The translations under genes and the position numbers were made by a program. The notes under the pieces are model-generated. The model was not told the DNA's origin. It did no database searches and saw nothing but the letters and a program-made list of their open reading frames with translations. Below are positions 1 to 64,000 of a stretch of DNA of 64,000 nucleotides, one piece after another. Numbering within the stretch: the stretch's first letter is position 1; every line of letters starts with the position of its first letter. The DNA lies in the IMG/VR virus record IMGVR_UViG_3300046616_000314, positions 124,001 to 188,000 of that record. One strand, given 5' to 3'.

Positions 1-247
1 TGGCATGAGTAAAATTGCCACCAAGGGCATACATGATGGCGTATGCGATATCGGATGTAATATAGACGCGCCCGGCAACAGGAGCAAGCATACCCTTGCC
101 TTGGGTCTCGCGACCTTTCAGACCTTCGGTAGCAACGACATTGGCTGCACGAGTCGATGACGTGCCGTGATAGTACGTTTTTGCACGAACGTTATCGTCC
201 GGTGCAGCCTCGTCAATTTCGGTACCAAATAATTCGTGAAAACGCAT
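1..247 (-). CDS. ADP-ribosyltransferase-like protein (runs off window), candidate capsid-packaged protein
   Basis: Manual translation MRFHELFGTEIDEAAPDDNVRAKTYYHGTS...GLKG...GRVYITSDIAYAIMYA; YHGT and VYxT..A..YA are ART-fold motifs; TATAAATA at 252-259 just upstream. Confidence 0.65.
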   Translation of the reverse strand, partial: MRFHELFGTEIDEAAPDDNVRAKTYYHGTSSTRAANVVATEGLKGRETQGKGMLAPVAGRVYITSDIAYAIMYALGGNFTHA

Positions 248-250
248 CCA

Positions 251-496
251 TTATTTATAGTGGAGTGCGAACGCCTCGTTAGCTAATCGTTTGGCTTCGA
301 CCATAGCATCTTCTTTGAGCAAGAACGTTTCGCCTACTGCATGTCTAGTCTCAGGCGAATGGATAACGTACGTGCGATTGCTCAGTTCAAGGACATCGAA
401 ACGAATACGAACATCGTCGTATTGTTCATCATTCTCGCGGTCGATTTCATCGGGGAAGACGTGCCAGTGATCGGCAATGGTATTGGGCGGAATCAT
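251..496 (-). CDS. hypothetical protein
   Basis: ORF MIPPNTIADHW...; ATGA overlap with upstream ORF. Confidence 0.5.
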   Translation of the reverse strand: MIPPNTIADHWHVFPDEIDRENDEQYDDVRIRFDVLELSNRTYVIHSPETRHAVGETFLLKEDAMVEAKRLANEAFALHYK

Positions 497-672
497 TCTG
501 GTGGAATCTCCTTGCATAACTCACTCAATTCATCAACGCTTTGAGATAAAACGTTAAACAGTTGATCTAAGCCCTTTTGATTTACATTATTCTTGAGAGC
601 TTCATTATATGCTTTTTGTGCAGCATCAACGGCGGCACTAGCATCAGATAATTTCAAAATAAAATTTGACAT
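493..672 (-). CDS. small helical hypothetical protein (59 aa, not in ORF track)
   Basis: Manual translation MSNFILKLSDASAAVDAAQKAYNEALK...EIPPE; fills the gap and overlaps the next start. Confidence 0.45.
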   Translation of the reverse strand: MSNFILKLSDASAAVDAAQKAYNEALKNNVNQKGLDQLFNVLSQSVDELSELCKEIPPE

Positions 673-846
673 ATATTAATCATATCGAAAAATTACCAAA
701 AATTCAATTTATTTCGCAACCTTTCATCCCGATCACGCACCAAAATTGTATGGACGCGGGGGATTCAGCCCGAATTGTCCATCATAATAGGTGAGCCTGT
801 CACAAACACCCTGGCTCGTCTCCTAATAGATGAAAGGAACCCAAAC

Positions 847-1059
847 ATGCAAATCCTAGAGCTTGATCCCGTGTGGACCCTGAACCTCAACACCAATGAC
901 CTTCGGCTCGTTTTAAAGGCTCTAGGAGGGCGTTTACGAGAGGATGACACCAAGGATGCATTCGACCTTGGAGAACGGCTCACAGAGGCTCGTATCAGCG
1001 TCACACGGTCGCGGCTGAAGGCTATCGACAAGCTAGAGGAAAACTTTCGTAAGCCTTGA
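847..1059 (+). CDS. hypothetical protein
   Basis: MQILELDPVW...; GAAAGGA RBS upstream. Confidence 0.6.
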   Translation: MQILELDPVWTLNLNTNDLRLVLKALGGRLREDDTKDAFDLGERLTEARISVTRSRLKAIDKLEENFRKP

Positions 1060-1083
1060 CAATTTACGGAATTTTGGTAGTCT
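1056..1083 (+). promoter_or_regulatory. sigma70-like promoter driving the 26-gene paralog array
   Basis: TTGACA-N16-TAGTCT with extended TG; ATG 6 nt after the -10 box. Confidence 0.6.
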
Positions 1084-1089
1084 GTTCGA

Positions 1090-1416
1090 ATGAACAAGGT
1101 GGAACTTCATCTTCTCGAAAAAAGCCGCTATGTGGCGCGACCAGGGAAACTCCTAAAGGACTTCCCTGATTGTGCCATTGTGGTGTTGGAGTATCGCATA
1201 TCGTTCTATCAAAATTTCGATATCGAGTCTGTTCACAACGAGATTACTAATCTGGTGATTGGTAAACTTGAAGGTAAATGGTCTCGGCGTAATCCTCATG
1301 GTTGGCAAGAACAACGTGAAATGGGTTACAATATCAGACAAACGTTCCTTTTCGAACGCGAAGAGGACGCGATGATGTTCAAAATTCTAACGAGTGTGCT
1401 CCCCTATGTTCAATAA
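1090..1416 (+). CDS. FxxEEDA-FKLKW family small protein
   Basis: C-terminal FLFEREEDAMMFKIL. Confidence 0.75.
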   Translation: MNKVELHLLEKSRYVARPGKLLKDFPDCAIVVLEYRISFYQNFDIESVHNEITNLVIGKLEGKWSRRNPHGWQEQREMGYNIRQTFLFEREEDAMMFKILTSVLPYVQ

Positions 1417-1867
1417 GCTGGTTGACATCGCGAAAGACGCTTGGAAAACGTTTCGGGAAGACGAGACGATTGCTCGTGTCAACGTGCGTGTGCCTGAGAA
1501 AATGGTCAGCACGGATCAAGATGTTCTCCAACTTCTGGCGCAACTTCGCACCACATGGCGTGCAAATATGGCGACTGGGGCTATTTCTCCTAACACACCG
1601 ATGCCAGTTCCACCGATTCCCGGTATCCACCGGAAGTCTTTCAACATCCAAGCGGGAAGCCAGCAGTCCAATCGCTATGGGCGCCCTGGCAATGCCTATG
1701 ATTGGGCTGAACCAGAAATTCTCGAATGGTTGCAAAAGACCTATCGCTATCCTGTCGTGTTGACCCGCTATTTCGACTACGGGACTCAGCAGCAAGAATA
1801 TCGCGTGACGTTCAAAACGGACGAACATGCGTCGCTGTTCATCCTGCGCTGGGTTGGCAATAAATGA
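1394..1867 (+). CDS. FxxEEDA-FKLKW family protein
   Basis: VTFKTDEHASLFILRW; true start may be slightly downstream. Confidence 0.7.
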   Translation: MCSPMFNKLVDIAKDAWKTFREDETIARVNVRVPEKMVSTDQDVLQLLAQLRTTWRANMATGAISPNTPMPVPPIPGIHRKSFNIQAGSQQSNRYGRPGNAYDWAEPEILEWLQKTYRYPVVLTRYFDYGTQQQEYRVTFKTDEHASLFILRWVGNK

Positions 1868-2109
1868 GCCATGAAATGCTCATAAAACACGCTCTGTTCG
1901 GTAAGGTGTGGTACCCGGTGATCTCTATGGAAGAGGACGTGGGCATACAACCGTCTATCAGCTTTCAAAATTGGGCGAAAAAACATATCGCGGGTTTCGA
2001 ATTGAAAATGATTAAGTGGACCGGTCCCGAACTGTCTTGGATCACTATCAAATTTGAAAACGAAGAAGATGCTTGCCTCTTCAAATTGAAATGGTGCAAC
2101 AATGCATGA
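1864..2109 (+). CDS. FxxEEDA-FKLKW family small protein
   Basis: IKFENEEDACLFKLKW. Confidence 0.75.
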   Translation: MSHEMLIKHALFGKVWYPVISMEEDVGIQPSISFQNWAKKHIAGFELKMIKWTGPELSWITIKFENEEDACLFKLKWCNNA

Positions 2110-2362
2110 GTTTGATTTGAAAGACTGTCATTGGGTTTGGCTACCGATTTCGGTACCGGGGGCTTCTCGTAAAATTGAGTGGCACGCCGACGTGCTTCCC
2201 TGGCTTAAAGCCAATCTGTCAGCCATACCGGATATTGATATGCGGATGTACGACAGGACCCTACCACCGAAGGCTGGTCAATTGAATTTCTGGCAAAAGG
2301 TTGCTTTCTTCGCTACTGAAGAAGACATGGTTGCATTCAAATTGAAGTATGGTGGCGCATGA
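2102..2362 (+). CDS. FxxEEDA-FKLKW family small protein
   Basis: FFATEEDMVAFKLKY. Confidence 0.75.
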   Translation: MHEFDLKDCHWVWLPISVPGASRKIEWHADVLPWLKANLSAIPDIDMRMYDRTLPPKAGQLNFWQKVAFFATEEDMVAFKLKYGGA

Positions 2363-2676
2363 ACCAATTGAGAGTTGTGCTGGAACGGTCGGACCAATTT
2401 CGTGTGTACGAATTCCGCGTAAAGAAAGGCATGTGGATCGGCAACGAAACCGATAGCCCCATTGTTTTCACCGCCGAAGCTGAAGAGTGGCTGACCGCGA
2501 ACAAAATCCGCGTCAAGAGTCTGGATTTGGAACTGGTTCCGCATCCCGAATTCCTGCGTCAAAAAGCCGCTGGTGAACTGGCTCCCGATTACACGGGTTC
2601 TGGTTTGTGGCGCCAAGCTGTCGTTCGTTTCTATTCCAAGAACGATGCAGCGATGTTCCGGCTGAAGTACGCATGA
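2359..2676 (+). CDS. FxxEEDA-FKLKW family small protein
   Basis: RFYSKNDAAMFRLKY. Confidence 0.75.
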   Translation: MNQLRVVLERSDQFRVYEFRVKKGMWIGNETDSPIVFTAEAEEWLTANKIRVKSLDLELVPHPEFLRQKAAGELAPDYTGSGLWRQAVVRFYSKNDAAMFRLKYA

Positions 2677-2891
2677 CATATGTCGCCACGTTTTTCATCG
2701 TAAACACGGATTATCGTGTAATACGTGCGAAAATGGGCGTGCCAGATTTCATGTCTTTCAGTGAAAAAATAAAAGAAGAATTCCCGTCTGCCTCTACTAC
2801 AAAATGGGTTTATCGTCATACGGCAGAATCGGGATTTCATGTGAGCATGTCTGAAGAAGACGGCATCATGTTTAGACTGAAGTATCTATGA
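2673..2891 (+). CDS. FxxEEDA-FKLKW family small protein
   Basis: MSEEDGIMFRLKY; ATGA overlap start. Confidence 0.7.
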   Translation: MTYVATFFIVNTDYRVIRAKMGVPDFMSFSEKIKEEFPSASTTKWVYRHTAESGFHVSMSEEDGIMFRLKYL

Positions 2892-3247
2892 CCGAACCGG
2901 ACTCAATCAATTCATCGTACTACAAATGGTATTACGTTTTTGCAGAACAACCCATGGGCATGACCGATCATTTTCTTAGAGCGACCCACAAGTTCAAGCA
3001 CGTGTGGACAGATCGCATTCTCCAAGGTCCAGCGGGCGCATATATTGAGCGTGGTTTCAACGATGAGATTCTTGCGTGGATGGAAGCAACGGGATTCGAA
3101 TGCTGGTTCGAAGAACGCATGAGATCGAACGATGAACTTCTCTATTATTCAGATGGTTCGCCCGTTCTGGTTCCGCGATTGGTTATCGTATTCCATTCGG
3201 ACGAAGATGCCGTATTGTTCAAAGTGAAGTGGATGATTGCGAAATGA
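2888..3247 (+). CDS. FxxEEDA-FKLKW family small protein
   Basis: VFHSDEDAVLFKVKW. Confidence 0.75.
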   Translation: MTEPDSINSSYYKWYYVFAEQPMGMTDHFLRATHKFKHVWTDRILQGPAGAYIERGFNDEILAWMEATGFECWFEERMRSNDELLYYSDGSPVLVPRLVIVFHSDEDAVLFKVKWMIAK

Positions 3248-3537
3248 GTGACGATTATATTGCGATCACCGATCACCGAACCGGAAACCTTATCGTTGGA
3301 TACGAGGCAACGTGTCAGTTTCAACGGGACAATCGGTTCCATGGAAACGTGACGTTTAAACCAGACATCAAAGAATGGATCGAAATGACCGGTTGCAAAT
3401 GCAAGATCGAGAAACAGTCGATCTCGCTTTTGAAACTCCAATATTCGGATGGCTCGCTGGTTAAGTCGAATCGTTGGGTGATTGCTTTCGGGTCAGCCGA
3501 AGATCGACTTCTTTTCAAGATTAAATGGAAAGTATGA
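3244..3537 (+). CDS. FxxEEDA-FKLKW family small protein
   Basis: AFGSAEDRLLFKIKW; shares YSDGS with previous ORF. Confidence 0.75.
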   Translation: MSDDYIAITDHRTGNLIVGYEATCQFQRDNRFHGNVTFKPDIKEWIEMTGCKCKIEKQSISLLKLQYSDGSLVKSNRWVIAFGSAEDRLLFKIKWKV

Positions 3538-3773
3538 GCAACTTCACCGACATCGATTTAAACGGTGCTCATTTTTTACGTGGCGGCTATAACGGTCGTG
3601 TGTTCGTAGAACATATGACAAATGGTTCCGTGTACTTCATGTACGATGTTGAAGATTGGTTGAAAAAGCAAGAAATCCATGCTACGATTTTCAATTCTCC
3701 AAGCGGTAGAATAGTGACAGTTAGGTTTTCCAACGACAGCGACGCGGCTCTGTTCAGATTGAAATGGCTATGA
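3534..3773 (+). CDS. FxxEEDA-FKLKW family small protein
   Basis: RFSNDSDAALFRLKWL. Confidence 0.75.
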   Translation: MSNFTDIDLNGAHFLRGGYNGRVFVEHMTNGSVYFMYDVEDWLKKQEIHATIFNSPSGRIVTVRFSNDSDAALFRLKWL

Positions 3774-4066
3774 GTATTACGATCTCACCTTCGACACGCA
3801 ACAAGCTGTTCTATCGGCTGTACTCGTCATCGTACGCCGAAGGGTTCTTGAGTTTCGACCGGGACCACACTGGATTGGTCACGGTCCTGAACCCAGATAT
3901 CGCCGAATGGTGTGAGGCGAACCTTGCGGCTGTTCCTCTGCCCTTCCACGATGGTCATCAAATGCTGTCGGATGGACCCGCTGCAAACTATCTGATCTTC
4001 AAGAACGAGGACGATATGTCTTTGTTTCATATGAAGTTTTCAGAGCGCAATACACCAAGACGATGA
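3770..4066 (+). CDS. FxxEEDA-FKLKW family small protein
   Basis: IFKNEDDMSLFHMKF. Confidence 0.75.
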   Translation: MSITISPSTRNKLFYRLYSSSYAEGFLSFDRDHTGLVTVLNPDIAEWCEANLAAVPLPFHDGHQMLSDGPAANYLIFKNEDDMSLFHMKFSERNTPRR

Positions 4067-4344
4067 ATTTGCTTTTTTGGCAGCGCAAATTTTCCGTTGG
4101 AATCAATTACGATTTCATGCTGGCGTACCTGTATCGCAGCGTGGGAAATCTGAACGATAAATTTTATCCCAAGCAAGAATTAGACACATGGTGGAAAAAG
4201 AATATTCCGTATTCTTTCAAAGCTACGATGTTAGGTTCGTGGGCTCGTCAGGCTTTGGGCGCCACAGATAGCAATATCGATGTTGTGGAAATTCTTTTTA
4301 AAACCGAAGCTGACGCATTAATGTTTCGGTTGAAATGGCTATGA
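4063..4344 (+). CDS. FxxEEDA-FKLKW family small protein
   Basis: LFKTEADALMFRLKWL. Confidence 0.75.
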   Translation: MNLLFWQRKFSVGINYDFMLAYLYRSVGNLNDKFYPKQELDTWWKKNIPYSFKATMLGSWARQALGATDSNIDVVEILFKTEADALMFRLKWL

Positions 4345-4604
4345 TTATTCCTTGGTGTTTTAAGCGTTATAAGCATTCGGTCAAAGTCGGTTATGATTTC
4401 GTATTGAAGAACCTGCGGCGGCGCCCGTTAGGCTATGGTGGCGGCTTTGTCCCTCAGTATGATCTAGAAATGTGGTGGTTCAAAAATATGCCATATCATT
4501 TCAGAGCAAAAATACTTGGCTCATGGGATGAAGCAATTACGACTGTAGAAATTCTATTCAAATCCGAAGAACACGCAATGCTGTTTAGGTTGAAATGGCT
4601 ATGA
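4341..4604 (+). CDS. FxxEEDA-FKLKW family small protein (close paralog of 4063-4344)
   Basis: LFKSEEHAMLFRLKWL. Confidence 0.75.
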   Translation: MIIPWCFKRYKHSVKVGYDFVLKNLRRRPLGYGGGFVPQYDLEMWWFKNMPYHFRAKILGSWDEAITTVEILFKSEEHAMLFRLKWL

Positions 4605-4942
4605 TTTTCGATCTCAAGGCACGGCGCAAGTATCCACATAGTTTCGTGGCGTATGATCATACGCTATCGGATCGATATTTTCTGTTGATTCATGACATCC
4701 GCGAGTATGTCAAGTCTCGGACTGACAATGCTTTTGTTGTTGATTCGCTACCTATGTACTTGCGACACTTTCCCAAAGCCATGCAACTACAGATGTTACA
4801 AACATGGGAAAAACAACGCGAGTCGTGGCAGCATAAGCACCCGATCAACACCACAAAATTTCAACTGAAAACCTATAACCGTTTCGTCGCTGCATTTGAG
4901 ACAGCCGATGATCTAGTCATGTTCAAACTCAAATGGCTCTAA
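4601..4942 (+). CDS. FxxEEDA-FKLKW family small protein
   Basis: AFETADDLVMFKLKWL. Confidence 0.75.
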   Translation: MIFDLKARRKYPHSFVAYDHTLSDRYFLLIHDIREYVKSRTDNAFVVDSLPMYLRHFPKAMQLQMLQTWEKQRESWQHKHPINTTKFQLKTYNRFVAAFETADDLVMFKLKWL

Positions 4943-5211
4943 GAGATTTCTTCTTCCCCTGGAAATATCCGCTCATCCTTTCCAACGACTTCATTGTGGA
5001 AAACGCGAGCGCGATGCGTGACGAAATTTGGTGGGCGCCAGAAATTCAGGAATGGCTTGACATTTCTATCCCTTCTGGTGTTAAATTGGTAAGGAAGAAA
5101 GAAAAGACGTTTATTGGTGGTTTGGGTCAGCGCATTACCAAACGTATCAACATCGTTTATTTCAAACGTGAAGAAGACCGTCTGATGTTCAAGTTGAAGT
5201 GGGCGAAATGA
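4933..5211 (+). CDS. FxxEEDA-FKLKW family small protein
   Basis: YFKREEDRLMFKLKW. Confidence 0.75.
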   Translation: MALRDFFFPWKYPLILSNDFIVENASAMRDEIWWAPEIQEWLDISIPSGVKLVRKKEKTFIGGLGQRITKRINIVYFKREEDRLMFKLKWAK

Positions 5212-5441
5212 AGATTTTTTGGAACATTATCCCGTATCGCCCCATGCTCGAAATGAAAGAGTCGTGGAAGGCAGACATGCGCGTCAAGCACGGGACGGCT
5301 GACGAGCTTCACGCAAAGTTGTCGGAATGGATCGAGTTTTCCATGCCGTATTCACCCCTCGCCAAAGAACATAAAGGCAAGGACTACCTTTGGTTCAAGA
5401 GTGATAAGCACGCGGCGGTCTTCAAACTTAAGTGGCTATAA
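5208..5441 (+). CDS. FxxEEDA-FKLKW family small protein
   Basis: WFKSDKHAAVFKLKWL. Confidence 0.75.
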   Translation: MKIFWNIIPYRPMLEMKESWKADMRVKHGTADELHAKLSEWIEFSMPYSPLAKEHKGKDYLWFKSDKHAAVFKLKWL

Positions 5442-5442
5442 T

Positions 5443-5763
5443 ATGATCAAATACTTACCTCGATTTTTTAAACTCAAGGTTCCTGCGAAATACATCAACA
5501 AGCGTTTTGCCAGAAACGTCCGTGATGCCCTGGAACAGACCTACGCGATTGCTTCGGGGCAAGCGAGCGTAGAAGACTACCTTCCCAATTGGGAAAACCG
5601 CGAGGTTGATTCGTGGTGTGAACGGCACTTCGGTTATATCCCCAAAATCAAGGCTACCGCTGTTCAATGGGAAACTCGTTTAGACGACGATTCGGGCGTC
5701 CGGTTCAGTACAAGTTTTCTAACTCCAACCCACGCTATGCTTTTCCGTTTAAGATGGCTATAG
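5443..5763 (+). CDS. FxxEEDA-FKLKW family small protein
   Basis: SFLTPTHAMLFRLRWL. Confidence 0.72.
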   Translation: MIKYLPRFFKLKVPAKYINKRFARNVRDALEQTYAIASGQASVEDYLPNWENREVDSWCERHFGYIPKIKATAVQWETRLDDDSGVRFSTSFLTPTHAMLFRLRWL

Positions 5764-5972
5764 CGTTCTGGCATCGGAGAACCAAGGTTTCGCCCAAATA
5801 CTTGATGGATTCAACCATGATGTTTTGGTGCCTGCATAATCTTGGTTACACCCCAGAACGGATGTACAAATCGGTTTTACTTGTTGGCGAAAAACTAGTA
5901 ACATCGGATTATCTGACGTTTAGAACGTCACGTGATCTATTTCTGTTTTCGGTGTGTGCGCTAGAAAAATGA
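5754..5972 (+). CDS. FxxEEDA-FKLKW family small protein (divergent)
   Basis: WC...GYxP and TFRTSRDLFLF. Confidence 0.62.
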   Translation: MAIAFWHRRTKVSPKYLMDSTMMFWCLHNLGYTPERMYKSVLLVGEKLVTSDYLTFRTSRDLFLFSVCALEK

Positions 5973-6253
5973 AACGCTTCCTACCCAAGTTCTACAGAGT
6001 AGACATTCCTCCGAAGATGGCTGGGGGTGCTTGGGTAGATTTGCCTTCGTCGCAACAACGATATTACTCAGTCTATTTCCATAACCCCGATATCCTCCAA
6101 TGGTGTGTTAGAGAACTGGGTTACGTTCCCGAACTGGTTCAACATGATCGCGGGCGGACGATTAGTGGTGGCTATACCCCTATCGTCTTCAATTATTATA
6201 TCAAGCTTGCCACCAAGCATGACGTTGTGATGTTCAAACTGAAATGGCTATAA
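5969..6253 (+). CDS. FxxEEDA-FKLKW family small protein
   Basis: WCVRELGYVP...ATKHDVVMFKLKWL. Confidence 0.75.
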   Translation: MKRFLPKFYRVDIPPKMAGGAWVDLPSSQQRYYSVYFHNPDILQWCVRELGYVPELVQHDRGRTISGGYTPIVFNYYIKLATKHDVVMFKLKWL

Positions 6254-6501
6254 TCCTCAGACCGATGGCTGACATGCCCGAAGATGGTACGGCAATTGCC
6301 GTCGTCTTCGATGATCTGATTCGCTTTGGTTCAGTCACAACGAATGCATCAGTGGTGAAATTCTTCGCGGATAACGCTTTCAATGAATGGTGTGACGCTA
6401 TGCTTTCGCGTCGTCCATATGTCCGCGACTCTCTGTATAGAGTTTGGTTTCAATTCGCCAATAGCGACGATGCCGCAATTTTCAAACTTACGTTCAAATA
6501 A
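6244..6501 (+). CDS. FxxEEDA-FKLKW family small protein
   Basis: QFANSDDAAIFKLTF. Confidence 0.75.
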   Translation: MAIILRPMADMPEDGTAIAVVFDDLIRFGSVTTNASVVKFFADNAFNEWCDAMLSRRPYVRDSLYRVWFQFANSDDAAIFKLTFK

Positions 6502-6860
6502 TGCCGAGTGCTCAATACATTAAGTGGCTGACGCCCGTTGAACCATTTGTTCATCGGGTTCCAGGGATCGTATCGTATCATCGGATGCTGTATCGGAAGA
6601 GTAATCCGCCGGTCGTGCCGCCCAAGTGCGCCAATACGTTTTATACGTATGCGGAAGACCGGCGGTTGGTGAATATTGCTCCGTTCATTGCTCCAAAGAT
6701 GGAAAGATGGTTGCAGGAGAAAACCGAAGGTAGATATTTCTTGGTCATGCGTAACAAGAACAACATTCTACCGGGTATCTATTTTGAAGATGAAAACGAT
6801 GCGGTCTATTTCGCATTGGCATGGAATACTAAGCAGAGACATCGACGTGAACACAGATAA
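6501..6860 (+). CDS. FxxEEDA-FKLKW family small protein
   Basis: YFEDENDAVYFALAW. Confidence 0.75.
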   Translation: MPSAQYIKWLTPVEPFVHRVPGIVSYHRMLYRKSNPPVVPPKCANTFYTYAEDRRLVNIAPFIAPKMERWLQEKTEGRYFLVMRNKNNILPGIYFEDENDAVYFALAWNTKQRHRREHR

Positions 6861-7140
6861 ATGGCGTTATGAATTCGATAAAGATAGGTGGTTCTCATCG
6901 CGTTATCACGGCAAGTATGAGAATTTCTCACTGATCGAAAAGCCACAAATCATGCAAGAAATAAAACTTAATGGTGGTGTTGTTTCAATCGATTGGGAGC
7001 GTATTGCCATATGGTGCCGGGATAAATTTGGCAAATTGCCACTGATCTTGACCCAAGGCGATTATCTAGGTATTGTGCTTCCAACGGACGAAGACGCCCT
7101 AATGTTTAGGCTCAAGTTCTCGGAATTGTTCAGTATATGA
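6847..7140 (+). CDS. FxxEEDA-FKLKW family small protein
   Basis: LPTDEDALMFRLKF; GTG start inferred. Confidence 0.68.
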   Translation: MNTDKWRYEFDKDRWFSSRYHGKYENFSLIEKPQIMQEIKLNGGVVSIDWERIAIWCRDKFGKLPLILTQGDYLGIVLPTDEDALMFRLKFSELFSI

Positions 7141-7493
7141 CTTCGAAAATCTTGGTTCACGTTAATAGACCAACACGAACCGCGATCCTTTCTAAGACTG
7201 ATAATTTCGCCTCTGAGGCGGATCGACCCGCCGTGCTTGATCCTGACTTCATTGACTGGTGTAAGACCACTCTACGGGGCTCCTGCGAAGCCGTGAAGGC
7301 ACGCATGGACCAATGCGGCGAGCTACCAGACGATTCTTTCACTAAGCGTCAGTTATGGTTCAATCAAGGCGCGCTGAATGCGAAGCCTCCGAATCCTCTG
7401 CATTGGTTTCATCGTCTGGTGCTGTATTTCGAATACGAAGAAGACGCCACCATGTTCCGTTTGAAGTGGAGCGTTCCCGAAAATGAGTTATAA
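7137..7493 (+). CDS. FxxEEDA-FKLKW family small protein
   Basis: YFEYEEDATMFRLKW. Confidence 0.75.
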   Translation: MTSKILVHVNRPTRTAILSKTDNFASEADRPAVLDPDFIDWCKTTLRGSCEAVKARMDQCGELPDDSFTKRQLWFNQGALNAKPPNPLHWFHRLVLYFEYEEDATMFRLKWSVPENEL

Positions 7494-7818
7494 CGTTCGT
7501 GGAATCGGCATAGTTACAGGCAGATCACTAACCGATAGGGATTGGAAGGGTGAGTGGAAGAACGTCGAAACTCTTCCGCCCTTTATTCTGTACCATTCGG
7601 GTCACTGGAAATATAGTTCCAAGATCGACTGGCAGGGTACTTTCATATGGTGTTCTGCGAACATCAAGAATTTCAGTGCCTTCGCCATCAGAACTGAATC
7701 ACTATCGGGTCCTAACGTTGGATGCCTGTCATTCGATACTGAAGAAGATCGCATGTTGTGCAGAATGAAATTTCCAGATTGGGATTTCATTCCGGCTGAT
7801 ATGGTGCTGCACACATGA
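7483..7818 (+). CDS. FxxEEDA-FKLKW family small protein
   Basis: SFDTEEDRMLCRMKF. Confidence 0.75.
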   Translation: MSYNVRGIGIVTGRSLTDRDWKGEWKNVETLPPFILYHSGHWKYSSKIDWQGTFIWCSANIKNFSAFAIRTESLSGPNVGCLSFDTEEDRMLCRMKFPDWDFIPADMVLHT

Positions 7819-8123
7819 GAATGCGTTACATCGTCCCAAGCGCGGCAGGAAACCGCCTAGTCTGGTATGGCGAATGGCTTAGGGTTTCTGCCGTTCCGCC
7901 GAATTCGCTCATTCTACCCACACAAAATGTGGCAGAGAGCGTTAATCTCGCACACTGGTTTGAATGCCAGAAATGGGCGAAGGAAAATTTTGGCTATTTC
8001 GAAACCTTCGGTCTCGATACAATAATAGTGCGCCAGTCGCCGCTTTGGGGCGCCCATTTCGAAACCGAAGATGACATGCTATTGTTCAAACTGAAATTCA
8101 ATCGATGGCAGATTTTCGAATGA
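7815..8123 (+). CDS. FxxEEDA-FKLKW family small protein
   Basis: HFETEDDMLLFKLKF. Confidence 0.75.
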   Translation: MRMRYIVPSAAGNRLVWYGEWLRVSAVPPNSLILPTQNVAESVNLAHWFECQKWAKENFGYFETFGLDTIIVRQSPLWGAHFETEDDMLLFKLKFNRWQIFE

Positions 8124-8452
8124 TTACCCGGCACGTTGCTCAACCAACGAAGAAACGTTGGCACAATACCGAACGGCAGTTCGTTCGCGTAAATGGGCAA
8201 GTGATCAAACACCTTTTACTAGATTGTGCCAGGAACCCGTATTTCTGGGTGCTAGTCGATATCATGCATTTTCAACCGTATGACGATACGTTTTGGTATG
8301 ACATGCTGCATTGGGGTAGCGAGAATTTTGAGAAGCAACCCGTGGTCCTGTTTCAGAATCATTATTCCGCTATTTTATTTTGCAGCGATGAAGACGCGCT
8401 GCTTTTTAAACTGAAATTCTCTGGGCGGTATACCGCGAGTATGAGCCAATGA
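8120..8452 (+). CDS. FxxEEDA-FKLKW family small protein
   Basis: LFCSDEDALLFKLKF. Confidence 0.75.
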   Translation: MITRHVAQPTKKRWHNTERQFVRVNGQVIKHLLLDCARNPYFWVLVDIMHFQPYDDTFWYDMLHWGSENFEKQPVVLFQNHYSAILFCSDEDALLFKLKFSGRYTASMSQ

Positions 8453-8778
8453 AAGGCGCAATCACATTATACTTTCGGGAGAGTCCCGAAGCGACGTGCT
8501 GGACCGTAAAGGATCGTGACAAATACGTCATGGTCAACGGTAAGACATTTCGCAATCTGGTAAAGGATTGCGTTAAGAATCCGTTTCCATATATCCTTAT
8601 CGATCATGACAAGCACATGGTTGATACGAATATTTGGAATGAAGTTCTGCCATGCACCAAATGGGAAAAATTTCCGACCATTTTGGCACAATGTCAGTTC
8701 ATCCTCGTGCTATTTCATAGCGAGGACGATGCCGTGATGTTCAAGATCATGTTCTCGAAATATTTTAAGGGAGAATAG
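8449..8778 (+). CDS. FxxEEDA-FKLKW family small protein (paralog of 8120-8452)
   Basis: LFHSEDDAVMFKIMF. Confidence 0.75.
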   Translation: MKGAITLYFRESPEATCWTVKDRDKYVMVNGKTFRNLVKDCVKNPFPYILIDHDKHMVDTNIWNEVLPCTKWEKFPTILAQCQFILVLFHSEDDAVMFKIMFSKYFKGE

Positions 8779-8780
8779 AA

Positions 8781-8944
8781 TGGTGCCGGTTGCAAGACTC
8801 GAACTCGCGACCTTCGGTTTTCCTTGATCCTCTAAGCTTTAGGCTCTCGGACCTTCAAAGGGGGAGAGACTTTCGTCTGCTCCCGCTTCAGTCAACTTAA
8901 TGACCTGTACAAAACCACTGCTCTACCAACTGAGCTAAACCGGC
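8781..8944 (-). tRNA. tRNA-Thr(UGU) with 88-nt insertion (putative intron) after position 37
   Basis: Reverse strand GCCGGTT-TA-GCTC-AGTTGGTA-GAGC-A-GTGGT-TT-TGT-A-[88 nt]-A-ACCGA-AGGTC-GCGAG-TTCGAGT-CTTGC-AACCGGC-ACCA; TATAAATA at 8963-8970 upstream. Confidence 0.88.
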
Positions 8945-8995
8945 GTACCGTTTCTATAATTATATTTATACTAAACTAATTTAGTCCTGTCAACA

Positions 8996-9238
8996 TCAAT
9001 CGACTTCGTTGCGACAAATTTTCACGATAGCCATGATGACGATGGAAACACCGAGAGCCGATACCAGTGCAATGATCGGATGGGTACACAACAACCCAAC
9101 GAATGCCAGGGCTCCGAAGAGAATCAGACCCACTAGAGCAAGTCCTACAAATAAGACTGCACCGATTGTTACGCATTCGACAGTGGATAGACGAAGGGCT
9201 TTAACAACCCGCTTGATATTTTGTAAGTTCATATCCAT
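8996..9238 (-). CDS. small membrane protein
   Basis: Two long hydrophobic segments. Confidence 0.6.
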   Translation of the reverse strand: MDMNLQNIKRVVKALRLSTVECVTIGAVLFVGLALVGLILFGALAFVGLLCTHPIIALVSALGVSIVIMAIVKICRNEVD

Positions 9239-9528
9239 TTGAGTTTAAAAAGGATTAGGGTATCGTCGTCAATGAATTCTAGGGCTAGACGCCATTCACG
9301 TCTTCCGTCTATCCCAAAATCTATAGTATCTAATTTTGGCACATATTTCAAATTTTCTTTACACCAATCGACAAAATTATCCGACAGAACAATAGCATTT
9401 GAACTGGTATGTGTTTTACCAGGGAATATTTTTGTCACGTCAACCACAAAGATGTCGTTGAACGGTGATCGCTTCTGATGATTTTCCGGCATGAACACAA
9501 AAACGGGCATTAGGTAGCTTTCAGCCAA
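9229..9528 (-). CDS. FxxEEDA-FKLKW family small protein
   Basis: WCKENL...EFIDDDTLILFKLKWI. Confidence 0.72.
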   Translation of the reverse strand: MAESYLMPVFVFMPENHQKRSPFNDIFVVDVTKIFPGKTHTSSNAIVLSDNFVDWCKENLKYVPKLDTIDFGIDGRREWRLALEFIDDDTLILFKLKWI

Positions 9529-9833
9529 TCATCGATAAAATCGGTTGCAAGGAAGGTGTCGGCGCCAAATTGGGCGTAACGCATCTTGAACATCGTTGCG
9601 TCCAGATCGGTTTCGAAACGAAGATGGAACACTTGGTTGCCGCCATTGTCATACTCTACAGTCGTCGTGGGGTATTTGATGCCCCTGCGGTCCATCCACA
9701 GTAGTACGGAGGTAATAAGATGGTATTCGCGAAAATGCTGTTTGGCTACCTCATCATAGGTCCATCGCCAGTCCAGCAATTGCTCACTACCGTTTTCGTT
9801 AGTCTCGTGAACCCTTACAACGGTATCAGCCAT
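9510..9833 (-). CDS. FxxEEDA-FKLKW family small protein
   Basis: RFETDLDATMFKMRY. Confidence 0.72.
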   Translation of the reverse strand: MADTVVRVHETNENGSEQLLDWRWTYDEVAKQHFREYHLITSVLLWMDRRGIKYPTTTVEYDNGGNQVFHLRFETDLDATMFKMRYAQFGADTFLATDFIDDWLKAT

Positions 9834-10129
9834 CAGAATTTCAACCTACAAAGCAGCATGGATTCTGCGGAGTCTAATTCAAGTAGGAGCTTACGGCAAA
9901 GCCCTTTATTGAAAATAGGTCGCAAGATTGGTGTAATTTCGTTGGCTTCACACCAACAGGTAAATTCCTCCGTCAGCCGAAATACCTCGATAACATTCAA
10001 ATGTCTACTCAGTCGCCCGCTTTTGGTTATTTTGAAGCCAGCCAAATGTTGTTTCGTGGGATCAAGTTCCCACACCTTGCTTCCAAGTTCGGATACATCC
10101 AACTCGTATTTCACAGTTTGTTTGCCCAA
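9833..10129 (-). CDS. FxxEEDA-FKLKW family small protein
   Basis: WCEAN...ELDSAESMLLCRLKF. Confidence 0.68.
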   Translation of the reverse strand: MGKQTVKYELDVSELGSKVWELDPTKQHLAGFKITKSGRLSRHLNVIEVFRLTEEFTCWCEANEITPILRPIFNKGLCRKLLLELDSAESMLLCRLKF

Positions 10130-10383
10130 TAGAGTTTGAACAGGGCTGCGCTATCGGTGTTGTCGAACACGATGAGAGGTTTCCACGTATTAACTTCCGC
10201 GTAGACCTTATTACCATCTGCCACGTGTTGGAAGGAATACCCGTTGACGCCATGCTGTTCGCACCATTTGACGAACGCTTGGGTAGGAAGAATGACGCGA
10301 TCATGTACGCGAGCCGCCCAAATTTCCCATCTAGAATTGAGAGTAAGGGCGATCTCGTTCACAAACGTTTCTCCGAAAACCAA
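10111..10383 (-). CDS. FxxEEDA-FKLKW family small protein
   Basis: WCEQHG...VFDNTDSAALFKLYW. Confidence 0.72.
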   Translation of the reverse strand: MVFGETFVNEIALTLNSRWEIWAARVHDRVILPTQAFVKWCEQHGVNGYSFQHVADGNKVYAEVNTWKPLIVFDNTDSAALFKLYWANKL

Positions 10384-10742
10384 GAAGGATAGGCGTTTAT
10401 AACACGTTTTTGAACAAATGCCATAAAATTACTACTAGAATCTCTGGAATTTCTGAACTGGAACGCTTGATCCTGAAGCGTTACTAACAGAGTGGAGTAT
10501 TCGAGTGCGATATCTTCATAGCTCGTATGGAAATCGTAGTTCTGGGTCAATACGATGATGGCAGCAATTAGATCACTATCATCCACGTGTTCGAATTCGC
10601 GGGGATCATATTCAATTTCTTTAAGAACAGCGTTCGCCAGAGCTTTGAAAGCGTTGCGATCATGTGGCTCTAAACGTTCAGAAAAACTCTCCATATGAGA
10701 ATGGAGTACACTAAGATGTTTCATACCAATACTTATTAACAA
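10359..10742 (-). CDS. hypothetical protein
   Basis: ORF embedded in the minus-strand array, lacks the family motif. Confidence 0.55.
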   Translation of the reverse strand: MLISIGMKHLSVLHSHMESFSERLEPHDRNAFKALANAVLKEIEYDPREFEHVDDSDLIAAIIVLTQNYDFHTSYEDIALEYSTLLVTLQDQAFQFRNSRDSSSNFMAFVQKRVINAYPSWFSEKRL

Positions 10743-10948
10743 AACTTCAATTTAAAATATACAATATCGTCTGGGTTAGTAAGTGTGACTTCGTATAGAA
10801 AGCTAGCAAGTTTAGATTGTCTATAGAAAGTATAGCGTTCTCTGAGAAATGCTCGAATACTAGACAAGCATTCGATTTGATCATAGAACAGAAAACGCCC
10901 CGGATCGGAGGGGCTTTCCCAAGCGCGTTCAACATCAATCATAACCAC
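10736..10948 (-). CDS. FxxEEDA-FKLKW family small protein
   Basis: TLTNPDDIVYFKLKF. Confidence 0.68.
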   Translation of the reverse strand: MVMIDVERAWESPSDPGRFLFYDQIECLSSIRAFLRERYTFYRQSKLASFLYEVTLTNPDDIVYFKLKFC

Positions 10949-11238
10949 TTCAACTTAAACAGCATGGCTTCTTCATCAGTCTCAAACCACATGGAAATGT
11001 GGTCGGGAAACATATCGTTTTGTGTGCGGCGGTTCATAGCAGTTTCGAGAAACGTCCGCCCGATTTCTCCATCACGTTTACGCTCGTTGAGCCATTCGTG
11101 AATTACGTCATCAATCATCGGATACCACAGACCATCGCGCCAGACGAACAGGAAGGCGGTTGTACACCCCGGTCCACCGTATGCGGCATGGTGGTGTTGT
11201 GGAATTTTCAGTTCATACACGTGAAATATACTCAGCAA
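10939..11238 (-). CDS. FxxEEDA-FKLKW family small protein
   Basis: WFETDEEAMLFKLKWL. Confidence 0.72.
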   Translation of the reverse strand: MLSIFHVYELKIPQHHHAAYGGPGCTTAFLFVWRDGLWYPMIDDVIHEWLNERKRDGEIGRTFLETAMNRRTQNDMFPDHISMWFETDEEAMLFKLKWL

Positions 11239-11491
11239 ATTTCAAACGGAATATGACTGCATCGTTATCCGAGACGAAACATGCGGCTGATCGAAACCGA
11301 TACGCGGCGGTAGACATGCTGCGTTCCATCGGTGATTCGTAAATAAAATCATAGCGATAATCTACGACTGCCAAATCTTCGGTTTGGGTTGCGCACCATG
11401 CTTCCATCGTCTGCCGGGCTTCGAAAGACAGAACCTTGTTTAGGATGATAGGCGTAAACCGTTTCCGATCTTTGTGCGCGTTTGGGTCCAT
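11213..11491 (-). CDS. FxxEEDA-FKLKW family small protein
   Basis: CFVSDNDAVIFRLKF. Confidence 0.72.
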   Translation of the reverse strand: MDPNAHKDRKRFTPIILNKVLSFEARQTMEAWCATQTEDLAVVDYRYDFIYESPMERSMSTAAYRFRSAACFVSDNDAVIFRLKFAEYISRV

Positions 11492-11569
11492 ATCTCACCA
11501 TACCTTAACGAAATTGAAATTGCAAATTTTCGTAGGGTTCGCTATGGTAAATCATTGATTGGAATTGAT

Positions 11570-11788
11570 ATGCTTATCTCGTTTGAAGAAATGAATGACT
11601 GCCACGAATTCACTGTGGATCACACCTTGATCGCGAAAATCGTCAAGGAACGTGTGTGCAACCATGACTATTGGGTCATCCACCCTCAAGAAGGGTTTTC
11701 GTTCCGTACTGTCGATAAGATGTCTCACCTGACAATCAAGGGTGCATTTGACATTTGCTGGAATGAATGGGTGAACTATGTGGACTGA
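11570..11788 (+). CDS. hypothetical protein
   Basis: ORF from internal ATG (MLISFEEM). Confidence 0.5.
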   Translation: MLISFEEMNDCHEFTVDHTLIAKIVKERVCNHDYWVIHPQEGFSFRTVDKMSHLTIKGAFDICWNEWVNYVD

Positions 11789-12059
11789 TCGTGACGGCAA
11801 CGAAATCGAAATCGAGACGATGAGCGACCGCTATTTGCTTAATGCGCAGCGATATGCGAAGGCGCGTCTCAAGAAAGTGCGCGAGCAACTGAAGGAAGCC
11901 CAACAGTTTTGGATGATGGTCCAGGGCGATCATGCAGAACGCGAACTTGAGCAACTGATTGAGCGTGGCGAAGATACCGTGTTCATGTTAGAAACCGGAA
12001 TGCGTAAGATGGAAGCTGTCATGCTGTCGCGCGGACTGTCACCGTTACCACAGGTCTAA
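11778..12059 (+). CDS. hypothetical phage protein with coiled coil
   Basis: WTDRDG...I..MSDRYLLN N-terminus resembling common phage hypotheticals. Confidence 0.65.
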   Translation: MWTDRDGNEIEIETMSDRYLLNAQRYAKARLKKVREQLKEAQQFWMMVQGDHAERELEQLIERGEDTVFMLETGMRKMEAVMLSRGLSPLPQV

Positions 12060-12060
12060 G

Positions 12061-12276
12061 ATGTTACATCGTATCCGACTAGGCTATGAAAAAACGTACG
12101 AATTGTCGGAATATGGCGCGCGGGGCGTGTTTAGGTATCTAACTCCCCACGTGGAAGAATGGTGTGAAGAAAACGAAGTCGATCTTCATAGCATCGAAGA
12201 CAATGACGATGACACCTACACCTTTAATTTTGTAGATAAAGACAGCGCGGCATTGTTTCGGTTCAAGTGGCTCTGA
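12061..12276 (+). CDS. FxxEEDA-FKLKW family small protein
   Basis: EEWCEEN...NFVDKDSAALFRFKWL. Confidence 0.75.
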   Translation: MLHRIRLGYEKTYELSEYGARGVFRYLTPHVEEWCEENEVDLHSIEDNDDDTYTFNFVDKDSAALFRFKWL

Positions 12277-12542
12277 TGTATGATTTAGACGTTGCTTATG
12301 ATTATGTTTTGCCGTTGGCGAGTTATGATGTTCATGCAAAAACTCGAATCATCAAGCCGCCTGTTGGCGATTGGTGCAAAGAGAATGGCATAGGCACACC
12401 TACTCTTTCTCATATCAAGGCGAACGTCAAACCGAACATGGAAGGTTCGTTTTATACGTTCACGTTTCAATCAGAAGATGATGCCGCCTTGTTCAAGTTG
12501 AAATGGCTGGCTAAAAATTTGAAGATTGACTTCGGACGATAA
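12276..12542 (+). CDS. FxxEEDA-FKLKW family small protein
   Basis: DWCKENG...TFQSEDDAALFKLKWL. Confidence 0.75.
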   Translation: MYDLDVAYDYVLPLASYDVHAKTRIIKPPVGDWCKENGIGTPTLSHIKANVKPNMEGSFYTFTFQSEDDAALFKLKWLAKNLKIDFGR

Positions 12543-12573
12543 CAGGTACATCGTGTCCGAAACGGAGATCGTT

Positions 12574-12759
12574 ATGCCTAGACTGACCAGTGCCGAGTAT
12601 CTTCGCGCCTACAAAGAAGGTCAGCAAGCTTTCGCCAACATGCTTCAGTGCAGCGATAACCCATACACCGCTCTCATGGATGACCAATTTTTCGGCTGGG
12701 AAAATGGTTGGGTTGACGATCAGCAAGCCGCCTGGGATAAACTGATAGAATCGTTTTAG
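12574..12759 (+). CDS. ribosome modulation factor (Rmf)-like small protein
   Basis: RAYKEGQQA...NPY...WENGW matches the Rmf-fold pattern; GGAG RBS. Confidence 0.5.
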   Translation: MPRLTSAEYLRAYKEGQQAFANMLQCSDNPYTALMDDQFFGWENGWVDDQQAAWDKLIESF

Positions 12760-13349
12760 TACAGACGAGATTTCTTTTTCGTATCTTTGTCTAAACGAAG
12801 TTTGGCGATCACTGCATCTTGTATTTGCTTGGCAGGCTTCCCGTCCACATAGAGTAATGGATGGTCAAAGATCGGAGAATATTGGTGTGGTCCATCAAAT
12901 TCTTCAGGATGATCAATATGATAGATGACGTGTTTCATCATTCTCTCATATTGGGTCATAACCATTTCTAAGCGAATGATATATCGACTCACGTTGTTGA
13001 TGGGTCCGATTACAAACTCTTCCGCTTCGGTATATTCGCCCTCGCGCGTGTATGGCGTAGGCTCGTAAAAACTCTTCTTCTCATCGGTGTCCCAGTAATC
13101 GACGGGCGAGATTTTGTAGTTGTGTGACAGGCGCCGTTGGTCCAGCACGAACACTACGGCTCCGAAACCATGGGCGATACGCGGGCTCCGCGACAGGCTT
13201 ACGCCATTAATGTCGTCCAAGTCCATGTTGGAATGGCTGGTTCGATCCGCCATTTTATTCTGTTTGAGAATGAGCAAAGCACCACCGAACGTCGTCCCAT
13301 GATACAGGGGCGCGTCTCGTCCTTCACATAGAATCTCATGAATAAACAT
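12756..13349 (-). CDS. ADP-ribosyltransferase-like protein, candidate capsid-packaged protein
   Basis: LYHGT...GVSLSRS...EAEEFV motif series; N-terminal MFIHEILCE leader; directly downstream of the neck gene. Confidence 0.55.
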   Translation of the reverse strand: MFIHEILCEGRDAPLYHGTTFGGALLILKQNKMADRTSHSNMDLDDINGVSLSRSPRIAHGFGAVVFVLDQRRLSHNYKISPVDYWDTDEKKSFYEPTPYTREGEYTEAEEFVIGPINNVSRYIIRLEMVMTQYERMMKHVIYHIDHPEEFDGPHQYSPIFDHPLLYVDGKPAKQIQDAVIAKLRLDKDTKKKSRLY

Positions 13350-14117
13350 TTAGCCGATTACGAAGCCATAGCCCATGTCGGAATCGATCAACTGAATGAT
13401 CTCTTGTTCCAGACGTTCCAGTTCGGATTGTGCTTCCGATTTTAGAGCGTCAGCGTTCATGGTGATACCACCTTGAGGACCGGCGAGGCTTTGGAACTTG
13501 CCACGGGCTTCAGCGATCATCAGCTTGCATTGCGCCAAGGCATAGTCACGAATCCACGGGCGAGCATATACGTCGTTGATGATGACTTCTTCAGGACGGG
13601 CGTTGTAGACGTGGACCATGATTTGCTCAACGTATGTAATCTTGCGTTGGATCGTCAGGCTCTTGGAATAGGTATCCCAAGTGTAAAGGATGTCGCGACC
13701 GAACATGCGACCAACAAGCTCTTGATATTGCATAGCAAAGTCGTAAGTGGCTAGCATACCTGCACCGCCGGTATCCATGCCACCTGGGTTGGAAATCATG
13801 TAGATGTTGTTGGTGAAAGCAAGGCTGAAGGGATCGATGGACGCGCCGCCAGCGGTGCCGCCGATGTTACGACGATACAGGGCGACGATGTTTTGAATTT
13901 CCTTCGGGAGAGTGTACTTGTTAACATCTGGTTGAGCATCGAAGAAGACGAAGCTCTCTTCAACGCTGTTACCCGAACGCTGACGATAGCGATCTAGGGC
14001 AAAGGTGATGGCAAGATTATACTCTTTATCTTCCAATTCAAGGTCAATCATGCCGCCGCCCAAACGGGTTTGAATTTCGTCAATCAATTGCGAGCGCGCA
14101 GTTACGTTATTAGCCAT
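13350..14117 (-). CDS. neck protein, T4 gp13-like
   Basis: LGGGMIDLEL, WIRDYALAQCK...KF...GGITMNAD, C-terminal FVIG pattern of gp13-like proteins; GATAAATA upstream. Confidence 0.8.
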   Translation of the reverse strand: MANNVTARSQLIDEIQTRLGGGMIDLELEDKEYNLAITFALDRYRQRSGNSVEESFVFFDAQPDVNKYTLPKEIQNIVALYRRNIGGTAGGASIDPFSLAFTNNIYMISNPGGMDTGGAGMLATYDFAMQYQELVGRMFGRDILYTWDTYSKSLTIQRKITYVEQIMVHVYNARPEEVIINDVYARPWIRDYALAQCKLMIAEARGKFQSLAGPQGGITMNADALKSEAQSELERLEQEIIQLIDSDMGYGFVIG

Positions 14118-14184
14118 GATAAATCCTCACCTTGTAAGGTATTTATCGGTTGACTTTCGTTTGGTAATTAACGAAAATACAAGC

Positions 14185-14382
14185 ATGAAACACGATTTCT
14201 CTGGCTTTCTCGGACGGGCATCGATGCCCGCTGGTTCTCGTTGCGCTTTGCGTCTGAGTAATCGACGTTTGAAGCCCGAAAACCTAAATCTGACTCGTGA
14301 TCAGATGCGTACCTATGCGAAACTTCACGGCTTACCGTACAATGGTCACGTATCTTCGCATAGGTACGGTCAGTGGCGTTGA
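14185..14382 (+). CDS. hypothetical protein
   Basis: ORF after TTGACT promoter-like sequence. Confidence 0.4.
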   Translation: MKHDFSGFLGRASMPAGSRCALRLSNRRLKPENLNLTRDQMRTYAKLHGLPYNGHVSSHRYGQWR

Positions 14383-14431
14383 CATAATTTTCGTAATACC
14401 GTAATAGTCCAGCTTCAGTCGGGAGTATTAC

Positions 14432-14641
14432 GTGTATCAAAAGTCTCAAGAAGAAATCGAACGTGGTTGTCTGAAGTCAAGTAAGATTTTTCCAATTGCG
14501 AATGAAGTGAAGGCAAGATATCTGGCGGGCGAGTCCATGACCAGTATCGGAAATAGCTATCGGCACTTGGGGGTTACGAGTGCCGCTGTCTCTGGTTTCA
14601 TCACCAAGAACAAGATCAAGCGACTAGCCCAAGCTGCATAA
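14432..14641 (+). CDS. small helix-turn-helix protein
   Basis: RYLAGESMTSIG...GVTSAAVSGFI HTH pattern; TTGACA upstream. Confidence 0.5.
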   Translation: MYQKSQEEIERGCLKSSKIFPIANEVKARYLAGESMTSIGNSYRHLGVTSAAVSGFITKNKIKRLAQAA

Positions 14642-14669
14642 GACAGATGATCTAGCCATAAATAAACTT

Positions 14670-15761
14670 ATGGCTAGATTTTCTATTTGGAACAGCGGCA
14701 ACGGACGACGCACAAAAGATTTTAGATTCATTGATCGCACGATTTCTGAATTCTTCAACGTGTCGGGTACTGCCCTCTTTATTCACCTTTATGAAGGTGT
14801 GTACGACCAAGAGGCTCAAGATGGGTCCATCATGGATGGCGGGATCACCGCTATTGAAGACCCGGTTCTAGGTGAAAATCGCGACCGCAAGTATCGCGAT
14901 GAAATCATTGAAATGCGTGGCACATATAATGTCGCGGATAACGACTTTGATATGAAGCAATTCGGTTTGTTTCTATCGAGCGATACGATCTTTATCGAAG
15001 TCCACATGAATGACATGCTCGCAATGTGCGGACGCAAGATCATCCCTGGCGACGTGATTGAACTGCCTCACCAGCGCGACGACGCGATGTTGGATGGTGG
15101 TCCAGCTATCAACAAATATTACGTGGTGGAAGATTCCAACCGGGCTTCGGACGGTTATTCCTCGACATGGTATCCGCACATTTGGCGCCTGAAGATGGTT
15201 CCGATGACGGCTACCCAAGAATTCCAAGACATTCTGGATCAACCTGCGACCGATCCATGGGGCATCAACGATGTCGCCAACGGTGTTACTATTGGTGATA
15301 TCGCTACAGGTAGTGATGGCAATGATCTCATAGACATCAACCAAGACATCTATGATATTGCGGTTGCCAACTTCCGCAATCGTAACTTCGAAACTCAACA
15401 ATTCTGGGTCAAGCCTGGGGACGAAATCACGAGTCAGAACCCATGGATTTTGGCAGGTAACGGTATTCCCCCGAATGGCTATGCTCTATTAGGTACGGGT
15501 GCCACATTCCCGATTAATCCTGACGTGGGCGACTACTATTTGCGCTCAGATTACAATCCGCCGACTTTGTTCCGTAGAACCGAGCATGGATGGAAGATGC
15601 AGGAAATCAATTGGCGTCACCAAGACTGGACGCCAGCGAGCCGCCTGTATCATGATTTCCTCAATAACAATAGGGATGCCACGTTCGACAACGACGGTGG
15701 AACAGAGAAAGAAAAGCAAGCTCTGTCGAAAGTTGTTCGCCCGCGCGCAGATTTCGAATGA
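14670..15761 (+). CDS. neck/head-closure protein, T4 gp14-like
   Basis: ENRDRKY, DMKQFGLFL..DTIFI, GRKIIPGDVIELP; CATAAATA 5 nt before ATG. Confidence 0.72.
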   Translation: MARFSIWNSGNGRRTKDFRFIDRTISEFFNVSGTALFIHLYEGVYDQEAQDGSIMDGGITAIEDPVLGENRDRKYRDEIIEMRGTYNVADNDFDMKQFGLFLSSDTIFIEVHMNDMLAMCGRKIIPGDVIELPHQRDDAMLDGGPAINKYYVVEDSNRASDGYSSTWYPHIWRLKMVPMTATQEFQDILDQPATDPWGINDVANGVTIGDIATGSDGNDLIDINQDIYDIAVANFRNRNFETQQFWVKPGDEITSQNPWILAGNGIPPNGYALLGTGATFPINPDVGDYYLRSDYNPPTLFRRTEHGWKMQEINWRHQDWTPASRLYHDFLNNNRDATFDNDGGTEKEKQALSKVVRPRADFE

Positions 15762-16291
15762 AGGATGTAGGACGCTCACTTACGAATTTGCTCCGCGAGG
15801 AAGCTAAACGCCGTCCAATCGCGGCTGATCTAGTCAATCGCATCGGTGAACTTACCGATGAGGAAATTGATACCGTGAAGGTTCCGTTGCCTTGGTATCG
15901 CAAAGCGTTGCGTGAACTTAAAAAAGAATACATGCGTGGCGATGGTCGCCACGAGGGTTTGAACAAATGGATTCTACGAAATTTCGTAGAAGGAATTGCC
16001 CCCGATCCCGTTGGTAATTTACGCCGCTGGGAACATGCCGATATGTTCATTGACATCGACCGTGGTAATCAAATCGAAGTCCGCACGGGTGAATACATTT
16101 GGTTCGACCCCAAGGGCGGTGTTTGGATTGGTACAATCTACGCCAAGGTGATTGATTACAAATTGCAACACTCGATTGATTTGGGTAGCGCAACTAAGTG
16201 GGCATACAAACAAAAATGCCGGGAACGACTTGAAGGTCATTTCCCGGCATTTGATAGTGCTAACCGTAAGGGTATTACTATCGGTCGTTAG
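15758..16291 (+). CDS. hypothetical protein
   Basis: 177-aa ORF, ATGA-coupled to the previous gene. Confidence 0.6.
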   Translation: MKDVGRSLTNLLREEAKRRPIAADLVNRIGELTDEEIDTVKVPLPWYRKALRELKKEYMRGDGRHEGLNKWILRNFVEGIAPDPVGNLRRWEHADMFIDIDRGNQIEVRTGEYIWFDPKGGVWIGTIYAKVIDYKLQHSIDLGSATKWAYKQKCRERLEGHFPAFDSANRKGITIGR

Positions 16292-16923
16292 ACCAAAAGA
16301 GTCTTCAGACGAGCAAGGTAAGCCTTGCGGTCATCTAGACCATTCGTGCCACCATTGATCTTCTTGGTGATCGAAAGAACGTCGTCCTTATCGGCGAAAT
16401 CATTCATCTTGCGATCTGTCCAATAGAGGCAGGCGGTCAGGGTTGCGATTTCGGGATCAGCAGCCTTTTCAGGAAGCTTCGCCAGATCGATACCCAAACG
16501 CTTGCCGTAGGCAACGTAGTTGAAATAGCCGGTCAATTGGAAGATACCGCGCCCGCGATACTTCGGACCCATGCCGACTTGGTTGTTACCCAAATCCTTA
16601 CGGAAGTCGTACTTCTGAAGGTAGTCATCAAAACCGTCATGGTTCGCATCCTTACCCGAACCCAACTCTTGAAGATAGCGGAAGCCGCCAGTTTCATGAG
16701 CCGCCTGGGCGATGAAGTGCGAAATACGAAGACCGGTGACGATATTGTACTTCGGGAAGTCGGCTGCGAAAGCACGTCCTAGCAGGACGCTCAACGAACC
16801 CAAATCCTTTTTGACTGAATAATTGATGATGGCGGTGAAGGTCTTAGGACCAAGATCACCATCCAAAGTACCAGGGGAGAAGCCAGCAGCCACAAGCTTC
16901 TTCTGAATTGCTAAAACGTCCAT
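16288..16923 (-). CDS. endolysin: peptidoglycan-binding domain plus glycoside hydrolase family 19
   Basis: IQKKL...DGDLGPKT binding motif; AQAAHETGGF, YRGRGIFQLTG..NY, INGG.NGL.DR GH19 motifs; AGGAG RBS before ATG 16923. Confidence 0.9.
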   Translation of the reverse strand: MDVLAIQKKLVAAGFSPGTLDGDLGPKTFTAIINYSVKKDLGSLSVLLGRAFAADFPKYNIVTGLRISHFIAQAAHETGGFRYLQELGSGKDANHDGFDDYLQKYDFRKDLGNNQVGMGPKYRGRGIFQLTGYFNYVAYGKRLGIDLAKLPEKAADPEIATLTACLYWTDRKMNDFADKDDVLSITKKINGGTNGLDDRKAYLARLKTLLV

Positions 16924-16961
16924 ATCCATACTCCTAGTTAAGTACGGATATTTAGTCTGGC

Positions 16962-17189
16962 TTAGCTTTTCAGAATGTCGCTCGCGTAAGCAGATTGGCG
17001 AGCGCGGGCATAAGCGTCCAGACCGGCTTGTTCGTAGAACTTGCCGATGGTGGCAACAGCCGGGAAATACGTCGCAAACAGCTTGGTCCAAGCTTCAACG
17101 TGCTTAGCATATTGCGCGGTGCCTTCAGCGAACAAAGCGGTTGCTTCGTCACTGAAAGTCTTGAGATCATCTTTAGTCATATTGTGCAA
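16962..17189 (-). CDS. hypothetical protein
   Basis: Helical ORF overlapping its neighbour. Confidence 0.5.
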   Translation of the reverse strand: MHNMTKDDLKTFSDEATALFAEGTAQYAKHVEAWTKLFATYFPAVATIGKFYEQAGLDAYARARQSAYASDILKS

Positions 17190-17805
17190 TGCTTCCTGGG
17201 CGAACTTGGCACATATCTTGTGACAAATCCTTGAGTTTCTGTACGTCTTTAGTGTTCATGTCTTCACGACGAGTGAAAACTTGTTCAGCCTTGTGAACAT
17301 CCAAGCCGAGAACCTTGGCTTCTGCCGGGGTCAGCTTAGCGATAGCGGACTTGAAAACAAAATCAGTTCCGCCAAGACCTAGTTCTTCGGTTGCGTCATA
17401 CATGCAAGCCGAGTAACGGACGATCTTGAAAGTGGTCGGATCAACATCCGATTCGAAACGAATGGCGTCGTCAATTGCGATACGTGACCACATATACTTC
17501 AAATGTTCAACGTTGCTTGCCGAGAACAGGAACGGTTGTTCCGAGATATCTAGATAGCGTTCTTGGAAGCGAACGAAAAACAGAGTGCCATTGTTATGCT
17601 GCACGGTGGCGGCATAGTAGAACGCCTCTGGGTTCAGCTTTTGGGCATAGCGATTGCCGTATGCATCCGAGGATTCGCACACTTCATCGCAGCTAGTATA
17701 GTTGCGGCTGCGACGTGCCTTGGCTGCAACGATACCACGGCTCTTGGTCTTTGCGGTCATTCGACCGGCGGACTTGATGCCCGACTGCAACTTTTTGGAA
17801 GCCAT
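17173..17805 (-). CDS. hypothetical protein
   Basis: 210-aa ORF, basic N-terminus. Confidence 0.65.
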   Translation of the reverse strand: MASKKLQSGIKSAGRMTAKTKSRGIVAAKARRSRNYTSCDEVCESSDAYGNRYAQKLNPEAFYYAATVQHNNGTLFFVRFQERYLDISEQPFLFSASNVEHLKYMWSRIAIDDAIRFESDVDPTTFKIVRYSACMYDATEELGLGGTDFVFKSAIAKLTPAEAKVLGLDVHKAEQVFTRREDMNTKDVQKLKDLSQDMCQVRPGSIAQYD

Positions 17806-17874
17806 TTAAAATTACCTAAAAATTTATAATCCCATATTGCCAAATTGGGACAACGGAAGTCAATAAATAAACGC

Positions 17875-19236
17875 ATGGCTATTCACACATTGGATCATTT
17901 TTATGATCGTCAGCAACTTCGTTTCCTAGAGCAAGTGGTTCGCGCCTTTTCGGGGTTCCAATATACCATTGGTAGCCGCAAGGGTATGCCTCCTGAACTG
18001 AAGATGGTCCCGGTCACGATGGCTAAGACAAGCAAGCTTGTCGCCAACATCATGCGCAACGGTTCTGAAAACAGCCTCAACTCCGCGCCTCAGATTACGG
18101 TCTGGCAGACAGGCTTGACGGGGCGTCGCGAAGACGTTCAGAACCCGGCTCACGTTGATGAGCTAAAAGTTATCGAGCGTGCGATTGATCCGCTCACGAA
18201 CAAATATACGGCTGAACGCGGGCGTAGTTATAGCGTCAAGCGTCTGATGCCCCGACCGTTCAACATGGAAATCCAAATCGACCTTTGGACATCCAACTAC
18301 GAACAAAAATACGAAATCATGGAACAAATTCTTCCGGTTATGTATCCTAACTTCTGGATTCAAAACAGCGACAATGCGTTGGATTGGACTGCCCTGACGG
18401 ATGCTCACCTAGAAGACATCACATGGACTTCTCGTTCTATTCCGGTCGGTACCGAGGAATTGGAAATCTCTACGATGAAGCTGCGTATTCCTATTTGGAT
18501 TTCGCCGCCAGCCATGGTCACGCAACAGCGTCTCATCGAACAAATCGTCACGAACATCAACGACGTTCCGTTCGATGAAAATACTATCGTGGATAAGGAC
18601 TACGCGAAAGGTAAGCGCATGTCGCAAGAGGTTGTTACTCCTGGCAACTTCAAAGTCTACATCGAAGGCAACATCGCTTCGCTAGTCGATGAGCGTGGCT
18701 CGAATGTCGATGCAGAGGGCAATCCCTACAAATGGTCTGAATTGCTTTGGGATTATGGAGCGTTGCGCCCGGCTGTCAGCCGTATGATTTTGAATCCCAA
18801 TGCGGCTGATTTGGAAGCGACATCGGGTATCGTTGGCACGCTGCAATACAGCCAAGACCCGAATGAATTATTTTTCCAAATTGATCCAGACACGATCCCG
18901 AGCAACACGTTTGCTCCGGTTGACGCCTTGATTGATCCTATGACAGCGTTCCCAAGCCAAAAACTTCCCCCGGTGGCTCAAGGTCAACGATATCTGATTA
19001 TCAGTGATGTTGGACCTTCGGTAGCGTGGGGAAATCTGAATGCCAGCGTAAATGATATTATTGAATTTTCGGGTACGGAATGGTTTGTATCGTTTGATGC
19101 TTCGCAATCGGACGCAACACAGTTACAGTTCGTATTGAATTTGAATTCTTCGAATCAACTCAAGTGGACTGGTATAGAATGGATTCTATCTATCGATGGT
19201 ATCTATAACCCTGGCTTCTGGCGTCTAAAACTCTGA
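17875..19236 (+). CDS. tail sheath stabilizer/tail completion protein, T4 gp15-like, with C-terminal extension
   Basis: HFYDRQQLRFL, MPRPF...DLWTSN.EQK..IMEQI...F; C-terminal GQRYLI...WG...NDIIEF module; AATAAATA upstream. Confidence 0.75.
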   Translation: MAIHTLDHFYDRQQLRFLEQVVRAFSGFQYTIGSRKGMPPELKMVPVTMAKTSKLVANIMRNGSENSLNSAPQITVWQTGLTGRREDVQNPAHVDELKVIERAIDPLTNKYTAERGRSYSVKRLMPRPFNMEIQIDLWTSNYEQKYEIMEQILPVMYPNFWIQNSDNALDWTALTDAHLEDITWTSRSIPVGTEELEISTMKLRIPIWISPPAMVTQQRLIEQIVTNINDVPFDENTIVDKDYAKGKRMSQEVVTPGNFKVYIEGNIASLVDERGSNVDAEGNPYKWSELLWDYGALRPAVSRMILNPNAADLEATSGIVGTLQYSQDPNELFFQIDPDTIPSNTFAPVDALIDPMTAFPSQKLPPVAQGQRYLIISDVGPSVAWGNLNASVNDIIEFSGTEWFVSFDASQSDATQLQFVLNLNSSNQLKWTGIEWILSIDGIYNPGFWRLKL

Positions 19237-19274
19237 TTGACACTAAGAGCGCGGGCTGATAGATCACCAGTAGC

Positions 19275-19351
19275 GCGCTCTTAGCTTAGCGGTCGAAAGC
19301 CGGGTGCTCATAACACTCTGATCACTGGTTCGAATCCAGTAGGGCGCACCA
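19275..19351 (+). tRNA. tRNA with CAU anticodon (Ile2 or elongator Met)
   Basis: Full cloverleaf GCGCTCT...CT-CAT-AA...AGGGCGC-ACCA; G1-C72 paired, so not an initiator. Confidence 0.92.
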
Positions 19352-19352
19352 C

Positions 19353-20204
19353 TCATCTATCCATATGGTTCAGCATATGAAAGCCTAGTTTCTGCATGGC
19401 AGGATCGGCTTCGTACATGCTTTTTGGAACCCATAATGGAAGATAATCGTATTTTTTATTGATAGCCTTGTGCTGGGCAACCGGGAATTCTTCGGGAATT
19501 TTACCCTCTACGTCAATGATGGTTGCGTTTTTTGCAACAATCAGGAATTGTTGATAGGCAATATGTTCAAAAGCATACCAGTCGATACGCTCTAGAAATG
19601 TATCCAATCCTTGATTTTCATCCATCATAGCAAAAAAATCAGCTAGGTCTTCTTTCTTATATGTGGGAACATCATGGAACCACGTATAAACATGACCGTC
19701 ATTGGTGTTTTGTTTGATCTTGGCAACCTGATCTGGTTTAAAATATCGATGGTTGACATTGTTCATTCTATAGAATGAAAAATCTCGCGTGGTACTTCCG
19801 AAGAAAATATTCTTTTTGTAATTAGTAACCGCTGCCTTGAGGATAGTCGTCAGATCAGACAACGCTTTGGAATCAGCATCGACACAGACGGCATAATCAT
19901 AATCGCGCATAGACCACATAAGAGCGGCAAATTTCTTGATATTGATAATTCCTGACGCGGAGCATTGGATTGCCTTTGAACCCGCGTGCAAGCCTTCTGA
20001 CGAGAGATAATCTGCCGTGGCAAGAAAGAACAAGTTATTATACTGCGGCGATTGAGCTAATCGTTTCTTGAACAAATCGATGTCTCTACCTACAGAGACA
20101 GCAATAACAATTTTTTCATTTTCGGGATTGGATAATGTTTCGAGAAAATCCAAAAGCCATGGGATTTTAGGTTCATGGCAAGGGATGATGAGACAAGCAC
20201 GCAT
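19353..20204 (-). CDS. putative glycosyltransferase (GT-A-like)
   Basis: N-terminal CLIIP strand and YAVCVDADS DxD motif; AATAAATA upstream. Confidence 0.45.
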   Translation of the reverse strand: MRACLIIPCHEPKIPWLLDFLETLSNPENEKIVIAVSVGRDIDLFKKRLAQSPQYNNLFFLATADYLSSEGLHAGSKAIQCSASGIINIKKFAALMWSMRDYDYAVCVDADSKALSDLTTILKAAVTNYKKNIFFGSTTRDFSFYRMNNVNHRYFKPDQVAKIKQNTNDGHVYTWFHDVPTYKKEDLADFFAMMDENQGLDTFLERIDWYAFEHIAYQQFLIVAKNATIIDVEGKIPEEFPVAQHKAINKKYDYLPLWVPKSMYEADPAMQKLGFHMLNHMDR

Positions 20205-20211
20205 CTATTAT

Positions 20212-20676
20212 TTATTTGATGCAAAGAAACGCCAGCGTCTTCAGTTCGCCTTTGATGTCGTTGATTTTCGCGAGAGATTCGCGCATGTTCTCAACAATCA
20301 TTTCGGCGCGGGAAATATTACCTGACGCGATAGCCCGAACAATGGCGTGTTGTGGTTCATGCATAAAATATTGTTCACTAAAATTTCGGGCTTCCATCAA
20401 CCATCCAAGGTAACGTTCACGGTCCTTGCCATCAAAATAGTGATCCCGGTCGTCATAATGATATGTATCCGGTGAACTAATGAGACCTTGAGTCATGTCG
20501 TCACGCGCACCATTCAGCCATGCGCGGCAACCCGAAATGTAGGCGGTGCGCCCATCGATAATTTCGCTAATCTGTAGCATATACCAATATATGCTATGGG
20601 ATGTATCACTAAGGTCTTCTGCCTCTTTTGAGAGACCAAAGACATACATTCCAGGGATGATATGGGCTGGGATCAT
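20212..20676 (-). CDS. hypothetical protein
   Basis: ORF from internal ATG (MIPAHIIPG). Confidence 0.55.
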   Translation of the reverse strand: MIPAHIIPGMYVFGLSKEAEDLSDTSHSIYWYMLQISEIIDGRTAYISGCRAWLNGARDDMTQGLISSPDTYHYDDRDHYFDGKDRERYLGWLMEARNFSEQYFMHEPQHAIVRAIASGNISRAEMIVENMRESLAKINDIKGELKTLAFLCIK

Positions 20677-20756
20677 ACAAGGAAGATACCAAAAAACGTG
20701 TTGGGATGAAAGAGTTTTTCTTGACCAATTTCGTTTTCGTGATAATGATGAGGTAA

Positions 20757-21110
20757 GTGAAAGGATATTCTGTGGACTCATCTGTTGTTAGAATTAGGCA
20801 GTATAACAAGGTCAAGTTCCCTGCCGCGTCGGCTGGGGAATTGCGTGATCTGGCTACTGCCATTCGCAACGGTCATGTGTTCGGAAGCTGGGATATGAAG
20901 GCGGGCGACGAAGCCCTGTTGGAAGTCGTATTCTGTCACCTTCGTTTGCGCTCGCAATGGCGCCTGAAGGAAGAAGAGTACAACAGCATCAAATATTTTT
21001 ACGGCTACCTGAAGGATGCCGTTCCCAATGCCGCCAACGGTTATCCGATGTTCTTGAAGTTTCATGCGCTGTCGGAAACCGATTACGCTCACCTGTTGAA
21101 GATGCTGTAA
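20757..21110 (+). CDS. hypothetical protein
   Basis: GAGG RBS, GTG start. Confidence 0.6.
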   Translation: MKGYSVDSSVVRIRQYNKVKFPAASAGELRDLATAIRNGHVFGSWDMKAGDEALLEVVFCHLRLRSQWRLKEEEYNSIKYFYGYLKDAVPNAANGYPMFLKFHALSETDYAHLLKML

Positions 21111-21111
21111 G

Positions 21112-21390
21112 ATGCAACAAGCTGTTTTCTACTTTCACGGATATGACGGCATGGAACTTGAGCCCATTCGGCTCATCATGTTGGACGACGATATGTGCAA
21201 CGACGTTGGTCGTTCCATTCGTCAATTCCTGATGCATCTGAACAGCACGCAAGCCTTGTATCACATTGAATTTGAGCCGACCGATGACTACACGGAATAT
21301 CGGATTGTGGTCTATAACGACGAAGATTCTGTTGCGGGGAAGCTGAAGTTCCCGATGCTTAAATTCGAGGAAATCACCAATGCGGATTGA
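21112..21390 (+). CDS. FxxEEDA-FKLKW family small protein (divergent)
   Basis: VYNDEDSVAGKLKF. Confidence 0.62.
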   Translation: MQQAVFYFHGYDGMELEPIRLIMLDDDMCNDVGRSIRQFLMHLNSTQALYHIEFEPTDDYTEYRIVVYNDEDSVAGKLKFPMLKFEEITNAD

Positions 21391-21628
21391 TCACGAAGGC
21401 TGGAAAAAAGTCTCGCTTCCCTTCACGCATGTTGAAGTGGTGAACCCGTCCTTTCGGCTGTTCCATCGCGAACTGATTCTGAAATGGATCGACGCTCACT
21501 GTGACGGTGGCTGGTACTACTACGACGATAGCACCAACTACACGTTCGAAAAGAACGAAGACGCCGTGATGTTCCAAATGTGGATCACCGCGAACCCGTT
21601 CAAGGACAACATCACGGAACACGTCTGA
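21380..21628 (+). CDS. FxxEEDA-FKLKW family small protein
   Basis: KWIDAHCDGGWYY...TFEKNEDAVMFQMW. Confidence 0.72.
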   Translation: MRIDHEGWKKVSLPFTHVEVVNPSFRLFHRELILKWIDAHCDGGWYYYDDSTNYTFEKNEDAVMFQMWITANPFKDNITEHV

Positions 21629-22305
21629 TGGTGTACGAAAAAACAGAGACGTGTTTCGTACTTCAACACCCTGACAAGTACGAAAAATATTGGACGGGCG
21701 TTGGCATCGCCAAGGCGCGATCCAATGGCGTGCGCTTTGATGTTCAAGGCAAGATGTATCCGTCTGCGGAAGATGCAATGATCGCGCATGACATTTATCA
21801 GGTTGCCGCGAATTATTTCAAATCGGCGAACTTGCCGCCTAGCCTAGACCTAGTTGAACTTCAAATCACCACCAAAGAAATCGGCAAACCGGAGCGTATG
21901 CCGAACCAAGAAAAGAATTTGGTGATCTCTAATTTTCTTAAAATTCCTGACGCTCAGCGCAAGGAATTCGCGCATCTATATGACTTCGCGAACTATCTAC
22001 TAGATCATAGGTCATATGATCTAGTCAATCAATTTGACTATCTGGTTGCAGTGCAAGGTGACTTTGATGATTACCGTACCGGGGGACGCGAAGAAGAATG
22101 GACGGCATATGTCGCAATGATCGAAAGCAAGCTTTCGATTTCACTGGGCTTAAAACATAATAAACTTTGGCACAATAGCTCAGACTATAACAAACGTCTC
22201 GTGTACTGCGTTTTTCCGGTCAATTCGGATGATCTTGTGGTTGTAAAGATGCTCTGCCCTGCGATGCGCGCAATCAACCTGCGCACCGGAAAGCTGGCGT
22301 CCTGA
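21628..22305 (+). CDS. hypothetical protein, paralog trio member 1
   Basis: N-terminal KYWTG...F...GK module shared with the next two ORFs. Confidence 0.65.
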   Translation: MVYEKTETCFVLQHPDKYEKYWTGVGIAKARSNGVRFDVQGKMYPSAEDAMIAHDIYQVAANYFKSANLPPSLDLVELQITTKEIGKPERMPNQEKNLVISNFLKIPDAQRKEFAHLYDFANYLLDHRSYDLVNQFDYLVAVQGDFDDYRTGGREEEWTAYVAMIESKLSISLGLKHNKLWHNSSDYNKRLVYCVFPVNSDDLVVVKMLCPAMRAINLRTGKLAS

Positions 22306-22916
22306 TGTCAGTCGATATCGTCTACAAAATCCGAGACAAGACCACGGGTCTGTACTGGGGCGGTCCCAAGCTCCAATGCACGGATCAAGTTGGAACACGC
22401 TTTGCGCGTTGGTCGATGGTCGAACAGGTCGTCAATGATATGTATCGTCTTCACGGCGGCTTCCCTGAAAATTGGGAAATCCTGACGGTCAAACTCAAAG
22501 AAGAAATTGAATTCATTCGCGACCACAAGCAAATTTCGATCACACATATGATCGAACAAATCTTGATGAAACGGTCTGCCGAATTTGGACTAAACTCGCA
22601 CGTTATGGATTCGTTGCTGACAAGCGGATCGTTCATGAAGCTTCGGCGCAATCAAGTTCTGAAGCGGTGGACGCACGTGTTTTATGTGCCGATCTCTCGC
22701 TATTCGAACGTTCAGATTCGTGCAGAATTGTCCAAGAAATTCGGTGACATTGAAGGTCACATGACCATCAAGGACAATCGCTGGGTCTTCACGGACAATG
22801 CAGAGATCGCTTCGACTGCGGTTATGATGGGCTTGACGGAAGTCTGTATTGACATCAATAACTTACGCGGTTGGTTGGCGGAAAAAATTGGTTGTGAGCC
22901 TGAAGCGATATGGTAA
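22305..22916 (+). CDS. hypothetical protein, paralog trio member 2
   Basis: YKIRDKTTGLYWGG...VGTRF. Confidence 0.65.
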   Translation: MSVDIVYKIRDKTTGLYWGGPKLQCTDQVGTRFARWSMVEQVVNDMYRLHGGFPENWEILTVKLKEEIEFIRDHKQISITHMIEQILMKRSAEFGLNSHVMDSLLTSGSFMKLRRNQVLKRWTHVFYVPISRYSNVQIRAELSKKFGDIEGHMTIKDNRWVFTDNAEIASTAVMMGLTEVCIDINNLRGWLAEKIGCEPEAIW

Positions 22917-23515
22917 CGAGAACAACGACGGGCTATCGCCTTCGCGCCCCTGATGGAAAATTTTATAAAAAAGGTTCGTATAATCTTGGCGAGCCTTGGT
23001 TCGATAAGATCGGTTCGCGGTTCGCGAACCTGAATGCGATGAATACTGCCTGGGTCATCTATTTGGATGAAGCCAAAAAAACAGATACGCCCGAGAAATA
23101 TCCGCAACTGACTCCGATTGAAGTCAAGACGGTTTCGGTCATCAAAGAGCGGGAGTTGTCTGCAACGAAACCAACGACCGATCTTGCTATGCAATTTCGT
23201 TCTGTGTTCCGCTACGACACTGAGGCTTGGCATTTCCTGCGCCAGTGTTGCCGCAAGAACCTTGAGCCTGTCTACGTCATTCGTATTGGCGGTCTCATTT
23301 CCGAAACTTCGGACTTTTTGCAAGTTTTGGAAACGAACCTTACGATTAAAATTTCGCCCCTTGCGAAATACATGAAGGATAATCAGTTTGATTACAACGC
23401 GGATCGGATAGTTGCCGTATTTTCGGAAGCTGATTTAGCTTTCATTAAGATGAAAATCCCCAAGAGACTTACCCTCATCGGGTGTGATCTTAGAACCATG
23501 ACAGAATTTGCTTGA
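22910..23515 (+). CDS. hypothetical protein, paralog trio member 3
   Basis: YRLRAPDGKFYKKG...IGSRF; C-terminal VFSEADLAFIKM. Confidence 0.65.
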   Translation: MVTRTTTGYRLRAPDGKFYKKGSYNLGEPWFDKIGSRFANLNAMNTAWVIYLDEAKKTDTPEKYPQLTPIEVKTVSVIKERELSATKPTTDLAMQFRSVFRYDTEAWHFLRQCCRKNLEPVYVIRIGGLISETSDFLQVLETNLTIKISPLAKYMKDNQFDYNADRIVAVFSEADLAFIKMKIPKRLTLIGCDLRTMTEFA

Positions 23516-23580
23516 CAACGGGAGAATCTATAGTAATGTTCGGACATAGATCGAAACAACATTCTTTCGGAGATAAAACC

Positions 23581-23724
23581 ATGCCGAACACCGCCGCTGG
23601 TCGTCAGCAAGCCTATCTCAAGTCGCAATCGGTCGATGATCTGAAGGCGGGCATTCGCAGCCTGCAACCGGGCGAAATGCGTTCGATCTTGGAAGACGAA
23701 CTGCAACGCCGCCTGAACCCCTAA
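23581..23724 (+). CDS. small hypothetical protein
   Basis: GGAG RBS; MPNTAAGRQQ...; TTGACA promoter at ~23512. Confidence 0.5.
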   Translation: MPNTAAGRQQAYLKSQSVDDLKAGIRSLQPGEMRSILEDELQRRLNP

Positions 23725-24458
23725 TGTTTATCAAGGGGCTCCGCTGTACGGGATTTAATAGTTGGTTCAGCACCGACATTAAATTCACGAAGAATACCTG
23801 CATCATTGGAATGAATGGTGCAGGTAAGACAACGGTCCTGAACCTGCTTGCCGGTGTCATGGGGACACCGAACGCCAATGAATTGATTGAAGGGCGTCCG
23901 ATCACGTCTTGTGAAATCGACTTCATTGACGACGATGGCAATGAACGTACTTTCTCTATGAAGAACAAAAATCAGTTCGACATGGATGAGATCACCGAAT
24001 TCAAAAAGACCCTGTACAACAAGGTGAGTTTCATTCTCACCAGTGACACATTCGATGACTACTTCGTTGGTCGTCGGGCTGATGGCGTTGAGAACTTTCA
24101 ACGAATGCAGCAAATTTTGGAAGGCATGGACCACATGCATTTCAATAACCAGAACACACGTATCGAAGGGAAGACCTACCAGGGCTTCGTATCCGAGACC
24201 GGGGCGCAACGTTATTTGCTGCACCTGTTTATGCGAATGCCCCCTGAGACTGGCGTTCCCATTCTGGTTGATGGTCCCGAACGCCATCTGCATCCTTCGA
24301 CGCAACGCACGCTAATGGAAACCATTCGTCACGTCGAACAGTTTATCTTTACATGCCATAGCCCGTTCATGCTGTCGGAATCGCGCCAGGGGCGTGAAGG
24401 TAGAAGCACGATCATCGATCTGGCAACGGGAAAATCGTCTGATTTTTTTGACGATTAA
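23724..24458 (+). CDS. ABC-type ATPase (AAA_21/OLD-like)
   Basis: Walker A GMNGAGKTT; Walker B/D-loop ILVDGPERHLHP; H-switch TCHSP. Confidence 0.8.
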   Translation: MFIKGLRCTGFNSWFSTDIKFTKNTCIIGMNGAGKTTVLNLLAGVMGTPNANELIEGRPITSCEIDFIDDDGNERTFSMKNKNQFDMDEITEFKKTLYNKVSFILTSDTFDDYFVGRRADGVENFQRMQQILEGMDHMHFNNQNTRIEGKTYQGFVSETGAQRYLLHLFMRMPPETGVPILVDGPERHLHPSTQRTLMETIRHVEQFIFTCHSPFMLSESRQGREGRSTIIDLATGKSSDFFDD

Positions 24459-24477
24459 ATTTATTTTCGGATTTATG

Positions 24478-24506
24478 TTGACAAGCTCGTCGCAGTTTGC
24501 TAAATA
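24478..24506 (+). promoter_or_regulatory. promoter of leader peptide/tRNA operon
   Basis: TTGACA-N17-TAAATA, 6 nt before ATG 24513. Confidence 0.55.
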
Positions 24507-24512
24507 TAGATT

Positions 24513-24629
24513 ATGAAAAACGCATCGACCCTTTTCGCAACTGTTGCCCCGGCTTTCGCCGGTCGCGGCTTTGTGCGCGGTGGCTCGGAGGAACGTGAAG
24601 GTTCCGCCGGGTTGCTTGGTCGCGTTTAA
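24513..24629 (+). CDS. putative 38-aa leader peptide ahead of the tRNA cluster
   Basis: MKNASTLFATVAPAFAGRGFVRGGSEEREGSAGLLGRV; overlaps an 11-bp stem (24605-24615/24652-24662). Confidence 0.5.
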   Translation: MKNASTLFATVAPAFAGRGFVRGGSEEREGSAGLLGRV

Positions 24630-24697
24630 CTAGACCATCCTTAAATTAAGGGCAACCCGGCGATCCAGTGGACAACCACTGGACCAAATTGCCATGC

Positions 24698-24774
24698 GCG
24701 CCCTTCGTCTAACTGGACTAGGACCCTCGACTTTCAATCGGGTAATGCGGATTCGAATTCCGTAGGGCGTACCA
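24698..24774 (+). tRNA. tRNA-Glu(UUC)
   Basis: Cloverleaf with CT-TTC-AA loop and CCA end. Confidence 0.92.
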
Positions 24775-24794
24775 ACCTTTATTAGGTACATGAT

Positions 24795-24869
24795 GCGGCT
24801 ATAGCTCAGAGGTAGAGCGTCTGCTTGCCATGCAGAAGGTCGTGGGTTCGATCCCCACTAGCCGCTCCA
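24795..24869 (+). tRNA. tRNA-Gly(GCC)
   Basis: Cloverleaf with TT-GCC-AT loop, U73, CCA. Confidence 0.95.
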
Positions 24870-24893
24870 TCACCCTAATAAATGTTCCTGTGT

Positions 24894-24968
24894 GGAGCAT
24901 TCGTCTATCGGTTAGGACGCCAGAATTTCACTCTGGAAAGAGGGGTTCGATTCCCCTATGCTCTTCCA
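24894..24968 (+). tRNA. tRNA-Glu(UUC), second divergent copy
   Basis: Cloverleaf with AT-TTC-AC loop and CCA end. Confidence 0.9.
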
Positions 24969-25010
24969 AAAAATTATTGTCAAATATAATTTCCATGATA
25001 CAAGTATAGC

Positions 25011-25394
25011 ATGGAAACCAAGTCCTACATCATTGATGCATTTGTAACCAGGGATAACACCTTCTGGGGATCGCTCACCACGACAATTAAGCGTCCGATG
25101 GACGGATGGGAATGCTTGCCTGGACATGCGCCGTACAACGCCTACTGCATGTTTTGGGGCAGACGAGACCAAACGAAAATTAACCTAAAACAGGTTCCTT
25201 ACACCAAGCGTCATCGCACTCTTCACGTAAAACATCGTGACGGATTTTTGAGTGTCAATGGCGTAACTCCCCTGCACCCGCAAAACGATGCCGTGCTGTT
25301 CGATCAGATGCGGGCGACTATTCCTGTCTGGTATCCTGAATTCATGGATCGCCTGGACGAAATGATGATCATGTTTTTGCTGAAGGAAAGCTGA
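25011..25394 (+). CDS. hypothetical protein
   Basis: 127-aa ORF. Confidence 0.6.
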   Translation: METKSYIIDAFVTRDNTFWGSLTTTIKRPMDGWECLPGHAPYNAYCMFWGRRDQTKINLKQVPYTKRHRTLHVKHRDGFLSVNGVTPLHPQNDAVLFDQMRATIPVWYPEFMDRLDEMMIMFLLKES

Positions 25395-25395
25395 A

Positions 25396-25605
25396 ATGGC
25401 TAAGCTGGAAATTGGTTCGCGCGTCGTTATGGTCAACCACAAGGGCGATGATCGCGCCATCGACTATGGCGAAGACAAACTGGAAATCGGCATGACCGGG
25501 ACCATCACCGGCAAGGACACCGATGACTTTGAGTGGGTCGCCAAAATCGATCAAGACAATGGTCGGGAATATGGCTTCTATCGCGGTGAACTGAAGCTTA
25601 TCTAA
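25396..25605 (+). CDS. small SH3/KOW-like beta-barrel protein
   Basis: LEIGSRVV...GMTGTI...ELKLI pattern; AAGGA RBS. Confidence 0.55.
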   Translation: MAKLEIGSRVVMVNHKGDDRAIDYGEDKLEIGMTGTITGKDTDDFEWVAKIDQDNGREYGFYRGELKLI

Positions 25606-25655
25606 GTATTCGCTTGACGAATGCTTGAAAGGGGTTATACTCGTAACATAATCAT

Positions 25656-26282
25656 TTGATTCTTTGTTGGAGATACGTCTTGGAAGATTACAATGAATGG
25701 TTCCAGTGGGCGGTGACGCAGAAAGTGCATCCCGACGTGCTGGGCTATATCCAAGTCTTCAAGAACGAATTGTCGCTGTATGACGACGGTCGTAACACGA
25801 TCACGCCGAGGGCGTGGGTTCGTATCTCGGACATGCTTTACGCCAACACCGAGGAAGACATTCTGAGAGCCGCTATGCGAGTCATCGGCGGCGCCGATGC
25901 CCAAAGCCTTGACCGGTTTCTCTACTATCGGACCATCTTGACTGGTATCTCGCCGGTTGATTCCATTCTGTCGGGAAATGCCACGGTCGAGACGGCGAAG
26001 ACTACGACCGAGCGAATGGCTGCGATTACCATGGCGTACTCTTCGTCTGTGGCGGCGTGCTATGAACTTGCTGCGCGTGCCGAACAAGGTGTTACCGACG
26101 AATGGTATCAAGCCGCTGATAATTTCATTCAGTATTTGGTGACGACCGAAGTCGTTGAACTTCAGGTTGATATTTTGAAGCAAGCTATCGTCGTGTACAA
26201 ACTCCCGTTTTCCACGGCTAAGATGCCAGTGTTTGCCAAATACACCAAAGATATGCGTCGTATGGTTTTGGAGGATTGTTAA
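25656..26282 (+). CDS. stand-alone C-terminal part of a MoxR-like AAA+ ATPase
   Basis: EW.QWA...HP.V..YI and TPRAW sensor motif, no Walker A/B; real start likely TTG ~25680 after GGAG. Confidence 0.5.
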   Translation: MILCWRYVLEDYNEWFQWAVTQKVHPDVLGYIQVFKNELSLYDDGRNTITPRAWVRISDMLYANTEEDILRAAMRVIGGADAQSLDRFLYYRTILTGISPVDSILSGNATVETAKTTTERMAAITMAYSSSVAACYELAARAEQGVTDEWYQAADNFIQYLVTTEVVELQVDILKQAIVVYKLPFSTAKMPVFAKYTKDMRRMVLEDC

Positions 26283-26752
26283 TGATCGATATCGTCACCG
26301 AAATGCGTCGCTGCTATGAGCAATTCCAAGGTCAGCGGACGCTCGAAAATTTCGATATGTTCGAAAGCCTCGCGGAGAACTTTAGCGTGATCGCCGAACA
26401 CGCGGCACGTGAAGCCATGGATGGGCGGATGCGTAGCGTCAGCGTTTCGAAGGCTTCGGTCCAACCTCTGACCACCGACAAGGAATATGGCAAGGGCGTC
26501 AATGTCCACTATTCGGTGGATGCCAAGTACGGCTTCCTGCTGTCGGACCCCTACACCTATCAAGCCGGGGCGATGGGTCCGATGTTCAGGAGCTTCACGG
26601 ACATCCTGCGCAAGCGGATGGAAGCTCTGTACGGCAAGTACGCGAAGGTGTATGTTCAACACAATTACGGCGGGCGCAAGAAGAACTTCACTTTCTTGGT
26701 GACGGTGAAGTGCTACCCGTCGATGTATTCGCGCGAAGAGGAAGCCGCCTGA
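26282..26752 (+). CDS. hypothetical protein
   Basis: Coupled ORF. Confidence 0.6.
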   Translation: MIDIVTEMRRCYEQFQGQRTLENFDMFESLAENFSVIAEHAAREAMDGRMRSVSVSKASVQPLTTDKEYGKGVNVHYSVDAKYGFLLSDPYTYQAGAMGPMFRSFTDILRKRMEALYGKYAKVYVQHNYGGRKKNFTFLVTVKCYPSMYSREEEAA

Positions 26753-27510
26753 TGAACGACCCCGTTCAATTCGAACGCGACTATAATACCGCTGTTGATC
26801 TTCAGCGGTATCGCGAAAGCATCATGCACGGCATCTATTCGGCTATTCAGACGAGCCTTGGTGTCGCGTTCGCAACGAACGATATTTCGAAGCTGCTGTA
26901 TCGTTATCTTGAACCGCACAAGACTCAAGAAGGCACGATTCGCATTCGCGAATTCCATGTCCCGGTCAAGGTGATCACCGATGCCTGTGACTATCTGGGC
27001 ATGGATTTGAACGTTCCTCAATCGCGTCAAGACTATGAAAACGCTAGTGAAGTTCTAGAAAAGGTTATGGTGTGCGGTAAGTCGAATGCCGAATTGGCGG
27101 CTTTCCCCGGCTACTACCAACCGAAGATCATCGATCCGGCTGAATATGAAATCCGTGCGCTGTCGATGGCAATGCATACGACCGTTGTCCGAATCAACAT
27201 CGAAGAAAAAGAAACCGAAGACTTTCCGATTCGTGTCCCGAAGGTTCTTCGGAAGCTGTACGATGCTTTCCTGATCCATCCCGACGTGATCGAGTACGGC
27301 AACCAGTATCGGATTTATAATAAAGCTCGCAAGCGCGACATTTATTATTTCCGCAACAATCCCGCCGTCGATGCTTTCTCGGAAGAATTGATCGCGTTGA
27401 TCAAGTCCAAGCAAGATGCGGAAACTGAAGCGAAGACCAATGCCGAACGCATTAAGCGTCAAGAAACTTACTTGATGCTGAAGGCAGAATTCGAGCCCGA
27501 AACCCTCTAG
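26752..27510 (+). CDS. hypothetical protein
   Basis: TGATG-coupled ORF. Confidence 0.65.
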   Translation: MNDPVQFERDYNTAVDLQRYRESIMHGIYSAIQTSLGVAFATNDISKLLYRYLEPHKTQEGTIRIREFHVPVKVITDACDYLGMDLNVPQSRQDYENASEVLEKVMVCGKSNAELAAFPGYYQPKIIDPAEYEIRALSMAMHTTVVRINIEEKETEDFPIRVPKVLRKLYDAFLIHPDVIEYGNQYRIYNKARKRDIYYFRNNPAVDAFSEELIALIKSKQDAETEAKTNAERIKRQETYLMLKAEFEPETL

Positions 27511-27519
27511 GAGATAATC

Positions 27520-27840
27520 ATGTCCGATTCGCCTGCTTATCGCCTGGGATTCTTTGGGCTCTGCGTCGAAGACAACCACAACAAGGTGTGGGGTTGGATT
27601 GTATCAACGAGCGGAAATCGTTATTACATTTTTTGGGGCAAGGCTGGCGCCAAGAAACTAAGTATGGCGGAACGCAACGTTGGGCAAATTAATAACCTAG
27701 TGCGCGAGAAACAATCGCTAGGTCGTAAGAACGGAACCTACGTCGCGGTTCATAAAGACCATGTTGAGCAAGCCTATCCCAATTTCTGGGAACAGCTTGA
27801 AGAACAATTCTGCTTCATGAGGCTGAAGGCTAAGATTTAG
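27520..27840 (+). CDS. WGR-domain-like protein
   Basis: HNKVWG...YYIFWGK...K..Y pattern; AGGAG RBS. Confidence 0.55.
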   Translation: MSDSPAYRLGFFGLCVEDNHNKVWGWIVSTSGNRYYIFWGKAGAKKLSMAERNVGQINNLVREKQSLGRKNGTYVAVHKDHVEQAYPNFWEQLEEQFCFMRLKAKI

Positions 27841-30217
27841 TCCGCGAGAGATTGGTCTTCAGAGCCGTAGGCAAACGCAGTTCCAATTCAGCGATAACAT
27901 CCTTGAGAGCTTGGCGTTGCGTATTGGATAGGTTCGGAGCAATGTTCAAGATTTTTTGACGAGCCGCCGAACTATCTAGATAGCTAGATTCGGTTGTCAT
28001 CATTTCCTTGAATTCATTACCTTCCATTACGCCATAGTACCAAACGGTCGATGACCATGCTGGCTTGATAGCAGCATGGAAGACCTGTAGCCCGGCATAA
28101 TGACCCATGGGCGTAGCGACTTCACTGATAGTTTTTCCGGTCTTGTGCGTGCTCTCGTTTCGGATAAGCCCAAATACCTCAAGGTCACTCGTTTGGAGAT
28201 TGCTCCCTAGTTTCAATTTGTGTTGCTTTACGAATTTAAGCAAATCAAAATTGCCTGCTTCTAACGCATCTTCAAGACGACGTTCAGCGGCGTCATGATA
28301 TGATGATGACTTGAAACGATTCTTTTGAGTTTTGAATCGTTGATAACGACTTACTGTACCGCTGACCGAAGTGATTTCATCTTTGTCATTCACAATGACA
28401 AGCCACGCCAGATCACTCCAACGCTCGATTTTACCAACGCGGTCTGGGGCTTCGCCATTTAGTGCGAGCGTTATATAATACGACTTTGGAGCATCCTCGC
28501 CAGGGCTAGGAATTTTCCAAATTGGATCGTTGCCAAGTTTGCCGAGGCTTTCGCTAAACTCTTGGAAGGGCTTCCACTCGCCATTGACGAAAGTGACACC
28601 TAGTGTTTCTGGCATATGAACAGCCCAACTTTCACAGAAGAAATGTTGATCATTAAAATAATCAGCGATTTCTTTTGCATATTTTGTGAACAATGCGGGG
28701 TCGCCGTTTGGCTTTTTCATTGCCGAAATCTTATTGTTATTGACTTCGGTCAGAGGCATAGTCTCGCCATCGATGGTGATAGAAACGGCATCACCTTCGC
28801 GCTGAATGGAAATATCTCCATACTGTTTAGCAAACGACTCACCCTTGGATGCAACAGAGATACCTAGATAATTAGCGATCTCTTCCATGTTCATGCGACC
28901 ATTGCCGCGAACGCGCTTGTCGGTTGATGCCTTCTTGAAAATGTTTTGAACTTGATCGACTTGGACCGGGCGAGCGCGTTGCTTCGACCAGAATTCATCC
29001 ATGAAAGCAAACACTTTATCCATGTAGCTTTTCTTGGTGTTGAAGCTGAACGTTTTCTCGTTGGCGGCTTCCAACGACTTGACCAACAGTTGCGCGGTTT
29101 TCTGAGACATTTCCTCAGTGAACGGTAGCTTGAAGCGATCAGCGATAGCTTTGATACGCTCAATTTTTTGAGCCAGCTTCGGACCATATTCTTTTTCGTA
29201 GCTGTATTCGTCGCCACGATGCGGCTCCACATTTTTGAAACGCTCTGCCATATCGGCGGCGATTTCAGTGAATGAAGCCGTATTGTCGTACTGAACTTTG
29301 ATCGGCTTGAAGCCTGGACCTTGAAGCGTGACCGCCATCTTTGAAGCCGTGGATTCAGTATTTTCGCGATGCTTGCGCATGAACGAGTAATCCTTGTCTA
29401 GGATAACGACGATCTTGCGCTTAGCAGCGGTGTAATAAGTTGTCTCGTGTTCGCCACCAACCGCATTCGAAGACACGAGGCGGTCGCCAATAGCTTTGGC
29501 GATCATGGCGGGGAGGCGTTGTAGTTGTTCGGTGTGATCAGCCGAGCCGATCTCAGCTTGCGTTGCCGCGCGATTTCGTAGTTCAAATACGTCGATCACC
29601 TTGAAAGCAGAACGCTTCATGAAGACAATTTGTTCGGGTTCGGCGCGATAGATAATAGCTTCATGTTCTGATCGCGATTTGTCCTCTAGCGCATCGATTC
29701 CTGCTTTCAGGAAGAACGCCGTTTGGGTCGCGTTGTCGTGTTTAACCTTTTGACCGACCTGGGTATAGGACTGCACAACGGCAAAGAACGCTTTTGCGAT
29801 GATATTGCCTTGTTGGAACTGACCCACACGTTGGATCATGTTCATTTTTTTCTCAGGATCGGCAATGCCCATCTTGGTCAGAATCGAGATAGCGGTGTCT
29901 TTGGTCAGGTCGTTGAGAACGAGCTTATGAGCCGACGTGTCTTGGATGACGCGCAGATAGCGGGTCTGTTGTCCGTACTGAATGTCGGCGGGGTGATTAA
30001 GAACGTATTCCAGCGGATAGGCGTACAAGCCCGCCGGGTCCGAGTGATTGGGAACCGGAGAGAAATTACGATCCAGAGTGTTACCGGCGTGATCGCCAAA
30101 ATTCACATATAAATCTTGGCGATGAGCCAAGGGCATATACTTCTTGCGGAAAGCTTCGAACGTCTTCGGAAAGAAGTCCGCAGCGTGAATTTCATTGAGG
30201 ATTTCGTATGCGCGCAT
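27830..30217 (-). CDS. large late protein with PxGLYAYPL domain, candidate capsid-packaged protein
   Basis: 795 aa; MRAYEILNE leader; N-domain paralogous to 60714-62093; AATAAATA 4 nt upstream. Confidence 0.7.
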   Translation of the reverse strand: MRAYEILNEIHAADFFPKTFEAFRKKYMPLAHRQDLYVNFGDHAGNTLDRNFSPVPNHSDPAGLYAYPLEYVLNHPADIQYGQQTRYLRVIQDTSAHKLVLNDLTKDTAISILTKMGIADPEKKMNMIQRVGQFQQGNIIAKAFFAVVQSYTQVGQKVKHDNATQTAFFLKAGIDALEDKSRSEHEAIIYRAEPEQIVFMKRSAFKVIDVFELRNRAATQAEIGSADHTEQLQRLPAMIAKAIGDRLVSSNAVGGEHETTYYTAAKRKIVVILDKDYSFMRKHRENTESTASKMAVTLQGPGFKPIKVQYDNTASFTEIAADMAERFKNVEPHRGDEYSYEKEYGPKLAQKIERIKAIADRFKLPFTEEMSQKTAQLLVKSLEAANEKTFSFNTKKSYMDKVFAFMDEFWSKQRARPVQVDQVQNIFKKASTDKRVRGNGRMNMEEIANYLGISVASKGESFAKQYGDISIQREGDAVSITIDGETMPLTEVNNNKISAMKKPNGDPALFTKYAKEIADYFNDQHFFCESWAVHMPETLGVTFVNGEWKPFQEFSESLGKLGNDPIWKIPSPGEDAPKSYYITLALNGEAPDRVGKIERWSDLAWLVIVNDKDEITSVSGTVSRYQRFKTQKNRFKSSSYHDAAERRLEDALEAGNFDLLKFVKQHKLKLGSNLQTSDLEVFGLIRNESTHKTGKTISEVATPMGHYAGLQVFHAAIKPAWSSTVWYYGVMEGNEFKEMMTTESSYLDSSAARQKILNIAPNLSNTQRQALKDVIAELELRLPTALKTNLSRTKS

Positions 30218-30220
30218 TCT

Positions 30221-30481
30221 TTATTTATTGCACGCCAAGAAGACCATCATGGCTTCTTCTTCGGTATCGAACTGAATCCCGATTTGACTTTCTTTGTTCC
30301 GAACGGGCATCCATTTACCGAGGGTTTCGACTATAAGACCACTTACATATGACTTTTTGGGATATCCATAATTAGTCATGGCATGTTTGTAGACTTCCCA
30401 ATACTCCTTCGGAGGAACATTGGAGAATTCAGATGTTTGGGGGAAAAATATAGCGCGCGGGTTTTGTTTGGAAATATACAT
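30221..30481 (-). CDS. FxxEEDA-FKLKW family small protein
   Basis: QFDTEEEAMMVFL. Confidence 0.65.
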   Translation of the reverse strand: MYISKQNPRAIFFPQTSEFSNVPPKEYWEVYKHAMTNYGYPKKSYVSGLIVETLGKWMPVRNKESQIGIQFDTEEEAMMVFLACNK

Positions 30482-30798
30482 TACAGTTTTGGGTAAACTA
30501 CAGGTCCGAATTTCAGTACGAACAGTATAGCATCTTCTTCATCCCGAAAGCCAAAATCATTTATGTTGATGCACGACCGATATCGGCTCAACTCAGGATA
30601 GGGGATAGTACCACCCACAATTCGGTAGTTGTCGCCTTGGGCGTAACAAAATTCGTACATCGCATCACGCGCGGCGATGAATTGCGAGAACAAATCGTTT
30701 TGGTTAGAAACGATTGTATCGATCATGTAGGTAAAGCGGAAATGTGGGTCTATTTGGAAATTGGGTCGAGTTAGACGCCACATTTTTTTGTCAGACAT
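30481..30798 (-). CDS. FxxEEDA-FKLKW family small protein
   Basis: GFRDEEDAILFVLKF. Confidence 0.72.
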   Translation of the reverse strand: MSDKKMWRLTRPNFQIDPHFRFTYMIDTIVSNQNDLFSQFIAARDAMYEFCYAQGDNYRIVGGTIPYPELSRYRSCININDFGFRDEEDAILFVLKFGPVVYPKL

Positions 30799-31055
30799 TA
30801 GACACCGCTGTTGATAGCCACGAAAATGACCATATCAACTTCGTAGCGAAACATAAAGGCAATCCAGCCAGTTTCTTGGTGCGACCAACGTCCGCCGAAT
30901 TCGGCGCGACCGCTTTGACCGAAAGTCTTGCGGCAAAAAGCGGTCAGAGACTTGATCCGGTCGGAATCGAGCGCGTCAGTGGTTTCCACACGAAACGGGT
31001 ACACCGTGTCGCCGGAATTGTTCTTCACCACTTTCCATTCGATTGCTTTTTCCAT
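30798..31055 (-). CDS. FxxEEDA-FKLKW family small protein
   Basis: FC..TFG...GRW...MFRYEVDMVIF. Confidence 0.65.
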   Translation of the reverse strand: MEKAIEWKVVKNNSGDTVYPFRVETTDALDSDRIKSLTAFCRKTFGQSGRAEFGGRWSHQETGWIAFMFRYEVDMVIFVAINSGV

Positions 31056-31114
31056 GATCCTATTCTCTCACAGATGTTACTTATGTCAAGTAATATTAAA
31101 CAGCTAAATATCGT

Positions 31115-32191
31115 ATGCGCGCATTCGAACTGTTTGAAGAAAAGAAAACCCTCTACGTCTCTCGTAAGCTGAAGAACGGCGAGGCGTTAGTGAAATGGGC
31201 TAAGGATCAAGGCTTTACTGAATGCCTAGCCCCATCGGAAATGCATGTCACGATTGCATATTCCAAGAGCAAGATCGAATGGAGCGATATGACTTCAGCC
31301 GAGAAAGAGCTTACGGTCAAAAAGAAATCTGGCAAGCGTAAGATCAAATGTTTCGGGGAAGACAAAAACGCAGTCGTTTTGGTTTTCGATAGCGAGGAAC
31401 TTAAGGATCGCTGGAAAGAATTTAAAGATGAGCTAGGGGCATCCTGGGACTTCCCGACTTATCATGCTCACGTAACCATTACCTACAACGGTCTTCCCGA
31501 AGGTGTGAAGCTCAAAGACATTACGCCCTATGAGGGTCCTTTGGAATTTGGTCCCGAACGCAAGTCGGAGATCACCAAGGATTGGAAGGGTAAGACCAAG
31601 ACGAAGAAACTCACGGAATCATTTCGTCTGGCTGACGTAGATACCGAAGAACTGTACCAGACCTTCAAGAAATCCTATGAAGCCGAAACGGGCGCAAGCT
31701 GGTCTAAGGACAAGATGCTAGAGCGGGCGCGCAATTGGGAATTCTTCGGAGAACCTACAGGCTTCGTTGCGATTCGTCGGCAAGCCTCTGGGATGGTGAA
31801 ACTCGTTGCTACGGCAGGCGACTTCAAAGGCATCATGCGCGGCTTCTCAGAACTTCAGAACGAGGGTGGTCCGTTGTGGGGCGCCGTCTCTAATCAACTA
31901 GCGAGAATCGCCAAGAGCCGGGGTATGATCGTGCCTCACCTGATGCCGGGTGGTCCGACCTTCATTAAGCTGATGGTTCCCATGATCCCGGCAGCGGTGT
32001 TCGGTGGGTTCGAACCAAAGATCAATGACGATGGTGGCATGACATTTGAGTATGATGATGTAGGGGCAGCTACCAAGTATTTGATTGGTAACAAAGAATA
32101 TTTCAAAATGGCTATTGCCAATAACAATCTTTCATCGTATATTTCAAAGGTTCCTGGGTTGAAACAATTCCTAGCTTTGATTGGATTATGA
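31115..32191 (+). CDS. Acb1-like 2H phosphoesterase (anti-CBASS-like) fused to a second domain
   Basis: Two HxT motifs (MHVTIAYS, HAHVTITY) plus GASWDF and PYEGPLEFGPE; MRAFELFEE leader; GCTAAATA upstream. Confidence 0.75.
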   Translation: MRAFELFEEKKTLYVSRKLKNGEALVKWAKDQGFTECLAPSEMHVTIAYSKSKIEWSDMTSAEKELTVKKKSGKRKIKCFGEDKNAVVLVFDSEELKDRWKEFKDELGASWDFPTYHAHVTITYNGLPEGVKLKDITPYEGPLEFGPERKSEITKDWKGKTKTKKLTESFRLADVDTEELYQTFKKSYEAETGASWSKDKMLERARNWEFFGEPTGFVAIRRQASGMVKLVATAGDFKGIMRGFSELQNEGGPLWGAVSNQLARIAKSRGMIVPHLMPGGPTFIKLMVPMIPAAVFGGFEPKINDDGGMTFEYDDVGAATKYLIGNKEYFKMAIANNNLSSYISKVPGLKQFLALIGL

Positions 32192-32512
32192 TTGGAAAAC
32201 AAGCGCGAAACATTAGAGTATGTCTTTGATGTCCTTCATAGCAAACTCAAGATGCTGCGCGTTGGAATCACTTCCTACGAAGAAACTCTGATTTTCGACA
32301 ATCAGGAATTTCACTACAAACGTGAAGTAATTGTAAGCCACAAAGATCGAAGTCAATGGGTCTTCCACTACTATGTTCATAGGGATTGGAAAATCACTAT
32401 GAATTATATACTTGATGACGCTGACAGCAAAGAAAATTTCATGGTCCAGGGCAACACGGATGCCTTGACCGAACTGGCGGTAATGTGGCGCCTCAAGGGT
32501 CATCAGACTTGA
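32192..32512 (+). CDS. hypothetical protein, G..E.F.ED..KLKG family
   Basis: C-terminal GNTDALTELAVMWRLKG. Confidence 0.55.
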   Translation: MENKRETLEYVFDVLHSKLKMLRVGITSYEETLIFDNQEFHYKREVIVSHKDRSQWVFHYYVHRDWKITMNYILDDADSKENFMVQGNTDALTELAVMWRLKGHQT

Positions 32513-32536
32513 CGAAAATTTTCTAATCGTTATGGT
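32509..32536 (+). promoter_or_regulatory. sigma70-like promoter (TTGACGAAAAT motif, also at 34049 and 41050)
   Basis: TTGACG-N16-TATGGT; identical 11-mer at three gene ends. Confidence 0.5.
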
Positions 32537-32538
32537 CG

Positions 32539-32832
32539 ATGACCATGAATGATTTTGCTATCGCTTTTTTCGTAAATTGCAGATTCGCCACATTACAAAA
32601 TGATGGTGCAGGCAACTACCATGCCGATTTGGTTATTGGTGAAACTCCGGTGAAATATATTTTCACACCTTTGAGTGAGATTCAATCGCAACATAAGTAT
32701 TCTGCCAATGGCTGGGAATTTCAGTTTGTGACCGACATTCGTGGGAACGCGAAGATCGTCTCAAACAAGCTGTCGGGCGACCACGAACGTTTTTCCGATG
32801 ACATGGCTCTGTGGAAGCTGAAGTATGGTTGA
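32539..32832 (+). CDS. hypothetical protein, G..E.F.ED..KLKG family
   Basis: GDHERFSDDMALWKLKYG. Confidence 0.6.
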   Translation: MTMNDFAIAFFVNCRFATLQNDGAGNYHADLVIGETPVKYIFTPLSEIQSQHKYSANGWEFQFVTDIRGNAKIVSNKLSGDHERFSDDMALWKLKYG

Positions 32833-33253
32833 CCATAGGTATGTTGAAACATACAAATTATGGCGAACCCAATCATACGGTCTCGGGATCAGAAATTATG
32901 TAGATCGTGAATCCACCAAAGTCATGTGGAATGAAATCCACAAGATTAGAATTGGTAAGTGGTGGGATCGGTTTTGGCTAAAATTAGCCGGTGGAGAATT
33001 TGTTTGGTTGCGTGACTTTGATGAGCGCGCTTTTTTAGTCAAAGCTTATCGGCTAGAGGACGGATCGTTCCGAGCCACGCGATACGAAAGCAGCGAAACG
33101 TTCTACAATTTAGAACTTCTCCCCGATGGGTTAACCAAAGGGTGTAGATTTTCGTATAATTGGGTGTTTGAGAATCACGAAAAACAGGTTATGATGTTCC
33201 TTAAATATCGGGATTCATATCCTGACAAGGTTTTAGAGGTTTTTGAATTCTGA
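32825..33253 (+). CDS. hypothetical protein, VWLRD pair member 1
   Basis: FVWLRDFD...W..EN.E.Q..M. Confidence 0.62.
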   Translation: MVDHRYVETYKLWRTQSYGLGIRNYVDRESTKVMWNEIHKIRIGKWWDRFWLKLAGGEFVWLRDFDERAFLVKAYRLEDGSFRATRYESSETFYNLELLPDGLTKGCRFSYNWVFENHEKQVMMFLKYRDSYPDKVLEVFEF

Positions 33254-33597
33254 TGGCAAAGCAAGTTCTCACGTGGCTTCCGCCCAAGACGGCTCCGAAG
33301 TCGTTTCGTACTGATTTTATGCGCCTGATCGCAAAAATCGGTAAGGGTAAGCTGGTTTGGTTGCGCGATTGGGACGACCAAATCACCCTGACTGTCGCTC
33401 GCACTCGCAAGATGGGCGACGAAGTTGTTTTGTCGGCGCCTCGTTTTTGGCCCCTGGCTGCACCTTGCATTCTCAACGAGGACGGCACGGTCAATGGCAT
33501 TGAAATTGCTAAGCAATGGATCGCCGAAAACGAAGAAGACCAAACCCTGATGTACGTCAAGAATTCTGACGTTTATCGGAACATGGCGGATCGCTGA
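33253..33597 (+). CDS. hypothetical protein, VWLRD pair member 2
   Basis: LVWLRDWD...W..EN.E.Q..M. Confidence 0.62.
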   Translation: MAKQVLTWLPPKTAPKSFRTDFMRLIAKIGKGKLVWLRDWDDQITLTVARTRKMGDEVVLSAPRFWPLAAPCILNEDGTVNGIEIAKQWIAENEEDQTLMYVKNSDVYRNMADR

Positions 33598-34052
33598 TGG
33601 AAGTCACCGTAACCACGGCTGCTGGTGCAAAGCACTGGTTAGCTAAGCTTGATGCCGTAGTCGCTAATCATCAAATTTGGAGCGATTACAACAACGTCAA
33701 CGATTTGTTGACGTGGCGTCGCGGGTGGTGGGCTAAATTTCGCGGGCGCGAGAACAAGTTTCCGAAGCGTAAGCGTTACGGCGGTGCCATGTGGCAGCAA
33801 CGGCGACATGATCGTCTCACTGAGTTGCTGACAGAGCTTACCGACAACTCTGGCAATCCACAATATTTCGTGACTCTGAGTGAGTCCGAAAATCACAACA
33901 TCGGTGAGTGGGCGCGAAATTCGGATTATGCTGATTTCATGGCGGTCGTTGCCGAACACCCCGGTTTGTTGGAAGCCTGGGATGCGGCAATTGCTGCGAA
34001 AACGACCAAGCGTGCTTTCTGGGCATGGAAGGTTTATCCTCCGCTCGATTGA
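33597..34052 (+). CDS. hypothetical protein
   Basis: Coupled ORF. Confidence 0.6.
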   Translation: MEVTVTTAAGAKHWLAKLDAVVANHQIWSDYNNVNDLLTWRRGWWAKFRGRENKFPKRKRYGGAMWQQRRHDRLTELLTELTDNSGNPQYFVTLSESENHNIGEWARNSDYADFMAVVAEHPGLLEAWDAAIAAKTTKRAFWAWKVYPPLD

Positions 34053-34111
34053 CGAAAATAAATTGACCGCCTTCGTGGTTTCTGTCAGATTAACAGGCTA
34101 CGGAGGCGGTT

Positions 34112-34840
34112 ATGTATCGAGTCACAGACACCACAAATCTCAAGGCAGTCATGGGCTACATGACCGCTGATGAAGTTGCGACCGGTAAATTTCGACAAAA
34201 ATTGGTTGAATTTGCGACCAAGAGCAAAACGATTGTTCGTTGCTCGACATCACCGCTTACCTATACCATGGACGATGACGGTGTGATCACCGTGGCAGTT
34301 CACTTCAGTAAGGACGGCACAAAAACAAATGTGCTTACCTTCATCGTAGAACCTTGCACGCCGGATTTGCGAATCGAAAATCTGGTTCTACCAACCGATG
34401 ATGTCGTACGCTATAATTTGTCTCCTGAAATTAAATCTAAGGTGTTTTTTGCGACACCGGAGTACAAATCCAAAGCGGCGAAAAAAGCGGAAAAAGTAGA
34501 GCCAGAACCGGTGCTGACCAAGCGAGAAGCCTGGGAGAAGCACCGAAACGAGCGCAAGCAAAACGCCATGGCAGAATTTTCTGCCAAGTACAGCTACACC
34601 GAAGTTTCAACCAAGCTGCGCGAAGTGCTTCGCCATGCAGAATATGACTATGCGCTTCGGTTCTCGCGTTCGTCATCAAGCATTTACGTGATTGCTCAGA
34701 AAAAAGGCAAGGTCGTAAACATTCGGGTTTCCGACCACGGGAACAGCAAAAAGAACATGCATTATTCTGATATGTTCTTCGATCCCAAACAAATCGTTAA
34801 CGGCGAATTCGAAACTGCGATTAAAAGCTTGTCAAACTAA
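34112..34840 (+). CDS. hypothetical protein with C-terminal SxY...RVSDH module
   Basis: GGAGG RBS; SSSIYV...IRVSDH. Confidence 0.65.
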   Translation: MYRVTDTTNLKAVMGYMTADEVATGKFRQKLVEFATKSKTIVRCSTSPLTYTMDDDGVITVAVHFSKDGTKTNVLTFIVEPCTPDLRIENLVLPTDDVVRYNLSPEIKSKVFFATPEYKSKAAKKAEKVEPEPVLTKREAWEKHRNERKQNAMAEFSAKYSYTEVSTKLREVLRHAEYDYALRFSRSSSSIYVIAQKKGKVVNIRVSDHGNSKKNMHYSDMFFDPKQIVNGEFETAIKSLSN

Positions 34841-34888
34841 AATTTCGTGATAATATTCTTGAGACATTAAATGTTTTAGGAGTCTTTC

Positions 34889-35251
34889 GTGGATTTTGGT
34901 TTTCCTAGCAATCTCGCCAACCGCATTGAGGTTGCCTATTTCAACCTGACCTACATCATGGCTCGCATCAAGCAAGCTTCTACCGGCATCCATCTGAAGC
35001 CCGCCGTGGTTCTGAAGGAAGTCAAGAAGGCTCGTGCGGCTCTGGATCGGTTGGAAGCCGAAGCTCTGGTGGTGCAAGCTGAACAGCAAGCCTACGCCAA
35101 GGCTGTCGCGGATCAACGCAAGCGCGATGATCGTGATCGGGCTCGCGAGCAAGCTCGCAATGCCGCTCAAGCTGCGAAGCTGGACCAGTTCTCGCGCACC
35201 CCGGCTGGCGCCAACGTCATCGGCTTGGTTCCCAAGAGCAACGCCGCCTGA
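34889..35251 (+). CDS. coiled-coil hypothetical protein
   Basis: AGGAG RBS, Ala/Gln/Arg-rich helix. Confidence 0.65.
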   Translation: MDFGFPSNLANRIEVAYFNLTYIMARIKQASTGIHLKPAVVLKEVKKARAALDRLEAEALVVQAEQQAYAKAVADQRKRDDRDRAREQARNAAQAAKLDQFSRTPAGANVIGLVPKSNAA

Positions 35252-35363
35252 TGGAAGGCGTTTTTTACATCCTTGGGTTCATTCTGCTTTTGACTGGAAA
35301 TCCGGCTGGGATTATTTTTCTCATAATCGGATTCGCGTTCATGGATACGAAAAAGGGTCGCTG

Positions 35364-35639
35364 ATGCGGTACGTAATTTTTATTCTGTTTCTCTTCGTCG
35401 TGACGGCGTGCGTTGAACCCGCGCCCAATGCCGCGAAGGTGAATGAATACCCGTCATCTGTTACCTTCACCGAAGCTGCTGCGAACCAGCAACAAGCGGA
35501 AAGTGATGCAAAAATCACCGAATTTGAAGACGTGATAAAGAAATGCCACGAAGCCGATGGCATCTTTATTCAAGATGGGCACTATGGCGAAAACGTTTGC
35601 TTCCGCCGGGATGCCGTGATCTTCACTGAGCGGCACTAA
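35364..35639 (+). CDS. putative lipoprotein
   Basis: MRYVIFILFLFVVTAC lipobox-like signal. Confidence 0.6.
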   Translation: MRYVIFILFLFVVTACVEPAPNAAKVNEYPSSVTFTEAAANQQQAESDAKITEFEDVIKKCHEADGIFIQDGHYGENVCFRRDAVIFTERH

Positions 35640-36121
35640 TGCGCAGGCTCGCCATCCTGGCGTGTCTCGCGCTGGCGGCTTGCGACAGCGGCACGTTCAA
35701 AGAATCGGATCACTCGACGCAGGCTTTTGACATCGTTGTCTATAAGCCCGTCGAGAATCCGATCAACTATAACGTCTCTATGTTGGACGTGGGTGTTCAA
35801 GAGCCGATTGCTACGGCGTTGCCTCTTCAATTCGAGAACACTGTTCCGGTTGCCCCACAACCCGTTGAACAAATTCCTCAAGTTCGTGATAACGCTCCAT
35901 TGCCGCCGAGGATTATTCATCCTCCGGTGGTGGATACGAATGAATATAACTATCCCGAAGATCAAGATGAAATTGATAGACAGGATGGTATTAATTGGGC
36001 TAAACGTATGCAAATCCTAGACTTCCAAGTGTGTAGCGGAGCAAGAAGCTTAGCCTACGCGAAAGGTTGTGTTGGACAGGCGCAACGCAATCGCCAGGAA
36101 TACGACGAACGAGGATACTAA
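35639..36121 (+). CDS. putative lipoprotein
   Basis: MRRLAILACLALAAC lipobox. Confidence 0.7.
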   Translation: MRRLAILACLALAACDSGTFKESDHSTQAFDIVVYKPVENPINYNVSMLDVGVQEPIATALPLQFENTVPVAPQPVEQIPQVRDNAPLPPRIIHPPVVDTNEYNYPEDQDEIDRQDGINWAKRMQILDFQVCSGARSLAYAKGCVGQAQRNRQEYDERGY

Positions 36122-37474
36122 ATGATTCGACTGCACAATTCGTTGTCACGGAAGTTGGAAGACTTCAAGCCGATTGATTCTAATCGGGTGACGATGTACG
36201 TGTGTGGTGCGACCGTTTATGACACCCCTCACCTGGGTAACGCCCGTCCTGCTGTTGTGTTCGACGTGCTGTTCCGGCTGTTGCAACACGCCTATCCCTT
36301 GGTTGAGTATGCGCGAAACTTCACTGACGTTGATGACAAGATCATCGCCCGGTCGAACGAATCCGGCGAACCCATCAATGAACTGACTGAACGGGTCATC
36401 CGCGAGTATCACGCCAGCATGGATGCGCTGGGCGTGGCGCGACCGACTTATGAGCCGCGCGTGACGGGCAACATGGCTCCGATCAAGGGCATGATCTCTG
36501 AACTGATTATGTCGGGGCACGCCTATGTCTCTGAAGGTCATGCACTATTCGACGTGAAATCATTCCCGTTGCATGGATCATTGAGCGGACATCTTCAAGA
36601 AAACTTGGATGTTGGACACCGCGTGGCTGTTGCCGACTATAAGCGCGATCCGGCGGATTTCGTTTTGTGGAAGCCTGCCAAGGAAGGCGAGCCCGCTTGG
36701 GACTTCCCTTCGGTTAGTTCGGGTCGCCCTGGCTGGCACATTGAATGCTCCGCGATGATCAAAAATGTTTTCGCGGACAACACCATTGATATTCATGGCG
36801 GCGGCGCGGACCTTCGGTTCCCGCATCACGAATGCGAAATGTCACAGAGCCATGCGGCGAATGGTCATCATTTAGCTAACTACTGGCTGCACAATGCCAT
36901 GGTTACGCTTGGTGGAAGCAAGATGCAAAAGACGGGTAGTCATATGATTACTGTCGATCAAATTTTGCGAAACAATGATGGGGCTTCAGTTCGCTTTGCA
37001 TTGCTGTCAAGCCATTATCGGTCGCCTCTGGATTGGTCGCCAGAACTACTCGAAAACAGCCATGGGACGCTTGCTAAGTGGCATAAGCTACTTTCGGCGA
37101 GCGATGCTCCTGCGGAGGCTAACAACGTCTCTACGGCGATCCTGAAGCCTCTGTATACCGATCTGAACGTCCCTGGCGCGGTGGGTGCAATCCATAACGC
37201 GCTGGCGACTGTCACGGATACGGTTGCCGCCGGGGTTCGCTATGCTGCTTCGGTCATGGGCTTCGATCTCAGTCAGGAAGCCAACCTAGCGTTCTTGAAG
37301 GAACCGGAGTTGGAGCCGCAATTGGTTCTGGAAATCGAGCGTTTGCTAGGCGAACGGGCTGTTGCCAGACAAAATAAAAATTTTGCGGAATCGGATCGGG
37401 TTCGCGAACTGATCGCCAACATGGGGGTCGTTGTGGAAGACGGTCCCGAAGGCACGACGTGGAAAGTCAAATGA
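36122..37474 (+). CDS. cysS: cysteinyl-tRNA synthetase
   Basis: YVCG.TVYD..HLGNAR, NFTDVDDKII, DF.LWK, GRPGWHIECSAM, DIHGGG.DL.FPHHE, KMQKT (KMSKS variant), C-terminal anticodon-binding domain. Confidence 0.95.
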   Translation: MIRLHNSLSRKLEDFKPIDSNRVTMYVCGATVYDTPHLGNARPAVVFDVLFRLLQHAYPLVEYARNFTDVDDKIIARSNESGEPINELTERVIREYHASMDALGVARPTYEPRVTGNMAPIKGMISELIMSGHAYVSEGHALFDVKSFPLHGSLSGHLQENLDVGHRVAVADYKRDPADFVLWKPAKEGEPAWDFPSVSSGRPGWHIECSAMIKNVFADNTIDIHGGGADLRFPHHECEMSQSHAANGHHLANYWLHNAMVTLGGSKMQKTGSHMITVDQILRNNDGASVRFALLSSHYRSPLDWSPELLENSHGTLAKWHKLLSASDAPAEANNVSTAILKPLYTDLNVPGAVGAIHNALATVTDTVAAGVRYAASVMGFDLSQEANLAFLKEPELEPQLVLEIERLLGERAVARQNKNFAESDRVRELIANMGVVVEDGPEGTTWKVK

Positions 37475-37674
37475 CTTTCCGGCGGATAGTGTTTCAAGAC
37501 GTTTGCGTGGTCGAGAGCGACGATGGCAAGCAAGCCAAGATCGCCGAATTTGGGCGAGAAGACTTGCCGGTCTTTGTTCGTTTTCAAAGCTGGGACACAA
37601 CCAAAGAACACGAAATCATGTCGTTGTTTGAAGGCAAGACAGTTCGTGTTACGGTGGAAGTTATAGATGACTGA
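37471..37674 (+). CDS. hypothetical protein
   Basis: ATGA-coupled to cysS. Confidence 0.6.
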   Translation: MTFRRIVFQDVCVVESDDGKQAKIAEFGREDLPVFVRFQSWDTTKEHEIMSLFEGKTVRVTVEVIDD

Positions 37675-38044
37675 TCTGATTGCACAATTTGATTACGGTG
37701 ATGAGCGCGTCGAACTTCGCCATCATGTTAATGCAAACAATTGGGTTGTTCAGCGCAGCACTTTTAATAGCGCGACCGACTTCACCATTCTTCTAATGAT
37801 TTCGGTGAAATCTAAGGACGAAGGTGAAAAGAACTTTCAAAATTTAGTCCAAGAAATTATCCAGGGTCCTTTGACCATAAAAAACCGGACTCTATTGGAT
37901 GAGATACAGGTTCATAAAATTTTGAAAGACCCGTTTGCCGTTCGTATCAATATGATGCGAGGGTCTATTGCGGCGCCGTCAGTTGAGACCATGATGGACA
38001 TCCACGGCGAGCGCGGGCAATGGTCGCGTGACGGTTATGATTGA
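37667..38044 (+). CDS. hypothetical protein
   Basis: Coupled ORF. Confidence 0.55.
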   Translation: MTDLIAQFDYGDERVELRHHVNANNWVVQRSTFNSATDFTILLMISVKSKDEGEKNFQNLVQEIIQGPLTIKNRTLLDEIQVHKILKDPFAVRINMMRGSIAAPSVETMMDIHGERGQWSRDGYD

Positions 38045-38336
38045 TGACATTCCAGAGTTTGGACCGGTTGAGCAATATTACTGTCGTAATGGGGCGCGAT
38101 TGTCGATTGCACTGATGCCCGAATTAGATTTCGACATGATCGCCCAAGGTAAGAGCCGATGGTTGGACAACTATGAGCTTGCGATCATCTACCCGAACGA
38201 TGAGATCGCGCCGTTGATTCGGGACCGGGACATAGAATTTCTAAGAACTTATACGAAAACCATCATCGAAGAAAATGGTGGGCTTTGTCCGCATCGTGGA
38301 AAAGTTATTTTTGTAAAAGTTGTTGTTAAAAAATAA
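38028..38336 (+). CDS. hypothetical protein
   Basis: Coupled ORF ending at the terminator. Confidence 0.55.
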   Translation: MTVMIDDIPEFGPVEQYYCRNGARLSIALMPELDFDMIAQGKSRWLDNYELAIIYPNDEIAPLIRDRDIEFLRTYTKTIIEENGGLCPHRGKVIFVKVVVKK

Positions 38337-38362
38337 AGGGGAGCACTGGGCTCCCCTTTTTT
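38335..38362. terminator. bidirectional intrinsic terminator
   Basis: AAAGGGGAGC-ACTGG-GCTCCCCTTTTTT between convergent genes. Confidence 0.8.
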
Positions 38363-38363
38363 C

Positions 38364-39209
38364 TTAGCCGTCTGATCGCTTGTAGCGATATTCCAGCATT
38401 TTGGCGAAGTCGCCTTGGTATTGGTAGCTCCCAAGGTGGCTTAGCTTCGAGTCTGCATCACAGAAAACCTTGCCGCCGATTTGCTGCCACAAACGACAGA
38501 AAGCATAGTCTTCCGAAAGATAACGACCTTCTTCGTCAATAAACGTGTCGAAGAAATTGTAATAGTAATCGTTGATCTTACCAGCCAGCTTTTCCAAGCC
38601 AACTTGGTGATCGGGCTTGTACTTCAGCTTGGGATAATTCTTGATCATCTTTTCAAAGACGGGTCGCTGAATCATCATCAAGCCGGTAGGGGCGTCCTTA
38701 ACTTCAACGAAGCCATTGGTGACTTGGAAAGACGTGCCAATGGGATTGAAGGGGTAGCCCGTGTACTTCCCAATAAATTCTTCCTTTGTCATTTCTGCCG
38801 GAAGGACATCGGGGAATTGCAGAGCCTTCAGTGGATAGACACCAGCGGCAATCTCGTAGTTGCTTTGCAGCAAGCGATAGACTGCCTCTGGCTTGAAACC
38901 GATGTCGGCGTCAATCCACAGAAGGTGGGTGTATTGTTCATTCGACAGGAATTCGGCGACGATTGAGTTACGCGAGCGCGTAATCAACGAATCACCGCCA
39001 CGGACGATGAACGAAAGATCGACATCACCACGCTTTTGCACGGTGAAGATCAGTTGAATAATGCTCAAGAAATAATTCTGGAACACCTGACCGCCGTAAC
39101 AAGGCGTAGCAATGCAGATATGTGGCTTAGTTGGAGCCGGGGGAGTTGCCACAGCCGGGGGCAGAACCGGGGTAGTGGCAGTTGGATTTAAGTTGATTTC
39201 TTCACTCAT
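38364..39209 (-). CDS. glycosyltransferase (GT-A, phage type)
   Basis: IATPCYGG, THLLWIDADI, TGLMMI.R.VF, LSEDYAFCR, LSHLG. Confidence 0.8.
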   Translation of the reverse strand: MSEEINLNPTATTPVLPPAVATPPAPTKPHICIATPCYGGQVFQNYFLSIIQLIFTVQKRGDVDLSFIVRGGDSLITRSRNSIVAEFLSNEQYTHLLWIDADIGFKPEAVYRLLQSNYEIAAGVYPLKALQFPDVLPAEMTKEEFIGKYTGYPFNPIGTSFQVTNGFVEVKDAPTGLMMIQRPVFEKMIKNYPKLKYKPDHQVGLEKLAGKINDYYYNFFDTFIDEEGRYLSEDYAFCRLWQQIGGKVFCDADSKLSHLGSYQYQGDFAKMLEYRYKRSDG

Positions 39210-39280
39210 GAATGATTTACCAAAGCTAATAAGTTAATATTAACCTAGTCGTAGAGTAAAAATCAATATAAATCGTAATA

Positions 39281-39308
39281 AAAAAGGGGAGCACGAGGCT
39301 CCCCTTTT
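39281..39308 (-). terminator. intrinsic terminator
   Basis: AAAAAGGGGAGC-ACGAG-GCTCCCCTTTT. Confidence 0.75.
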
Positions 39309-39329
39309 CCAATATTATCTTAGCTAAGC

Positions 39330-39686
39330 TTAGATTGAAGCGATGCGTGCGTGACCAGCTTCGGTGGTTGCACCGAGTGTCCATGCGTACGAGCCGCCTT
39401 CGATAGTAGTAGCGCGCTTGGAAAGCAACTTCTTGACGTGTTGGGCAGTGCCCGACTCTACGCCGTTAACAACCGGGAAAATATCGATAACCAATTCACC
39501 AGCAACCGGATTGCCAGCCTTGGCGAGTTTGCAGACGTATTGTGTAACGCCGTCGCTCGAAACGATAAATTTGTAGATGCTCAATTGCTTAACGATATAA
39601 CCGTAACCAATAGATGTGCCATTGTGAAAGCGAATCTTGATTTTACCGGCTTCATTACCGAAATCAACATTTGAAACTGGATGCAT
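39330..39686 (-). CDS. putative small virion protein
   Basis: TATAAATA at 39719-39726, GAGGGAG RBS, beta-rich sequence. Confidence 0.6.
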   Translation of the reverse strand: MHPVSNVDFGNEAGKIKIRFHNGTSIGYGYIVKQLSIYKFIVSSDGVTQYVCKLAKAGNPVAGELVIDIFPVVNGVESGTAQHVKKLLSKRATTIEGGSYAWTLGATTEAGHARIASI

Positions 39687-39766
39687 AGTTTTCTCCCTCG
39701 AATCCGAGATTTATTAACTATTTATACGCATGTTGACATTTTAACATATACAGATATAACTCGTGT

Positions 39767-40096
39767 ATGACCTATCCCTATATGAAAGATTGCCCCGATT
39801 ATAGTCGGGAAGACTTGGAACGAATGACGGACGGTTGCTTGCCCAACTATCACGTCGTTCAGGTCTTGAAGCAACATATTCGAAGCTATCGCGAAGGGGC
39901 GTTGTCGTCGTTCACCCTGCGCGAAGATGTCGCGGAGTGGGTCATGAAGCAACAGGGCTACAATACGATTTGTACATCGGTGTTTGGCTGGAATTCAAAA
40001 TACCCGGATGAACGGTATGCCGTGCCGCTCTTGCTGTTCGATAGCAAGGAACACGCCGCCGCATATCAAGTGTTCTGGAACTGGGGGCGCAAATGA
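39767..40096 (+). CDS. FxxEEDA-FKLKW family small protein
   Basis: LFDSKEHAAAYQVFW; TTGACA promoter upstream. Confidence 0.68.
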   Translation: MTYPYMKDCPDYSREDLERMTDGCLPNYHVVQVLKQHIRSYREGALSSFTLREDVAEWVMKQQGYNTICTSVFGWNSKYPDERYAVPLLLFDSKEHAAAYQVFWNWGRK

Positions 40097-40458
40097 GCCA
40101 TTTCCAATTCAAAATTTTTACTCTGATCGACCACGGTGAGAACGACTACGAGCAATGCCCGCTCTTACTTGAACACACCATGCAAAAATATTATCCTTTC
40201 GCGGTGAAAGTTTCGGCGGATCAGTTTTATAACAATCTGCGGCGTATCTATTGGTACGACGAAATCAAGAATCCGTGGGCGTGTGGCGTGATCGGCGAAG
40301 AAGCGGGTCCGTACTTCACATTCTATCCCTACGAAGCCCGGTCTCCAAATCATCCCAAGCCGCCGACGTTTGGCTTGGCTCGATCCGAAATCTATGCTGG
40401 CTATTTTCTTTTTGAGAACCAAGAAGATGCTGCCCTTGCTCAAATGTATATGGTGTAG
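40093..40458 (+). CDS. FxxEEDA-FKLKW family small protein
   Basis: GYFLFENQEDAALAQM. Confidence 0.7.
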   Translation: MSHFQFKIFTLIDHGENDYEQCPLLLEHTMQKYYPFAVKVSADQFYNNLRRIYWYDEIKNPWACGVIGEEAGPYFTFYPYEARSPNHPKPPTFGLARSEIYAGYFLFENQEDAALAQMYMV

Positions 40459-40460
40459 TC

Positions 40461-40796
40461 ATGAGCTTTAGAAAAGTAGATCATGTCTTGATGGATACTG
40501 AGCACTTCATGTGCGAGTATATTGAAGGGCTGTTGCTGGCTCGTTATAAGCACATGATCAAAATTTCTACTGAGCAATACGCTGCGAACATCGAGAAAAT
40601 TTTCGAAAAACAAATGAATGACTATTGGACGGCGGGTGTCATTCGCGTGGACTCTAGCTTTAGGTCCAACGTATATCGATTTGCCCAATACGACAATTCG
40701 GACTCGCGCCCGAATCCCCACAAGGATGCAGTTCACGGCTATTTTCTCTTCAAAAATGAAGAGGATGCGGCATTTACCAGAATGATGCTCACGTGA
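40461..40796 (+). CDS. FxxEEDA-FKLKW family small protein (paralog of 40093-40458)
   Basis: GYFLFKNEEDAAFTRM. Confidence 0.7.
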   Translation: MSFRKVDHVLMDTEHFMCEYIEGLLLARYKHMIKISTEQYAANIEKIFEKQMNDYWTAGVIRVDSSFRSNVYRFAQYDNSDSRPNPHKDAVHGYFLFKNEEDAAFTRMMLT

Positions 40797-41053
40797 TTTA
40801 CGATATCTACAAAAATTGGCATACGTTTATAGTGCCGGATCATTTGTATGTTCAGAATGACAAATACCAGGGTCATGCGGCGGTGCCGACTGAATTTTTC
40901 AGTGAATGGTTGGCTCAAAACGTCAGGTACCCATATCGATTTGAACAAATTCCGCGAACGTGGGAGGGCTATGGTATGACGCTCCACAATTATCTCAAAA
41001 TACACTTTCGCAGCAAAGAAGATGCGGTAGTCTTCCAAATGAAATTCACTTGA
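40793..41053 (+). CDS. FxxEEDA-FKLKW family small protein
   Basis: HFRSKEDAVVFQMKF. Confidence 0.72.
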   Translation: MIYDIYKNWHTFIVPDHLYVQNDKYQGHAAVPTEFFSEWLAQNVRYPYRFEQIPRTWEGYGMTLHNYLKIHFRSKEDAVVFQMKFT

Positions 41054-41111
41054 CGAAAATTTAGAATCGGCTATATTGGCGTCAGAACCAAGATAAAGGA
41101 CATGACACTAT

Positions 41112-42299
41112 ATGGCTGATTTTTCCGTTGAAGTGGTGCGGATCGCTGCACCCGTTACCGATCACCCGAACGCTGACCGCCTGTCGCTGATTCAAATCGG
41201 CGGCTACCTCTGCATTTCCGCCAAGCTGGACGACGGCTCGCATCGCTACGAAGAAGGCGATCTGGTCGTCTACGTTCCCGAAGCGTCGGTGGTTCCTGAG
41301 TACATCCTGAAGCCGGGCTTCTGGGATGAAGCCAAGGGCAAGGGCATCCTGGCGGGGTCGAAGGGCGACCGCGTTAAGGCGAAGCGTCTGCGCGACATTT
41401 TCTCGCAAGGCATTCTGCTGGCTGTCGAATTCGACATGGGGGCTCCGACTGTTGGCGACGATGGTTCGCTTGATCTGACTCCGCACTTCTACATCACCAA
41501 CGAAGCTGGTGAGCGACTGAAGGTGGAAGCCGGTGATAACGTCGCCGAATTCCTGGGCATCACCAAGTACGAGCCGCCGGTTCCGGCGTGCCTCGCGGGT
41601 GAAGTCTGCAACATCTTCGGCAAGACCGCCAAGTATGATTTCGAAAGCATTCAACGGGTCACTGACCTGTTCGAAATCGGCGAAGATGTCATCGCCACCG
41701 AAAAGATTCACGGCACGAACAGCCAGATCGGCTACGTTCCGGGTCTGAACCATGAAGAACTGTTCTTCGACGGCAACCTGTACATCGGTTCGAAGGGTCT
41801 TTCGGCTCAAGGTCTGGTGATGAAGAACAACGAAAAGAACAAGACGAATACCTACGTCCTGGCTCTGACGAACCTTCTGGATCAAGGCTTCGGCGACAAG
41901 ATCAAGGTGATTTCGGATCGTTTCGACGGCGCCGTTGTTCGCGTCTTCAGCGAAATCTACGGCAAGGGCATTCAAGACCTGTCGTACGGTACGGACAAGC
42001 CGACCATCGCGGCGTTCGACATTCAAATCAACGGCGAATACGTCGCCTACGATCTGATGGTTGAACTGGCGACGGAACTGGGCATCGCCGTGGTTCCGAC
42101 GCTGTACGAAGGTCCCTACGACCTTGAAGCTCTGATCGTCCATCGGGACGGCATTGACACGATTTCGCAAACCAACGTGCGCGAAGGCATCGTGATCAAG
42201 GCGCGGAACGGCGGTCGTCACGTCCACCACGGTCGTAAGATCGGTAAGTGGGTGAGCCCGGCGTATCTGGAACGCAAGAACGCCACCGAACACAACTAA
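41112..42299 (+). CDS. ATP-dependent RNA ligase, DRB0094/Rnl2-like
   Basis: N-terminal HPNADRLS domain; motif I TEKIHGTN, SEIYG.GIQ, FDI, REGIVIK. Confidence 0.9.
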   Translation: MADFSVEVVRIAAPVTDHPNADRLSLIQIGGYLCISAKLDDGSHRYEEGDLVVYVPEASVVPEYILKPGFWDEAKGKGILAGSKGDRVKAKRLRDIFSQGILLAVEFDMGAPTVGDDGSLDLTPHFYITNEAGERLKVEAGDNVAEFLGITKYEPPVPACLAGEVCNIFGKTAKYDFESIQRVTDLFEIGEDVIATEKIHGTNSQIGYVPGLNHEELFFDGNLYIGSKGLSAQGLVMKNNEKNKTNTYVLALTNLLDQGFGDKIKVISDRFDGAVVRVFSEIYGKGIQDLSYGTDKPTIAAFDIQINGEYVAYDLMVELATELGIAVVPTLYEGPYDLEALIVHRDGIDTISQTNVREGIVIKARNGGRHVHHGRKIGKWVSPAYLERKNATEHN

Positions 42300-42304
42300 G
42301 ACTA

Positions 42305-42336
42305 TCCCGCCCTCGAAAGGGGGCGGGAATTTGTTT
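42305..42336 (+). terminator. intrinsic terminator
   Basis: TCCCGCCCTC-GAAA-GGGGGCGGGA followed by a T-rich tail. Confidence 0.7.
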
Positions 42337-42347
42337 AAGGATTTCCC

Positions 42348-43823
42348 ATGTCTGCTAGCGACCTTCACAAGCAAATCATTGTTGATCTGATCAAGAATGA
42401 CCCGTCCATTACTGCGCATGAATATGCGTTCAAGTACAGGACCAACACGTTCGTCGGAACAATCGAAATGTTCCGCGCTGAAGTGGCGAAGGAAACCCAA
42501 TCTAGCAGCGGTAAGCCGAAGCTGTCGCGCGTGTGGAAGAAGTCACAACCGGATGGCACGATTATCCGGGGTTATAGCAATCCCGTCTTTTGGCGTACGT
42601 TCTTTGTCACGGTCGAAGACGTGACGGGGAAGATCAGCCGCGTGGATATCTATGAAAAAGAATTCACGACTACGATCCCCGACTTGACCCTGCGGATTAT
42701 GACGTTTGCGTTGACGGATGCGGTCATTGCCACGGGCGAAACTGCTGTCGAGAAAATCGCAGAATCCAAGGTCAAAGAACTTGATGTTCTTCCTCTTAAG
42801 GAAACCCCTCGCGGGTTGGTGATCGACTACAAGTCGTTTGCTGAAATGTTCGAAAAGCAAGAACAGCGCGGTAAGCTCAAAAAACTAAAGAACGATCTCG
42901 AAAACTCGCGGCGGATGGCTAGCTATCTAGACGCTGCTGTCGCGGCTGCTGGATTTAAGTTCGAACACCCTGGCATTCGCAAAAATTCTACAGATTTCTT
43001 GGGAATCGTCACGCACTCTGACATTGTGTTCCGGGTGTATATCGCGGATCAAATGGACCGCGAACGTTTGCCATTTTTGTATGTCGATATTCACGATGCT
43101 GGATATTGCAATAGCTCGCAATTCTGCGGCATTCTGTATTTCGATGACGACACTGACGAGAAAATTGTAAATGATTTCTTCCTGGCATGTGCTGGGGAAG
43201 TCCCCACGGTTCTCGCCGGAAAAGAGATCAATCGCGCGCTCCTGCATCCATTCGCCGGTAAATCCGACAAGCGGACCAAGCCGATTGTGCAGGCTCCGAA
43301 GGAACCCAAGGCGACGAAATCAAAGGCTCCGGTGAAGAAAGCTGAACCTCGCGTTCAAGTTCTTCTCGCGGCGATCTCGTCTGACAAATACGTTTTTGAG
43401 CAAGACTACGCTCAATCGGCTTGGTTTGGTGGTTCCCTCCGGTCTCCGAACGCGGGCATCCATGCCAAGGAATGCATCGCGGAACTGGCGCGCTCCAACG
43501 GCGCCGTAAAAGAAAATATGTTTCCTCTGATTTGGGAACGCACTGAAGCCGATGGCTCCAAGAGCTTCGGGTACGCAGGAACGCTCCCGCGCTTGTTCTA
43601 CGTCGTACGGGAAACACAAGATGTTGTTACACGCATCGAAGTGTGGACGCATGATTTTACGTTCACCGATGTTGGGCAAGATTTGACTGTCAAGGGTGAT
43701 CCCAAGCACCTGATGCATTTCTATGCGGTCAAGGTGGTGGATGGTAAGTACGTCGTCACCCCGCCGCCGGTCGCACATTGGGATCGTTCGTTCTTCCGCC
43801 AAAATTTTAGGGAGATTGCGTAA
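42348..43823 (+). CDS. hypothetical protein with repeated W....DG module
   Basis: 491 aa; C-terminal domain paralogous to the next ORF. Confidence 0.7.
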   Translation: MSASDLHKQIIVDLIKNDPSITAHEYAFKYRTNTFVGTIEMFRAEVAKETQSSSGKPKLSRVWKKSQPDGTIIRGYSNPVFWRTFFVTVEDVTGKISRVDIYEKEFTTTIPDLTLRIMTFALTDAVIATGETAVEKIAESKVKELDVLPLKETPRGLVIDYKSFAEMFEKQEQRGKLKKLKNDLENSRRMASYLDAAVAAAGFKFEHPGIRKNSTDFLGIVTHSDIVFRVYIADQMDRERLPFLYVDIHDAGYCNSSQFCGILYFDDDTDEKIVNDFFLACAGEVPTVLAGKEINRALLHPFAGKSDKRTKPIVQAPKEPKATKSKAPVKKAEPRVQVLLAAISSDKYVFEQDYAQSAWFGGSLRSPNAGIHAKECIAELARSNGAVKENMFPLIWERTEADGSKSFGYAGTLPRLFYVVRETQDVVTRIEVWTHDFTFTDVGQDLTVKGDPKHLMHFYAVKVVDGKYVVTPPPVAHWDRSFFRQNFREIA

Positions 43824-44374
43824 TGGCTAGAATTCCCGAAGACGTGAGCGACAGCAATTTCTTCAAGCAATTGCTTCTCGACGCTTTCAAGTCGGATGAT
43901 TATATTTTTCATCAAGGCAGGGAAGTCAATCTAGACTATGATCGCCGGGGGCATGGACGGATCATTGATCCAAATATGACCGTGGAAGAATACAAAGCGT
44001 TGAAGCTTAAGCGTCTGCAAAAACGCAACGGTGGTTTTCTTCCGAAAGAATGGTATCGAGTTTGGAAGCGTAAGGAAGCTGATGGCTCTATTACGCGCGC
44101 TTTCCGTGCCTATGTGCTTACGGGAACCTATACCGTAAACGAACGCGACGGGGAATTCGATCAGATTAACGTCTGGTGTAAGGATTTCACGTCCAGCGGC
44201 GGTTGTCCTGGGGATGCTTGGTACCAACCAAAAGACGATCCCAAGCGTCAGCCGCAACCGCAATGGTTGATGCATCACTACAAAGTGGTGCAACTGTCGA
44301 ACGGTATTTACGCCTTTACTTCGCCGTCATTCGACCGCTCATTCTTTCATGCCGAATATTATCTGGTGCCATGA
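43823..44374 (+). CDS. hypothetical protein, paralog of C-terminus of previous ORF
   Basis: VW.KDFT, LMH.Y.V, DRSFF shared. Confidence 0.7.
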   Translation: MARIPEDVSDSNFFKQLLLDAFKSDDYIFHQGREVNLDYDRRGHGRIIDPNMTVEEYKALKLKRLQKRNGGFLPKEWYRVWKRKEADGSITRAFRAYVLTGTYTVNERDGEFDQINVWCKDFTSSGGCPGDAWYQPKDDPKRQPQPQWLMHHYKVVQLSNGIYAFTSPSFDRSFFHAEYYLVP

Positions 44375-44856
44375 TGATCGAAGACGAACAAAAGGGTTAT
44401 GTCCTTTGGCAGGACCCCACGAACGACAAAAATTATCTGTCGTTCCGCAATGGCATCATGACAGCGGTCCACGATGGCATTAGCGGTATGTCATCTGCGG
44501 ATGAAGTGTGGATTAACCTAACGTCCACGGAACTGGTTCCGTATGAAGTGCAGGTTCCGCCGAAGTTCCTCCAATCCAAGACCAATCCTCGTCCCGACTT
44601 TATGCCCAAGGATGTCAAGGCATTGATGGACGAAATTGTTGGGTCGGAAAGCACGGCTCATAATTTCGGTTGGGATGGTGACTTCTTTTATACGTGGCGC
44701 CGTCAATTTCGTGCCCGTGACCGGCAACGTATGAAGGTCGAAGAACTTTATACCCTGCTGGACGGCTATAACATTGATCGCGGTTGCATCATTCGCGCGC
44801 GAACGGGCGTCATCGAAGTTAGCGTTCACCTGATGGTAGAAAAACACAGGAAATAA
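44371..44856 (+). CDS. hypothetical protein
   Basis: ATGA-coupled ORF. Confidence 0.6.
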   Translation: MMIEDEQKGYVLWQDPTNDKNYLSFRNGIMTAVHDGISGMSSADEVWINLTSTELVPYEVQVPPKFLQSKTNPRPDFMPKDVKALMDEIVGSESTAHNFGWDGDFFYTWRRQFRARDRQRMKVEELYTLLDGYNIDRGCIIRARTGVIEVSVHLMVEKHRK

Positions 44857-44875
44857 CAACCACTTACATCATTAC

Positions 44876-44915
44876 GAAAAGCCCTCGGAAAAATTTTCGT
44901 TCCGGGGGCTTTTTC
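44876..44915. terminator. intrinsic terminator
   Basis: GAAAAGCCCTCGGAA...TTCCGGGGGCTTTTTC. Confidence 0.75.
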
Positions 44916-44997
44916 AATTTGTAAACCACGTTTCGGTGTGCTTATATGGGTCATCAAGTGGTTAACAGATTTTTCACCACATTTTTGAAAGTCATAA

Positions 44998-45432
44998 ATG
45001 AGTTGGGATGCCAGATGGCTCTCACAAGCGGAACACTCTGCAAGTTGGAGCAAAGATCGAAGCCGACACGTCGGCGCGGTCATCGTGAGAGGCGATATTG
45101 ATATTTCGAAAGGCTGGAATGGTTTTCCACGCAAGATTAACGACGAAGTTGACGAAAGACACGAACGTCCGCTGAAATATCTTTGGACGGAACACGCCGA
45201 AAGAAACGCAATCTATAACGCTGCAAAGCATGGTTTCGCGACTGACGGTTGTAGAATTTATCAGACTTTATATCCCTGCGCACATTGCGCCCGAGCCATT
45301 ATTCAATCGGGCATAATCGAAGTCATCACAACCGAACCGGATTGGAATGACCCGACCTATGCCGAAGAATTTAAAGTAACTAAACAGATGCTCGCGGAAG
45401 CATCAGTAAGTGTAAGGTTTTTAGATTTATGA
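44998..45432 (+). CDS. dCMP deaminase
   Basis: SKD...VGAVIV, G.NG.P, HAERNAI, PCAHC zinc motifs. Confidence 0.9.
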   Translation: MSWDARWLSQAEHSASWSKDRSRHVGAVIVRGDIDISKGWNGFPRKINDEVDERHERPLKYLWTEHAERNAIYNAAKHGFATDGCRIYQTLYPCAHCARAIIQSGIIEVITTEPDWNDPTYAEEFKVTKQMLAEASVSVRFLDL

Positions 45433-47507
45433 GCAAGCTTTTCGTTGAAAAAGTAATGTTGAACCTTCTCACCACTTGGAGAGAAACGTTCTACTACGAA
45501 AATCTGGTGCGTCGGGCTATGCACCACGGCGCGGGTCTCTTTGACCTGGGTGGTGTGTCATCGGATTGGCGTGAATTCCTGACCAACAAGCGCAACGCTC
45601 ACGTCGCGATCTTGGAAGCGCGAGGCGATAGCCGCGCGTCGAGCTACGACTATCTGGTTCCGATCACTGAATACCTCGACAAGTCGGACATGCAAACCGT
45701 GTACGACATGATCACGGGTAGCAAGCCGGAACTGAAGGAAGACTTCGTTCTGGACGCCAATATTGAACTGTTGGGCGGTCTGCTTGAACTGACTCCGATG
45801 GAACGTCTGGTTCTGCAAATGTCGGCGGAAATGCAGGAATTGGAATATCCAATGTCCGATATGTTCCAACGTCTGAATCACGATGACAAGATGCTGGACC
45901 CGGCTCTTGCCTATTCGGTCCTCTTTGGTAAGGCGGAATCGGAATTCAAGAACATCAGCAAGAGCTTCCTGCTGAACAGCGGCATTCTTCAGACGAACAT
46001 CGACTACAAGTATCTTCATCAAATCAATGAAGAACTGGTAGATTCGTTCACGGATAAGAAACTGACTCTGGATACTCTGGACGCAGTTTTGTTCCCGAGC
46101 GACATGAGCGCGAATCTGGACCTGACTTGCTACTCGCACCTGTCCAAGGAAATCGAGCGCACCGAACGTGTCATCCAAGTTTCGTTGGACGAAAAGAAAA
46201 TCGGTACCAATGTCATGTTCTGGGGTATCCCCGGTACTGGCAAGACCCAACTGGCTCTGACCCTGGCGAAGACCCACGGCTGGGACTTGAAGGTCATCGG
46301 TGACATTTCGAAGAATGATGCGACCGAAAAGAGCCGTGCGCAACGCATCGCTAGCTTGAAGATCGCGATGAAGCTGTATGCGGGCAAACCCAATACGGTT
46401 CTGTTGTTCGATGAAATGGAAGACCTGTTCAAGCACGACACGAACGCCGTGTTCTCGAAAGCCTTCATCAACCGCATCGTGGAATCCACTCCGGTTCCGA
46501 TCATCTGGACGACCAACGATCTGATCTCGCTGGGTAGCGCGGTGCTTCGCCGTATGACCTACAACATCGCGTTTGAAATCCCCACGCTTTCGGCTCGCCG
46601 CAAGATTTGGGAAAAGCATAGCGCGGACTACAAGGTTGATATCGACGCCGATACGATTTCGTCTCTGGCGACGAACTACAACATCGTTCCGGCTCTGATC
46701 GAAAACGCGGTCAAAATTTCTTCGTCGGCTGGTCTGGCTCACGCCGAATTGCCTGATATCGTCACGTCGCTGGATCGACTGATGAATTATGGTGAGAAGC
46801 GTAAGTTCCATATCACCACTAAGAAAGACACTCCGTATAGCCCGAAATGGGCTAACACTGATCTCGATTTGGACGATCTGACTTCACGTCTGACCAAAGC
46901 CAAACCGAATTTCAGCCTGTGTCTCTATGGTGCGCCCGGTACGGGTAAGAGCGAATATGGTCGTTATCTGACGGATAAGATCGGTAAGCCGCTGCTGTAC
47001 AAGCGTGCCTCTGATCTGATCAGCATGTGGGTTGGTGAAACTGAGAAGAACATCGCGCGTTGTTTCGAGGAAGCCAAAGAAGAACAAATGGTTCTGCTGA
47101 TTGACGAAGGTGATACTTTCCTGCGCTCTCGCGAAAACGCGAAAAATAGCTGGGAAGTCACTCAAGTCAATGAAATGCTGTCGCAAATGGAATCCCATTC
47201 GCAACCGTTCATTCTGACCACGAACTTGATGAAGGAACTGGACCCGGCGGCTATGCGTCGCTTCACCTTCAAGATGAAGTTCAACTTCCTGCGTTCTGAC
47301 CAAGCTGTCGAACTGTTCCAAGCGTATTTCGGAGTGGAAGCCCCCAAGGCAATCCTCACGAATGAAATCTTGGCTCCGGGTGACTTCGCCAACATCAAGC
47401 GTAAGACGGATATCCTGGGCATCACCGATGCCGAAGAAATCTACAAGATGATTCTTGAAGAATGCGCTCTGAAGCCGGATTCCCCGCCGCGCAAGCTGGG
47501 CTTCTAA
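45429..47507 (+). CDS. AAA+ ATPase with two ATPase domains
   Basis: GIPGTGKT/LLFDEME and GAPGTGKS/LLIDEGD; LDPAAMRRF; C-terminal LGF. Confidence 0.9.
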   Translation: MSKLFVEKVMLNLLTTWRETFYYENLVRRAMHHGAGLFDLGGVSSDWREFLTNKRNAHVAILEARGDSRASSYDYLVPITEYLDKSDMQTVYDMITGSKPELKEDFVLDANIELLGGLLELTPMERLVLQMSAEMQELEYPMSDMFQRLNHDDKMLDPALAYSVLFGKAESEFKNISKSFLLNSGILQTNIDYKYLHQINEELVDSFTDKKLTLDTLDAVLFPSDMSANLDLTCYSHLSKEIERTERVIQVSLDEKKIGTNVMFWGIPGTGKTQLALTLAKTHGWDLKVIGDISKNDATEKSRAQRIASLKIAMKLYAGKPNTVLLFDEMEDLFKHDTNAVFSKAFINRIVESTPVPIIWTTNDLISLGSAVLRRMTYNIAFEIPTLSARRKIWEKHSADYKVDIDADTISSLATNYNIVPALIENAVKISSSAGLAHAELPDIVTSLDRLMNYGEKRKFHITTKKDTPYSPKWANTDLDLDDLTSRLTKAKPNFSLCLYGAPGTGKSEYGRYLTDKIGKPLLYKRASDLISMWVGETEKNIARCFEEAKEEQMVLLIDEGDTFLRSRENAKNSWEVTQVNEMLSQMESHSQPFILTTNLMKELDPAAMRRFTFKMKFNFLRSDQAVELFQAYFGVEAPKAILTNEILAPGDFANIKRKTDILGITDAEEIYKMILEECALKPDSPPRKLGF

Positions 47508-47513
47508 TTAATG

Positions 47514-47550
47514 ACATGACCCCGTTTCGAAAGATTCGGGGTCGTGTTTT
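47514..47550 (+). terminator. intrinsic terminator
   Basis: ACATGACCCCG...CGGGGTCGTGT-TTT. Confidence 0.7.
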
Positions 47551-47575
47551 GTAAAAAATTTGGTAAGATGGCAAT

Positions 47576-47893
47576 ATGTTGAGCACCACACTTATCACCA
47601 TCGCGGTCATCATTGTCATGATCAGCACGGCTGTTTCCATTTTTGCCTTTTTGGTATGGAATGGTGCAATCACTGATCGTGATGACGCAGGGATAATGAT
47701 TTTTGCAAGCTGCGCGGGTGGAGTTTTCTTCTTCCTGTCGATCCCTGCTATTTTTATCATTTTGATTTTCAGAGGCTTGTTCAAGCTTTTTGAAGGTTTC
47801 TTCACTGACGTTATTTGGTATAGCCAGCAACGTAAGAAAGAAATCACACAAGCAGAAGAAGCACACAAAGCTAAACTTAAGCAAAGAAAATAA
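47576..47893 (+). CDS. membrane protein
   Basis: Two transmembrane segments. Confidence 0.6.
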   Translation: MLSTTLITIAVIIVMISTAVSIFAFLVWNGAITDRDDAGIMIFASCAGGVFFFLSIPAIFIILIFRGLFKLFEGFFTDVIWYSQQRKKEITQAEEAHKAKLKQRK

Positions 47894-47894
47894 T

Positions 47895-48938
47895 ATGCTG
47901 ATCGAATCTAAGAAGTATTACGACTACGACGACGTTTTGATTCTACCGAAGAAGACTTTTCTCAAGTCACGTAATGACGTTTCTTTGACGGTACTCTATA
48001 AGACCAAGCATTCGCAACGTTCTTTAGTAGGCGTGCCGATCTTTGCGGCAAACATGGACACCACAGGTACGTTTGAAATGGCGAGAGCCCTTCAAGCGGA
48101 ATCCATGTTCACCTGTCTGCATAAGTTTTACACGGCTGAAGAGATCATCGCCCAATTCGATAGCGGATTGTCTTATAATTTTGCGTTCGTAAGCATCGGC
48201 AAGTCGGCTGCGGACATCGAAAAATTTTCAAAGATTCACGACAAATATCCTAACGCGCATCTGTGTATCGATGTTGCCAACGGCTATACCGACGACTTCC
48301 TTACCTTTGTGAAGGAAGTCCGCGCAACGTTCCCGAAGACCGTCATCATGGCGGGCAACGTTGCTACGGATGACATCATTGCCGAATACGACGCAGCGGG
48401 TGTCGATATCGTCAAGATCGGCATCGGTCCTGGGAACTTCTGTCGTACTCGCACGACGGCTGGTGTTGGTGTTCCCCAACTGTCAGCGGTTATGGACACG
48501 TCGGCTGCTGCTGATGGCTATGGCATCTTGATTTGCGCCGATGGCGGGCTGAATGAATATTGCGATTTCGCGAAGGCATTTGCTGGCGGCGCCAACTTTG
48601 TCATGGCTGGTTCGATGTTCGCTGCCCATGAAGAATCGGGTGGTGACAAAATTACCGAGAACGGCGAGACGTTCAAGATCACCTACGGAATGTCGTCTGA
48701 GACTGCCATGAACAAATATTATGGCAAGGTGGATGGCTATCGCGCATCCGAAGGTCGAACCGTAAAGGTCCCGTATAAGGGTCCGGTGGCGGACACTGTT
48801 CGAAATATCCTGGGTAGCTTGCGTAGCACGCTGACTTATACTAATATCGCCAAGCTGGATAATTTGTACATGGCGAAGATGATTGTGGTCAACAATACCA
48901 TTAATCGCAGCCACGTACGGAACACGATTGGGAACTGA
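47895..48938 (+). CDS. guaC: GMP reductase
   Basis: DYDDVLILPK..SR, AANMDTTGTFEMA, CIDVANGY, KIGIGPG..C.TR, ADGG, YRASEGRTV; no CBS domains. Confidence 0.9.
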   Translation: MLIESKKYYDYDDVLILPKKTFLKSRNDVSLTVLYKTKHSQRSLVGVPIFAANMDTTGTFEMARALQAESMFTCLHKFYTAEEIIAQFDSGLSYNFAFVSIGKSAADIEKFSKIHDKYPNAHLCIDVANGYTDDFLTFVKEVRATFPKTVIMAGNVATDDIIAEYDAAGVDIVKIGIGPGNFCRTRTTAGVGVPQLSAVMDTSAAADGYGILICADGGLNEYCDFAKAFAGGANFVMAGSMFAAHEESGGDKITENGETFKITYGMSSETAMNKYYGKVDGYRASEGRTVKVPYKGPVADTVRNILGSLRSTLTYTNIAKLDNLYMAKMIVVNNTINRSHVRNTIGN

Positions 48939-48939
48939 T

Positions 48940-49212
48940 ATGGACGGCTTTGGCGGATTGATTCTTCTGTATATTACGGTAGCGATTATTTCCGCCATTG
49001 CTTACCTGTTGGTTAACATAAAATCAGGTACATACTTCAGCCAATCCGATCTGAATTCAGGTTACGGTTCGGCTGTTTTCTTTGGTTCCATCTGGTTCAT
49101 CACTGTTCCCGGCTATTTCTTTCTCTTGATCACGAGCTATTTGATTGACCTGTTCAAATGGTGTAATGGGAAATTCCTTGAAGAATCTCGTCGGGTACGG
49201 AGAAATACGTGA
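48940..49212 (+). CDS. membrane protein
   Basis: Two hydrophobic segments. Confidence 0.55.
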   Translation: MDGFGGLILLYITVAIISAIAYLLVNIKSGTYFSQSDLNSGYGSAVFFGSIWFITVPGYFFLLITSYLIDLFKWCNGKFLEESRRVRRNT

Positions 49213-49451
49213 GCGATGAGCCCGAAATTGAGAAGATGCTTGCCCTTCTCAAATTTGATCGGCAAAAATTAGCCGATTGGTTAGCCGAATACTTTGATAT
49301 CGGTGACAGCTATTTCTATGCGCTCACACGCTGCAAATCTGCGTTTGGGTATGGAACGGTCAGCATAGATGATTTCGTAGAAATCGATGACAACCAGATG
49401 TTTGATATCGCTGATTTCTTGATCATGAAATTTTCTAGTCAAACATCGTAG
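49209..49451 (+). CDS. hypothetical protein
   Basis: GGAG RBS, GTG start. Confidence 0.6.
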   Translation: MSDEPEIEKMLALLKFDRQKLADWLAEYFDIGDSYFYALTRCKSAFGYGTVSIDDFVEIDDNQMFDIADFLIMKFSSQTS

Positions 49452-49472
49452 ATCATGATAACGTCCTAGGAA

Positions 49473-49763
49473 TTGCTTCCTGGGACGTTTTTCGTGGACG
49501 ATTACACAAAGACCAGTGATTACCTTAAGGCGCGAGGCGAGCGTTCGCTTCATGCTGCGCTGTTCAATGTAATCATTTTTATCCTCGCATGTGTGTTCTT
49601 TTGTTTCTCCTACCATAGAATACAGTTTCCTCTTCTGAACCACATTGATGCAATTGTGCTTTGGATGATTTCTATGTATTTGTATTTTATGAGTATTGGA
49701 AACATCATCGTCTTGCAACGAATGTATGCATATAACGTATCGTTGTTCGATGAACAGCGGTAA
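49473..49763 (+). CDS. membrane protein
   Basis: Hydrophobic segments. Confidence 0.45.
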   Translation: MLPGTFFVDDYTKTSDYLKARGERSLHAALFNVIIFILACVFFCFSYHRIQFPLLNHIDAIVLWMISMYLYFMSIGNIIVLQRMYAYNVSLFDEQR

Positions 49764-50013
49764 AGAACTTGATCGCTTCTTTATAGAAAGCGGCGCAAGT
49801 TTTATACACAACAAAATTTCAACCTGTATTGCAGCATGGTTCGTTCCGATCCCTCTTTGGATTGCGGCGATTGCCCTGAATAACCTATACCTATATTTTG
49901 GAAGCACGATATTTTCGGTTGCAATTTGGTGGTGGTCGATATATAATTTGATCCAAATTAATAACGATTACGTGGATAAATTAGATGTCATCTATCGCGC
50001 AAAGCAAAGATGA
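49750..50013 (+). CDS. membrane protein
   Basis: Hydrophobic segments; start MNSGKEL. Confidence 0.45.
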   Translation: MNSGKELDRFFIESGASFIHNKISTCIAAWFVPIPLWIAAIALNNLYLYFGSTIFSVAIWWWSIYNLIQINNDYVDKLDVIYRAKQR

Positions 50014-50788
50014 TCTCGGCGACCGGATGAAGGGTTACGAGAATCATGAGACAGGGCGTCGGTTTATTCCGATGTTGCCGGTCTATGGGCGTTTCGATGG
50101 CATTGGCTTCTCGAAATTCACCAAAGGGATGGCTCGCCCATTCGACCAACGCATGACGGATACCATGGTTGAAGTGACCAAGTATCTCGTCAAGGAAACC
50201 CATGCTCGTATCGGCTATGTTCAGTCCGATGAGATCAGCCTGTTTTGGCACGCGGAAGACCATCTTTCGAGCTTGCGCCACGACGGCAAGGTCATGAAGT
50301 CGGCAACTACGGTTGCTGCCAAGGCTTCAGCGAAGATGGGTCAACTGATTCGTGGTTGGGAACCCTTTGAAGATCGCCTGCCCGCCTTTGACGGGCGCGT
50401 GCTTCAGCTACCCAATCGGGGCGAAGTCGCCAATATGTTTTTGTGGCGGAATATCGATGCGACCAAAAATGCGGTGAGCATGGCGGCGCGGCATTACTAT
50501 TCCACCAAGGAACTGTTCAAGAAGAACCAGGGTGAAATGATTACGATGCTAGCGGAAAAAGGCGTCACGTTTGACGACTATCCGAAGGCATTTCGTCAAG
50601 GTACCTGGGTTCGGCGTGTGACGGAGCAACGAACGTTGACCGATGATGAGCTAGCCAAAATTCCGGCTAAGCATCGTCCCAATGCTTCGGAACTGGTCAC
50701 GCGCTCTGAAGTCAAGATTTTGGATGTCCCTCCGTTCAGAGACATTTTCAATCGGGCAGGGTTCCTTTACGGCGAGGATGCGTACTAG
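49985..50788 (+). CDS. tRNA(His) guanylyltransferase Thg1-like protein (3'-5' polymerase)
   Basis: LGDRMKGYE, RFDG.GFSKFT, GYVQSDEISL, FDGRV, WR..DA..N. Confidence 0.92.
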   Translation: MSSIAQSKDDLGDRMKGYENHETGRRFIPMLPVYGRFDGIGFSKFTKGMARPFDQRMTDTMVEVTKYLVKETHARIGYVQSDEISLFWHAEDHLSSLRHDGKVMKSATTVAAKASAKMGQLIRGWEPFEDRLPAFDGRVLQLPNRGEVANMFLWRNIDATKNAVSMAARHYYSTKELFKKNQGEMITMLAEKGVTFDDYPKAFRQGTWVRRVTEQRTLTDDELAKIPAKHRPNASELVTRSEVKILDVPPFRDIFNRAGFLYGEDAY

Positions 50789-51018
50789 TGCCGAAAACGT
50801 TGACTAACGATTTCAACTCTACCGGAGGCTTTGTGCTTTATTTGCGGTCTCTTATGCAGAGCGGCGAGACTGGGCAGGAATGTCGGGATCGCCAAGAAGC
50901 ATATATAGATAAGCATTGCACTGGGCGATGGGGAGCAAATCAAATTGGATCAGCAATGGTACTAGCGTTTGAAGACCCGGAAGACTTGGTTTTGATGCGG
51001 TTGAAATACTCGCTATGA
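50788..51018 (+). CDS. FxxEEDA-FKLKW family small protein
   Basis: HCTGRW...AFEDPEDLVLMRLKY. Confidence 0.68.
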   Translation: MPKTLTNDFNSTGGFVLYLRSLMQSGETGQECRDRQEAYIDKHCTGRWGANQIGSAMVLAFEDPEDLVLMRLKYSL

Positions 51019-51072
51019 GATAAAGAATTTTCTCGTAGCGGTTATTTTTCCCTTGATTATAGGAGAAAGAAA

Positions 51073-51270
51073 ATGCTACTAGAAAGTTCACTAATTGGTC
51101 TGCCTCTGAAGGATGCAGAAATTCGCGGCAAGAAACTGGGAATTCGTTCTATTCGTGTGTTGGAAGAAGATGGCGAACGCTATCGCTTCGCAGCCGAAGC
51201 CGAACGTCAAGATCGGATTAATGTCGGTGTGATCGAAGGTCATATCGTACGCCTGTATGGACGTGGATAA
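51073..51270 (+). CDS. peptidase inhibitor I78/I13-like small protein
   Basis: LIGL...A...RV...DG...DRINV.V..G.IV...G pattern; AGGAG RBS. Confidence 0.55.
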   Translation: MLLESSLIGLPLKDAEIRGKKLGIRSIRVLEEDGERYRFAAEAERQDRINVGVIEGHIVRLYGRG

Positions 51271-51861
51271 ATGAAAGTTTCGCTTCGCAAAGCTGCCGCT
51301 CTGTCGCAACTCCTGTTCGACGCCAGCAAGAAATTTCCGCTGACGAAAACCATTTCGTTTTCGATCTATGCGGACGTTTCCGTTGGTAAGGAAATGATTG
51401 AGGCGCGCGAAGCTTTCGAGGCGAACCTTACGGCGGCTGGTGATCTAGTCGCTGGTGCCTACGTCATTCGTGCTCTGCTGGGCGACGCGAACAACAAGTT
51501 TGGCGTTGACGCTCGCCTTGCGGAACAAGCCGGTCTGAGTGCCCGCGAAAAGCTGCTGACGGCGGCTATCGCGGGCAATGATGCCTATGGTGCCGTGGCG
51601 TACAAGGAACCGAATACGGTCGGAGCCCAACTGTCGGCTATGATCGAGCGTTCCAAGTCGTCTGAACGTATCCGTTCGGATGACAGCCTGACCGTGAACG
51701 TGTTGGACGCTGGTTTCATCACGGAAATTCAAAATCAACTCGCGGACATTCGTCGCCGTAAGGTGGCGATCTCCGACGATCTGCTGGGTATCAATACCGG
51801 GCAGACTGTCGAGTTGCCGGAATCGGTCGTCAAGCTGCTGCAAAGCATCAAGGCGATCTAA
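51271..51861 (+). CDS. helical hypothetical protein (possibly remote DIP1984-like)
   Basis: MKVSLRKAAAL... and C-terminal D.LL.IN...VEL. Confidence 0.7.
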   Translation: MKVSLRKAAALSQLLFDASKKFPLTKTISFSIYADVSVGKEMIEAREAFEANLTAAGDLVAGAYVIRALLGDANNKFGVDARLAEQAGLSAREKLLTAAIAGNDAYGAVAYKEPNTVGAQLSAMIERSKSSERIRSDDSLTVNVLDAGFITEIQNQLADIRRRKVAISDDLLGINTGQTVELPESVVKLLQSIKAI

Positions 51862-51865
51862 GAGC

Positions 51866-52128
51866 TTGTGGAACGTCGGTCCTCGGATCGATGACCACGA
51901 GGGGTGAAGATGGAGTTGAGCTAGGTACACAAACAAAGTCATGGTTTCCTTCCAGGGAAACTCGCACCCGAAAGGGACGAAACCTTGCTAATCCGGTATT
52001 TTAGCTTTCGAGCCGCCTCTTTAGGGGTGTTTGTTTTTTGCTCGGATTTGTTGGTTTCTTTGTGCGTTGCTACTTGTTCGTTGCAACTTGTTCGTTGCTC
52101 GTACCCTTGATCGCTCCGTCTTCACTCT
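51866..52128 (+). ncRNA. putative structured non-coding RNA or 3'UTR element
   Basis: 15-bp closing stem 51901-51915/52114-52128, several internal hairpins, U-rich repeated tract. Confidence 0.6.
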
Positions 52129-52250
52129 ACCAATTCAAAAAAGGAACTGACTGTTATGATTGCCTAATTCGTCAAGAGATCGCTTCGCCCATCATAGTCA
52201 CGCGCTTGCGCGGGATGATGGCTGTCTATGACTAATTATAGGAAATCAAA

Positions 52251-52502
52251 ATGTCAGAAATTAAAAAGCCCAAGGGCTATCGTACACTGAATATCGGTCT
52301 GGAAACTTGGTACTGGACCAGAGGAAAAAAGAGCACGGTGATCATAAGCCCTCTCGGAAAGCGTTCTCACGTAAGTAACGACGTGATTGCCGATATCTTA
52401 GAAACGACTTGTGAGTGCTGCGGTGAGTCCGATGGGGGCGAAATCCCAGTGGTCTTGCCGAGTGGCGTTCGAAAATATATCGACGCTAATTTGAGAACTT
52501 GA
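52251..52502 (+). CDS. hypothetical protein
   Basis: AGGA RBS; CECC motif. Confidence 0.6.
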   Translation: MSEIKKPKGYRTLNIGLETWYWTRGKKSTVIISPLGKRSHVSNDVIADILETTCECCGESDGGEIPVVLPSGVRKYIDANLRT

Positions 52503-52553
52503 TAAATTTGCGCCAGCCTGAGAAATTGGGCTGGCGCAATAGCATGGTGGAAT

Positions 52554-52715
52554 ATGGGCTTCGAAGTCTGGGTAAAACTGACGAACTACGAACGTCAAGT
52601 CTATTGGGCTTTCGGCTTGCCGGAAGCTAAGAGCTATGCCTTAATGTGCAGAGAAATGCACGGGACGACCTTCACTGTTGAAGTGCGTGCCAACGGAACT
52701 ATTTTAGATGCCTAA
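52554..52715 (+). CDS. small hypothetical protein (53 aa, not in ORF track)
   Basis: MGFEVWVKLTNYERQ...TILDA after hairpin 52508-52539. Confidence 0.45.
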   Translation: MGFEVWVKLTNYERQVYWAFGLPEAKSYALMCREMHGTTFTVEVRANGTILDA

Positions 52716-53058
52716 GAAAGATATCCCGCGCATCGAGATAAATGATTATCTTGAACGCCTGACCGGTCAAAGTCTTGAAGGTTCGATTGATTTCGCCATC
52801 AAGACCTTTGTGGACATTAAACACAAGTATCCCGATCACAAGCTGCATGTCACCCATGAAGGTGATAGCTGGGGATCGGAATTTGAAATCAGCGGGACTC
52901 GTCCCGAAACTGATGAAGAATATGAGAAGCGCAAGGCTCTCCTAGAGCGGCGTGATGCCAAAGAACGTGAGCGCAAGAAAAACGCTTCCAAGGCGAAGAA
53001 AGAACGCGATCTCAAAGAATTGGCTCGTTTGAAAGCTCTTTACGAGAAAGACAAATGA
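52708..53058 (+). CDS. hypothetical phage protein
   Basis: RPETDEEYEKR...LARLKALYE pattern. Confidence 0.65.
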   Translation: MPKKDIPRIEINDYLERLTGQSLEGSIDFAIKTFVDIKHKYPDHKLHVTHEGDSWGSEFEISGTRPETDEEYEKRKALLERRDAKERERKKNASKAKKERDLKELARLKALYEKDK

Positions 53059-53351
53059 GTGAGCGTTTCCCATATGATCTAACTCTCCATAAAACCGCTG
53101 ATCTTACGAATGCTTGGCAGGTTCGGATTGTTATAAAGTATGGTACTACGCCGCCCCCGGCAAATTCCAGTATTTGGAAATTCGGGATGAATGATTTCTC
53201 GCTAGCCGAAGAGAACCCGTTCCCCTTTGGAAGAATGCAAGCTTGGATCGAAGACAACATAGACAGCTATGTCTATATTAATCCACATGGTTGTTTATTT
53301 GCATTCGATACAGAAGAAGAAGCTTGCTACTTTATGCTGTACTGGAAATGA
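53055..53351 (+). CDS. FxxEEDA-FKLKW family small protein
   Basis: AFDTEEEACYFMLYWK. Confidence 0.72.
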   Translation: MSERFPYDLTLHKTADLTNAWQVRIVIKYGTTPPPANSSIWKFGMNDFSLAEENPFPFGRMQAWIEDNIDSYVYINPHGCLFAFDTEEEACYFMLYWK

Positions 53352-53650
53352 GTTTCAAATTCAAAATTTTTCACGACGACACCGGGTCCGAAAAATTCCC
53401 ATGGGCGGTGGTTGCTGAATTTATAAATGCCTCTCCGTTTGATATCGCAAAAAATTATGCGGGGAGAGTGAATTTGCCATATTTGCCATCTTTGGCGTCT
53501 GAATCGATTAGTAGTTTTGCGCGACTTGAAACATGGCTAAGCGATAATATTGATATCTTCGAAGTATGCCCCGACTCGACCCGCTGGGAAAAAGAGTATT
53601 GGTTTGCGACTGAAGAAGACGCCTATCATTTCATGTTGTATTGGAAATGA
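53348..53650 (+). CDS. FxxEEDA-FKLKW family small protein
   Basis: WFATEEDAYHFMLYWK. Confidence 0.72.
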   Translation: MSFKFKIFHDDTGSEKFPWAVVAEFINASPFDIAKNYAGRVNLPYLPSLASESISSFARLETWLSDNIDIFEVCPDSTRWEKEYWFATEEDAYHFMLYWK

Positions 53651-53925
53651 GCGTAGAATATTTTATAGAATTTCACACCCGAGAGCCGGAACTACAATAT
53701 CCGTGGATGATTTTAGTTCGGACCACGGGAACCCGGCTTACCTCTATGTGGTACGACCGGGATTCTTGGTATCCCTATGAAGAAATGACTAAATGGCTCC
53801 AACTTGAATTAATAAATGAGCGAATGGAAAAGCTCAATTACGAATCCAAGGGAGACAAATACAAGAAGGCTTACTTCTTCACGACAGAAGAAGATGCTAT
53901 GAAGTTTTTACTTCGGTGGAAGTGA
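53647..53925 (+). CDS. FxxEEDA-FKLKW family small protein
   Basis: FFTTEEDAMKFLLRWK. Confidence 0.72.
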   Translation: MSVEYFIEFHTREPELQYPWMILVRTTGTRLTSMWYDRDSWYPYEEMTKWLQLELINERMEKLNYESKGDKYKKAYFFTTEEDAMKFLLRWK

Positions 53926-54763
53926 CCTGGGCGGCTCTCATAGCTTCTAGTTTTTCGTTCAGATTGAACCGCAACAATTGATCCCATTCGGGAACGCGGT
54001 CGTATTGGTGGACGACGGGATACAGCTTGCCCCCGGCGGTCTTCACGCCTTCTTCGTCCAGAACCGGTTCAGGCTCTAGCAGGAACGGTCTAAAGCCGTC
54101 TACCTTCTTGGGATCGGCGAAAGTCCCCGCTTGGCAAGCAAACCCATCTTCAGACAATCCAATTTGGGCTACATCCTTATAGGGATGCGAGTCGAGAAGC
54201 AGATTGTATCCGCTTTGGTCAGCGACAGGGAAGCCAGTTGACTTGGCGATCTGGGAAACGGCTAAGCAAAGGTCAGAGATATACGGCGCCTCACCAGCTA
54301 GGACGCCGACGTTGTATACGCACTTGTCCATGATGTTGTTCGCAATGGCTGGGAAGCCTTGATTCAAGTTATCCCGGTTCCATGCTTCATCCTTGAACTT
54401 GATGCCTTCTCCGACCGCGTAGAACTTACCGGTCAGGTTGGCGGCGAGCCAATCCATAGGATTTGATTGGAAATAAACGTCGCGAGCATCGGTCACGACA
54501 CAGTAGCGCAACTTGTCGGCTACTGGCTTCATAACTTCATAAAAATCATGGAAGCGTTGATTATAGATCGACCCGCGCAAGGGCATTTCGATCACTTGGA
54601 AACCGAGTTGCTTGAAATTCGCGATCACGTCGGCATTATTATCGTATACGATGACAGCCTTGAGACCGGTGTAACCTGAAGAAATTAGGCTAAGAGCCCA
54701 CAGGTTGACTTGTTCCCACTTGTATCCGCCTATCGCCCCTAGAACGAGGTCTTGTTTAGACAT
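53897..54763 (-). CDS. putative glycosyltransferase (GT-A)
   Basis: VVTDARDVYFQSNP, N.GV.AG, DQ..YN, VVHQYDR. Confidence 0.72.
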   Translation of the reverse strand: MSKQDLVLGAIGGYKWEQVNLWALSLISSGYTGLKAVIVYDNNADVIANFKQLGFQVIEMPLRGSIYNQRFHDFYEVMKPVADKLRYCVVTDARDVYFQSNPMDWLAANLTGKFYAVGEGIKFKDEAWNRDNLNQGFPAIANNIMDKCVYNVGVLAGEAPYISDLCLAVSQIAKSTGFPVADQSGYNLLLDSHPYKDVAQIGLSEDGFACQAGTFADPKKVDGFRPFLLEPEPVLDEEGVKTAGGKLYPVVHQYDRVPEWDQLLRFNLNEKLEAMRAAQVTSTEVKTS

Positions 54764-54790
54764 TTAGCTCACATATAAAAGTTACTATGT

Positions 54791-55276
54791 TTACTCTACG
54801 CTAGATTTCTCTGCAAAATCAATAATAAAATGACCTTGATTACTTAAAGTTAGTTTCAAGGTCACGATTTCTTCTTCACTGTTGGTGAAGAACCACTCAT
54901 CATTCTTGAGTTTTACTATACGCCGCCCAATGGTTTGCGAAATTTTCACACGAACCGGGCCTTTATCTTCGATCTTCGGATTGACCAGAAGTCCAAATCT
55001 GGCTGGCAACCGGTTGATCGCTGGCTTGGTTTTGTGAGCAAACTCTATGATGAAATGGTTCAGTTGTTCGACGGTGGTGAAGAACAGGGTATTACCAACC
55101 CACGTGAAATCCCTTGGGAAAACCTCTTGTCCCCACTTGACTGCATCGTTCCAGAATCTAGGACGCTGGGGATAATGCCCCTTCATCACATAGTTGGGAT
55201 AGCCCGCATTACGCAACTTTGAGGCTGCGTGAAACTTGTCTTCTAGGTCATCACAAAAATCACGAATAGGTTTCAT
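54791..55276 (-). CDS. protein with two degenerate FxxEEDA-like modules
   Basis: FFTTVEQLNHFIIEF and WFFTNSEEEIVTLKL. Confidence 0.55.
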   Translation of the reverse strand: MKPIRDFCDDLEDKFHAASKLRNAGYPNYVMKGHYPQRPRFWNDAVKWGQEVFPRDFTWVGNTLFFTTVEQLNHFIIEFAHKTKPAINRLPARFGLLVNPKIEDKGPVRVKISQTIGRRIVKLKNDEWFFTNSEEEIVTLKLTLSNQGHFIIDFAEKSSVE

Positions 55277-55341
55277 GGCTAAACATATCATTATTCTAGG
55301 GATTGTCAAGACATTCAAACTAGACTATAATCTAGAAAATA

Positions 55342-55605
55342 ATGGAGGTTCGTATGATTCTGAGAGATTGCAATCGTGGTGTTATCGTCGCCGTCGCCCA
55401 AGAAGACAGTGTTGATCAATGGCGTGGGCAAGTCGGTCATATCATCGGCGTCCGCAAGGTGGCGACTTATGACTATGCAGTTGAAGTCGAACTGGGCTAT
55501 AATCCACTGTTGCCTGAGATTGACCCCTTGACCGGTGTGAAGAACCCCGAGAACAAGCGGTTGGTCATCTGTGTGCATCCGAAATATTTGACACGGGATT
55601 TCTAA
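55342..55605 (+). CDS. hypothetical protein (SH3-like)
   Basis: GGAGG RBS before ATG 55354; G.VG.I...YAVEV. Confidence 0.55.
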   Translation: MEVRMILRDCNRGVIVAVAQEDSVDQWRGQVGHIIGVRKVATYDYAVEVELGYNPLLPEIDPLTGVKNPENKRLVICVHPKYLTRDF

Positions 55606-56061
55606 ATGCGTTGTGGCATGTATGTGAAGCGAGTCGAGAAAAACGGCAAGTTTAAAATTGTCGAACAACGCTCGTGGATAACCACTCTAGATCACTCAGT
55701 CTCACTAAACGGCTGGGGTCTGTCAGCGGAACAACTGCTGGCAGAAGGCGCCGAGATTTGTGACGGCAAGATCGAAGCTCGCGTGGAAGCCGAGGATGAA
55801 CCCTACATGGGCGGCTCAAGCGCGGTGTTGACGATCACTTACACGTGCGAGAAATGCCATGGTCAGCATTTCCCTCATCTTCCCGAGGATTCCAAGAGCC
55901 TTGGTAAGTTCCTGACGGAAGTCATCGAGCAAATGGATGACGCTCCCTTGATCGCGGCAAAAACTGCGCAAGAGAAAGTGGATGTCGATAATCGCAATGC
56001 GGCGATGGCGAAGATTAACGCGGATCGAGCGAAACGCAATCAACCTCCGCTGGGGTTTTAA
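55606..56061 (+). CDS. hypothetical protein
   Basis: CEKC motif. Confidence 0.6.
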   Translation: MRCGMYVKRVEKNGKFKIVEQRSWITTLDHSVSLNGWGLSAEQLLAEGAEICDGKIEARVEAEDEPYMGGSSAVLTITYTCEKCHGQHFPHLPEDSKSLGKFLTEVIEQMDDAPLIAAKTAQEKVDVDNRNAAMAKINADRAKRNQPPLGF

Positions 56062-56096
56062 TTAGGGTCCTAGGGCATCGTCTGTTATGATGCTTT

Positions 56097-56228
56097 ATGA
56101 AATTTACAACATTCTCTGACCCTAAACCCAAGCCCGGTATGTCTGACCCTCGTTCAACGGGGGTGTCCAGACCAAGACCGCGACCCTCTACACGTTTCGT
56201 TCCAAACGATCCGCGTAGCACACGATAA
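56097..56228 (+). CDS. putative 43-aa Pro/Arg-rich peptide
   Basis: MKFTTFSDPKPKPGMSDPRSTGVSRPRPRPSTRFVPNDPRSTR; stop abuts the terminator. Confidence 0.35.
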   Translation: MKFTTFSDPKPKPGMSDPRSTGVSRPRPRPSTRFVPNDPRSTR

Positions 56229-56265
56229 AGAAAAGCCGCCAGAGGGTTTCCCTGGCGGCTTTTCT
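56229..56265. terminator. bidirectional intrinsic terminator
   Basis: AGAAAAGCCGCCAG...CTGGCGGCTTTTCT. Confidence 0.8.
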
Positions 56266-56266
56266 G

Positions 56267-56467
56267 TTACTGTTGGCTCAGAACGTATGTCTTAGCATCA
56301 GCGAGCAACTTGAACTTGCGTTCGTTATCGTAATCTTCGCCACGTCCAGCAACCCATTGGCGAACCCTGGCTGGATTTTGCTGATCGGCAAAGGTTCGTG
56401 CGCCGATGTCAGGATAAATCCACCAATCATTTAGGCGATAAACGCCGTTATGATCCCGTTCAAACAT
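56267..56467 (-). CDS. hypothetical protein
   Basis: TGATG-coupled to the AlkB-like gene. Confidence 0.55.
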   Translation of the reverse strand: MFERDHNGVYRLNDWWIYPDIGARTFADQQNPARVRQWVAGRGEDYDNERKFKLLADAKTYVLSQQ

Positions 56468-57036
56468 CAGATCAAGCCTCTGAAGGTTGCGCTGATTCTG
56501 GGCTTATGGAACCCAGACTTGGGGATCGCGTGCTGGTGCGTGGATTGCATTCCCGCCTCCATAATGGCGACGGAGCCGTGTTCCAGCAACAACTTCTCTT
56601 CGTCTCCGAACACCGGCTTGACGGTATCCGAACCGGCGACCAGAACGCGCCTAAACTTGATGACACGCTCTTGACCCAGAGTGATGATCGGAATCGGCTT
56701 GGTGTGATCGATGCCGGGATCATCATCGGCGTGGAAGCCCAAGGAATCCAGACCGTCTTTGTAGCCGTTCAGGAAACAACCTTCGAAACTGATGCCGGTG
56801 GCGACATAGATTCGGTCGGTCATTTCGGTGATCAGTTCGTGAGCCGCCTGGGGCTCATAGGTGCGCAGCTCCCTTTTCCCGTAGGTGTACGGGCGATTCA
56901 GGATGTTGTACCAATACTCCCTACGCGGAGTGTTGGGGCGGAACTGCCAATCCAACTCAGCCCACAATCTGTCGAAATAGACAGTCGCGGTCTTCGGATC
57001 GATGAAGTTCTTTACGTATGTAACCGGAGCGTCCAT
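56467..57036 (-). CDS. AlkB-family 2OG-Fe(II) dioxygenase
   Basis: LNGY.DG.DSLGFHADD (HxD), HAIPK, RISATFR. Confidence 0.9.
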   Translation of the reverse strand: MDAPVTYVKNFIDPKTATVYFDRLWAELDWQFRPNTPRREYWYNILNRPYTYGKRELRTYEPQAAHELITEMTDRIYVATGISFEGCFLNGYKDGLDSLGFHADDDPGIDHTKPIPIITLGQERVIKFRRVLVAGSDTVKPVFGDEEKLLLEHGSVAIMEAGMQSTHQHAIPKSGFHKPRISATFRGLI

Positions 57037-57062
57037 GACGGCTCCCCTTTTCTATTTCTGGA

Positions 57063-57458
57063 TCAGATCGGGTCAGTGCCCAAGATGCGATCCACGATGG
57101 GTTTGACGGCGGAATTGGTCGGAACGTACTGGAAAGCCATGTCGTTTGCCGAAATCGGACCAAACGTGCGCCAGCCTTCCGTATCCGAACCGCCTTCGAA
57201 AATCACGGTGACGTAATCATCGGTGGAATACTCGTCTTTCTTGCAAAGCTCGATAGCCTTGACTTCACCGGCTCCACCAAAATGACCGAAGATGTTCGGG
57301 TTCATGAACACCTTGAACGCCGAGCGTCGCTGCCAATGCTGGCAAAGTCGGCGGGCGGTCGTGTTAGCCCAACTACCAGTGTACTCACGGGCTTGCGCCG
57401 GAAACGTGAAGTCCGCCGGTTTTGCTTGTTTGAAAATACGCATACGGCTCTCCATCAA
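57063..57458 (-). CDS. hypothetical protein
   Basis: ORF upstream of the AlkB-like gene. Confidence 0.6.
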   Translation of the reverse strand: MMESRMRIFKQAKPADFTFPAQAREYTGSWANTTARRLCQHWQRRSAFKVFMNPNIFGHFGGAGEVKAIELCKKDEYSTDDYVTVIFEGGSDTEGWRTFGPISANDMAFQYVPTNSAVKPIVDRILGTDPI

Positions 57459-57513
57459 AGAATAGTCCTTATAATATCAGGGATATGCTTTCTGTCAACT
57501 CATAAATAAAGAT

Positions 57514-58569
57514 ATGTCTGACTTAGCCAAACGTATCATTGAATTATCCGGTCGCATCGTAGAAGATTCTGCTTTGTTTACTTCCGATCAAGCACAAGAT
57601 GTTCTTCGTTCCCACGGGTTCGACCCTGTAGGCTTGACCGATGATATTTTCAAGATGACCTATGATCGTGGTGTGAAGGCAGGCAAGATTACACCGCGAA
57701 ACAAAGACATTATCATTCGCGCGTATGGCGTTGTGAAACATAGCGAATCTGCTGTTCCCGAGTGGGCAAAAGCGGGTGGCTATTCCGGTAATCACGAAAT
57801 CAAAACGACCGACTATTCGGATGCTAATTTCATTAAGAAACGCATCTGGGAACTGTCGGGTCACGCTAAGACTCCTTACACACTTTGGGTTTTCGACGGC
57901 AAGTCTTTCTCTACACATTTGACGGTGTTTGGAACGCCTAAGTATCTACGTGAAATGACCAAGGCAATGATGATCTATGCTCGCAAATCTGCGGCGATTT
58001 TTGTCACCGGTCCTAGCAAGGCTTTGATTTTGCTGGCTATTGGTGGATTCATTTTGGAACAACCGATGGCTCTAGAAAATCGTTCAATCACCGATCCTCA
58101 TTTTGTTGCCGCATTACCAAACATGCTGTCGCGCATTGCTCAACAAATCAAAGACAAGGCGCCACCTGTTGCTGAATTCAAGGCATGGTTCAACACTAAG
58201 AACGGTAAGATGATCGAAATGAAACCTACTGAAAGTTTCTACGATCCTATTCGTCAAGACCCAAAACAGTATGGAGTCATTGATGAAGAAATGGCATCCT
58301 TGACCAATGTTCGGGCGAAGATGGAAGCCAAAGGTTGGGCTGCTATTGGGGTCAACGCAGCGGACAAAAATAACATAACTGCTATTGTTCAGGCGGGTGA
58401 TAACGATAAAGCACTCGCGGCAAGCCGTTGGTTGTATCATCAACGTTACGAAAAGGCTCCCTGGAAAAAATTGAATGTTAAGGCGCAAGGGCGCACCATC
58501 GTTCTAGACGGGCACGCCGAGATTCTTGACTACCTTAAAACTGGTAAGGCAAGCTATTACATCGGTTGA
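57514..58569 (+). CDS. late hypothetical protein, candidate capsid-packaged protein
   Basis: CATAAATA 5 nt before ATG; RIIELSG.IVE leader. Confidence 0.65.
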   Translation: MSDLAKRIIELSGRIVEDSALFTSDQAQDVLRSHGFDPVGLTDDIFKMTYDRGVKAGKITPRNKDIIIRAYGVVKHSESAVPEWAKAGGYSGNHEIKTTDYSDANFIKKRIWELSGHAKTPYTLWVFDGKSFSTHLTVFGTPKYLREMTKAMMIYARKSAAIFVTGPSKALILLAIGGFILEQPMALENRSITDPHFVAALPNMLSRIAQQIKDKAPPVAEFKAWFNTKNGKMIEMKPTESFYDPIRQDPKQYGVIDEEMASLTNVRAKMEAKGWAAIGVNAADKNNITAIVQAGDNDKALAASRWLYHQRYEKAPWKKLNVKAQGRTIVLDGHAEILDYLKTGKASYYIG

Positions 58570-58618
58570 TTTCGTATTTTGATCGTGATATTTTATAAAA
58601 AATATTTACGGATCGGTC

Positions 58619-59119
58619 ATGTCCACCCTTATCATGTCTCGTGTGAGAAAATTGAGCGAAGACGATTTCAAGAGCATCCAAGGCTCTGAAACGCACGCGG
58701 CTATGGTCAAGTGGCGTATTCGCATCAAGATCGACAAAGACTATACTCAGAACGCCCTTTCGACCTTTGAAAAATGGGCAGAAGACAACACCACGGGTTT
58801 GTACCGGGTTTGCTGGTATGGGTCAGATCGAGCCGCCATTGACATCTATTTCGAAGAAGACGCGGACGCGGCGACCTTTAAGCTGAAGTTCGAAGGTTCC
58901 AAGGAATCACCTATTCCGAAGAATCCACCACCAAGACCACAACCGAACTTCAATCAAACTGCCGCCATGCAGCGCGTCAAGCAATCGATCTACGACAAAT
59001 ATACCGATCATGATCCATATGATTCGTTCGGTCGCTACGATAGCTACGAGACCGATTTGACCAAGCTTGAACATCTTCGTCGGATGTACGAGCAACAGCG
59101 TAAAAGCAAAGGCAAATGA
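58619..59119 (+). CDS. FxxEEDA-FKLKW domain protein with C-terminal extension
   Basis: EKWAEDNTTG.Y...YFEEDADAATFKLKF, then Pro-rich linker. Confidence 0.72.
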   Translation: MSTLIMSRVRKLSEDDFKSIQGSETHAAMVKWRIRIKIDKDYTQNALSTFEKWAEDNTTGLYRVCWYGSDRAAIDIYFEEDADAATFKLKFEGSKESPIPKNPPPRPQPNFNQTAAMQRVKQSIYDKYTDHDPYDSFGRYDSYETDLTKLEHLRRMYEQQRKSKGK

Positions 59120-59565
59120 AAATCTTAGAGGGTTTTCTTGAGAAGAACCCCAAGGTTCTCGCAGCGGTCGATGTCTGGTTTGCAGAAATGCAAGCGGGTG
59201 GATGGCTCACGGTATCGGGCATCTACCCACAATGGCAACGATATCTTGCGCTCAGCGACAACGGCAAGATCGTAAGTTTTATGATTTTCGAGCGTGCGGC
59301 AAACAAGTCCATGATCCGCATCAAGGCGGCTTGGACTGACCCCGCGTATCGCCGTCAAGGGCTCTACGATACCCTCTGGAACGAGCTTGTGAGCCGCTAC
59401 AGGGGCATGTACGGAACTATCCGTAGTGGCTTCCATAAATCCAATAAAGCCTCTGAGGCGATGCAAATCAAGCAAGGTCGAAAGATCGTAGAAGGCATCA
59501 GCGGGAATGGAACCCACATGACATCTTACTACGAACTGAACCCCAAATTAAATATTGCTTTCTAG
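59116..59565 (+). CDS. GNAT-family acetyltransferase
   Basis: WTDPAYRRQGL motif A; N.AS motif. Confidence 0.75.
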   Translation: MKILEGFLEKNPKVLAAVDVWFAEMQAGGWLTVSGIYPQWQRYLALSDNGKIVSFMIFERAANKSMIRIKAAWTDPAYRRQGLYDTLWNELVSRYRGMYGTIRSGFHKSNKASEAMQIKQGRKIVEGISGNGTHMTSYYELNPKLNIAF

Positions 59566-59606
59566 TATTTGAATAGCGGATAATCTTCTATATTTGGAGA
59601 TTATCT

Positions 59607-60338
59607 ATGCGCGTTGCCGTACTCACACCATACCATAAAGAATCACTAGACGTTCTTAAGCGTTGCCACGATAGCGTTGTAAATCAAACCCATGCCGATG
59701 TTGTTCACTTCATGGTGGCGGATGGACACGCTATTGATGAGATCGACACTTGGGAAAAAATTGAACATATTAAGCTCCCCAATCAGCACGCCGATTATGG
59801 CGATACGCCGCGTTGCATTGGTGCTCTGAGTATTTCGGCTCAAGGGTTTGACGCGATCACGCTTCTGGACGCGGACAACTGGTTTGAACCAAACCATATC
59901 GAAACTTTGCTGAAGATGCAGCGGGACACCGGAGCCCAAGTCGTCACGGGTACACGAACCCTACGGCGCCCCGATGAAAGTATCCTGGCGGTTGACACCG
60001 AATCCGATGGTGTTCATTTCAATGATACCAATTGTTACCTCATGATGAAGCCGACATTCGTTGCGTTCAGTTCATGGGGCTTCAAGGATACGAAGGAAGG
60101 TATCATCGGAGATCGATATTTCTGGGAAACCGTGCAGCGCATGGGCTATACCCGCGCCCACTGTACAATTCCGACCACGAATTACGTGACGACGTTTGCC
60201 TATCACTATGAGAAGCATGGCGAGACGCCACCCGATTGGTCAAAGGTTATTGCACGCCTACCTGGGGACACTCACAACACCATGTATAATTACGTGGATT
60301 ATGTTGCCAAGATTAAGGCGATCCGAGCTAAAGCTTAG
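59607..60338 (+). CDS. glycosyltransferase family 2
   Basis: VAVLTPY, SV.NQT, VADG, LLDADNW. Confidence 0.85.
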   Translation: MRVAVLTPYHKESLDVLKRCHDSVVNQTHADVVHFMVADGHAIDEIDTWEKIEHIKLPNQHADYGDTPRCIGALSISAQGFDAITLLDADNWFEPNHIETLLKMQRDTGAQVVTGTRTLRRPDESILAVDTESDGVHFNDTNCYLMMKPTFVAFSSWGFKDTKEGIIGDRYFWETVQRMGYTRAHCTIPTTNYVTTFAYHYEKHGETPPDWSKVIARLPGDTHNTMYNYVDYVAKIKAIRAKA

Positions 60339-60672
60339 GATTTTTGTGCAACACAACGTCGGCGGTGAGAGCTTCGACTTCTGAAAAATAGATGTCAATC
60401 TTATGTGAGCGTGCGGGACCATCGGAAAATTCGATGTCTCGTGCGCTCATTCCGTTTTCACGATGCCGTAGAAAAATTCGGTAGCCAGATGGGTTATCGC
60501 ACTTTACGATAACAACAATCTTAATCTTGTCACCGATCTTCTCAATCGTTTGCGGAGTAAGACCACAATATATTGGAGCCGGAATTTGTGTATTGATTTT
60601 TTCGACAACAACTGGAACTGGCTTGAGAAACAAACCCATAAGCAACGCTAACAAATACATAAAATACACCAC
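60328..60672 (-). CDS. hypothetical exported/membrane protein
   Basis: N-terminal hydrophobic segment; CTAAATA upstream. Confidence 0.5.
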   Translation of the reverse strand: MVYFMYLLALLMGLFLKPVPVVVEKINTQIPAPIYCGLTPQTIEKIGDKIKIVVIVKCDNPSGYRIFLRHRENGMSARDIEFSDGPARSHKIDIYFSEVEALTADVVLHKNPKL

Positions 60673-60713
60673 GCGGACACCTATAGATATTTAGTTGGCT
60701 ATAAATAATAGTT

Positions 60714-62093
60714 ATGCGTATTGCTGAACTTTTTGAAAACGTGCTTCTAGAGCAAATCGATATGCGCAAGGCATTAGAGAAATACGCCAATGATCCGTCT
60801 ATCTATGTATCATACACGAATTTACCAAAAATTGGAATCAATCCGAAGTTTGACTTCGGGACACCACTAGGCATCTATGCCTATCCGCTGCGGAATATGT
60901 GGTTCGACATCAAATCGAACGATGTCCCATTCGGCGGTAATCGCAAATATATTCAAATTCTGAAAGCCGGTCCTTCGGTTATCAAAGCCGAGACTTACAA
61001 TAACTTCGAAGCAGACTGCCGGAAACTATACGATTTGTATGGCAAGGAATTTATTTCGAAATACAAAGATGCTTCCGATCCAGAAAAAATATGGAAATTC
61101 TTTGTGGATCACGCAAGCCAAGACGCCGAACACTACCATAATGGCACGATGCCAATCGTTCATTTGTGGGGACTCACACACAAATTAGCTAATTTTCTCG
61201 CGCCAGATCAGCGCAGCGGGCTTACCGTAGTGACGAAATGGAATTCAATTTTTCGTGCTTTGGGCTATGGTGGTATTTCGGATGGCGGTATGGGTTTGAT
61301 CCACGCCAACGAGCCTGCACAAGTAATTTTCTTTTCTAAGAGCGCGTTCCAGCATATCGGAATGGTAGACAACGTTCGAAAGATCACACAAGACCTTTCC
61401 AACCACGAGATCGAAGATTTGAACGATCTCATTGAAATCATAAACGAATATTGGGTAGACCACGATAGTTCAGATCGTGATGTCGGGGCAGAAGGCAATG
61501 CTGCTAAGATGCTACACCAAGCCGTAGCAAACGAATGGCTTGATCTGTTCAAGACAGGTTCGACCGCGCATTTTAAAATCAATGATCTTCATACGTTTTG
61601 GTCCAGCGTCACGATGAGTGAATTCAAGCGATTTGCTAGAATGCTATTGAAGCAGGGCAAGCCGGGTACCGTTGCCAAACTGATTCAATTGATCAAAGAA
61701 TTCCCGCAACTCGACACGTCGATCAGCAACATCGTGGAACTTGCGGCGAAGACACCTGGGGTTCGTATGAACCGCGCAGATTTCGATGCTCTCTACGATC
61801 CTGAATTCACAGAGAAAGCGGATAAAGAGGGCGTAAGCTTGCGCTATGATCGCAACGAAATCATTCTTCGTCAGGCGGTTGCGCAGTTGGTCAGAGGCGA
61901 GCAATTCAATTTGCGTCGTGCTGCTGAAAAAATGAAAGACAAACTACCGTTGGACTACGGCAAGAAAGTCACACCCGAAGACGTGAAGAAATTCCTGGGC
62001 GCCAAATATGCCCAAAAAATTGCTATGGAGTTTGAAGATTCGAGTATCGAACAGATGATCGAACGCGAACGCCGTAGATGGGTGTTCGCTTAA
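60714..62093 (+). CDS. late protein with TPLGIYAYPL domain, candidate capsid-packaged protein
   Basis: TATAAATA at 60700-60707; MRIAELFE leader; paralog of 27830-30217. Confidence 0.7.
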   Translation: MRIAELFENVLLEQIDMRKALEKYANDPSIYVSYTNLPKIGINPKFDFGTPLGIYAYPLRNMWFDIKSNDVPFGGNRKYIQILKAGPSVIKAETYNNFEADCRKLYDLYGKEFISKYKDASDPEKIWKFFVDHASQDAEHYHNGTMPIVHLWGLTHKLANFLAPDQRSGLTVVTKWNSIFRALGYGGISDGGMGLIHANEPAQVIFFSKSAFQHIGMVDNVRKITQDLSNHEIEDLNDLIEIINEYWVDHDSSDRDVGAEGNAAKMLHQAVANEWLDLFKTGSTAHFKINDLHTFWSSVTMSEFKRFARMLLKQGKPGTVAKLIQLIKEFPQLDTSISNIVELAAKTPGVRMNRADFDALYDPEFTEKADKEGVSLRYDRNEIILRQAVAQLVRGEQFNLRRAAEKMKDKLPLDYGKKVTPEDVKKFLGAKYAQKIAMEFEDSSIEQMIERERRRWVFA

Positions 62094-62281
62094 TAACTCT
62101 TGTCGATGTACAGGATGTCTTCTGGACGCTGCTTCAGAGCGCGTAGATAGCCCGAGATTTCTCGTTCGGACATATTTTCATGGCGTTCAATGATACCATC
62201 GACATATTCGATGACCATTTCCAGCTTATCTTCATTGAGATAATAGCTGGCAACCGCTGGTGAGCGGAGCGAGAAATTCAT
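62090..62281 (-). CDS. KTSC-like small protein
   Basis: S..V.S......L...IEY.DG....H.N.....YL.A resembles a degenerate KTSC domain. Confidence 0.4.
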   Translation of the reverse strand: MNFSLRSPAVASYYLNEDKLEMVIEYVDGIIERHENMSEREISGYLRALKQRPEDILYIDKSY

Positions 62282-62314
62282 TTGTTGGGATCAATCAAAA
62301 AATAAAAAGAGCGT

Positions 62315-62389
62315 TGGCGGCGATCAGAGGACTCGAACTTCTATACACCCTTTGCGAGGGCACCCGTATCCAATTCCGGGCAGATCGCC
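62315..62389 (-). tRNA. atypical tRNA-Cys(GCA)-like gene
   Basis: GGCGATC/GATCGCC acceptor stem, TTCGAGT T-loop, TC-GCA-AA loop, encoded CCA; G73, C33 and a T-stem mismatch are non-canonical. Confidence 0.6.
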
Positions 62390-62446
62390 ATGTCAAACGC
62401 TGACCATTACTATATAGGGAATCATCAAAGCCCCGTCAAGGCTTGA

Positions 62447-62905
62447 TTACGAATTTTCGTCAAAAATTTCGGCGTTTTGGAAAATGGCTTGGAAACGGGG
62501 ATGAGCCATGAACTGTCCGACAGTGGATTTATCGGCGTAGATGAATCCCAGATCGGGGTCTTCGATGAACGCATAGTGACCCGGAGACGCATACTCGCGC
62601 GCAGCGTCTTCCTTCAGAACCTCAAGGTCCAGGGCAAACATGAAGGGAATGACGTTGGTTGAAACGTCGGTCAGTTGCCGCCAAATCTGGTGGTGGATGG
62701 CTTGTGAAGCATCCCAGAAATAGATGTCGTTTTGGAGAATGAACCCGCGAGCCAGACCATACTTTGCACGCTCTATTAGAGCTTTAGTGCCATTACGGGT
62801 CGGGTTGATCGTAACCAATACATCGCGCCCGCGAATCTCAAAACGCTCAACTTTTTCGTTGAGTAGCGATTCTTCAATTATATCGATGTACTTGCGAAGG
62901 CTCAT
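62447..62905 (-). CDS. late hypothetical protein, candidate capsid-packaged protein
   Basis: CATAAATA upstream; MSLRKYIDIIEESLLNE leader. Confidence 0.65.
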   Translation of the reverse strand: MSLRKYIDIIEESLLNEKVERFEIRGRDVLVTINPTRNGTKALIERAKYGLARGFILQNDIYFWDASQAIHHQIWRQLTDVSTNVIPFMFALDLEVLKEDAAREYASPGHYAFIEDPDLGFIYADKSTVGQFMAHPRFQAIFQNAEIFDENS

Positions 62906-62914
62906 AAAATATAT

Positions 62915-63217
62915 TTATGATCCGAGAAGACCTTTCAGTCGGGCACGTACCATAAGGTCTTCAAAGACTTCTTGGTTCCCGCTAAATTTATGTTCGAAAC
63001 GAACCTTGTGGATTTTGATACTCCACACATGGTCTCGTGGGCGCAACCTGATATAACCGGGACCGAAAATCACAAAGATATCCGTGCCAACCAGATCGCC
63101 CAAGAGCGATCCGGTTTCTTGCCGCATGTAATAATCGGCGCCCTGGCGGCGGCGAGCATCTTCCTGGCTCATACCGATCAAATGCAAAAACAGATTTCGG
63201 ATCAATTCATCGTTCAC
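62915..63217 (-). CDS. hypothetical protein, G..E.F.ED..KLKG family
   Basis: GNQEVFEDLMVRARLKG. Confidence 0.6.
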   Translation of the reverse strand: MNDELIRNLFLHLIGMSQEDARRRQGADYYMRQETGSLLGDLVGTDIFVIFGPGYIRLRPRDHVWSIKIHKVRFEHKFSGNQEVFEDLMVRARLKGLLGS

Positions 63218-63573
63218 TTAATCAATCCTTTCAGCTTAAAAAAGCAAATATCTTCATCAAAATGTTGATGGGAGCCGCGAAGGTAGAAATGCCCATCAAG
63301 GTATTTCACTTCCCACATTTCAGCCATGAGAATTACGTTAAAGAAACTGTCGTTGCTATACATATAAGTGAAACTATGACCTTCAACTTCCGTATCGCTT
63401 TGGAATGCACCGACCTTAGCCGGTCCATGGATAGCCAGTTCCTTCTTGTGTCGGTCATGAATCTCTTGTGGAATACTGGTAGCAACCACTCGGATTAGAC
63501 CGTCAACCGTATCAAACAGGTTGGGGTCTAATCTGAGTGGCTTTTTACCGGTTGGTGAAGCGATCAAGGACAT
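63214..63573 (-). CDS. hypothetical protein, G..E.F.ED..KLKG family
   Basis: GSHQHFDEDICFFKLKG; start MSLIASP. Confidence 0.6.
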   Translation of the reverse strand: MSLIASPTGKKPLRLDPNLFDTVDGLIRVVATSIPQEIHDRHKKELAIHGPAKVGAFQSDTEVEGHSFTYMYSNDSFFNVILMAEMWEVKYLDGHFYLRGSHQHFDEDICFFKLKGLIK

Positions 63574-64000
63574 TTTGAACCTCGCGCAAAACCAACTCGA
63601 CTGGGACATTCTTAGCGACGGCGTTATCCAGGCTACCATAGTGCTGTTCCAAACATTGGAACATGATAGTCTTGATTTCTTCCTCATCGGGACCGAACGG
63701 AAGCTTGCTTTCCTTGTAAACCGTTTCCAGTTCACTTTCGGTCTTGGTGAAGAATTGCTCGACCTGATCCAGAGTCCATTCGCCGTTGCGGATAGCAATC
63801 AGCTTACGGTTATTCCGTTGCAGGTCCAAGTCACCTTCGGTCAAGATTTGCTCGACTTCGCCCAAGAGGCGAACCAGATGGTACGCGAACTTGGTATCGT
63901 AGCCGTACTTGGCGATGGTCTCGGCTCGCTTCGGATTGCTCCGATTTTGCTTCGACTTGATCTTACCCAATTGCGTGAAGGCGTAACCCTTGAAGCTATG
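63545..64000 (-). CDS. nucleotidyltransferase (Pol-beta superfamily), C-terminal part; 5' end outside window
   Basis: Open frame to window edge: FKGYA..Q, GYDTKFAYHLVRLL, L..IRNG, S.LP..PD. Confidence 0.8.
   Translation of the reverse strand, partial: HSFKGYAFTQLGKIKSKQNRSNPKRAETIAKYGYDTKFAYHLVRLLGEVEQILTEGDLDLQRNNRKLIAIRNGEWTLDQVEQFFTKTESELETVYKESKLPFGPDEEEIKTIMFQCLEQHYGSLDNAVAKNVPVELVLREVQNVLDRFTNR

Follow-up and report, generated by a model that had tools for sequence, protein, structure and literature searches.

Can a phage make use of a threonine tRNA gene that is broken, immediately after its anticodon, by a folded segment longer than the tRNA itself? The question is raised by a locus in the 561,116-bp, about 97% complete IMG/VR virus record IMGVR_UViG_3300046616_000314, of which we analyzed bases 124001-188000, a stretch of 64,000 nucleotides referred to here as the window. 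An earlier sequence-only reading had described a tRNA-Thr(UGU) gene at 8781-8944 with an 88-nt structured insert at tRNA position 37/38. That observation stands. The interpretation attached to it is only partly supported, as the reading named four mechanisms without choosing among them (a new ribozyme, protein-dependent splicing, a nuclease-activated pro-tRNA, or a decoy), and our evidence, in the absence of RNA data and of homologs for covariation, does not distinguish these four. The features on which the following sections rely are given here in window coordinates.

8781..8944, minus strand: whole interrupted tRNA-Thr(UGU) gene, 164 nt, with an encoded CCA at 8781-8783
8908..8944, minus strand: 5' exon, tRNA positions 1-37 (acceptor 5' strand, D arm, anticodon-stem 5' strand, U33, UGU, A37)
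8820..8907, minus strand: 88-nt insert, 50% G+C, single copy in the genome
8890..8905, minus strand: predicted hairpin P1, GGUCA/UGACU with a 6-nt loop UUAAGU
8857..8889, minus strand: predicted hairpin P2, 13 pairs (GAAG.GGGAG.AGAC / GUCU CUCCC.CUUU) with a GAAA tetraloop, one C bulge and one C-C mismatch
8826..8853, minus strand: predicted hairpin P3, GGUCC..GAGC/GCUU..GGAUC with an internal loop and a CUAAA loop
8781..8819, minus strand: 3' exon, tRNA positions 38-76 (A38, anticodon-stem 3' strand, variable loop AGGUC, T arm, acceptor 3' strand, A73, CCA)
8965..8993, minus strand: sigma-70-like promoter, TTGACA (8993-8988), a 17-nt spacer and TATAAA (8970-8965), leaving a leader of about 14 nt before the tRNA
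41112..42299, plus strand: phage RNA ligase, with an N-terminal OB domain plus nucleotidyltransferase, Naegleria Rnl-like; a candidate sealing enzyme, not shown to act on this RNA

An interrupted tRNA-Thr gene of alphaproteobacterial type

Standard tRNA finders skip this gene. Neither ARAGORN with default settings nor Rfam at gathering thresholds detects it, and the unspliced gene scores only 16.7 bits against the tRNA model (RF00005). ARAGORN with introns allowed reports a gene at exactly 8781-8944 (genome 132781-132944), but it places the intron one base off and calls it His(GUG), a reading that we rejected because it has no homolog support and gives a distorted 78-nt cloverleaf. A Tyr-like GUA reading of UUGUACA, prompted by the 9-mer UGUACAGGU shared with a second odd tRNA-like gene of this genome, was also rejected, as its stem is weak and consists entirely of wobble pairs and the Thr homology is decisive.

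Homology settles the identity. Deletion of positions 38-125 of the gene (window 8820-8907) gives a 76-nt sequence that default ARAGORN calls tRNA-Thr(tgt), a cloverleaf with a 7-nt anticodon loop (U33-UGU-R37) and with G1-C72 and C2-G71 present. A blastn search of 50,697 phage genomes matched only the 5' exon, which is 97% identical to annotated phage tRNA-Thr genes, and positions 1-48 equal the uninterrupted tRNA-Thr(UGU) of Rhizobium phage RHph_X2_28B except for position 6, which is compensated at position 67. The 31-mer spanning the junction occurs uninterrupted in 47 GTDB species-representative genomes, all of them Alphaproteobacteria, a result far beyond chance. The nearest of these, a Rhodobacter metagenome-assembled genome, is identical at 71 of 76 positions, and all five differences lie in the T stem and preserve pairing, including two double compensatory changes. 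The T stem of the phage gene, GCGAG...CUUGC, differs from that of all bacterial homologs. The insert is therefore exactly 88 nt and lies between positions 37/38, or 36/37 because of an A run (the 1-nt slide that had been claimed), and the exons have evolved as a folded tRNA.

That the insert might be an assembly artefact had been raised in advance as a way for the observation to fail, and this is excluded: a Logan contig of the probable source run, a rhizosphere metagenome, reproduces 6001-12000 with zero differences at even depth. In addition, a 209-nt contig from a wastewater run covers 8869-9052 with 12 differences and one gap, a span that takes in upstream DNA, the 5' exon and the first 39 nt of the insert. 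Every listed change falls upstream of the tRNA (an inserted T after 8950, and substitutions at 8979, 8981, 8985, 8999, 9011 and 9014), so that 8899-8944 is unchanged while the 78 nt upstream carry 7 changes; if the 9% divergence were uniform, 46 unchanged bases would be expected about 1% of the time. The remaining 6 differences lie within about 30 nt of the alignment ends and could not be placed, and the comparison rests on a single low-depth contig. A relative therefore carries the same insertion, at least in its first 39 bases, and the interrupted gene looks conserved.

The claimed late-type promoter TATAAATA is not supported, as this octamer occurs 13 + 7 times in 561 kb against about 11.6 expected per strand and is not enriched; it is not a credible T4-type late promoter. 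The same stretch reads better as a near-consensus sigma-70-like promoter, which our promoter scan passed over only because it requires T at position 6 of the -10 hexamer. The substitutions in the wastewater relative fall in the spacer (8979, 8981, 8985) and its insertion in the leader (after 8950), not in the hexamers. No terminator follows the CCA, and a role for P2 as an intrinsic terminator was rejected because only 3 U follow the stem. The encoded CCA, the RNA ligase at 41112 and the paralogous ORF arrays on both sides of the gene, all of which had been claimed, were confirmed.

The insert matches no known intron or ribozyme family

The three hairpins that had been described were confirmed by minimum-free-energy and centroid structures. 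The insert alone has an MFE of -31.8 kcal/mol against -22.2 +/- 3.1 for dinucleotide shuffles (z = -3.1, with 3 of 1000 shuffles as good), and the whole precursor has z = -3.8. In the precursor fold the anticodon stem is extended by U32-A38 and by U33 and U34 pairing with the last two A of the insert, as in protein-spliced pre-tRNAs.

No Rfam family accounts for the insert. As the sequence-only reading had held, it is too short for and unlike a group I intron, being less than half the minimum size of that class, with no Intron_gpI match even at E <= 10 in 8600-9100; moreover, with borders fixed by homologs it ends in ...GGAA or ...AGGA, and thus in A rather than the terminal G of group I introns. 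It is not a group II or group III intron either, as P2 gives only a weak, non-significant match to a model of domain 5, a 34-nt hairpin with an AGC triad and a 2-nt 3' bulge (17.4 bits against a gathering threshold of 61, E = 0.36), the bulge is on the wrong strand, and the insert begins CAGGU and lacks GUGYG. Known small self-cleaving ribozymes (hammerhead, twister, twister-sister, pistol, hatchet, HDV-like, hairpin) gave no match at E <= 10, and a hand check for the hammerhead core fails, with CUGAAGC instead of CUGANGA and 5 extra nt before GAA. A K-turn in P3 was considered and rejected. Although the insertion site is that of archaeal and eukaryal introns, the earlier judgment that only a relaxed, non-canonical bulge-helix-bulge is present was upheld by hand inspection: with the splice sites fixed, the central helix would be U32.G123, U33.G122, U34-A121 and G35xA120, at best one Watson-Crick and two G.U pairs plus a mismatch, there is no outer helix h', and the MFE structure places the 3' site inside a helix. 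The insert is not a repeated, MITE-like element, as blastn-short, nhmmer and covariance-model searches found no second copy in the genome.

Covariation of the insert across phages had been proposed as a test, and it could not be assessed because every search for homologs came back empty. The exact 23-mer of hairpin P2 was absent from viral contigs; an exon-intron junction pattern found nothing in viral contigs and 13 hits in metagenome contigs, all chance matches in non-tRNA sequence; Thr exons separated by 61-121 nt were found in neither viral nor genome contigs; and a D-arm-to-T-arm pattern sized for an 88-nt insert returned only tandem ordinary tRNAs. A covariance model of the insert found nothing in 100 tRNA-rich viral loci or elsewhere in the phage's own genome, and in 151 alphaproteobacterial genomes it gave two chance hits, neither in a tRNA gene. 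Relatives reached by synteny, through the gp15-like and virion proteins, are 2-28% complete fragments at 34-45% identity with no interrupted tRNA. A transcript lacking the insert had likewise been named as the evidence to look for. Only three sequencing runs hold related sequence, with relatives in a wastewater and a freshwater run; the only "RNA" run holding a relative is probably DNA, and no RNA run shows the region; no joint that skips exactly the 88 nt was seen, and the apparent joints across the insert all carry replacement letters, meaning that they are other organisms' ordinary tRNA-Thr genes.

Genomic context and possible fates of the insert

The record holds 39 matches to the tRNA model, including a weak class II Tyr(GUA) and a Phe gene that ARAGORN missed, and together they cover every amino acid except Thr. 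Thr is represented only by interrupted genes, with no uninterrupted Thr tRNA, although it makes up 6.8% of codons in long ORFs. Host signals are bacterial, namely a tRNA-His with encoded G-1 and C73, an endolysin, T4-like gp15 and adaptor proteins, Acb1, and the alphaproteobacterial exons. The phage lacks the splicing endonuclease EndA (PF01974, for which the control matched only archaea), RtcB, Tpt1 and the PNK3P family. It does encode two RNA ligases (PF09414). The window ligase at 41112-42299 (PF09414 and PF21189; phrog_968; PDB 5cot/6vt4) resembles the Naegleria nick-sealing ligase, whereas the other, at genome 319543-320559, has a weak N-terminal HNH match and is followed, with a short overlap, by a polynucleotide kinase-phosphatase (Pnkp) with a HAD phosphatase and a P-loop kinase (PF25109 plus PF13671), which hits T4 Pnk and Pnkp1 structures (PDB 4xrp and 1ltq); the adjacent pair spans genome 319543-321538. 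The chemistry for rejoining anticodon-loop ends is therefore on board, although action on the ends of this tRNA was not assayed. Such repair sets are, however, generic anti-defense equipment of jumbo phages (PMC7824862), and their presence is permissive, not specific, evidence.

We tentatively favor, at somewhat less than even confidence, the view that this is a live tRNA-Thr(UGU) gene whose insert is a true intervening sequence. In this view, the sigma-70-like promoter would yield a 164-nt precursor, RNase P would mature its 5' end, an unidentified endoribonuclease from host or phage would cut at both junctions while the acceptor, D and T body holds the halves together, Pnkp would heal the ends if the cuts leave cyclic phosphate and 5'-OH, and one of the phage ligases would seal the anticodon loop, as T4 Pnkp/Rnl1 do for nuclease-cut tRNA. 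To decode, the insert must be excised and the halves rejoined, and the product would join ...UUUUGUA to AACCGAAGGUCGCGAGUUCGAGUC (UUUUGUA|AACCGAAGGUCGCGAG). A protein-dependent route is the most likely because the insert fits no self-splicing class. What our analysis demonstrates is the gene, the exact insertion site, the folded insert, the intact and structurally constrained exons, and the presence of Pnkp and two Rnl; transcription, excision, ligation and the identity of the acting enzymes are inference, transcription and 5' maturation by RNase P being ordinary inference and the steps from the cuts onward hypothesis. The intact exons, their compensatory changes, the absence of any other Thr tRNA, and the relative that keeps the exon and the same insert start while its flank has diverged make a removed intervening sequence or a functional chimera more likely than a dead gene. 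Against splicing stand the lack of RNA data, the orphan status of the insert, the absence of any identified endonuclease candidate, and the fact that no non-group-I tRNA splicing is known in bacteria.

Two alternatives seem to us unlikely, and equally so. The RNA may remain unspliced, the tRNA body serving as a processing and stability scaffold (RNase P, CCA end, tRNA fold) that displays the structured module, or the molecule may be a non-decoding tRNA-Thr mimic, perhaps a decoy for a tRNA-targeting host nuclease or for a synthetase or modification enzyme. The compact insert with its GNRA-capped 13-bp hairpin and the absence of splicing machinery or a ribozyme signature agree with this, and conservation in the wastewater relative fits it as well as it fits splicing. 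The same genome also has a second tRNA-like gene (genome 194503-194609; 51.9 bits to RF00005) with 41 nt in place of 6 loop positions, which no single deletion turns into a canonical anticodon loop, suggesting that this phage makes expanded tRNA-like RNAs. However, the loop bases flanking the 88-nt insert are exactly those of a working tRNA-Thr, the insert sits exactly where protein-spliced introns sit, and without splicing the phage would lack a Thr tRNA while encoding tRNAs for all 19 other amino acids. Alternatively, a host-derived gene may have been disabled by an 88-bp insertion and not yet have decayed, as the orphan insert, the lack of a known removal mechanism in bacteria and the closeness of the exons to bacterial sequences (71/76, so that acquisition could be recent) would allow. 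This reading is weakened by the pair-preserving exon changes, by the insert landing on 1-2 of 75 possible junctions, the one used by spliced introns, by a fold better than 997 of 1000 shuffles, by the near-consensus promoter and encoded CCA, and by the diverged relative that keeps exon, insert start and promoter hexamers while neighboring bases changed.

A new minimal self-splicing or self-cleaving ribozyme, perhaps leaving ends that Pnkp and Rnl join, is less likely still. The three-hairpin fold with its GAAA tetraloop, the absence of a protein endonuclease, and the suitability of Pnkp plus Rnl for 2',3'-cyclic phosphate and 5'-OH ends speak in its favor, but no Rfam ribozyme or intron matches, the insert does not end in G, two precise cuts from 88 nt have no precedent, and no conservation data exist. 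An archaeal-type intron cut by a splicing endonuclease, suggested by position 37/38 and by anticodon-intron pairing, is very improbable and largely refuted, as no hBHBh' can form, EndA is absent from the phage record (the host genome is unknown) and the host signals are bacterial.

Relation to other interrupted tRNA genes and to known systems

Short insertions in otherwise canonical phage tRNA genes proved to be common. A scan of IMG/VR for a common D arm and T loop separated by 50-80 nt, a spacing that neither ordinary nor tandem tRNAs can give, returned at least 115 loci, and about 95 of 116 matches are interrupted tRNA-like genes, with inserts of 20-55 nt in otherwise canonical phage tRNA genes. 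They comprise eukaryote-type tRNA-Tyr introns on giant-virus contigs; a tRNA-Thr with a 42-nt hairpin inside the anticodon loop, on 342-kb and 246-kb contigs; a family with a conserved CCUCCCUCAUGG...GGGCCAAAA module; and a large family in which a roughly 45-nt element (a closing helix, an A-rich run, a 6-8-bp covarying hairpin and an invariant ACAGCAA) sits after tRNA position 28/29, not 37/38, in tRNAs with many different, otherwise canonical anticodon arms. This last family is present in cultured Erwinia jumbo phages, where it is annotated simply as a 122-nt tRNA-Lys(ttt), as in pEa_SNUABM_50 (MT939488 295747-295868). None of these resembles the 88-nt insert in sequence or by covariance model, but they show that non-group-I insertions in phage tRNA genes are widespread and, as far as our literature searches could tell, undescribed.

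The only tRNA introns known in Bacteria and their phages are self-splicing group I introns, and enzyme-dependent splicing at 37/38 is regarded as an archaeal and eukaryal trait. A working phage tRNA with an 88-nt non-group-I insert at that site would therefore imply either a new splicing activity in a bacterial system, with phage RNA-repair enzymes doubling as splicing ligases, or a new class of tRNA-scaffolded RNA. It is possible, though we consider it doubtful, that phages or their bacterial hosts possess a splicing route that is neither group I self-splicing nor the EndA pathway, in which an unknown nuclease or a minimal ribozyme removes short structured inserts from phage pre-tRNAs and Pnkp/Rnl "repair" enzymes act as the splicing ligase; the present insert would be one instance, and the many insertion-bearing tRNA genes in IMG/VR and in cultured Erwinia jumbo phages, which bring the general question within reach of the bench, would be others. 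As standard tRNA finders skipped this gene, phage tRNA repertoires are being under-counted.

Among known systems, the protein-spliced tRNA introns of Archaea and Eukarya (EndA/Sen endonuclease plus RtcB or Trl1 ligase) share the insertion site one base 3' of the anticodon, a size range in Archaea that includes 88 nt, pairing of anticodon bases with the intron, and a healing-and-sealing set of the Trl1/T4 type, but here the context is a bacterial phage, there is no bulge-helix-bulge motif, and the phage has no splicing endonuclease, RtcB or Tpt1. Bacterial group I tRNA introns, such as those of Azoarcus tRNA-Ile, cyanobacterial tRNA-Leu(UAA) and Agrobacterium tRNA-Arg, also interrupt the anticodon loop, and Alphaproteobacteria are hosts of such introns (PMC3984707); they are, however, roughly 200 nt or more, with a P3-P9 core and a terminal G that are lacking here, where the 5' exon ends in A (or in U without a pairing guide sequence). 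In T4, Pnkp and Rnl1 repair anticodon-loop breaks made by PrrC, and the chemistry needed to rejoin two tRNA halves is the same, but that break is a host attack on a normal tRNA, whereas here two cuts by an unknown enzyme would be needed, and such repair sets are common in jumbo phages whether or not introns are present (PMC7824862). The intervening sequences of 23S rRNA in Alphaproteobacteria and enterics are roughly 100-nt structured inserts in a stable RNA gene, removed post-transcriptionally by a host nuclease, RNase III, in the likely host class; they leave the RNA fragmented, which a tRNA anticodon loop cannot tolerate, and the helices here are short for RNase III. Finally, engineered tRNA-scaffold chimeras are artificial, and no natural phage example is known to us, but they have the same architecture as the unspliced molecule, an intact acceptor, D and T body carrying a foreign structured module in place of the anticodon loop.

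Additional atypical tRNA genes in the same genome

In addition to the interrupted tRNA-Thr gene of the window, the same phage genome carries several other unusual tRNA or tRNA-like genes, all of them outside the window (genome coordinates; L136 is the handle of a locus from this genome):

194503-194609 (+), equivalent to L136:1504-1610, a second expanded tRNA-like gene
195100-195175 (+), equivalent to L136:2101-2176, a tRNA with an abnormal anticodon loop
202177-202262 (-), 202279-202357 (-) and 6247-6323 (+), three further odd tRNA genes

The second expanded tRNA-like gene scores 51.9 bits to RF00005, has 41 nt in place of 6 anticodon-loop positions, and sits between a terminator and a T run, with no encoded CCA. 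No single deletion gives U33. The extra part contains a perfect 6-bp hairpin with a 7-nt loop GUGUACA, and the 5' part of the gene resembles tRNA-Gly. It also shares the 9-mer UGUACAGGU with the exon-insert junction of the window gene, although this may be chance.

The tRNA at 195100-195175 (47.6 bits) has the anticodon loop GCCCUAAC, which reads as 8 nt, or as 6 nt after a 6-bp stem, and contains CUA; it is possibly an amber suppressor or a frameshift-type tRNA. Of the three further odd genes, one is a GCA-anticodon tRNA with a long variable arm, sitting next to the Ser tRNA cluster, one is a weak (20.3-bit) class II tRNA-Tyr(GUA) with a 3-bp D stem, and one is a Phe(GAA) tRNA with a 12-nt D loop that is missed by ARAGORN.

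Protein-coding genes and a terminator resembling hairpin P2

Further protein-coding features recorded in the genome and in the window are as follows:

genome 319543-321538 (+), equivalent to L138:1006-3001 (L138 being another locus of this genome), an RNA repair cassette
window 31115-32191 (+), 36122-37474 (+), 47790-48938 (+) and 16288-17091 (-), an Acb1 anti-CBASS domain protein, a full cysteinyl-tRNA synthetase, an IMPDH/GMP-reductase-family protein and an endolysin
window 6676-8778 (+) and 8996-11491 (-), small ORFs flanking the tRNA

The RNA repair cassette consists of an RNA ligase (PF09414) with a weak N-terminal HNH match, followed with a short overlap by a Pnkp whose domains are in the order HAD phosphatase then kinase. 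The small ORFs that flank the window tRNA were found to be weakly paralogous, within the plus-strand array and partly across the two convergent arrays; for example, comparison of 8105-8452 against 8449-8778 gives E = 4e-15. None of these ORFs matches PHROGs or Pfam.

A search of 151 alphaproteobacterial genomes also revealed a bacterial intrinsic terminator (AAAGCGGAGCAGAUGGAAAUCUCUCCGCUUUUUUU) that closely resembles hairpin P2 of the 88-nt insert (1520-1560 of L320, an alphaproteobacterial genome locus). We judged this to be a chance match, as E is about 0.02 per genome across the 151 genomes.

Interrupted and expanded tRNA genes in other phages

Three further kinds of expanded tRNA or tRNA-like gene were detected in other records (L handles denote individual loci):

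L226:6678-6792 (-) and L259, IMG/VR contigs of 342,181 and 245,963 bp, a tRNA-Thr gene interrupted inside the anticodon loop
L289, L223, L260, L263, L283, L291, L305, L310, L318 and L277, IMG/VR loci, a recurring expansion of the anticodon region in tRNA-framed genes
L235:4989-5107 (-), L211:329-446, L205:10535-10649, L222, L228, L245, L282, L294, L304, L306, L307, L315 and others, and L319:1498-1619 (Erwinia phage pEa_SNUABM_50, MT939488 295747-295868), a conserved element inserted in the anticodon stem

The L226 and L259 loci represent a second, unrelated case of a tRNA-Thr (UGU or CGU) gene that is interrupted inside the anticodon loop. Here the insert is a 42-nt long hairpin (AAAGCACAC...GUGUGUUUU) at 34/35-35/36, within jumbo-phage tRNA arrays, and the Rfam tRNA model scores it at 53.2 bits with a long insertion. 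The L289 group of loci shares a different expansion with the motif CCUCCCUCAUGG.GAAGGGCCAAAAYGCCGGGA. No deletion gives a canonical U33 loop in this group, and so perhaps these are tRNA-like RNAs rather than interrupted tRNAs.

In the third group, a conserved element of about 39-54 nt is inserted after tRNA position 28/29, inside the 5' strand of the anticodon stem, and we found 32 distinct members. The element has a closing helix, an A-rich run, a 6-8-bp hairpin whose sequence covaries, 2 nt, and then an invariant ACAGCAA. No Rfam family other than tRNA matches it, and no literature on it was found. It occurs in many phage tRNAs with different, otherwise canonical anticodon arms, including GCU, UGG, CCU, GCA, UCC, UUU, UAU, GAU, UGU, UAC, GUU and more. 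The element is also present in cultured Erwinia jumbo phages, where it is annotated only as a 122-nt tRNA-Lys(ttt).

What the first reader, a model, noticed from the sequence alone, without database searches (positions are those of the whole stretch)
24478..24968. Gly/Glu-rich leader peptide with alternative RNA structures upstream of a Glu-Gly-Glu tRNA cluster
Seen: promoter, then a nearly leaderless 38-codon ORF (24513-24629). Its last 22 codons hold all 7 Gly and 3 Glu codons, including GGT GGC TCG GAG GAA CGT GAA GGT, the codons read by the downstream tRNA-Glu(UUC) x2 and tRNA-Gly(GCC). Just after that run, CGCCGGGTTGC (24605-15) pairs perfectly with GCAACCCGGCG (24652-62). The overlapping GGGCAAC (24650-56) can alternatively pair with GTTGCCC (24543-49), and an 8-bp hairpin follows (24664-83). 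Inference: a ribosome-stalling sensor that raises phage tRNA output when host Glu/Gly tRNAs are depleted, for example by anticodon nucleases. Caveats: no U-tract terminator is visible, and GC-rich sequence inflates Gly codons.
Basis: partly seen in the sequence, partly recalled or inferred. Interest (0 to 1): 0.7.

Follow-up and report, generated by a model that had tools for sequence, protein, structure and literature searches.

The report
Codon-matched leader ORF before phage tRNAs
A 561-kb phage puts short reading frames rich in exactly the codons read by the downstream tRNAs in front of three of its tRNA operons; two look like classical ribosome-sensing attenuators, while the flagged Glu-Gly-Glu leader has the sensor half but no visible terminator.

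Summary
The ORF is probably translated. Its codon usage matches this phage's real genes, and the 6-nt promoter-to-ATG spacing recurs at bona fide genes. The strong structure is confined to 24596-24697 (z = -6.2). The proposed alternative pairing is at chance level, and no terminator exists.

The decisive evidence lies outside the window. In the same genome, two other tRNA operons have distal promoters and short ORFs whose codon runs match their tRNAs one for one. These are SSSHSYCYSSH before Ser/Ser/Ser/Tyr-like/Cys...His/Ser, and KLLRRRKWLRR before Arg/Arg/Trp/Leu/Leu/Lys. Each run is followed by a predicted antiterminator/terminator pair with classical attenuator geometry.

The flagged leader shares the codon run, the helix just after it and a stop codon in a hairpin loop. 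It lacks the terminator, so its output step is unknown. No homologues were found except one near-identical RNA contig joined to a different tRNA. I found no paper describing leader-peptide attenuation of tRNA operons. Verdict: interpretation partly supported; a new variant of a known mechanism.

The parts
24478..24506 (+). Promoter-like site: -35 TTGACA (24478-83), 17-nt spacer, -10 TAAATA (24501-06)
   Evidence: Read directly. It is the only promoter-like site within 330 nt upstream of the tRNA cluster. The same design sits 9-35 nt upstream of eight other tRNA clusters. The strict consensus scan does not call it.
24513..24629 (+). Leaderless 38-codon ORF (MKNASTLFATVAPAFAGRGFVRGGSEEREGSAGLLGRV, stop TAA 24627-29)
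   Evidence: Listed. Codon-usage score is +0.53 per codon, in the range of real genes; the other two frames score -0.53 and -0.76; 0 of 14790 open shuffles reach it. ATG lies 6 nt after the -10 box, as at eight other ORFs of 38-230 aa. No homologue was found among proteins.
24579..24602 (+). Gly/Glu codon run GGT GGC TCG GAG GAA CGT GAA GGT (codons 23-30); further Gly codons at 17, 19, 33, 36
   Evidence: By standard wobble rules GGT/GGC are read by tRNA-Gly(GCC) and GAA/GAG by tRNA-Glu(UUC).
24590..24605 (+). Small hairpin GGAAC-GTGAAG-GTTCC inside the codon run
   Evidence: Predicted. Not tested separately.
24605..24662 (+). Three-way junction. An exact 11-bp helix (24605-15 with 24652-62) encloses hairpin TGGTC/GACCA (24617-37), whose 11-nt loop holds the stop codon, and hairpin CCTTA/TAAGG (24639-51).
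   Evidence: MFE equals centroid; z = -6.2 for 24596-24697. (helix -26.7 kcal/mol, p = 0.001). Its position just 3' of the codon run, and the stop codon in a hairpin loop, match the antiterminator helices of the two canonical leaders.
24664..24683 (+). 8-bp hairpin TCCAGTGG-ACAA-CCACTGGA, followed by CCAAATTGCCATGC (no U-tract)
   Evidence: pairing probability 0.97 in all ribosome positions. Not a terminator by the scan.
24698..24774 (+). tRNA-Glu(UUC), divergent copy, encoded CCA
   Evidence: 50.9 bits.
24795..24869 (+). tRNA-Gly(GCC)
   Evidence: 73.6 bits.
24894..24968 (+). tRNA-Glu(UUC), second copy, 94.8% identical to the tRNA-Glu of Xanthomonas phage XacN1

Best explanation
The 185-nt leader is the sensor half of a ribosome-mediated regulator of the Glu-Gly-Glu tRNA operon. 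It is the third, non-canonical member of a set of codon-matched leader ORFs in this phage.

Proposed mechanism:
1. Host RNA polymerase starts at or next to the ATG (inferred from promoter spacing).
2. A ribosome translates the 38-codon ORF without a 5' UTR (inferred).
3. If decoding of GGU/GGC or GAG (codons 17-26) is slow, the ribosome stops short of 24605. The 11-bp helix 24605-15:24652-62 then forms as soon as it is transcribed (computed).
4. If decoding is fast, the ribosome covers the 5' strand until it terminates at the UAA, which sits in a hairpin loop (computed).

In the two canonical leaders of the same genome, the equivalent helix is an antiterminator that sequesters the 5' arm of a U-tract terminator. 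There, slow decoding of the operon's own codons lets transcription run into the tRNA genes, which is negative feedback by the operon's own products.

In the flagged leader the helix's 3' strand belongs to no terminator. The output step is therefore not identified. It may be an unconventional termination, pause or processing event. Alternatively, control may have been lost.
For: Shown by computation:
- Distal promoter only, 191 nt from the tRNA, as in the Ser leader (250 nt). Eight other clusters have promoters 9-35 nt away.
- The ORF is gene-like in codon usage and has the recurrent leaderless spacing.
- Its Gly+Glu content gives the lowest p-value (3.6e-4) among 88 ORFs upstream of the 18 tRNA clusters analysed. 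The next two are the Ser and Arg leaders.
- E/G-dense windows are rare genome-wide: 18 in 1.12 million codon positions.
- Ser leader: the run TCA TCG TCA CAC TCG TAT TGC TAT TCC AGT CAT precedes Ser(CGA), Ser(GGA), Ser(GCU), a Tyr(GUA)-like gene, Cys(GCA), His(GUG) and Ser(UGA). A terminator follows the ORF.
- Arg leader: the run AAA TTG CTG CGT CGC CGT AAG TGG CTT CGA CGC precedes Arg(GCG), Arg(UCG), Trp, Leu(CAG), Leu(GAG) and Lys(CUU). A terminator follows the ORF.
- In both, a ribosome parked in the run leaves an antiterminator free (-31.4 and -41.5 kcal/mol before the terminator's 3' arm exists). A ribosome further on masks it.
- Runs of at least 11 such residues occur only 2 and 4 times in the whole genome in six frames.
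- The tRNA-rich phage XacN1 shows no such runs.
- In all three leaders the stop codon lies in the loop of a small hairpin inside the helix.
Against: - There is no U-tract terminator, and no structure competes with the 11-bp helix for a functional element. The helix and the 8-bp hairpin can form together.
- The Gly/Glu run is interrupted (6 of 8 codons). Glu alone is not enriched (3 of 38, against 5.6% genome-wide).
- The run overlaps a hairpin, so structure and codon content are confounded.
- The ORF differs from the canonical leaders. It is leaderless, longer and gene-like in codon usage (0.53 per codon against about 0), and it uses the commonest synonymous codons.
- The antiterminator pairing of the Arg leader is not significant on its own against shuffles (p = 0.2).
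- There are no expression data, no mapped transcription start and no diverged homologues for covariation.
Confidence: 0.42

Rival explanations
1. An ordinary small leaderless protein gene is co-transcribed with three tRNAs. The three-way junction and hairpin at its 3' end form a stability or insulation element. After RNase P cuts at the tRNA 5' end, they would protect the short mRNA from 3' exonucleases and keep the mRNA from interfering with tRNA folding. The Gly/Glu content would be coincidental.
For: Codon usage is as in real genes, unlike the two canonical leader peptides. There is no terminator. The significant structure is limited to the ORF's 3' end and the spacer. Small ORFs next to tRNAs are common in this genome and in XacN1.
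Against: The peptide has no homologue among 1.84 billion representative proteins, no paralogue in the genome and no look-alike in the ESM Atlas. The Gly/Glu enrichment ranks first among 88 upstream ORFs, in a genome that demonstrably uses codon-matched leaders. The exact 11-bp helix lies precisely where the canonical antiterminators lie.
Confidence: 0.3
2. A decayed or rewired attenuator. The leader descends from a terminator-type attenuator like the other two but has lost its terminator, so the operon is now constitutive and the ORF and helix are relics.
For: It has the same order of elements as the canonical leaders, minus the terminator.
Against: The helix is perfect (11 of 11 bp) and the ORF is intact with good codon usage, which argues for continuing selection. 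A near-identical copy sits next to a different tRNA in another sample. The three leaders share no detectable sequence similarity.
Confidence: 0.13
3. A non-coding structured 5' leader or stable small RNA, released by RNase P, in the manner of the stable RNAs in the T4 tRNA cluster. The ORF would be fortuitous.
For: The fold is strong (z = -4.1 overall, -6.2 for the 3' part). In a small metatranscriptome only 24541-24687 of a 5.9-kb stretch is present. 74% of shuffles stay open.
Against: The frame-specific codon-usage signal was never reached by open shuffles. The 5' 88 nt have no unusual structure. No Rfam family matches. No structural or sequence paralogue exists in the genome.
Confidence: 0.12

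Closest known systems
Leader-peptide transcription attenuators of amino-acid biosynthesis operons (trpL, hisL, thrL, leuL, pheL) and of pheST (pheM)
   Same: A short ORF after the promoter carries codons tied to the regulated product, and the ribosome's position decides which RNA helix forms. The two other leaders of this genome also have the terminator/antiterminator pair and U-tract.
   Different: The regulated genes are tRNA genes, so the sensed molecules are the operon's own products. The runs mix several amino acids and synonymous codons, one or more per tRNA of the operon. The flagged Glu-Gly-Glu leader is leaderless and has no terminator.
Rho-dependent or stalling-type leader peptides (tnaC, mgtL)
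   Same: These leader ORFs act without an intrinsic terminator, which is what the flagged leader would need.
   Different: No C-rich unstructured Rho-loading stretch is evident. The spacer is tightly folded. No arrest-peptide motif is known here. Not tested experimentally.
T-box riboswitches
   Same: They sense the tRNA charging state in a 5' leader and control read-through.
   Different: T-boxes bind tRNA directly, need no ORF and precede aminoacyl-tRNA synthetase or amino-acid genes. The Rfam scan at E up to 10 found no T-box match.
mRNA-tRNA co-transcripts and stable RNAs in tRNA clusters (E. coli tufB operon; phage T4 tRNA region with its species 1 and 2 RNAs). Recalled from general knowledge.
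   Same: A protein-coding or structured RNA segment shares a transcript with tRNAs and is separated from them by RNase P.
   Different: In those cases no relation between codon content and tRNA identity is known.

Membership tests
Ribosome-mediated transcription attenuator (trp/his type) | Short ORF between the promoter and the regulated genes, plausibly translated | tested here: met
   ORF 24513-24629. Leaderless spacing class; gene-like codon usage. Translation itself is not shown.
Ribosome-mediated transcription attenuator (trp/his type) | Regulatory codons cognate to the regulated product, clustered | tested here: met
   10 of 38 codons are Gly/Glu, and 6 of 8 in 24579-24602. p = 0.002 against shuffles; best of 88 upstream ORFs. 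The signal is weaker than the 11-codon runs of the Ser and Arg leaders.
Ribosome-mediated transcription attenuator (trp/his type) | Intrinsic terminator (GC-rich hairpin plus U-tract) between the ORF and the regulated genes | tested here: not met
   None on the + strand in 24513-24697. The 8-bp hairpin is followed by CCAAATTG. It is met in the Ser leader and the Arg leader.
Ribosome-mediated transcription attenuator (trp/his type) | Antiterminator helix that overlaps the terminator's 5' arm and depends on ribosome position | tested here: not met
   The 11-bp helix depends on ribosome position: it is free for A-site codons up to 26 and masked from codon 27. It overlaps no terminator. The feature is met in the Ser and Arg leaders.
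T-box riboswitch | Match to the T-box covariance model (specifier loop, T-box bulge) | tested here: not met
   The Rfam scan at E up to 10 lists only the three tRNAs and noise.
Any curated RNA family (Rfam 15), tRNA, tmRNA | Covariance-model or ARAGORN match in 24513-24697 | tested here: not met
   (including intron, low-threshold and tmRNA modes).
Rho-dependent leader-peptide attenuator (mgtL/tnaC type) | Unstructured C-rich, G-poor Rho-loading site exposed in one state | tested here: inconclusive
   The stretch 24616-24651 has C equal to G (7 each), is only 36 nt long and lies inside the helix.
Small phage protein family | Homologues or paralogues of the 38-aa product | tested here: not met
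   The only hits are a translated CRISPR-like repeat and low-complexity stretches.

The most novel reading that the evidence does not exclude
This huge phage autoregulates its tRNA operons with leader ORFs that act as codon panels. Each leader carries one or more codons for every tRNA species of its operon. A shortage of any of those decoding capacities, for example after host tRNA cleavage or during takeover, would stall the ribosome and open transcription into the operon. The Glu-Gly-Glu leader would do the same through a terminator-independent output that has not been described.
Probability: 0.35. Interest if true: 0.9.

Novelty: new variant of a known kind. Interest (0 to 1): 0.74.

Why it matters
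Phage tRNA genes are usually treated as passive codon-usage or counter-defence cargo. Leader ORFs that read the very codons served by the downstream tRNAs would mean the phage measures decoding capacity and adjusts its tRNA supply by feedback. This extends classical attenuation from amino-acid and synthetase genes to tRNA genes. It would also give a directly testable sensor: swap the codons and the specificity should change. That makes it useful for studying tRNA-targeting defences, and possibly as a synthetic reporter of tRNA status. Five searches of the held literature found no description of such control. That is not proof that none exists.

Tried and rejected
Homologue searches that gave nothing useful:
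- Megablast and blastn against phages found only a tRNA-Glu match to XacN1 and noise.
- Exact and structural DNA patterns in viral contigs gave no match.
- The flanking proteins have no close or syntenic relatives. The gp15-like marker has one 37% relative on a 14-kb contig.
- The 22-mer from the helix is absent from metagenome contigs. It is present in 11 Acidobacteriota MAGs, but only inside a conserved protein gene, with no similarity beyond the 22-mer, so it is a chance match.
- A codon-degenerate pattern for GGSEEREGSA gave one chance hit in a high-GC contig.

Peptide searches:
- The query was too short for two tools.
- It is not in the protein collection and has no genomic paralogue.
- Representative-library hits are a translated repeat array and low-complexity stretches. 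ESM Atlas scores stay at or below 0.67.

Ideas rejected:
- A hidden tRNA, intron-containing tRNA or tmRNA in the leader.
- A T-box or any other Rfam family.
- A helix between the Gly codons and the tRNA-Glu 5' end as a processing switch; 33% of shuffles do as well.
- A general 5' hairpin just before every tRNA cluster; mean MFE is -7.8 against -6.6 for random 40-mers.
- A shared CTGAGA ribosome-binding motif or sequence homology among the three leaders.
- A Cys leader before the phage CysRS gene.

Other limits:
- The Met-Phe cluster also has a long leader (131 nt) with a 27-codon ORF, but it carries no Met/Phe enrichment.

Full report
Context. The window is bases 124001-188000 of a single 561,116-bp virus record. 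The record is 48% G+C, estimated 97% complete, and carries 36 ARAGORN-called tRNA genes. The window itself encodes a T4 gp15-like tail sheath stabiliser, an Acb1 domain, a cysteinyl-tRNA synthetase and an IMPDH/GMP-reductase-like protein, so this is a huge tailed phage. The DNA comes from a rhizosphere metagenome and is present at low depth in two other DNA runs.

The observation.
- TTGACA lies at 24478-83, followed by a 17-nt spacer and TAAATA at 24501-06. The ATG is at 24513.
- The ORF has 38 codons and ends with TAA at 24627-29.
- All 7 Gly and 3 Glu codons fall in the last 22 codons. The dense run GGT GGC TCG GAG GAA CGT GAA GGT is at 24579-24602.
- An exact 11-bp helix joins 24605-15 to 24652-62. 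An 8-bp hairpin lies at 24664-83.
- Three tRNAs follow: Glu(UUC), Gly(GCC), Glu(UUC).
- No intrinsic terminator lies between the ORF and the tRNAs.

What exceeds chance.
- Folding of 24511-24697 gives -78.4 kcal/mol, z = -4.1.
- The signal comes wholly from 24596-24697 (z = -6.2, MFE equal to centroid). The first 88 nt of the ORF are unremarkable (z = +0.6).
- The structured part is a three-way junction. The 11-bp helix encloses two 5-bp hairpins, and the first hairpin has the stop codon in its loop. One base further on comes the 8-bp hairpin.
- The helix is far better than shuffles (p = 0.001).
- An open frame of this length is expected in 74% of dinucleotide shuffles. The number of Gly+Glu codons is not expected: 10 against 4.6 +/- 1.5.

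Is the ORF real? Two independent lines say it probably is.
- Codon usage. I scored codons with in-frame against out-of-frame frequencies from 264 long ORFs of the genome. The ORF scores +0.53 per codon, above the mean of real 38-codon gene windows. Its other two frames score -0.53 and -0.76. Only 0.45% of spurious small ORFs, and none of 14,790 open shuffles, reach this value.
- Promoter spacing. Among 154 TTGAC-N16-18-TAnnn(T/A) sites in the genome, the distance from the -10 box to the next ATG that opens an ORF has two peaks. One is at 25-30 nt. The other is a sharp peak at exactly 6 nt, with nine cases including ORFs of 77-230 aa. The flagged ORF has the 6-nt spacing, so leaderless mRNAs look like a regular feature of this phage. 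Shine-Dalgarno signals are weak genome-wide.

The peptide itself has no relatives anywhere I could look.

Homologues. I found no diverged homologue of the leader, the peptide or the neighbourhood. There is one exception. A small mosquito metatranscriptome holds a 236-nt contig that matches 24541-24687 with one mismatch. It then continues into a different sequence that starts like a tRNA and is absent from this genome. In that run nothing else of 22100-28000 is present apart from short partial matches over the tRNA genes. So the ORF's 3' two thirds plus the structured element exist, nearly unchanged, next to another tRNA. Either the RNA is abundant, or only this module is shared. Covariation could not be tested.

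The decisive comparison is inside the genome. I took the 350 nt upstream of 18 tRNA clusters and asked whether any ORF is enriched for the amino acids of the cluster's tRNAs.
- The three lowest p-values among 88 ORFs are the flagged ORF (3.6e-4), an ORF before the Ser cluster at genome position about 202.8 kb (5.5e-4), and an ORF before the Arg-Arg-Trp-Leu-Leu-Lys cluster at about 553.8 kb (2.1e-3).
- The Ser leader encodes MFVSSSHSYCYSSHALSGQGTSREGYKD.
- Its run TCA TCG TCA CAC TCG TAT TGC TAT TCC AGT CAT carries at least one codon for each tRNA that follows on that strand. These are Ser(CGA), Ser(GGA), Ser(GCU), a sub-threshold Tyr(GUA)-like gene ending in ACCA (20.3 bits), Cys(GCA), and further on His(GUG) and Ser(UGA).
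- The Arg leader encodes MSLSSTLSKLLRRRKWLRRAGSRVREGMPI.
- Its run AAA TTG CTG CGT CGC CGT AAG TGG CTT CGA CGC carries a codon for each of the six tRNAs of the operon: GCG, UCG, CCA, CAG, GAG and CUU. It also carries two codons served by Lys(UUU) and Leu(CAA) further down the strand.
- In six-frame translation of the whole genome, runs of at least 11 residues from {S,Y,C,H} occur twice and from {R,W,L,K} four times, in 1.12 million positions.
- The tRNA-rich phage XacN1, analysed the same way, shows nothing comparable.

Anatomy of the two canonical leaders.
- Each has a distal sigma-70-like promoter and no proximal one.
- Each has a roughly 50-nt 5' UTR, then the ORF, then a small hairpin with the stop codon in its loop.
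- A GC-rich hairpin with a U-tract follows (for Ser; partition-function probability 0.99 for Arg). The tRNAs come after that.
- I modelled a ribosome as masking everything up to 12 nt beyond its A-site codon. With the ribosome parked in the run (A-site codons 8-13 for Ser, 10-14 for Arg), a strand just 3' of the run stays free. This strand pairs with the terminator's 5' arm at -31.4 and -41.5 kcal/mol before the 3' arm has been made.
- With the ribosome further along or at the stop codon, that strand is masked and only the terminator forms.
- This is the logic of classical attenuation, applied to tRNA operons and reading their own codons.
- Caveats: these are thermodynamic predictions only. 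The Arg antiterminator duplex alone is not significant against shuffles (p = 0.2; Ser p = 0.03).

Back to the flagged leader.
- It shares the order of elements: distal promoter, ORF, cognate run, a strong helix starting right after the run, and a stop codon in the loop of a hairpin inside that helix.
- The helix is free when the A-site is at codons up to 26, which include GGT, GGC and GAG. It is masked from codon 27 to the stop.
- The 3' strand of the helix is not half of a terminator. The next hairpin is independent of it, forms in every state (probability 0.97) and is followed by CCAAATTG.
- I looked for other outputs and found none that beats chance. These included pairing with the tRNA 5' end, a Rho-loading stretch and hidden RNA genes or Rfam families.
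- The ORF also differs in style from the two canonical leader peptides. It is leaderless, longer, gene-like in codon usage, and uses the commonest synonymous codons.

Conclusion. That idea is a translated leader whose codons are those read by the downstream tRNAs, acting as a decoding-capacity sensor. For the flagged locus itself, the sensor half is plausible but the effector half is missing. I put about 0.4 on a working sensor with an unidentified output. I put about 0.3 on an ordinary small gene with a 3' structural element. The rest is split between a decayed attenuator and a non-coding leader.

The proposed link to anticodon nucleases is untested. Five searches of the held literature returned nothing on leader-peptide attenuation of tRNA operons. 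As a class this appears to be a new variant of a known mechanism.

Noticed in passing
L023 (G000:C1:200800-203600), minus strand, about 2294 down to 2017: Canonical-looking attenuator before a tRNA operon. The order is a TTGACG-N17-TATAAA promoter, a 5' UTR, a 28-codon ORF with the run SSSHSYCYSSH, a hairpin with the stop codon in its loop, a 10-bp terminator with U-tract, then Ser(CGA), Ser(GGA), Ser(GCU), two tRNA-like genes and Cys(GCA), with His(GUG) and Ser(UGA) further on. This lies outside the window.
   Followed up: yes
L025 (G000:C1:553100-554500), minus strand, about 1101 down to 737: Second canonical-looking attenuator. A 30-codon ORF carries the run KLLRRRKWLRR, with one codon or more for each of the six downstream tRNAs: Arg GCG, Arg UCG, Trp, Leu CAG, Leu GAG, Lys CUU. 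A terminator with U-tract follows. This lies outside the window.
   Followed up: yes
L023 1480-1558 and 1586-1682, minus strand: Two tRNA-like genes that ARAGORN did not call. One is a Tyr(GUA)-like cloverleaf with a long variable arm, ending in ACCA (Rfam tRNA 20.3 bits, below threshold). The other is a tRNA-like sequence with a 42-nt insertion in the anticodon region (13 bits).
   Followed up: partly
whole genome; in the window e.g. 24478-24515: Promoter-like sites whose -10 box ends exactly 6 nt before an ATG form a distinct class of nine cases, with ORFs of 38-230 aa. This suggests that leaderless mRNAs are common in this phage.
   Followed up: partly
window 24541-24687: A mosquito metatranscriptome run (X4) holds a 236-nt contig that matches this stretch with one mismatch, then continues into a different tRNA-like sequence beginning GCGTGTGTATCTTAGTGG. 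The flanking phage genes are absent from that run.
   Followed up: partly
L024 (G000:C1:4400-5200), upstream of tRNA-Met at genome 4933: Another long tRNA leader, 131 nt from the -10 box to the tRNA. It holds a 27-codon ORF (MGVGNCTLLQEDEGTPGAQISPWRWRR) that carries no Met/Phe enrichment. Its role is unknown.
   Followed up: partly
window 31115-32191; 36122-37474; 17845-19236; 47790-48938; 23724-24458: Pfam matches: an Acb1 (anti-CBASS) domain protein, a cysteinyl-tRNA synthetase, a T4 gp15-like tail sheath stabiliser, and an IMPDH/GMP-reductase-like protein. Directly upstream of the leader lies an AAA_15/AAA_21 ATPase, whose relatives are annotated as OLD-family.
   Followed up: partly
window 24698-24774 versus 24894-24968: The two tRNA-Glu(UUC) genes differ strongly. 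The first is a divergent copy (50.9 bits, enlarged D-loop, encoded CCA). The second is 94.8% identical to the tRNA-Glu of Xanthomonas phage XacN1.
   Followed up: no
window 24650-24671: This 22-mer occurs exactly in 11 Acidobacteriota MAGs, inside a conserved protein gene, with no similarity beyond the 22 bases. It is a chance match and not a homologue.
   Followed up: yes

Follow-up and report, generated by a model that had tools for sequence, protein, structure and literature searches.

An open reading frame (ORF) of a huge phage joins an Acb1-type 2H phosphoesterase domain to a second domain with a predicted GNAT fold, and its promoter motif, leader and domain junction suggest, as far as can be read from the sequence, that the product is a miniature polyvalent protein under targeting and processing in the style of the T4 internal proteins. 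The window analyzed here, 64,000 nucleotides in total, represents bases 124,001-188,000 of a 561,116-bp IMG/VR phage record with an estimated completeness of 97%. The ORF lies at 31115-32191 on the plus strand of this window and encodes 358 amino acids. Its start is unambiguous, because only five open codons precede the ATG and none of them is a start codon. The gene is located about 180 kb away from the head module, and its neighbours are unknown genes. No match to the gene was found by megablast among 50,697 phage records.

The N-terminal Acb1-type domain

The N-terminal domain (residues 11-159; 31145-31591, plus strand) almost certainly belongs to Acb1, judging from profile and PDB sequence matches. 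It aligns with positions 1-143 of the 144 positions of the Pfam profile for Acb1 (PF23474) with an E-value of 1.4e-37 and a score of 129 bits, where the cut-off is 27 bits. The generic 2H models LigT_PEase and 2_5_RNA_ligase2 match the ORF weakly, with 14-17 bits. It had been claimed from the sequence that two HxT motifs occur here in the Acb1 pattern, and both can be placed on the structure of Acb1: the first catalytic motif, H44-V-T46 (31244-31252, plus strand), aligns with HTT of 7T26, and the second, H119-V-T121 (31469-31477, plus strand), with HIT of the same protein. Among PDB sequences, the best relative of the domain is the C-terminal domain of the portal protein of cyanophage Pam3 (8hds, residues 470-620; E = 1.3e-20), and 7T26, the solved Acb1, is found with E = 7e-8. 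Many genes annotated as portal or prohead-protease carry an Acb1 homologue as their C-terminal domain.

A basic inter-domain linker, KGKTKTKK (K158-K165; 31586-31609, plus strand), leads from this domain directly to L166-T167-E168 (31610-31618, plus strand), just as it had been described before. K-rich linkers of a similar kind are found in the Acb1 fusions P0010, P0013, and P0014. In the model of the full-length protein (pLDDT 88, pTM 0.61), the blocks covering residues 151-170 have pLDDT values of 62-69.

The C-terminal domain and its family

The rest of the protein (residues 169-358, about 190 aa; 31619-32188, plus strand) belongs to an unnamed family and, on the evidence of structural modelling, very likely has a divergent GNAT fold. 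An AlphaFold2 model of the domain, based on 51 sequences, reached pLDDT 95.3 and pTM 0.87. When this model was compared with 48,161 PDB representatives by VIA, the top 50 matches were all GNAT proteins with Z-scores of 8.2-10.2 over about 120-135 aligned residues, and the best of them was 2fiw_A (Z 10.2, rmsd 2.4 A, 123 residues). Foldseek matches in PDB were also all GNAT, with probabilities up to 1.00 but weak E-values (2e-3). A relative of 1,489 aa in BFVD is named 'NAT_SF domain containing', and a language-model atlas gave a weak lead to GNAT only (0.84-0.86). The sequence-only reading had taken this part for an unrelated, new domain, and had suggested a structure search. With GNAT in all top matches and a large family behind it, the domain is not a new fold, and this part of the claim has to be given up. 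Residues 169-358 have no match in Pfam (E<=1), PHROG, or NCBIfam.

At the sequence level, no GNAT family model of Pfam, NCBIfam, or PHROG recognizes the domain, and its profile found no GNAT match among PDB sequences. The same profile gave a marginal match to a helix of PARP1 WGR (27 residues, E = 0.13), which was put down to chance or to a short motif in common. The segment equivalent to motif A, the pyrophosphate-binding loop that follows strand beta4 in GNATs, reads KLVATAG-DFKG-IMRG (family consensus KLVGxAGxPxSIxxG); it is glycine-rich, but it is not the canonical Q/RxxGxG/A. With neither a matching GNAT HMM nor a canonical motif A, the domain is an incomplete member of GNAT, and for the same reasons its use of acyl-CoA is only a candidate activity.

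A word search found seven relatives of the C-terminal domain with identities of 51-57%. Four of them are stand-alone proteins of 200-226 aa, one is an Acb1 fusion, and two are fused to an N-terminal domain of about 300 aa with HExxH. Pfam gave no match for the HExxH-containing N-terminal domains of P0003 and P0005. When 1.84 billion cluster representatives were searched with a profile, the family comprised 341 clusters, defined at 50% identity, 197 of which were found at E<=1e-30. The domain can be alone, N-terminal, C-terminal, or interior, and the proteins that carry it reach 3,603 aa. Its invariant residues include Y188, Q223, K229, W255, K321, and Y329. Among the multidomain members (n = 57), 11 contain Acb1 and six contain ART-PolyVal; the clusters in which Acb1 occurs with the GNAT-like family number 13. 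Since the family travels with Acb1 and ADP-ribosyltransferase domains, it is a concrete candidate for an anti-defence enzyme. The domain is present once in the 561-kb genome. In phages, tblastn matches were limited to a single metagenomic phage of 735 kb that was represented twice (LR756501), where the domain forms the C-terminal end of a 737-aa protein and there is no LxE junction.

The promoter motif and the leader

The late promoter of T4 has the sequence TATAAATA. A late-promoter-like motif, CTAAATA (31104-31110, plus strand), is located 4 nt before the ATG of the ORF and conforms to the consensus [A/C]TAAATA-N4-5-ATG. This arrangement was seen 47 times in the whole genome, while about four cases are expected (0-7 in ten Markov-1 simulations). 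Of the 86 ATAAATA heptamers in the whole genome, 27 are followed after 4-5 nt by the start codon ATG of an ORF with at least 50 aa. The motif is also found upstream of a T4 gp15-like tail gene, and a variant of it upstream of a head-module gene. Moreover, the genome encodes a gp55-like sigma (E = 4.5e-7), a relative of the late sigma factor of T4. A late promoter had been proposed for the gene from its sequence, and the genome-wide excess of the motif and the presence of the sigma gene both speak for it, so that [A/C]TAAATA can be regarded as a predicted late promoter with good support. There is no Shine-Dalgarno sequence, and a scan for sigma-70 promoters and terminators around the gene at 31115-32191 gave nothing above shuffled sequences.

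The protein starts with the leader MRAFELFE (residues 1-8; 31115-31138, plus strand), which ends in L-F-E and resembles the capsid-targeting sequence (CTS) of T4. In the T4 genome (NC_000866), the CTS reads MKTYQEFIAE in IPII and IPIII and MKTFKEF...ITE in IPI. The pattern M-x(4-9)-[LIV]-x-E is present in 26 of 41 genes with the promoter motif and in 93 of 859 others (odds ratio 14.3, Fisher p = 1.3e-14); that is, at least 26 genes of the 561-kb genome have both the motif and the leader pattern. The motif genes tend to begin with M-R-x-x-x-[ILV]-x-E, for example MRWLEIINE, MRDLLNIVE, and MREFMKIVE. The leader noticed earlier is therefore borne out as one member of a T4-CTS-like class that is tied to the promoter motif throughout the genome. 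Codons differ synonymously among the leaders of this genome. Leaders of homologues read MKIYQLLE, MRIKQIIGE, and MKIEDLFE, and in the full-length model residues 1-9 have pLDDT below 50. Apart from the protein encoded at 31115-32191, 17 leader proteins were compared with Pfam, and ART-PolyVal was the only domain found (one strong and one weak match). One leader protein carries an ART-PolyVal domain with E = 3e-19, which is a functional analogue of T4 Alt.

These signals are lineage-specific, as can be seen from the six related loci obtained from a narrow alignment (L029-L034), which lack one or more of them. L029 and L030 keep the leader and have no TAAATA motif upstream, and L031-L034 are stand-alone copies that have neither a leader nor LxE. 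Some Acb1 fusions begin right at the Acb1 domain, without a leader.

The domain junction as a candidate cut site

Cleavage by the T4 prohead protease gp21 occurs after Glu in I/LxE motifs (PMC12991175), and T4 Alt is cleaved at ITE-6 and LTE-619 (PMC5694885). In the genome of the huge phage, a protease of the gp21 family (gene at G000 337784-338425; Peptidase_S77, PF03420, matched at 337919-338380 with E = 5.5e-27) is encoded beside scaffold-like and gp23-like genes. A gp23-type capsid protein was detected with E = 7.8e-78, and its N-terminal region contains VLE43 and LME53, close to where the cut in T4 gp23 is made. In the product of the ORF, L166-T167-E168 is a candidate site for such a protease (after E168, before S169). 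A lone LTE was rejected as meaningful by itself, because [LIV]xE appears three times in the 358-aa protein (LFE8, LPE129, and LTE168) against about five expected from composition, and this count is at or below chance. Of the three, LPE129 is inside the folded Acb1 domain of the full-length model, and the sites at E8 and E168 are probably in flexible segments because model confidence is low at both.

The site is conserved in homologues. All eight close homologues (8/8) have Glu at the position of E168; P3 is occupied by L, I, or V and P1' by S, G, or A, irrespective of the sequence upstream. In the wider family, [LIV]xE is found within 24 residues upstream of the GNAT-like domain in 95 of 148 occurrences (64%) against a background of 26%. 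Counted back from the first conserved helix, the Glu of this junction motif stands at 12-16 residues, and Ser predominates at P1' (148 occurrences). Stand-alone homologues have a short leader which ends at the junction site (MKIYQLLE/S, MRIKQIIGE/S, and MLIE/S, the slash marking the candidate cut), and for this reason the predicted mature N-terminus is the same in stand-alone and fused forms. It was also found that [LIV]xE follows Acb1 in 12 of the 13 Acb1-containing clusters, including those in which another domain comes next (VNE/S, IDE/S, ITE/K, LDE/D, and LKE/T). That it appears after Acb1 whatever the next domain is speaks for a feature of the junction and against a structural part of the GNAT-like fold. 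However, LTE168 is only 1-2 residues away from the folded GNAT core and F170 makes a beta-bridge in the model, so that the conservation of this site could be partly structural. The idea that the internal LTE is a signal thus gains from the family, in which [LIV]xE is conserved at domain junctions, and from its position in a probably flexible linker. We consider it fairly probable that the prohead protease cuts at [LIV]xE.

A proposed pathway and its alternatives

Targeting, cleavage, ejection, and the substrates of both enzymes are what we infer from these features, and they can be arranged into the following pathway. The product of the gene would be a small effector precursor of the 'polyvalent' kind, made by a 561-kb phage whose head is T4-like, and transcription would come from a T4-late-type promoter, [A/C]TAAATA beside the ATG. 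MRAFELFE would act like the CTS of T4 internal proteins and bring the protein into the prohead core. A gp21-type prohead protease, cutting after [L/I/V]-x-E, would then take off the leader after E8, and the same protease would sever the flexible basic linker after E168. Inside the capsid, two enzymes would be freed in this way, an Acb1 2H phosphodiesterase (residues ~9-168) and an acyltransferase-like protein with a GNAT fold (residues 169-358), and both would exit the capsid along with the DNA. Acb1 would then hydrolyze cyclic oligonucleotide signals of the CBASS type in the next host, and the GNAT-like enzyme would acylate a host target there, most likely a protein. A phage GNAT, Rac of phiKMV, has been shown to acylate a host protein target (PMC7824862), and protein acylation has been proposed for the GNATs of polyvalent proteins. 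The full chain, in which the protein is targeted, cut in two, and ejected, is given a little less than an even chance.

A late promoter alone would also fit a role in the cytoplasm. CBASS is activated late, when the T4 prohead protease gp21 cleaves CD-NTases (PMC12991175), so that late expression of Acb1 makes sense without packaging. The protein may then be an uncut, late bifunctional enzyme that stays in the cytoplasm of the producing cell and destroys late CBASS signals, with its N-terminus and the motif serving the initiation of (near-)leaderless mRNA, in transcription or translation, and not capsid targeting. Between the end of the motif and the ATG there are 4-5 nt, and a Shine-Dalgarno sequence is absent, so that the first codons could be constrained as RNA. 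T4 Acb1 has no CTS, and Acb1 of phage G was not detected in proteomic data (PMC12484599). Against this assumption, the leader is preserved as a protein sequence while its codons are changed synonymously, and L029 and L030 keep it though the promoter motif is missing. In addition, ART-PolyVal, a typical domain of injected effectors, is present among the leader proteins, and neither the invariant [LIV]xE of the junction nor the identical predicted mature N-terminus is explained by an enzyme that stays in the cytoplasm. Such a role seems rather unlikely to us, though more likely than another possibility, that the protein is packaged with only the leader or nothing removed, and delivered as one two-domain effector in which LTE is conserved for structural reasons. 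The latter, which we hold to be quite unlikely, would accommodate the facts that F170 is in the GNAT-like core and that T163-K165 is modelled as a strand. There is also a precedent in the N4 vRNAP, a polyvalent protein which is packaged unprocessed (PMC5512222), and the recurrence of the Acb1 and GNAT-like fusion in 13 clusters could mean that physical linkage is needed. However, [LIV]xE follows Acb1 also where the next domain is different, the linker has low confidence in the model, and a pTM of 0.61 indicates no fixed packing between the domains.

The function of the protein may also be other than anti-CBASS. In this case, the 2H domain would be an enzyme for RNA-end repair or a 2',3'-cyclic phosphodiesterase set against host nucleases of tRNA or other RNA, and the GNAT-like domain would act on RNA or aminoacyl-tRNA. 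PHROG 755 is annotated as 'RNA ligase', weak matches to LigT and 2_5_RNA_ligase2 exist, and a gene for RNA ligase is found about 10 kb downstream (41112-42299). Some GNAT-fold enzymes use aminoacyl-tRNA, and MprF-type chains are among the weak Foldseek matches. Nevertheless, this function is improbable: the Acb1 HMM gives 129 bits, far above the 14-17 bits of the LigT-type models, 2H domains of the polyvalent type never associate with RNA ligases (Iyer 2017, PMC5512222), and the RNA ligase gene at 41112-42299 is neither adjacent to the ORF at 31115-32191 nor co-oriented with it in an operon.

Comparison with known systems

Known anti-CBASS nucleases are regarded as made after infection. If the pathway with packaging and cleavage holds, a virion-delivered Acb1 would act ahead of any phage gene expression. 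Two findings would be joined by it, namely that prohead proteases trigger CBASS and that phages inject multi-enzyme 'polyvalent' proteins. Acb1 of T4 (gene 57B; PDB 7T26, PF23474) is, like the N-terminal part of the ORF product, a 2H phosphoesterase with two HxT motifs. It is a stand-alone protein of 152 aa, whereas the ORF has a late-type promoter and its product carries, besides the Acb1 domain, a leader resembling the CTS and a GNAT-like domain at the C-terminus. The phage that carries this ORF is not T4 itself but a huge phage of 561 kb, whose head module is T4-like. Acb1-type domains are known as parts of virion proteins in the portal-Acb1 fusions (Pam3 gp3, 8hds; Rhizobium phages and Pseudomonas phiPSA1-like phages). 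In these fusions the domain and the portal form one covalent unit, whereas the ORF is a separate gene with a leader.

The co-occurrence of the GNAT-like family with Acb1 and ART-PolyVal is a hallmark of polyvalent proteins. Iyer, Burroughs, Anand, de Souza, and Aravind listed 2H and GNAT domains for them and predicted that they are delivered together with the DNA (Iyer et al., 2017; PMC5512222). In the same study, one GNAT family neighbours an ART domain, and 2H domains are fused to MuF or portal (PMC5512222). The ORF product shares with these proteins the possession of at least two conflict-related enzyme domains in one polypeptide, as well as the co-occurrence of its family with ART-PolyVal. 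It differs from them in that it is a minimal, two-domain form that has no MuF, portal, or MPTase domain, in that its GNAT-like family is not covered by Pfam, and in its predicted processing by a T4-type prohead protease at [LIV]xE instead of an embedded metallopeptidase. The internal proteins IPI-III and Alt of T4 are cleaved after the [IL]xE of a short N-terminal leader of the form M-[KR]-x-[FY]-x-x-[FIL]-x-E, and this pattern is common to MRAFELFE. Their payloads are diverse and serve anti-defence or the modification of the host. No homology to them extends past the leader pattern; the payloads here are Acb1 and the GNAT-like domain, and the candidate site would split a two-enzyme precursor.

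For the second domain, phage-encoded GNATs offer a comparison. AcrVA5 is a phage-encoded GNAT which modifies defence proteins. Rac of phiKMV, a phage-encoded modifier of host proteins, has the fold that is also predicted for residues 169-358 (PMC7824862). Unlike these two, residues 169-358 have neither detectable similarity to a GNAT HMM nor a canonical motif A.

Acb1 itself, the presence of 2H and GNAT domains in polyvalent proteins, and the combination of CTS and gp21 processing in T4 are thus already known. What is new is the recurrent fusion of Acb1 with a GNAT-like domain, the definition and size (341 clusters) of an unnamed GNAT-like family, and a class of at least 26 genes with promoter and leader in a huge phage. 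It is also new that a prohead protease, and not an embedded metallopeptidase, may process such precursors. The combination of promoter motif, leader, and [LIV]xE junctions provides a simple sequence rule to predict the packaged proteome of uncultured huge phages. One may go further and imagine that this phage and its relatives, such as a 576-kb sediment phage, have an enlarged system like that of the T4 internal proteins. Dozens of late genes would share one capsid-targeting leader, multi-enzyme precursors would be processed at [LIV]xE junctions by the prohead protease, and the virion would deliver anti-defence enzymes as a ready set, with the first pre-packaged Acb1 among them. The GNAT-like partner of this Acb1 would add a second, new activity directed against CBASS (or against signalling), by acylating a component of CBASS or some other protein of host defence. 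In its entirety this scenario is speculative, and we think it unlikely.

As context only, a neighbour gene of 795 aa (27830-30217, minus strand) also has the motif, in the form ATAAATA-N4-ATG, and begins with the leader MRAYEILNE. The resemblance of its product to ART-PolyVal/RES is only a lead. Members of its family occur fused to the GNAT-like domain (in LR756501) or next to it (in locus L004).

Partners of the Acb1-Type and GNAT-Like Domains

Many phages of Rhizobium, Pseudomonas (phiPSA1-like), Synechococcus and Ruegeria have genes annotated as portal or prohead protease that end in an Acb1-type domain. In the solved structure of the cyanophage Pam3 portal (PDB 8hds), the C-terminus is an Acb1-type domain, which is not discussed in the structure paper. 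The portal fusion type had already been noted (Iyer, 2017; PMC5512222). In T4 (NC_000866 73591-74410), ipI lies directly downstream of acb1 (57B). The ipI product is an ejected anti-restriction protein bearing a CTS.

The GNAT-like domain has other partners as well. In the homologues P0003 and P0005 (locus L004, 4001-5827), it is fused to an N-domain of about 300 aa with an HExxH motif (HELRHATQ), and the leader and the junction are as in the 358-aa protein, behind the promoter ATAAATA-N5-ATG. A Pfam search of this N-domain gave no match; it may be a zincin-like peptidase. The first helix of the GNAT-like domain (window 31652-31732) carries the conserved pattern Y-x-x-F-x-x-S-Y-x-x-x-T-G-x-x-W and marginally matches the helix that ends the PARP1 WGR domain at its C-terminus (E 0.13), probably by chance, although the GNAT-like domain often has ADP-ribosyltransferases as neighbours.

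A Family of Large Leader Proteins

Leader proteins of 530-800 aa (MRAFELFEKRRNP...) form a paralogous family, encoded at 112841-123591 (-) and 52785-54668 (+) of the whole phage genome, window 27830-30217 (-), L004 1177-3546 and 824-3037 of the related locus L003. They share a module, GxYxYP ... H-x-x-E-P-x-Q, which is present twice in L004; in LR756501, a phage of 735 kb, this module and the GNAT-like domain are parts of one protein. Pfam searches of the family gave no match, and a language-model lead (score 0.89) points toward ART-PolyVal, RES or AcrIF11-like ADP-ribosyltransferases.

Putative Late Promoters and the Head Module

Across the whole genome, [A/C]TAAATA ends 4-5 nt before an ATG at 47 sites, against about 4 expected (e.g., window 14658-14669, 17863-17874, 30218-30228 (-), 57502-57513 and 60701-60713), and a Shine-Dalgarno sequence is absent at these sites. 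If the motif is the -10-like late promoter, the late mRNAs transcribed from these sites would have little or no leader. The major capsid gene differs in having GTAAATA farther upstream, plus AGGAG. This gp23-like gene, which the crude gene caller missed because of a spurious antisense ORF, belongs to a T4-like head module at 334-342 kb (-), together with a gene of 592 aa that probably encodes the portal, a gene for a protein of 80 aa that begins MKIFEFVDE, a core-like gene of 356 aa, a gp21-like protease gene and a scaffold-like gene. The gp55-like late sigma gene (408016-408333 (-)) lies away from this module. Genes within the window encode a T4 gp15-like tail sheath stabiliser (17845-19236), cysteinyl-tRNA synthetase (36122-37474), an RNA ligase (41112-42299), an AAA ATPase (45429-47507) and an IMPDH/GMP-reductase-like protein (47790-48938).
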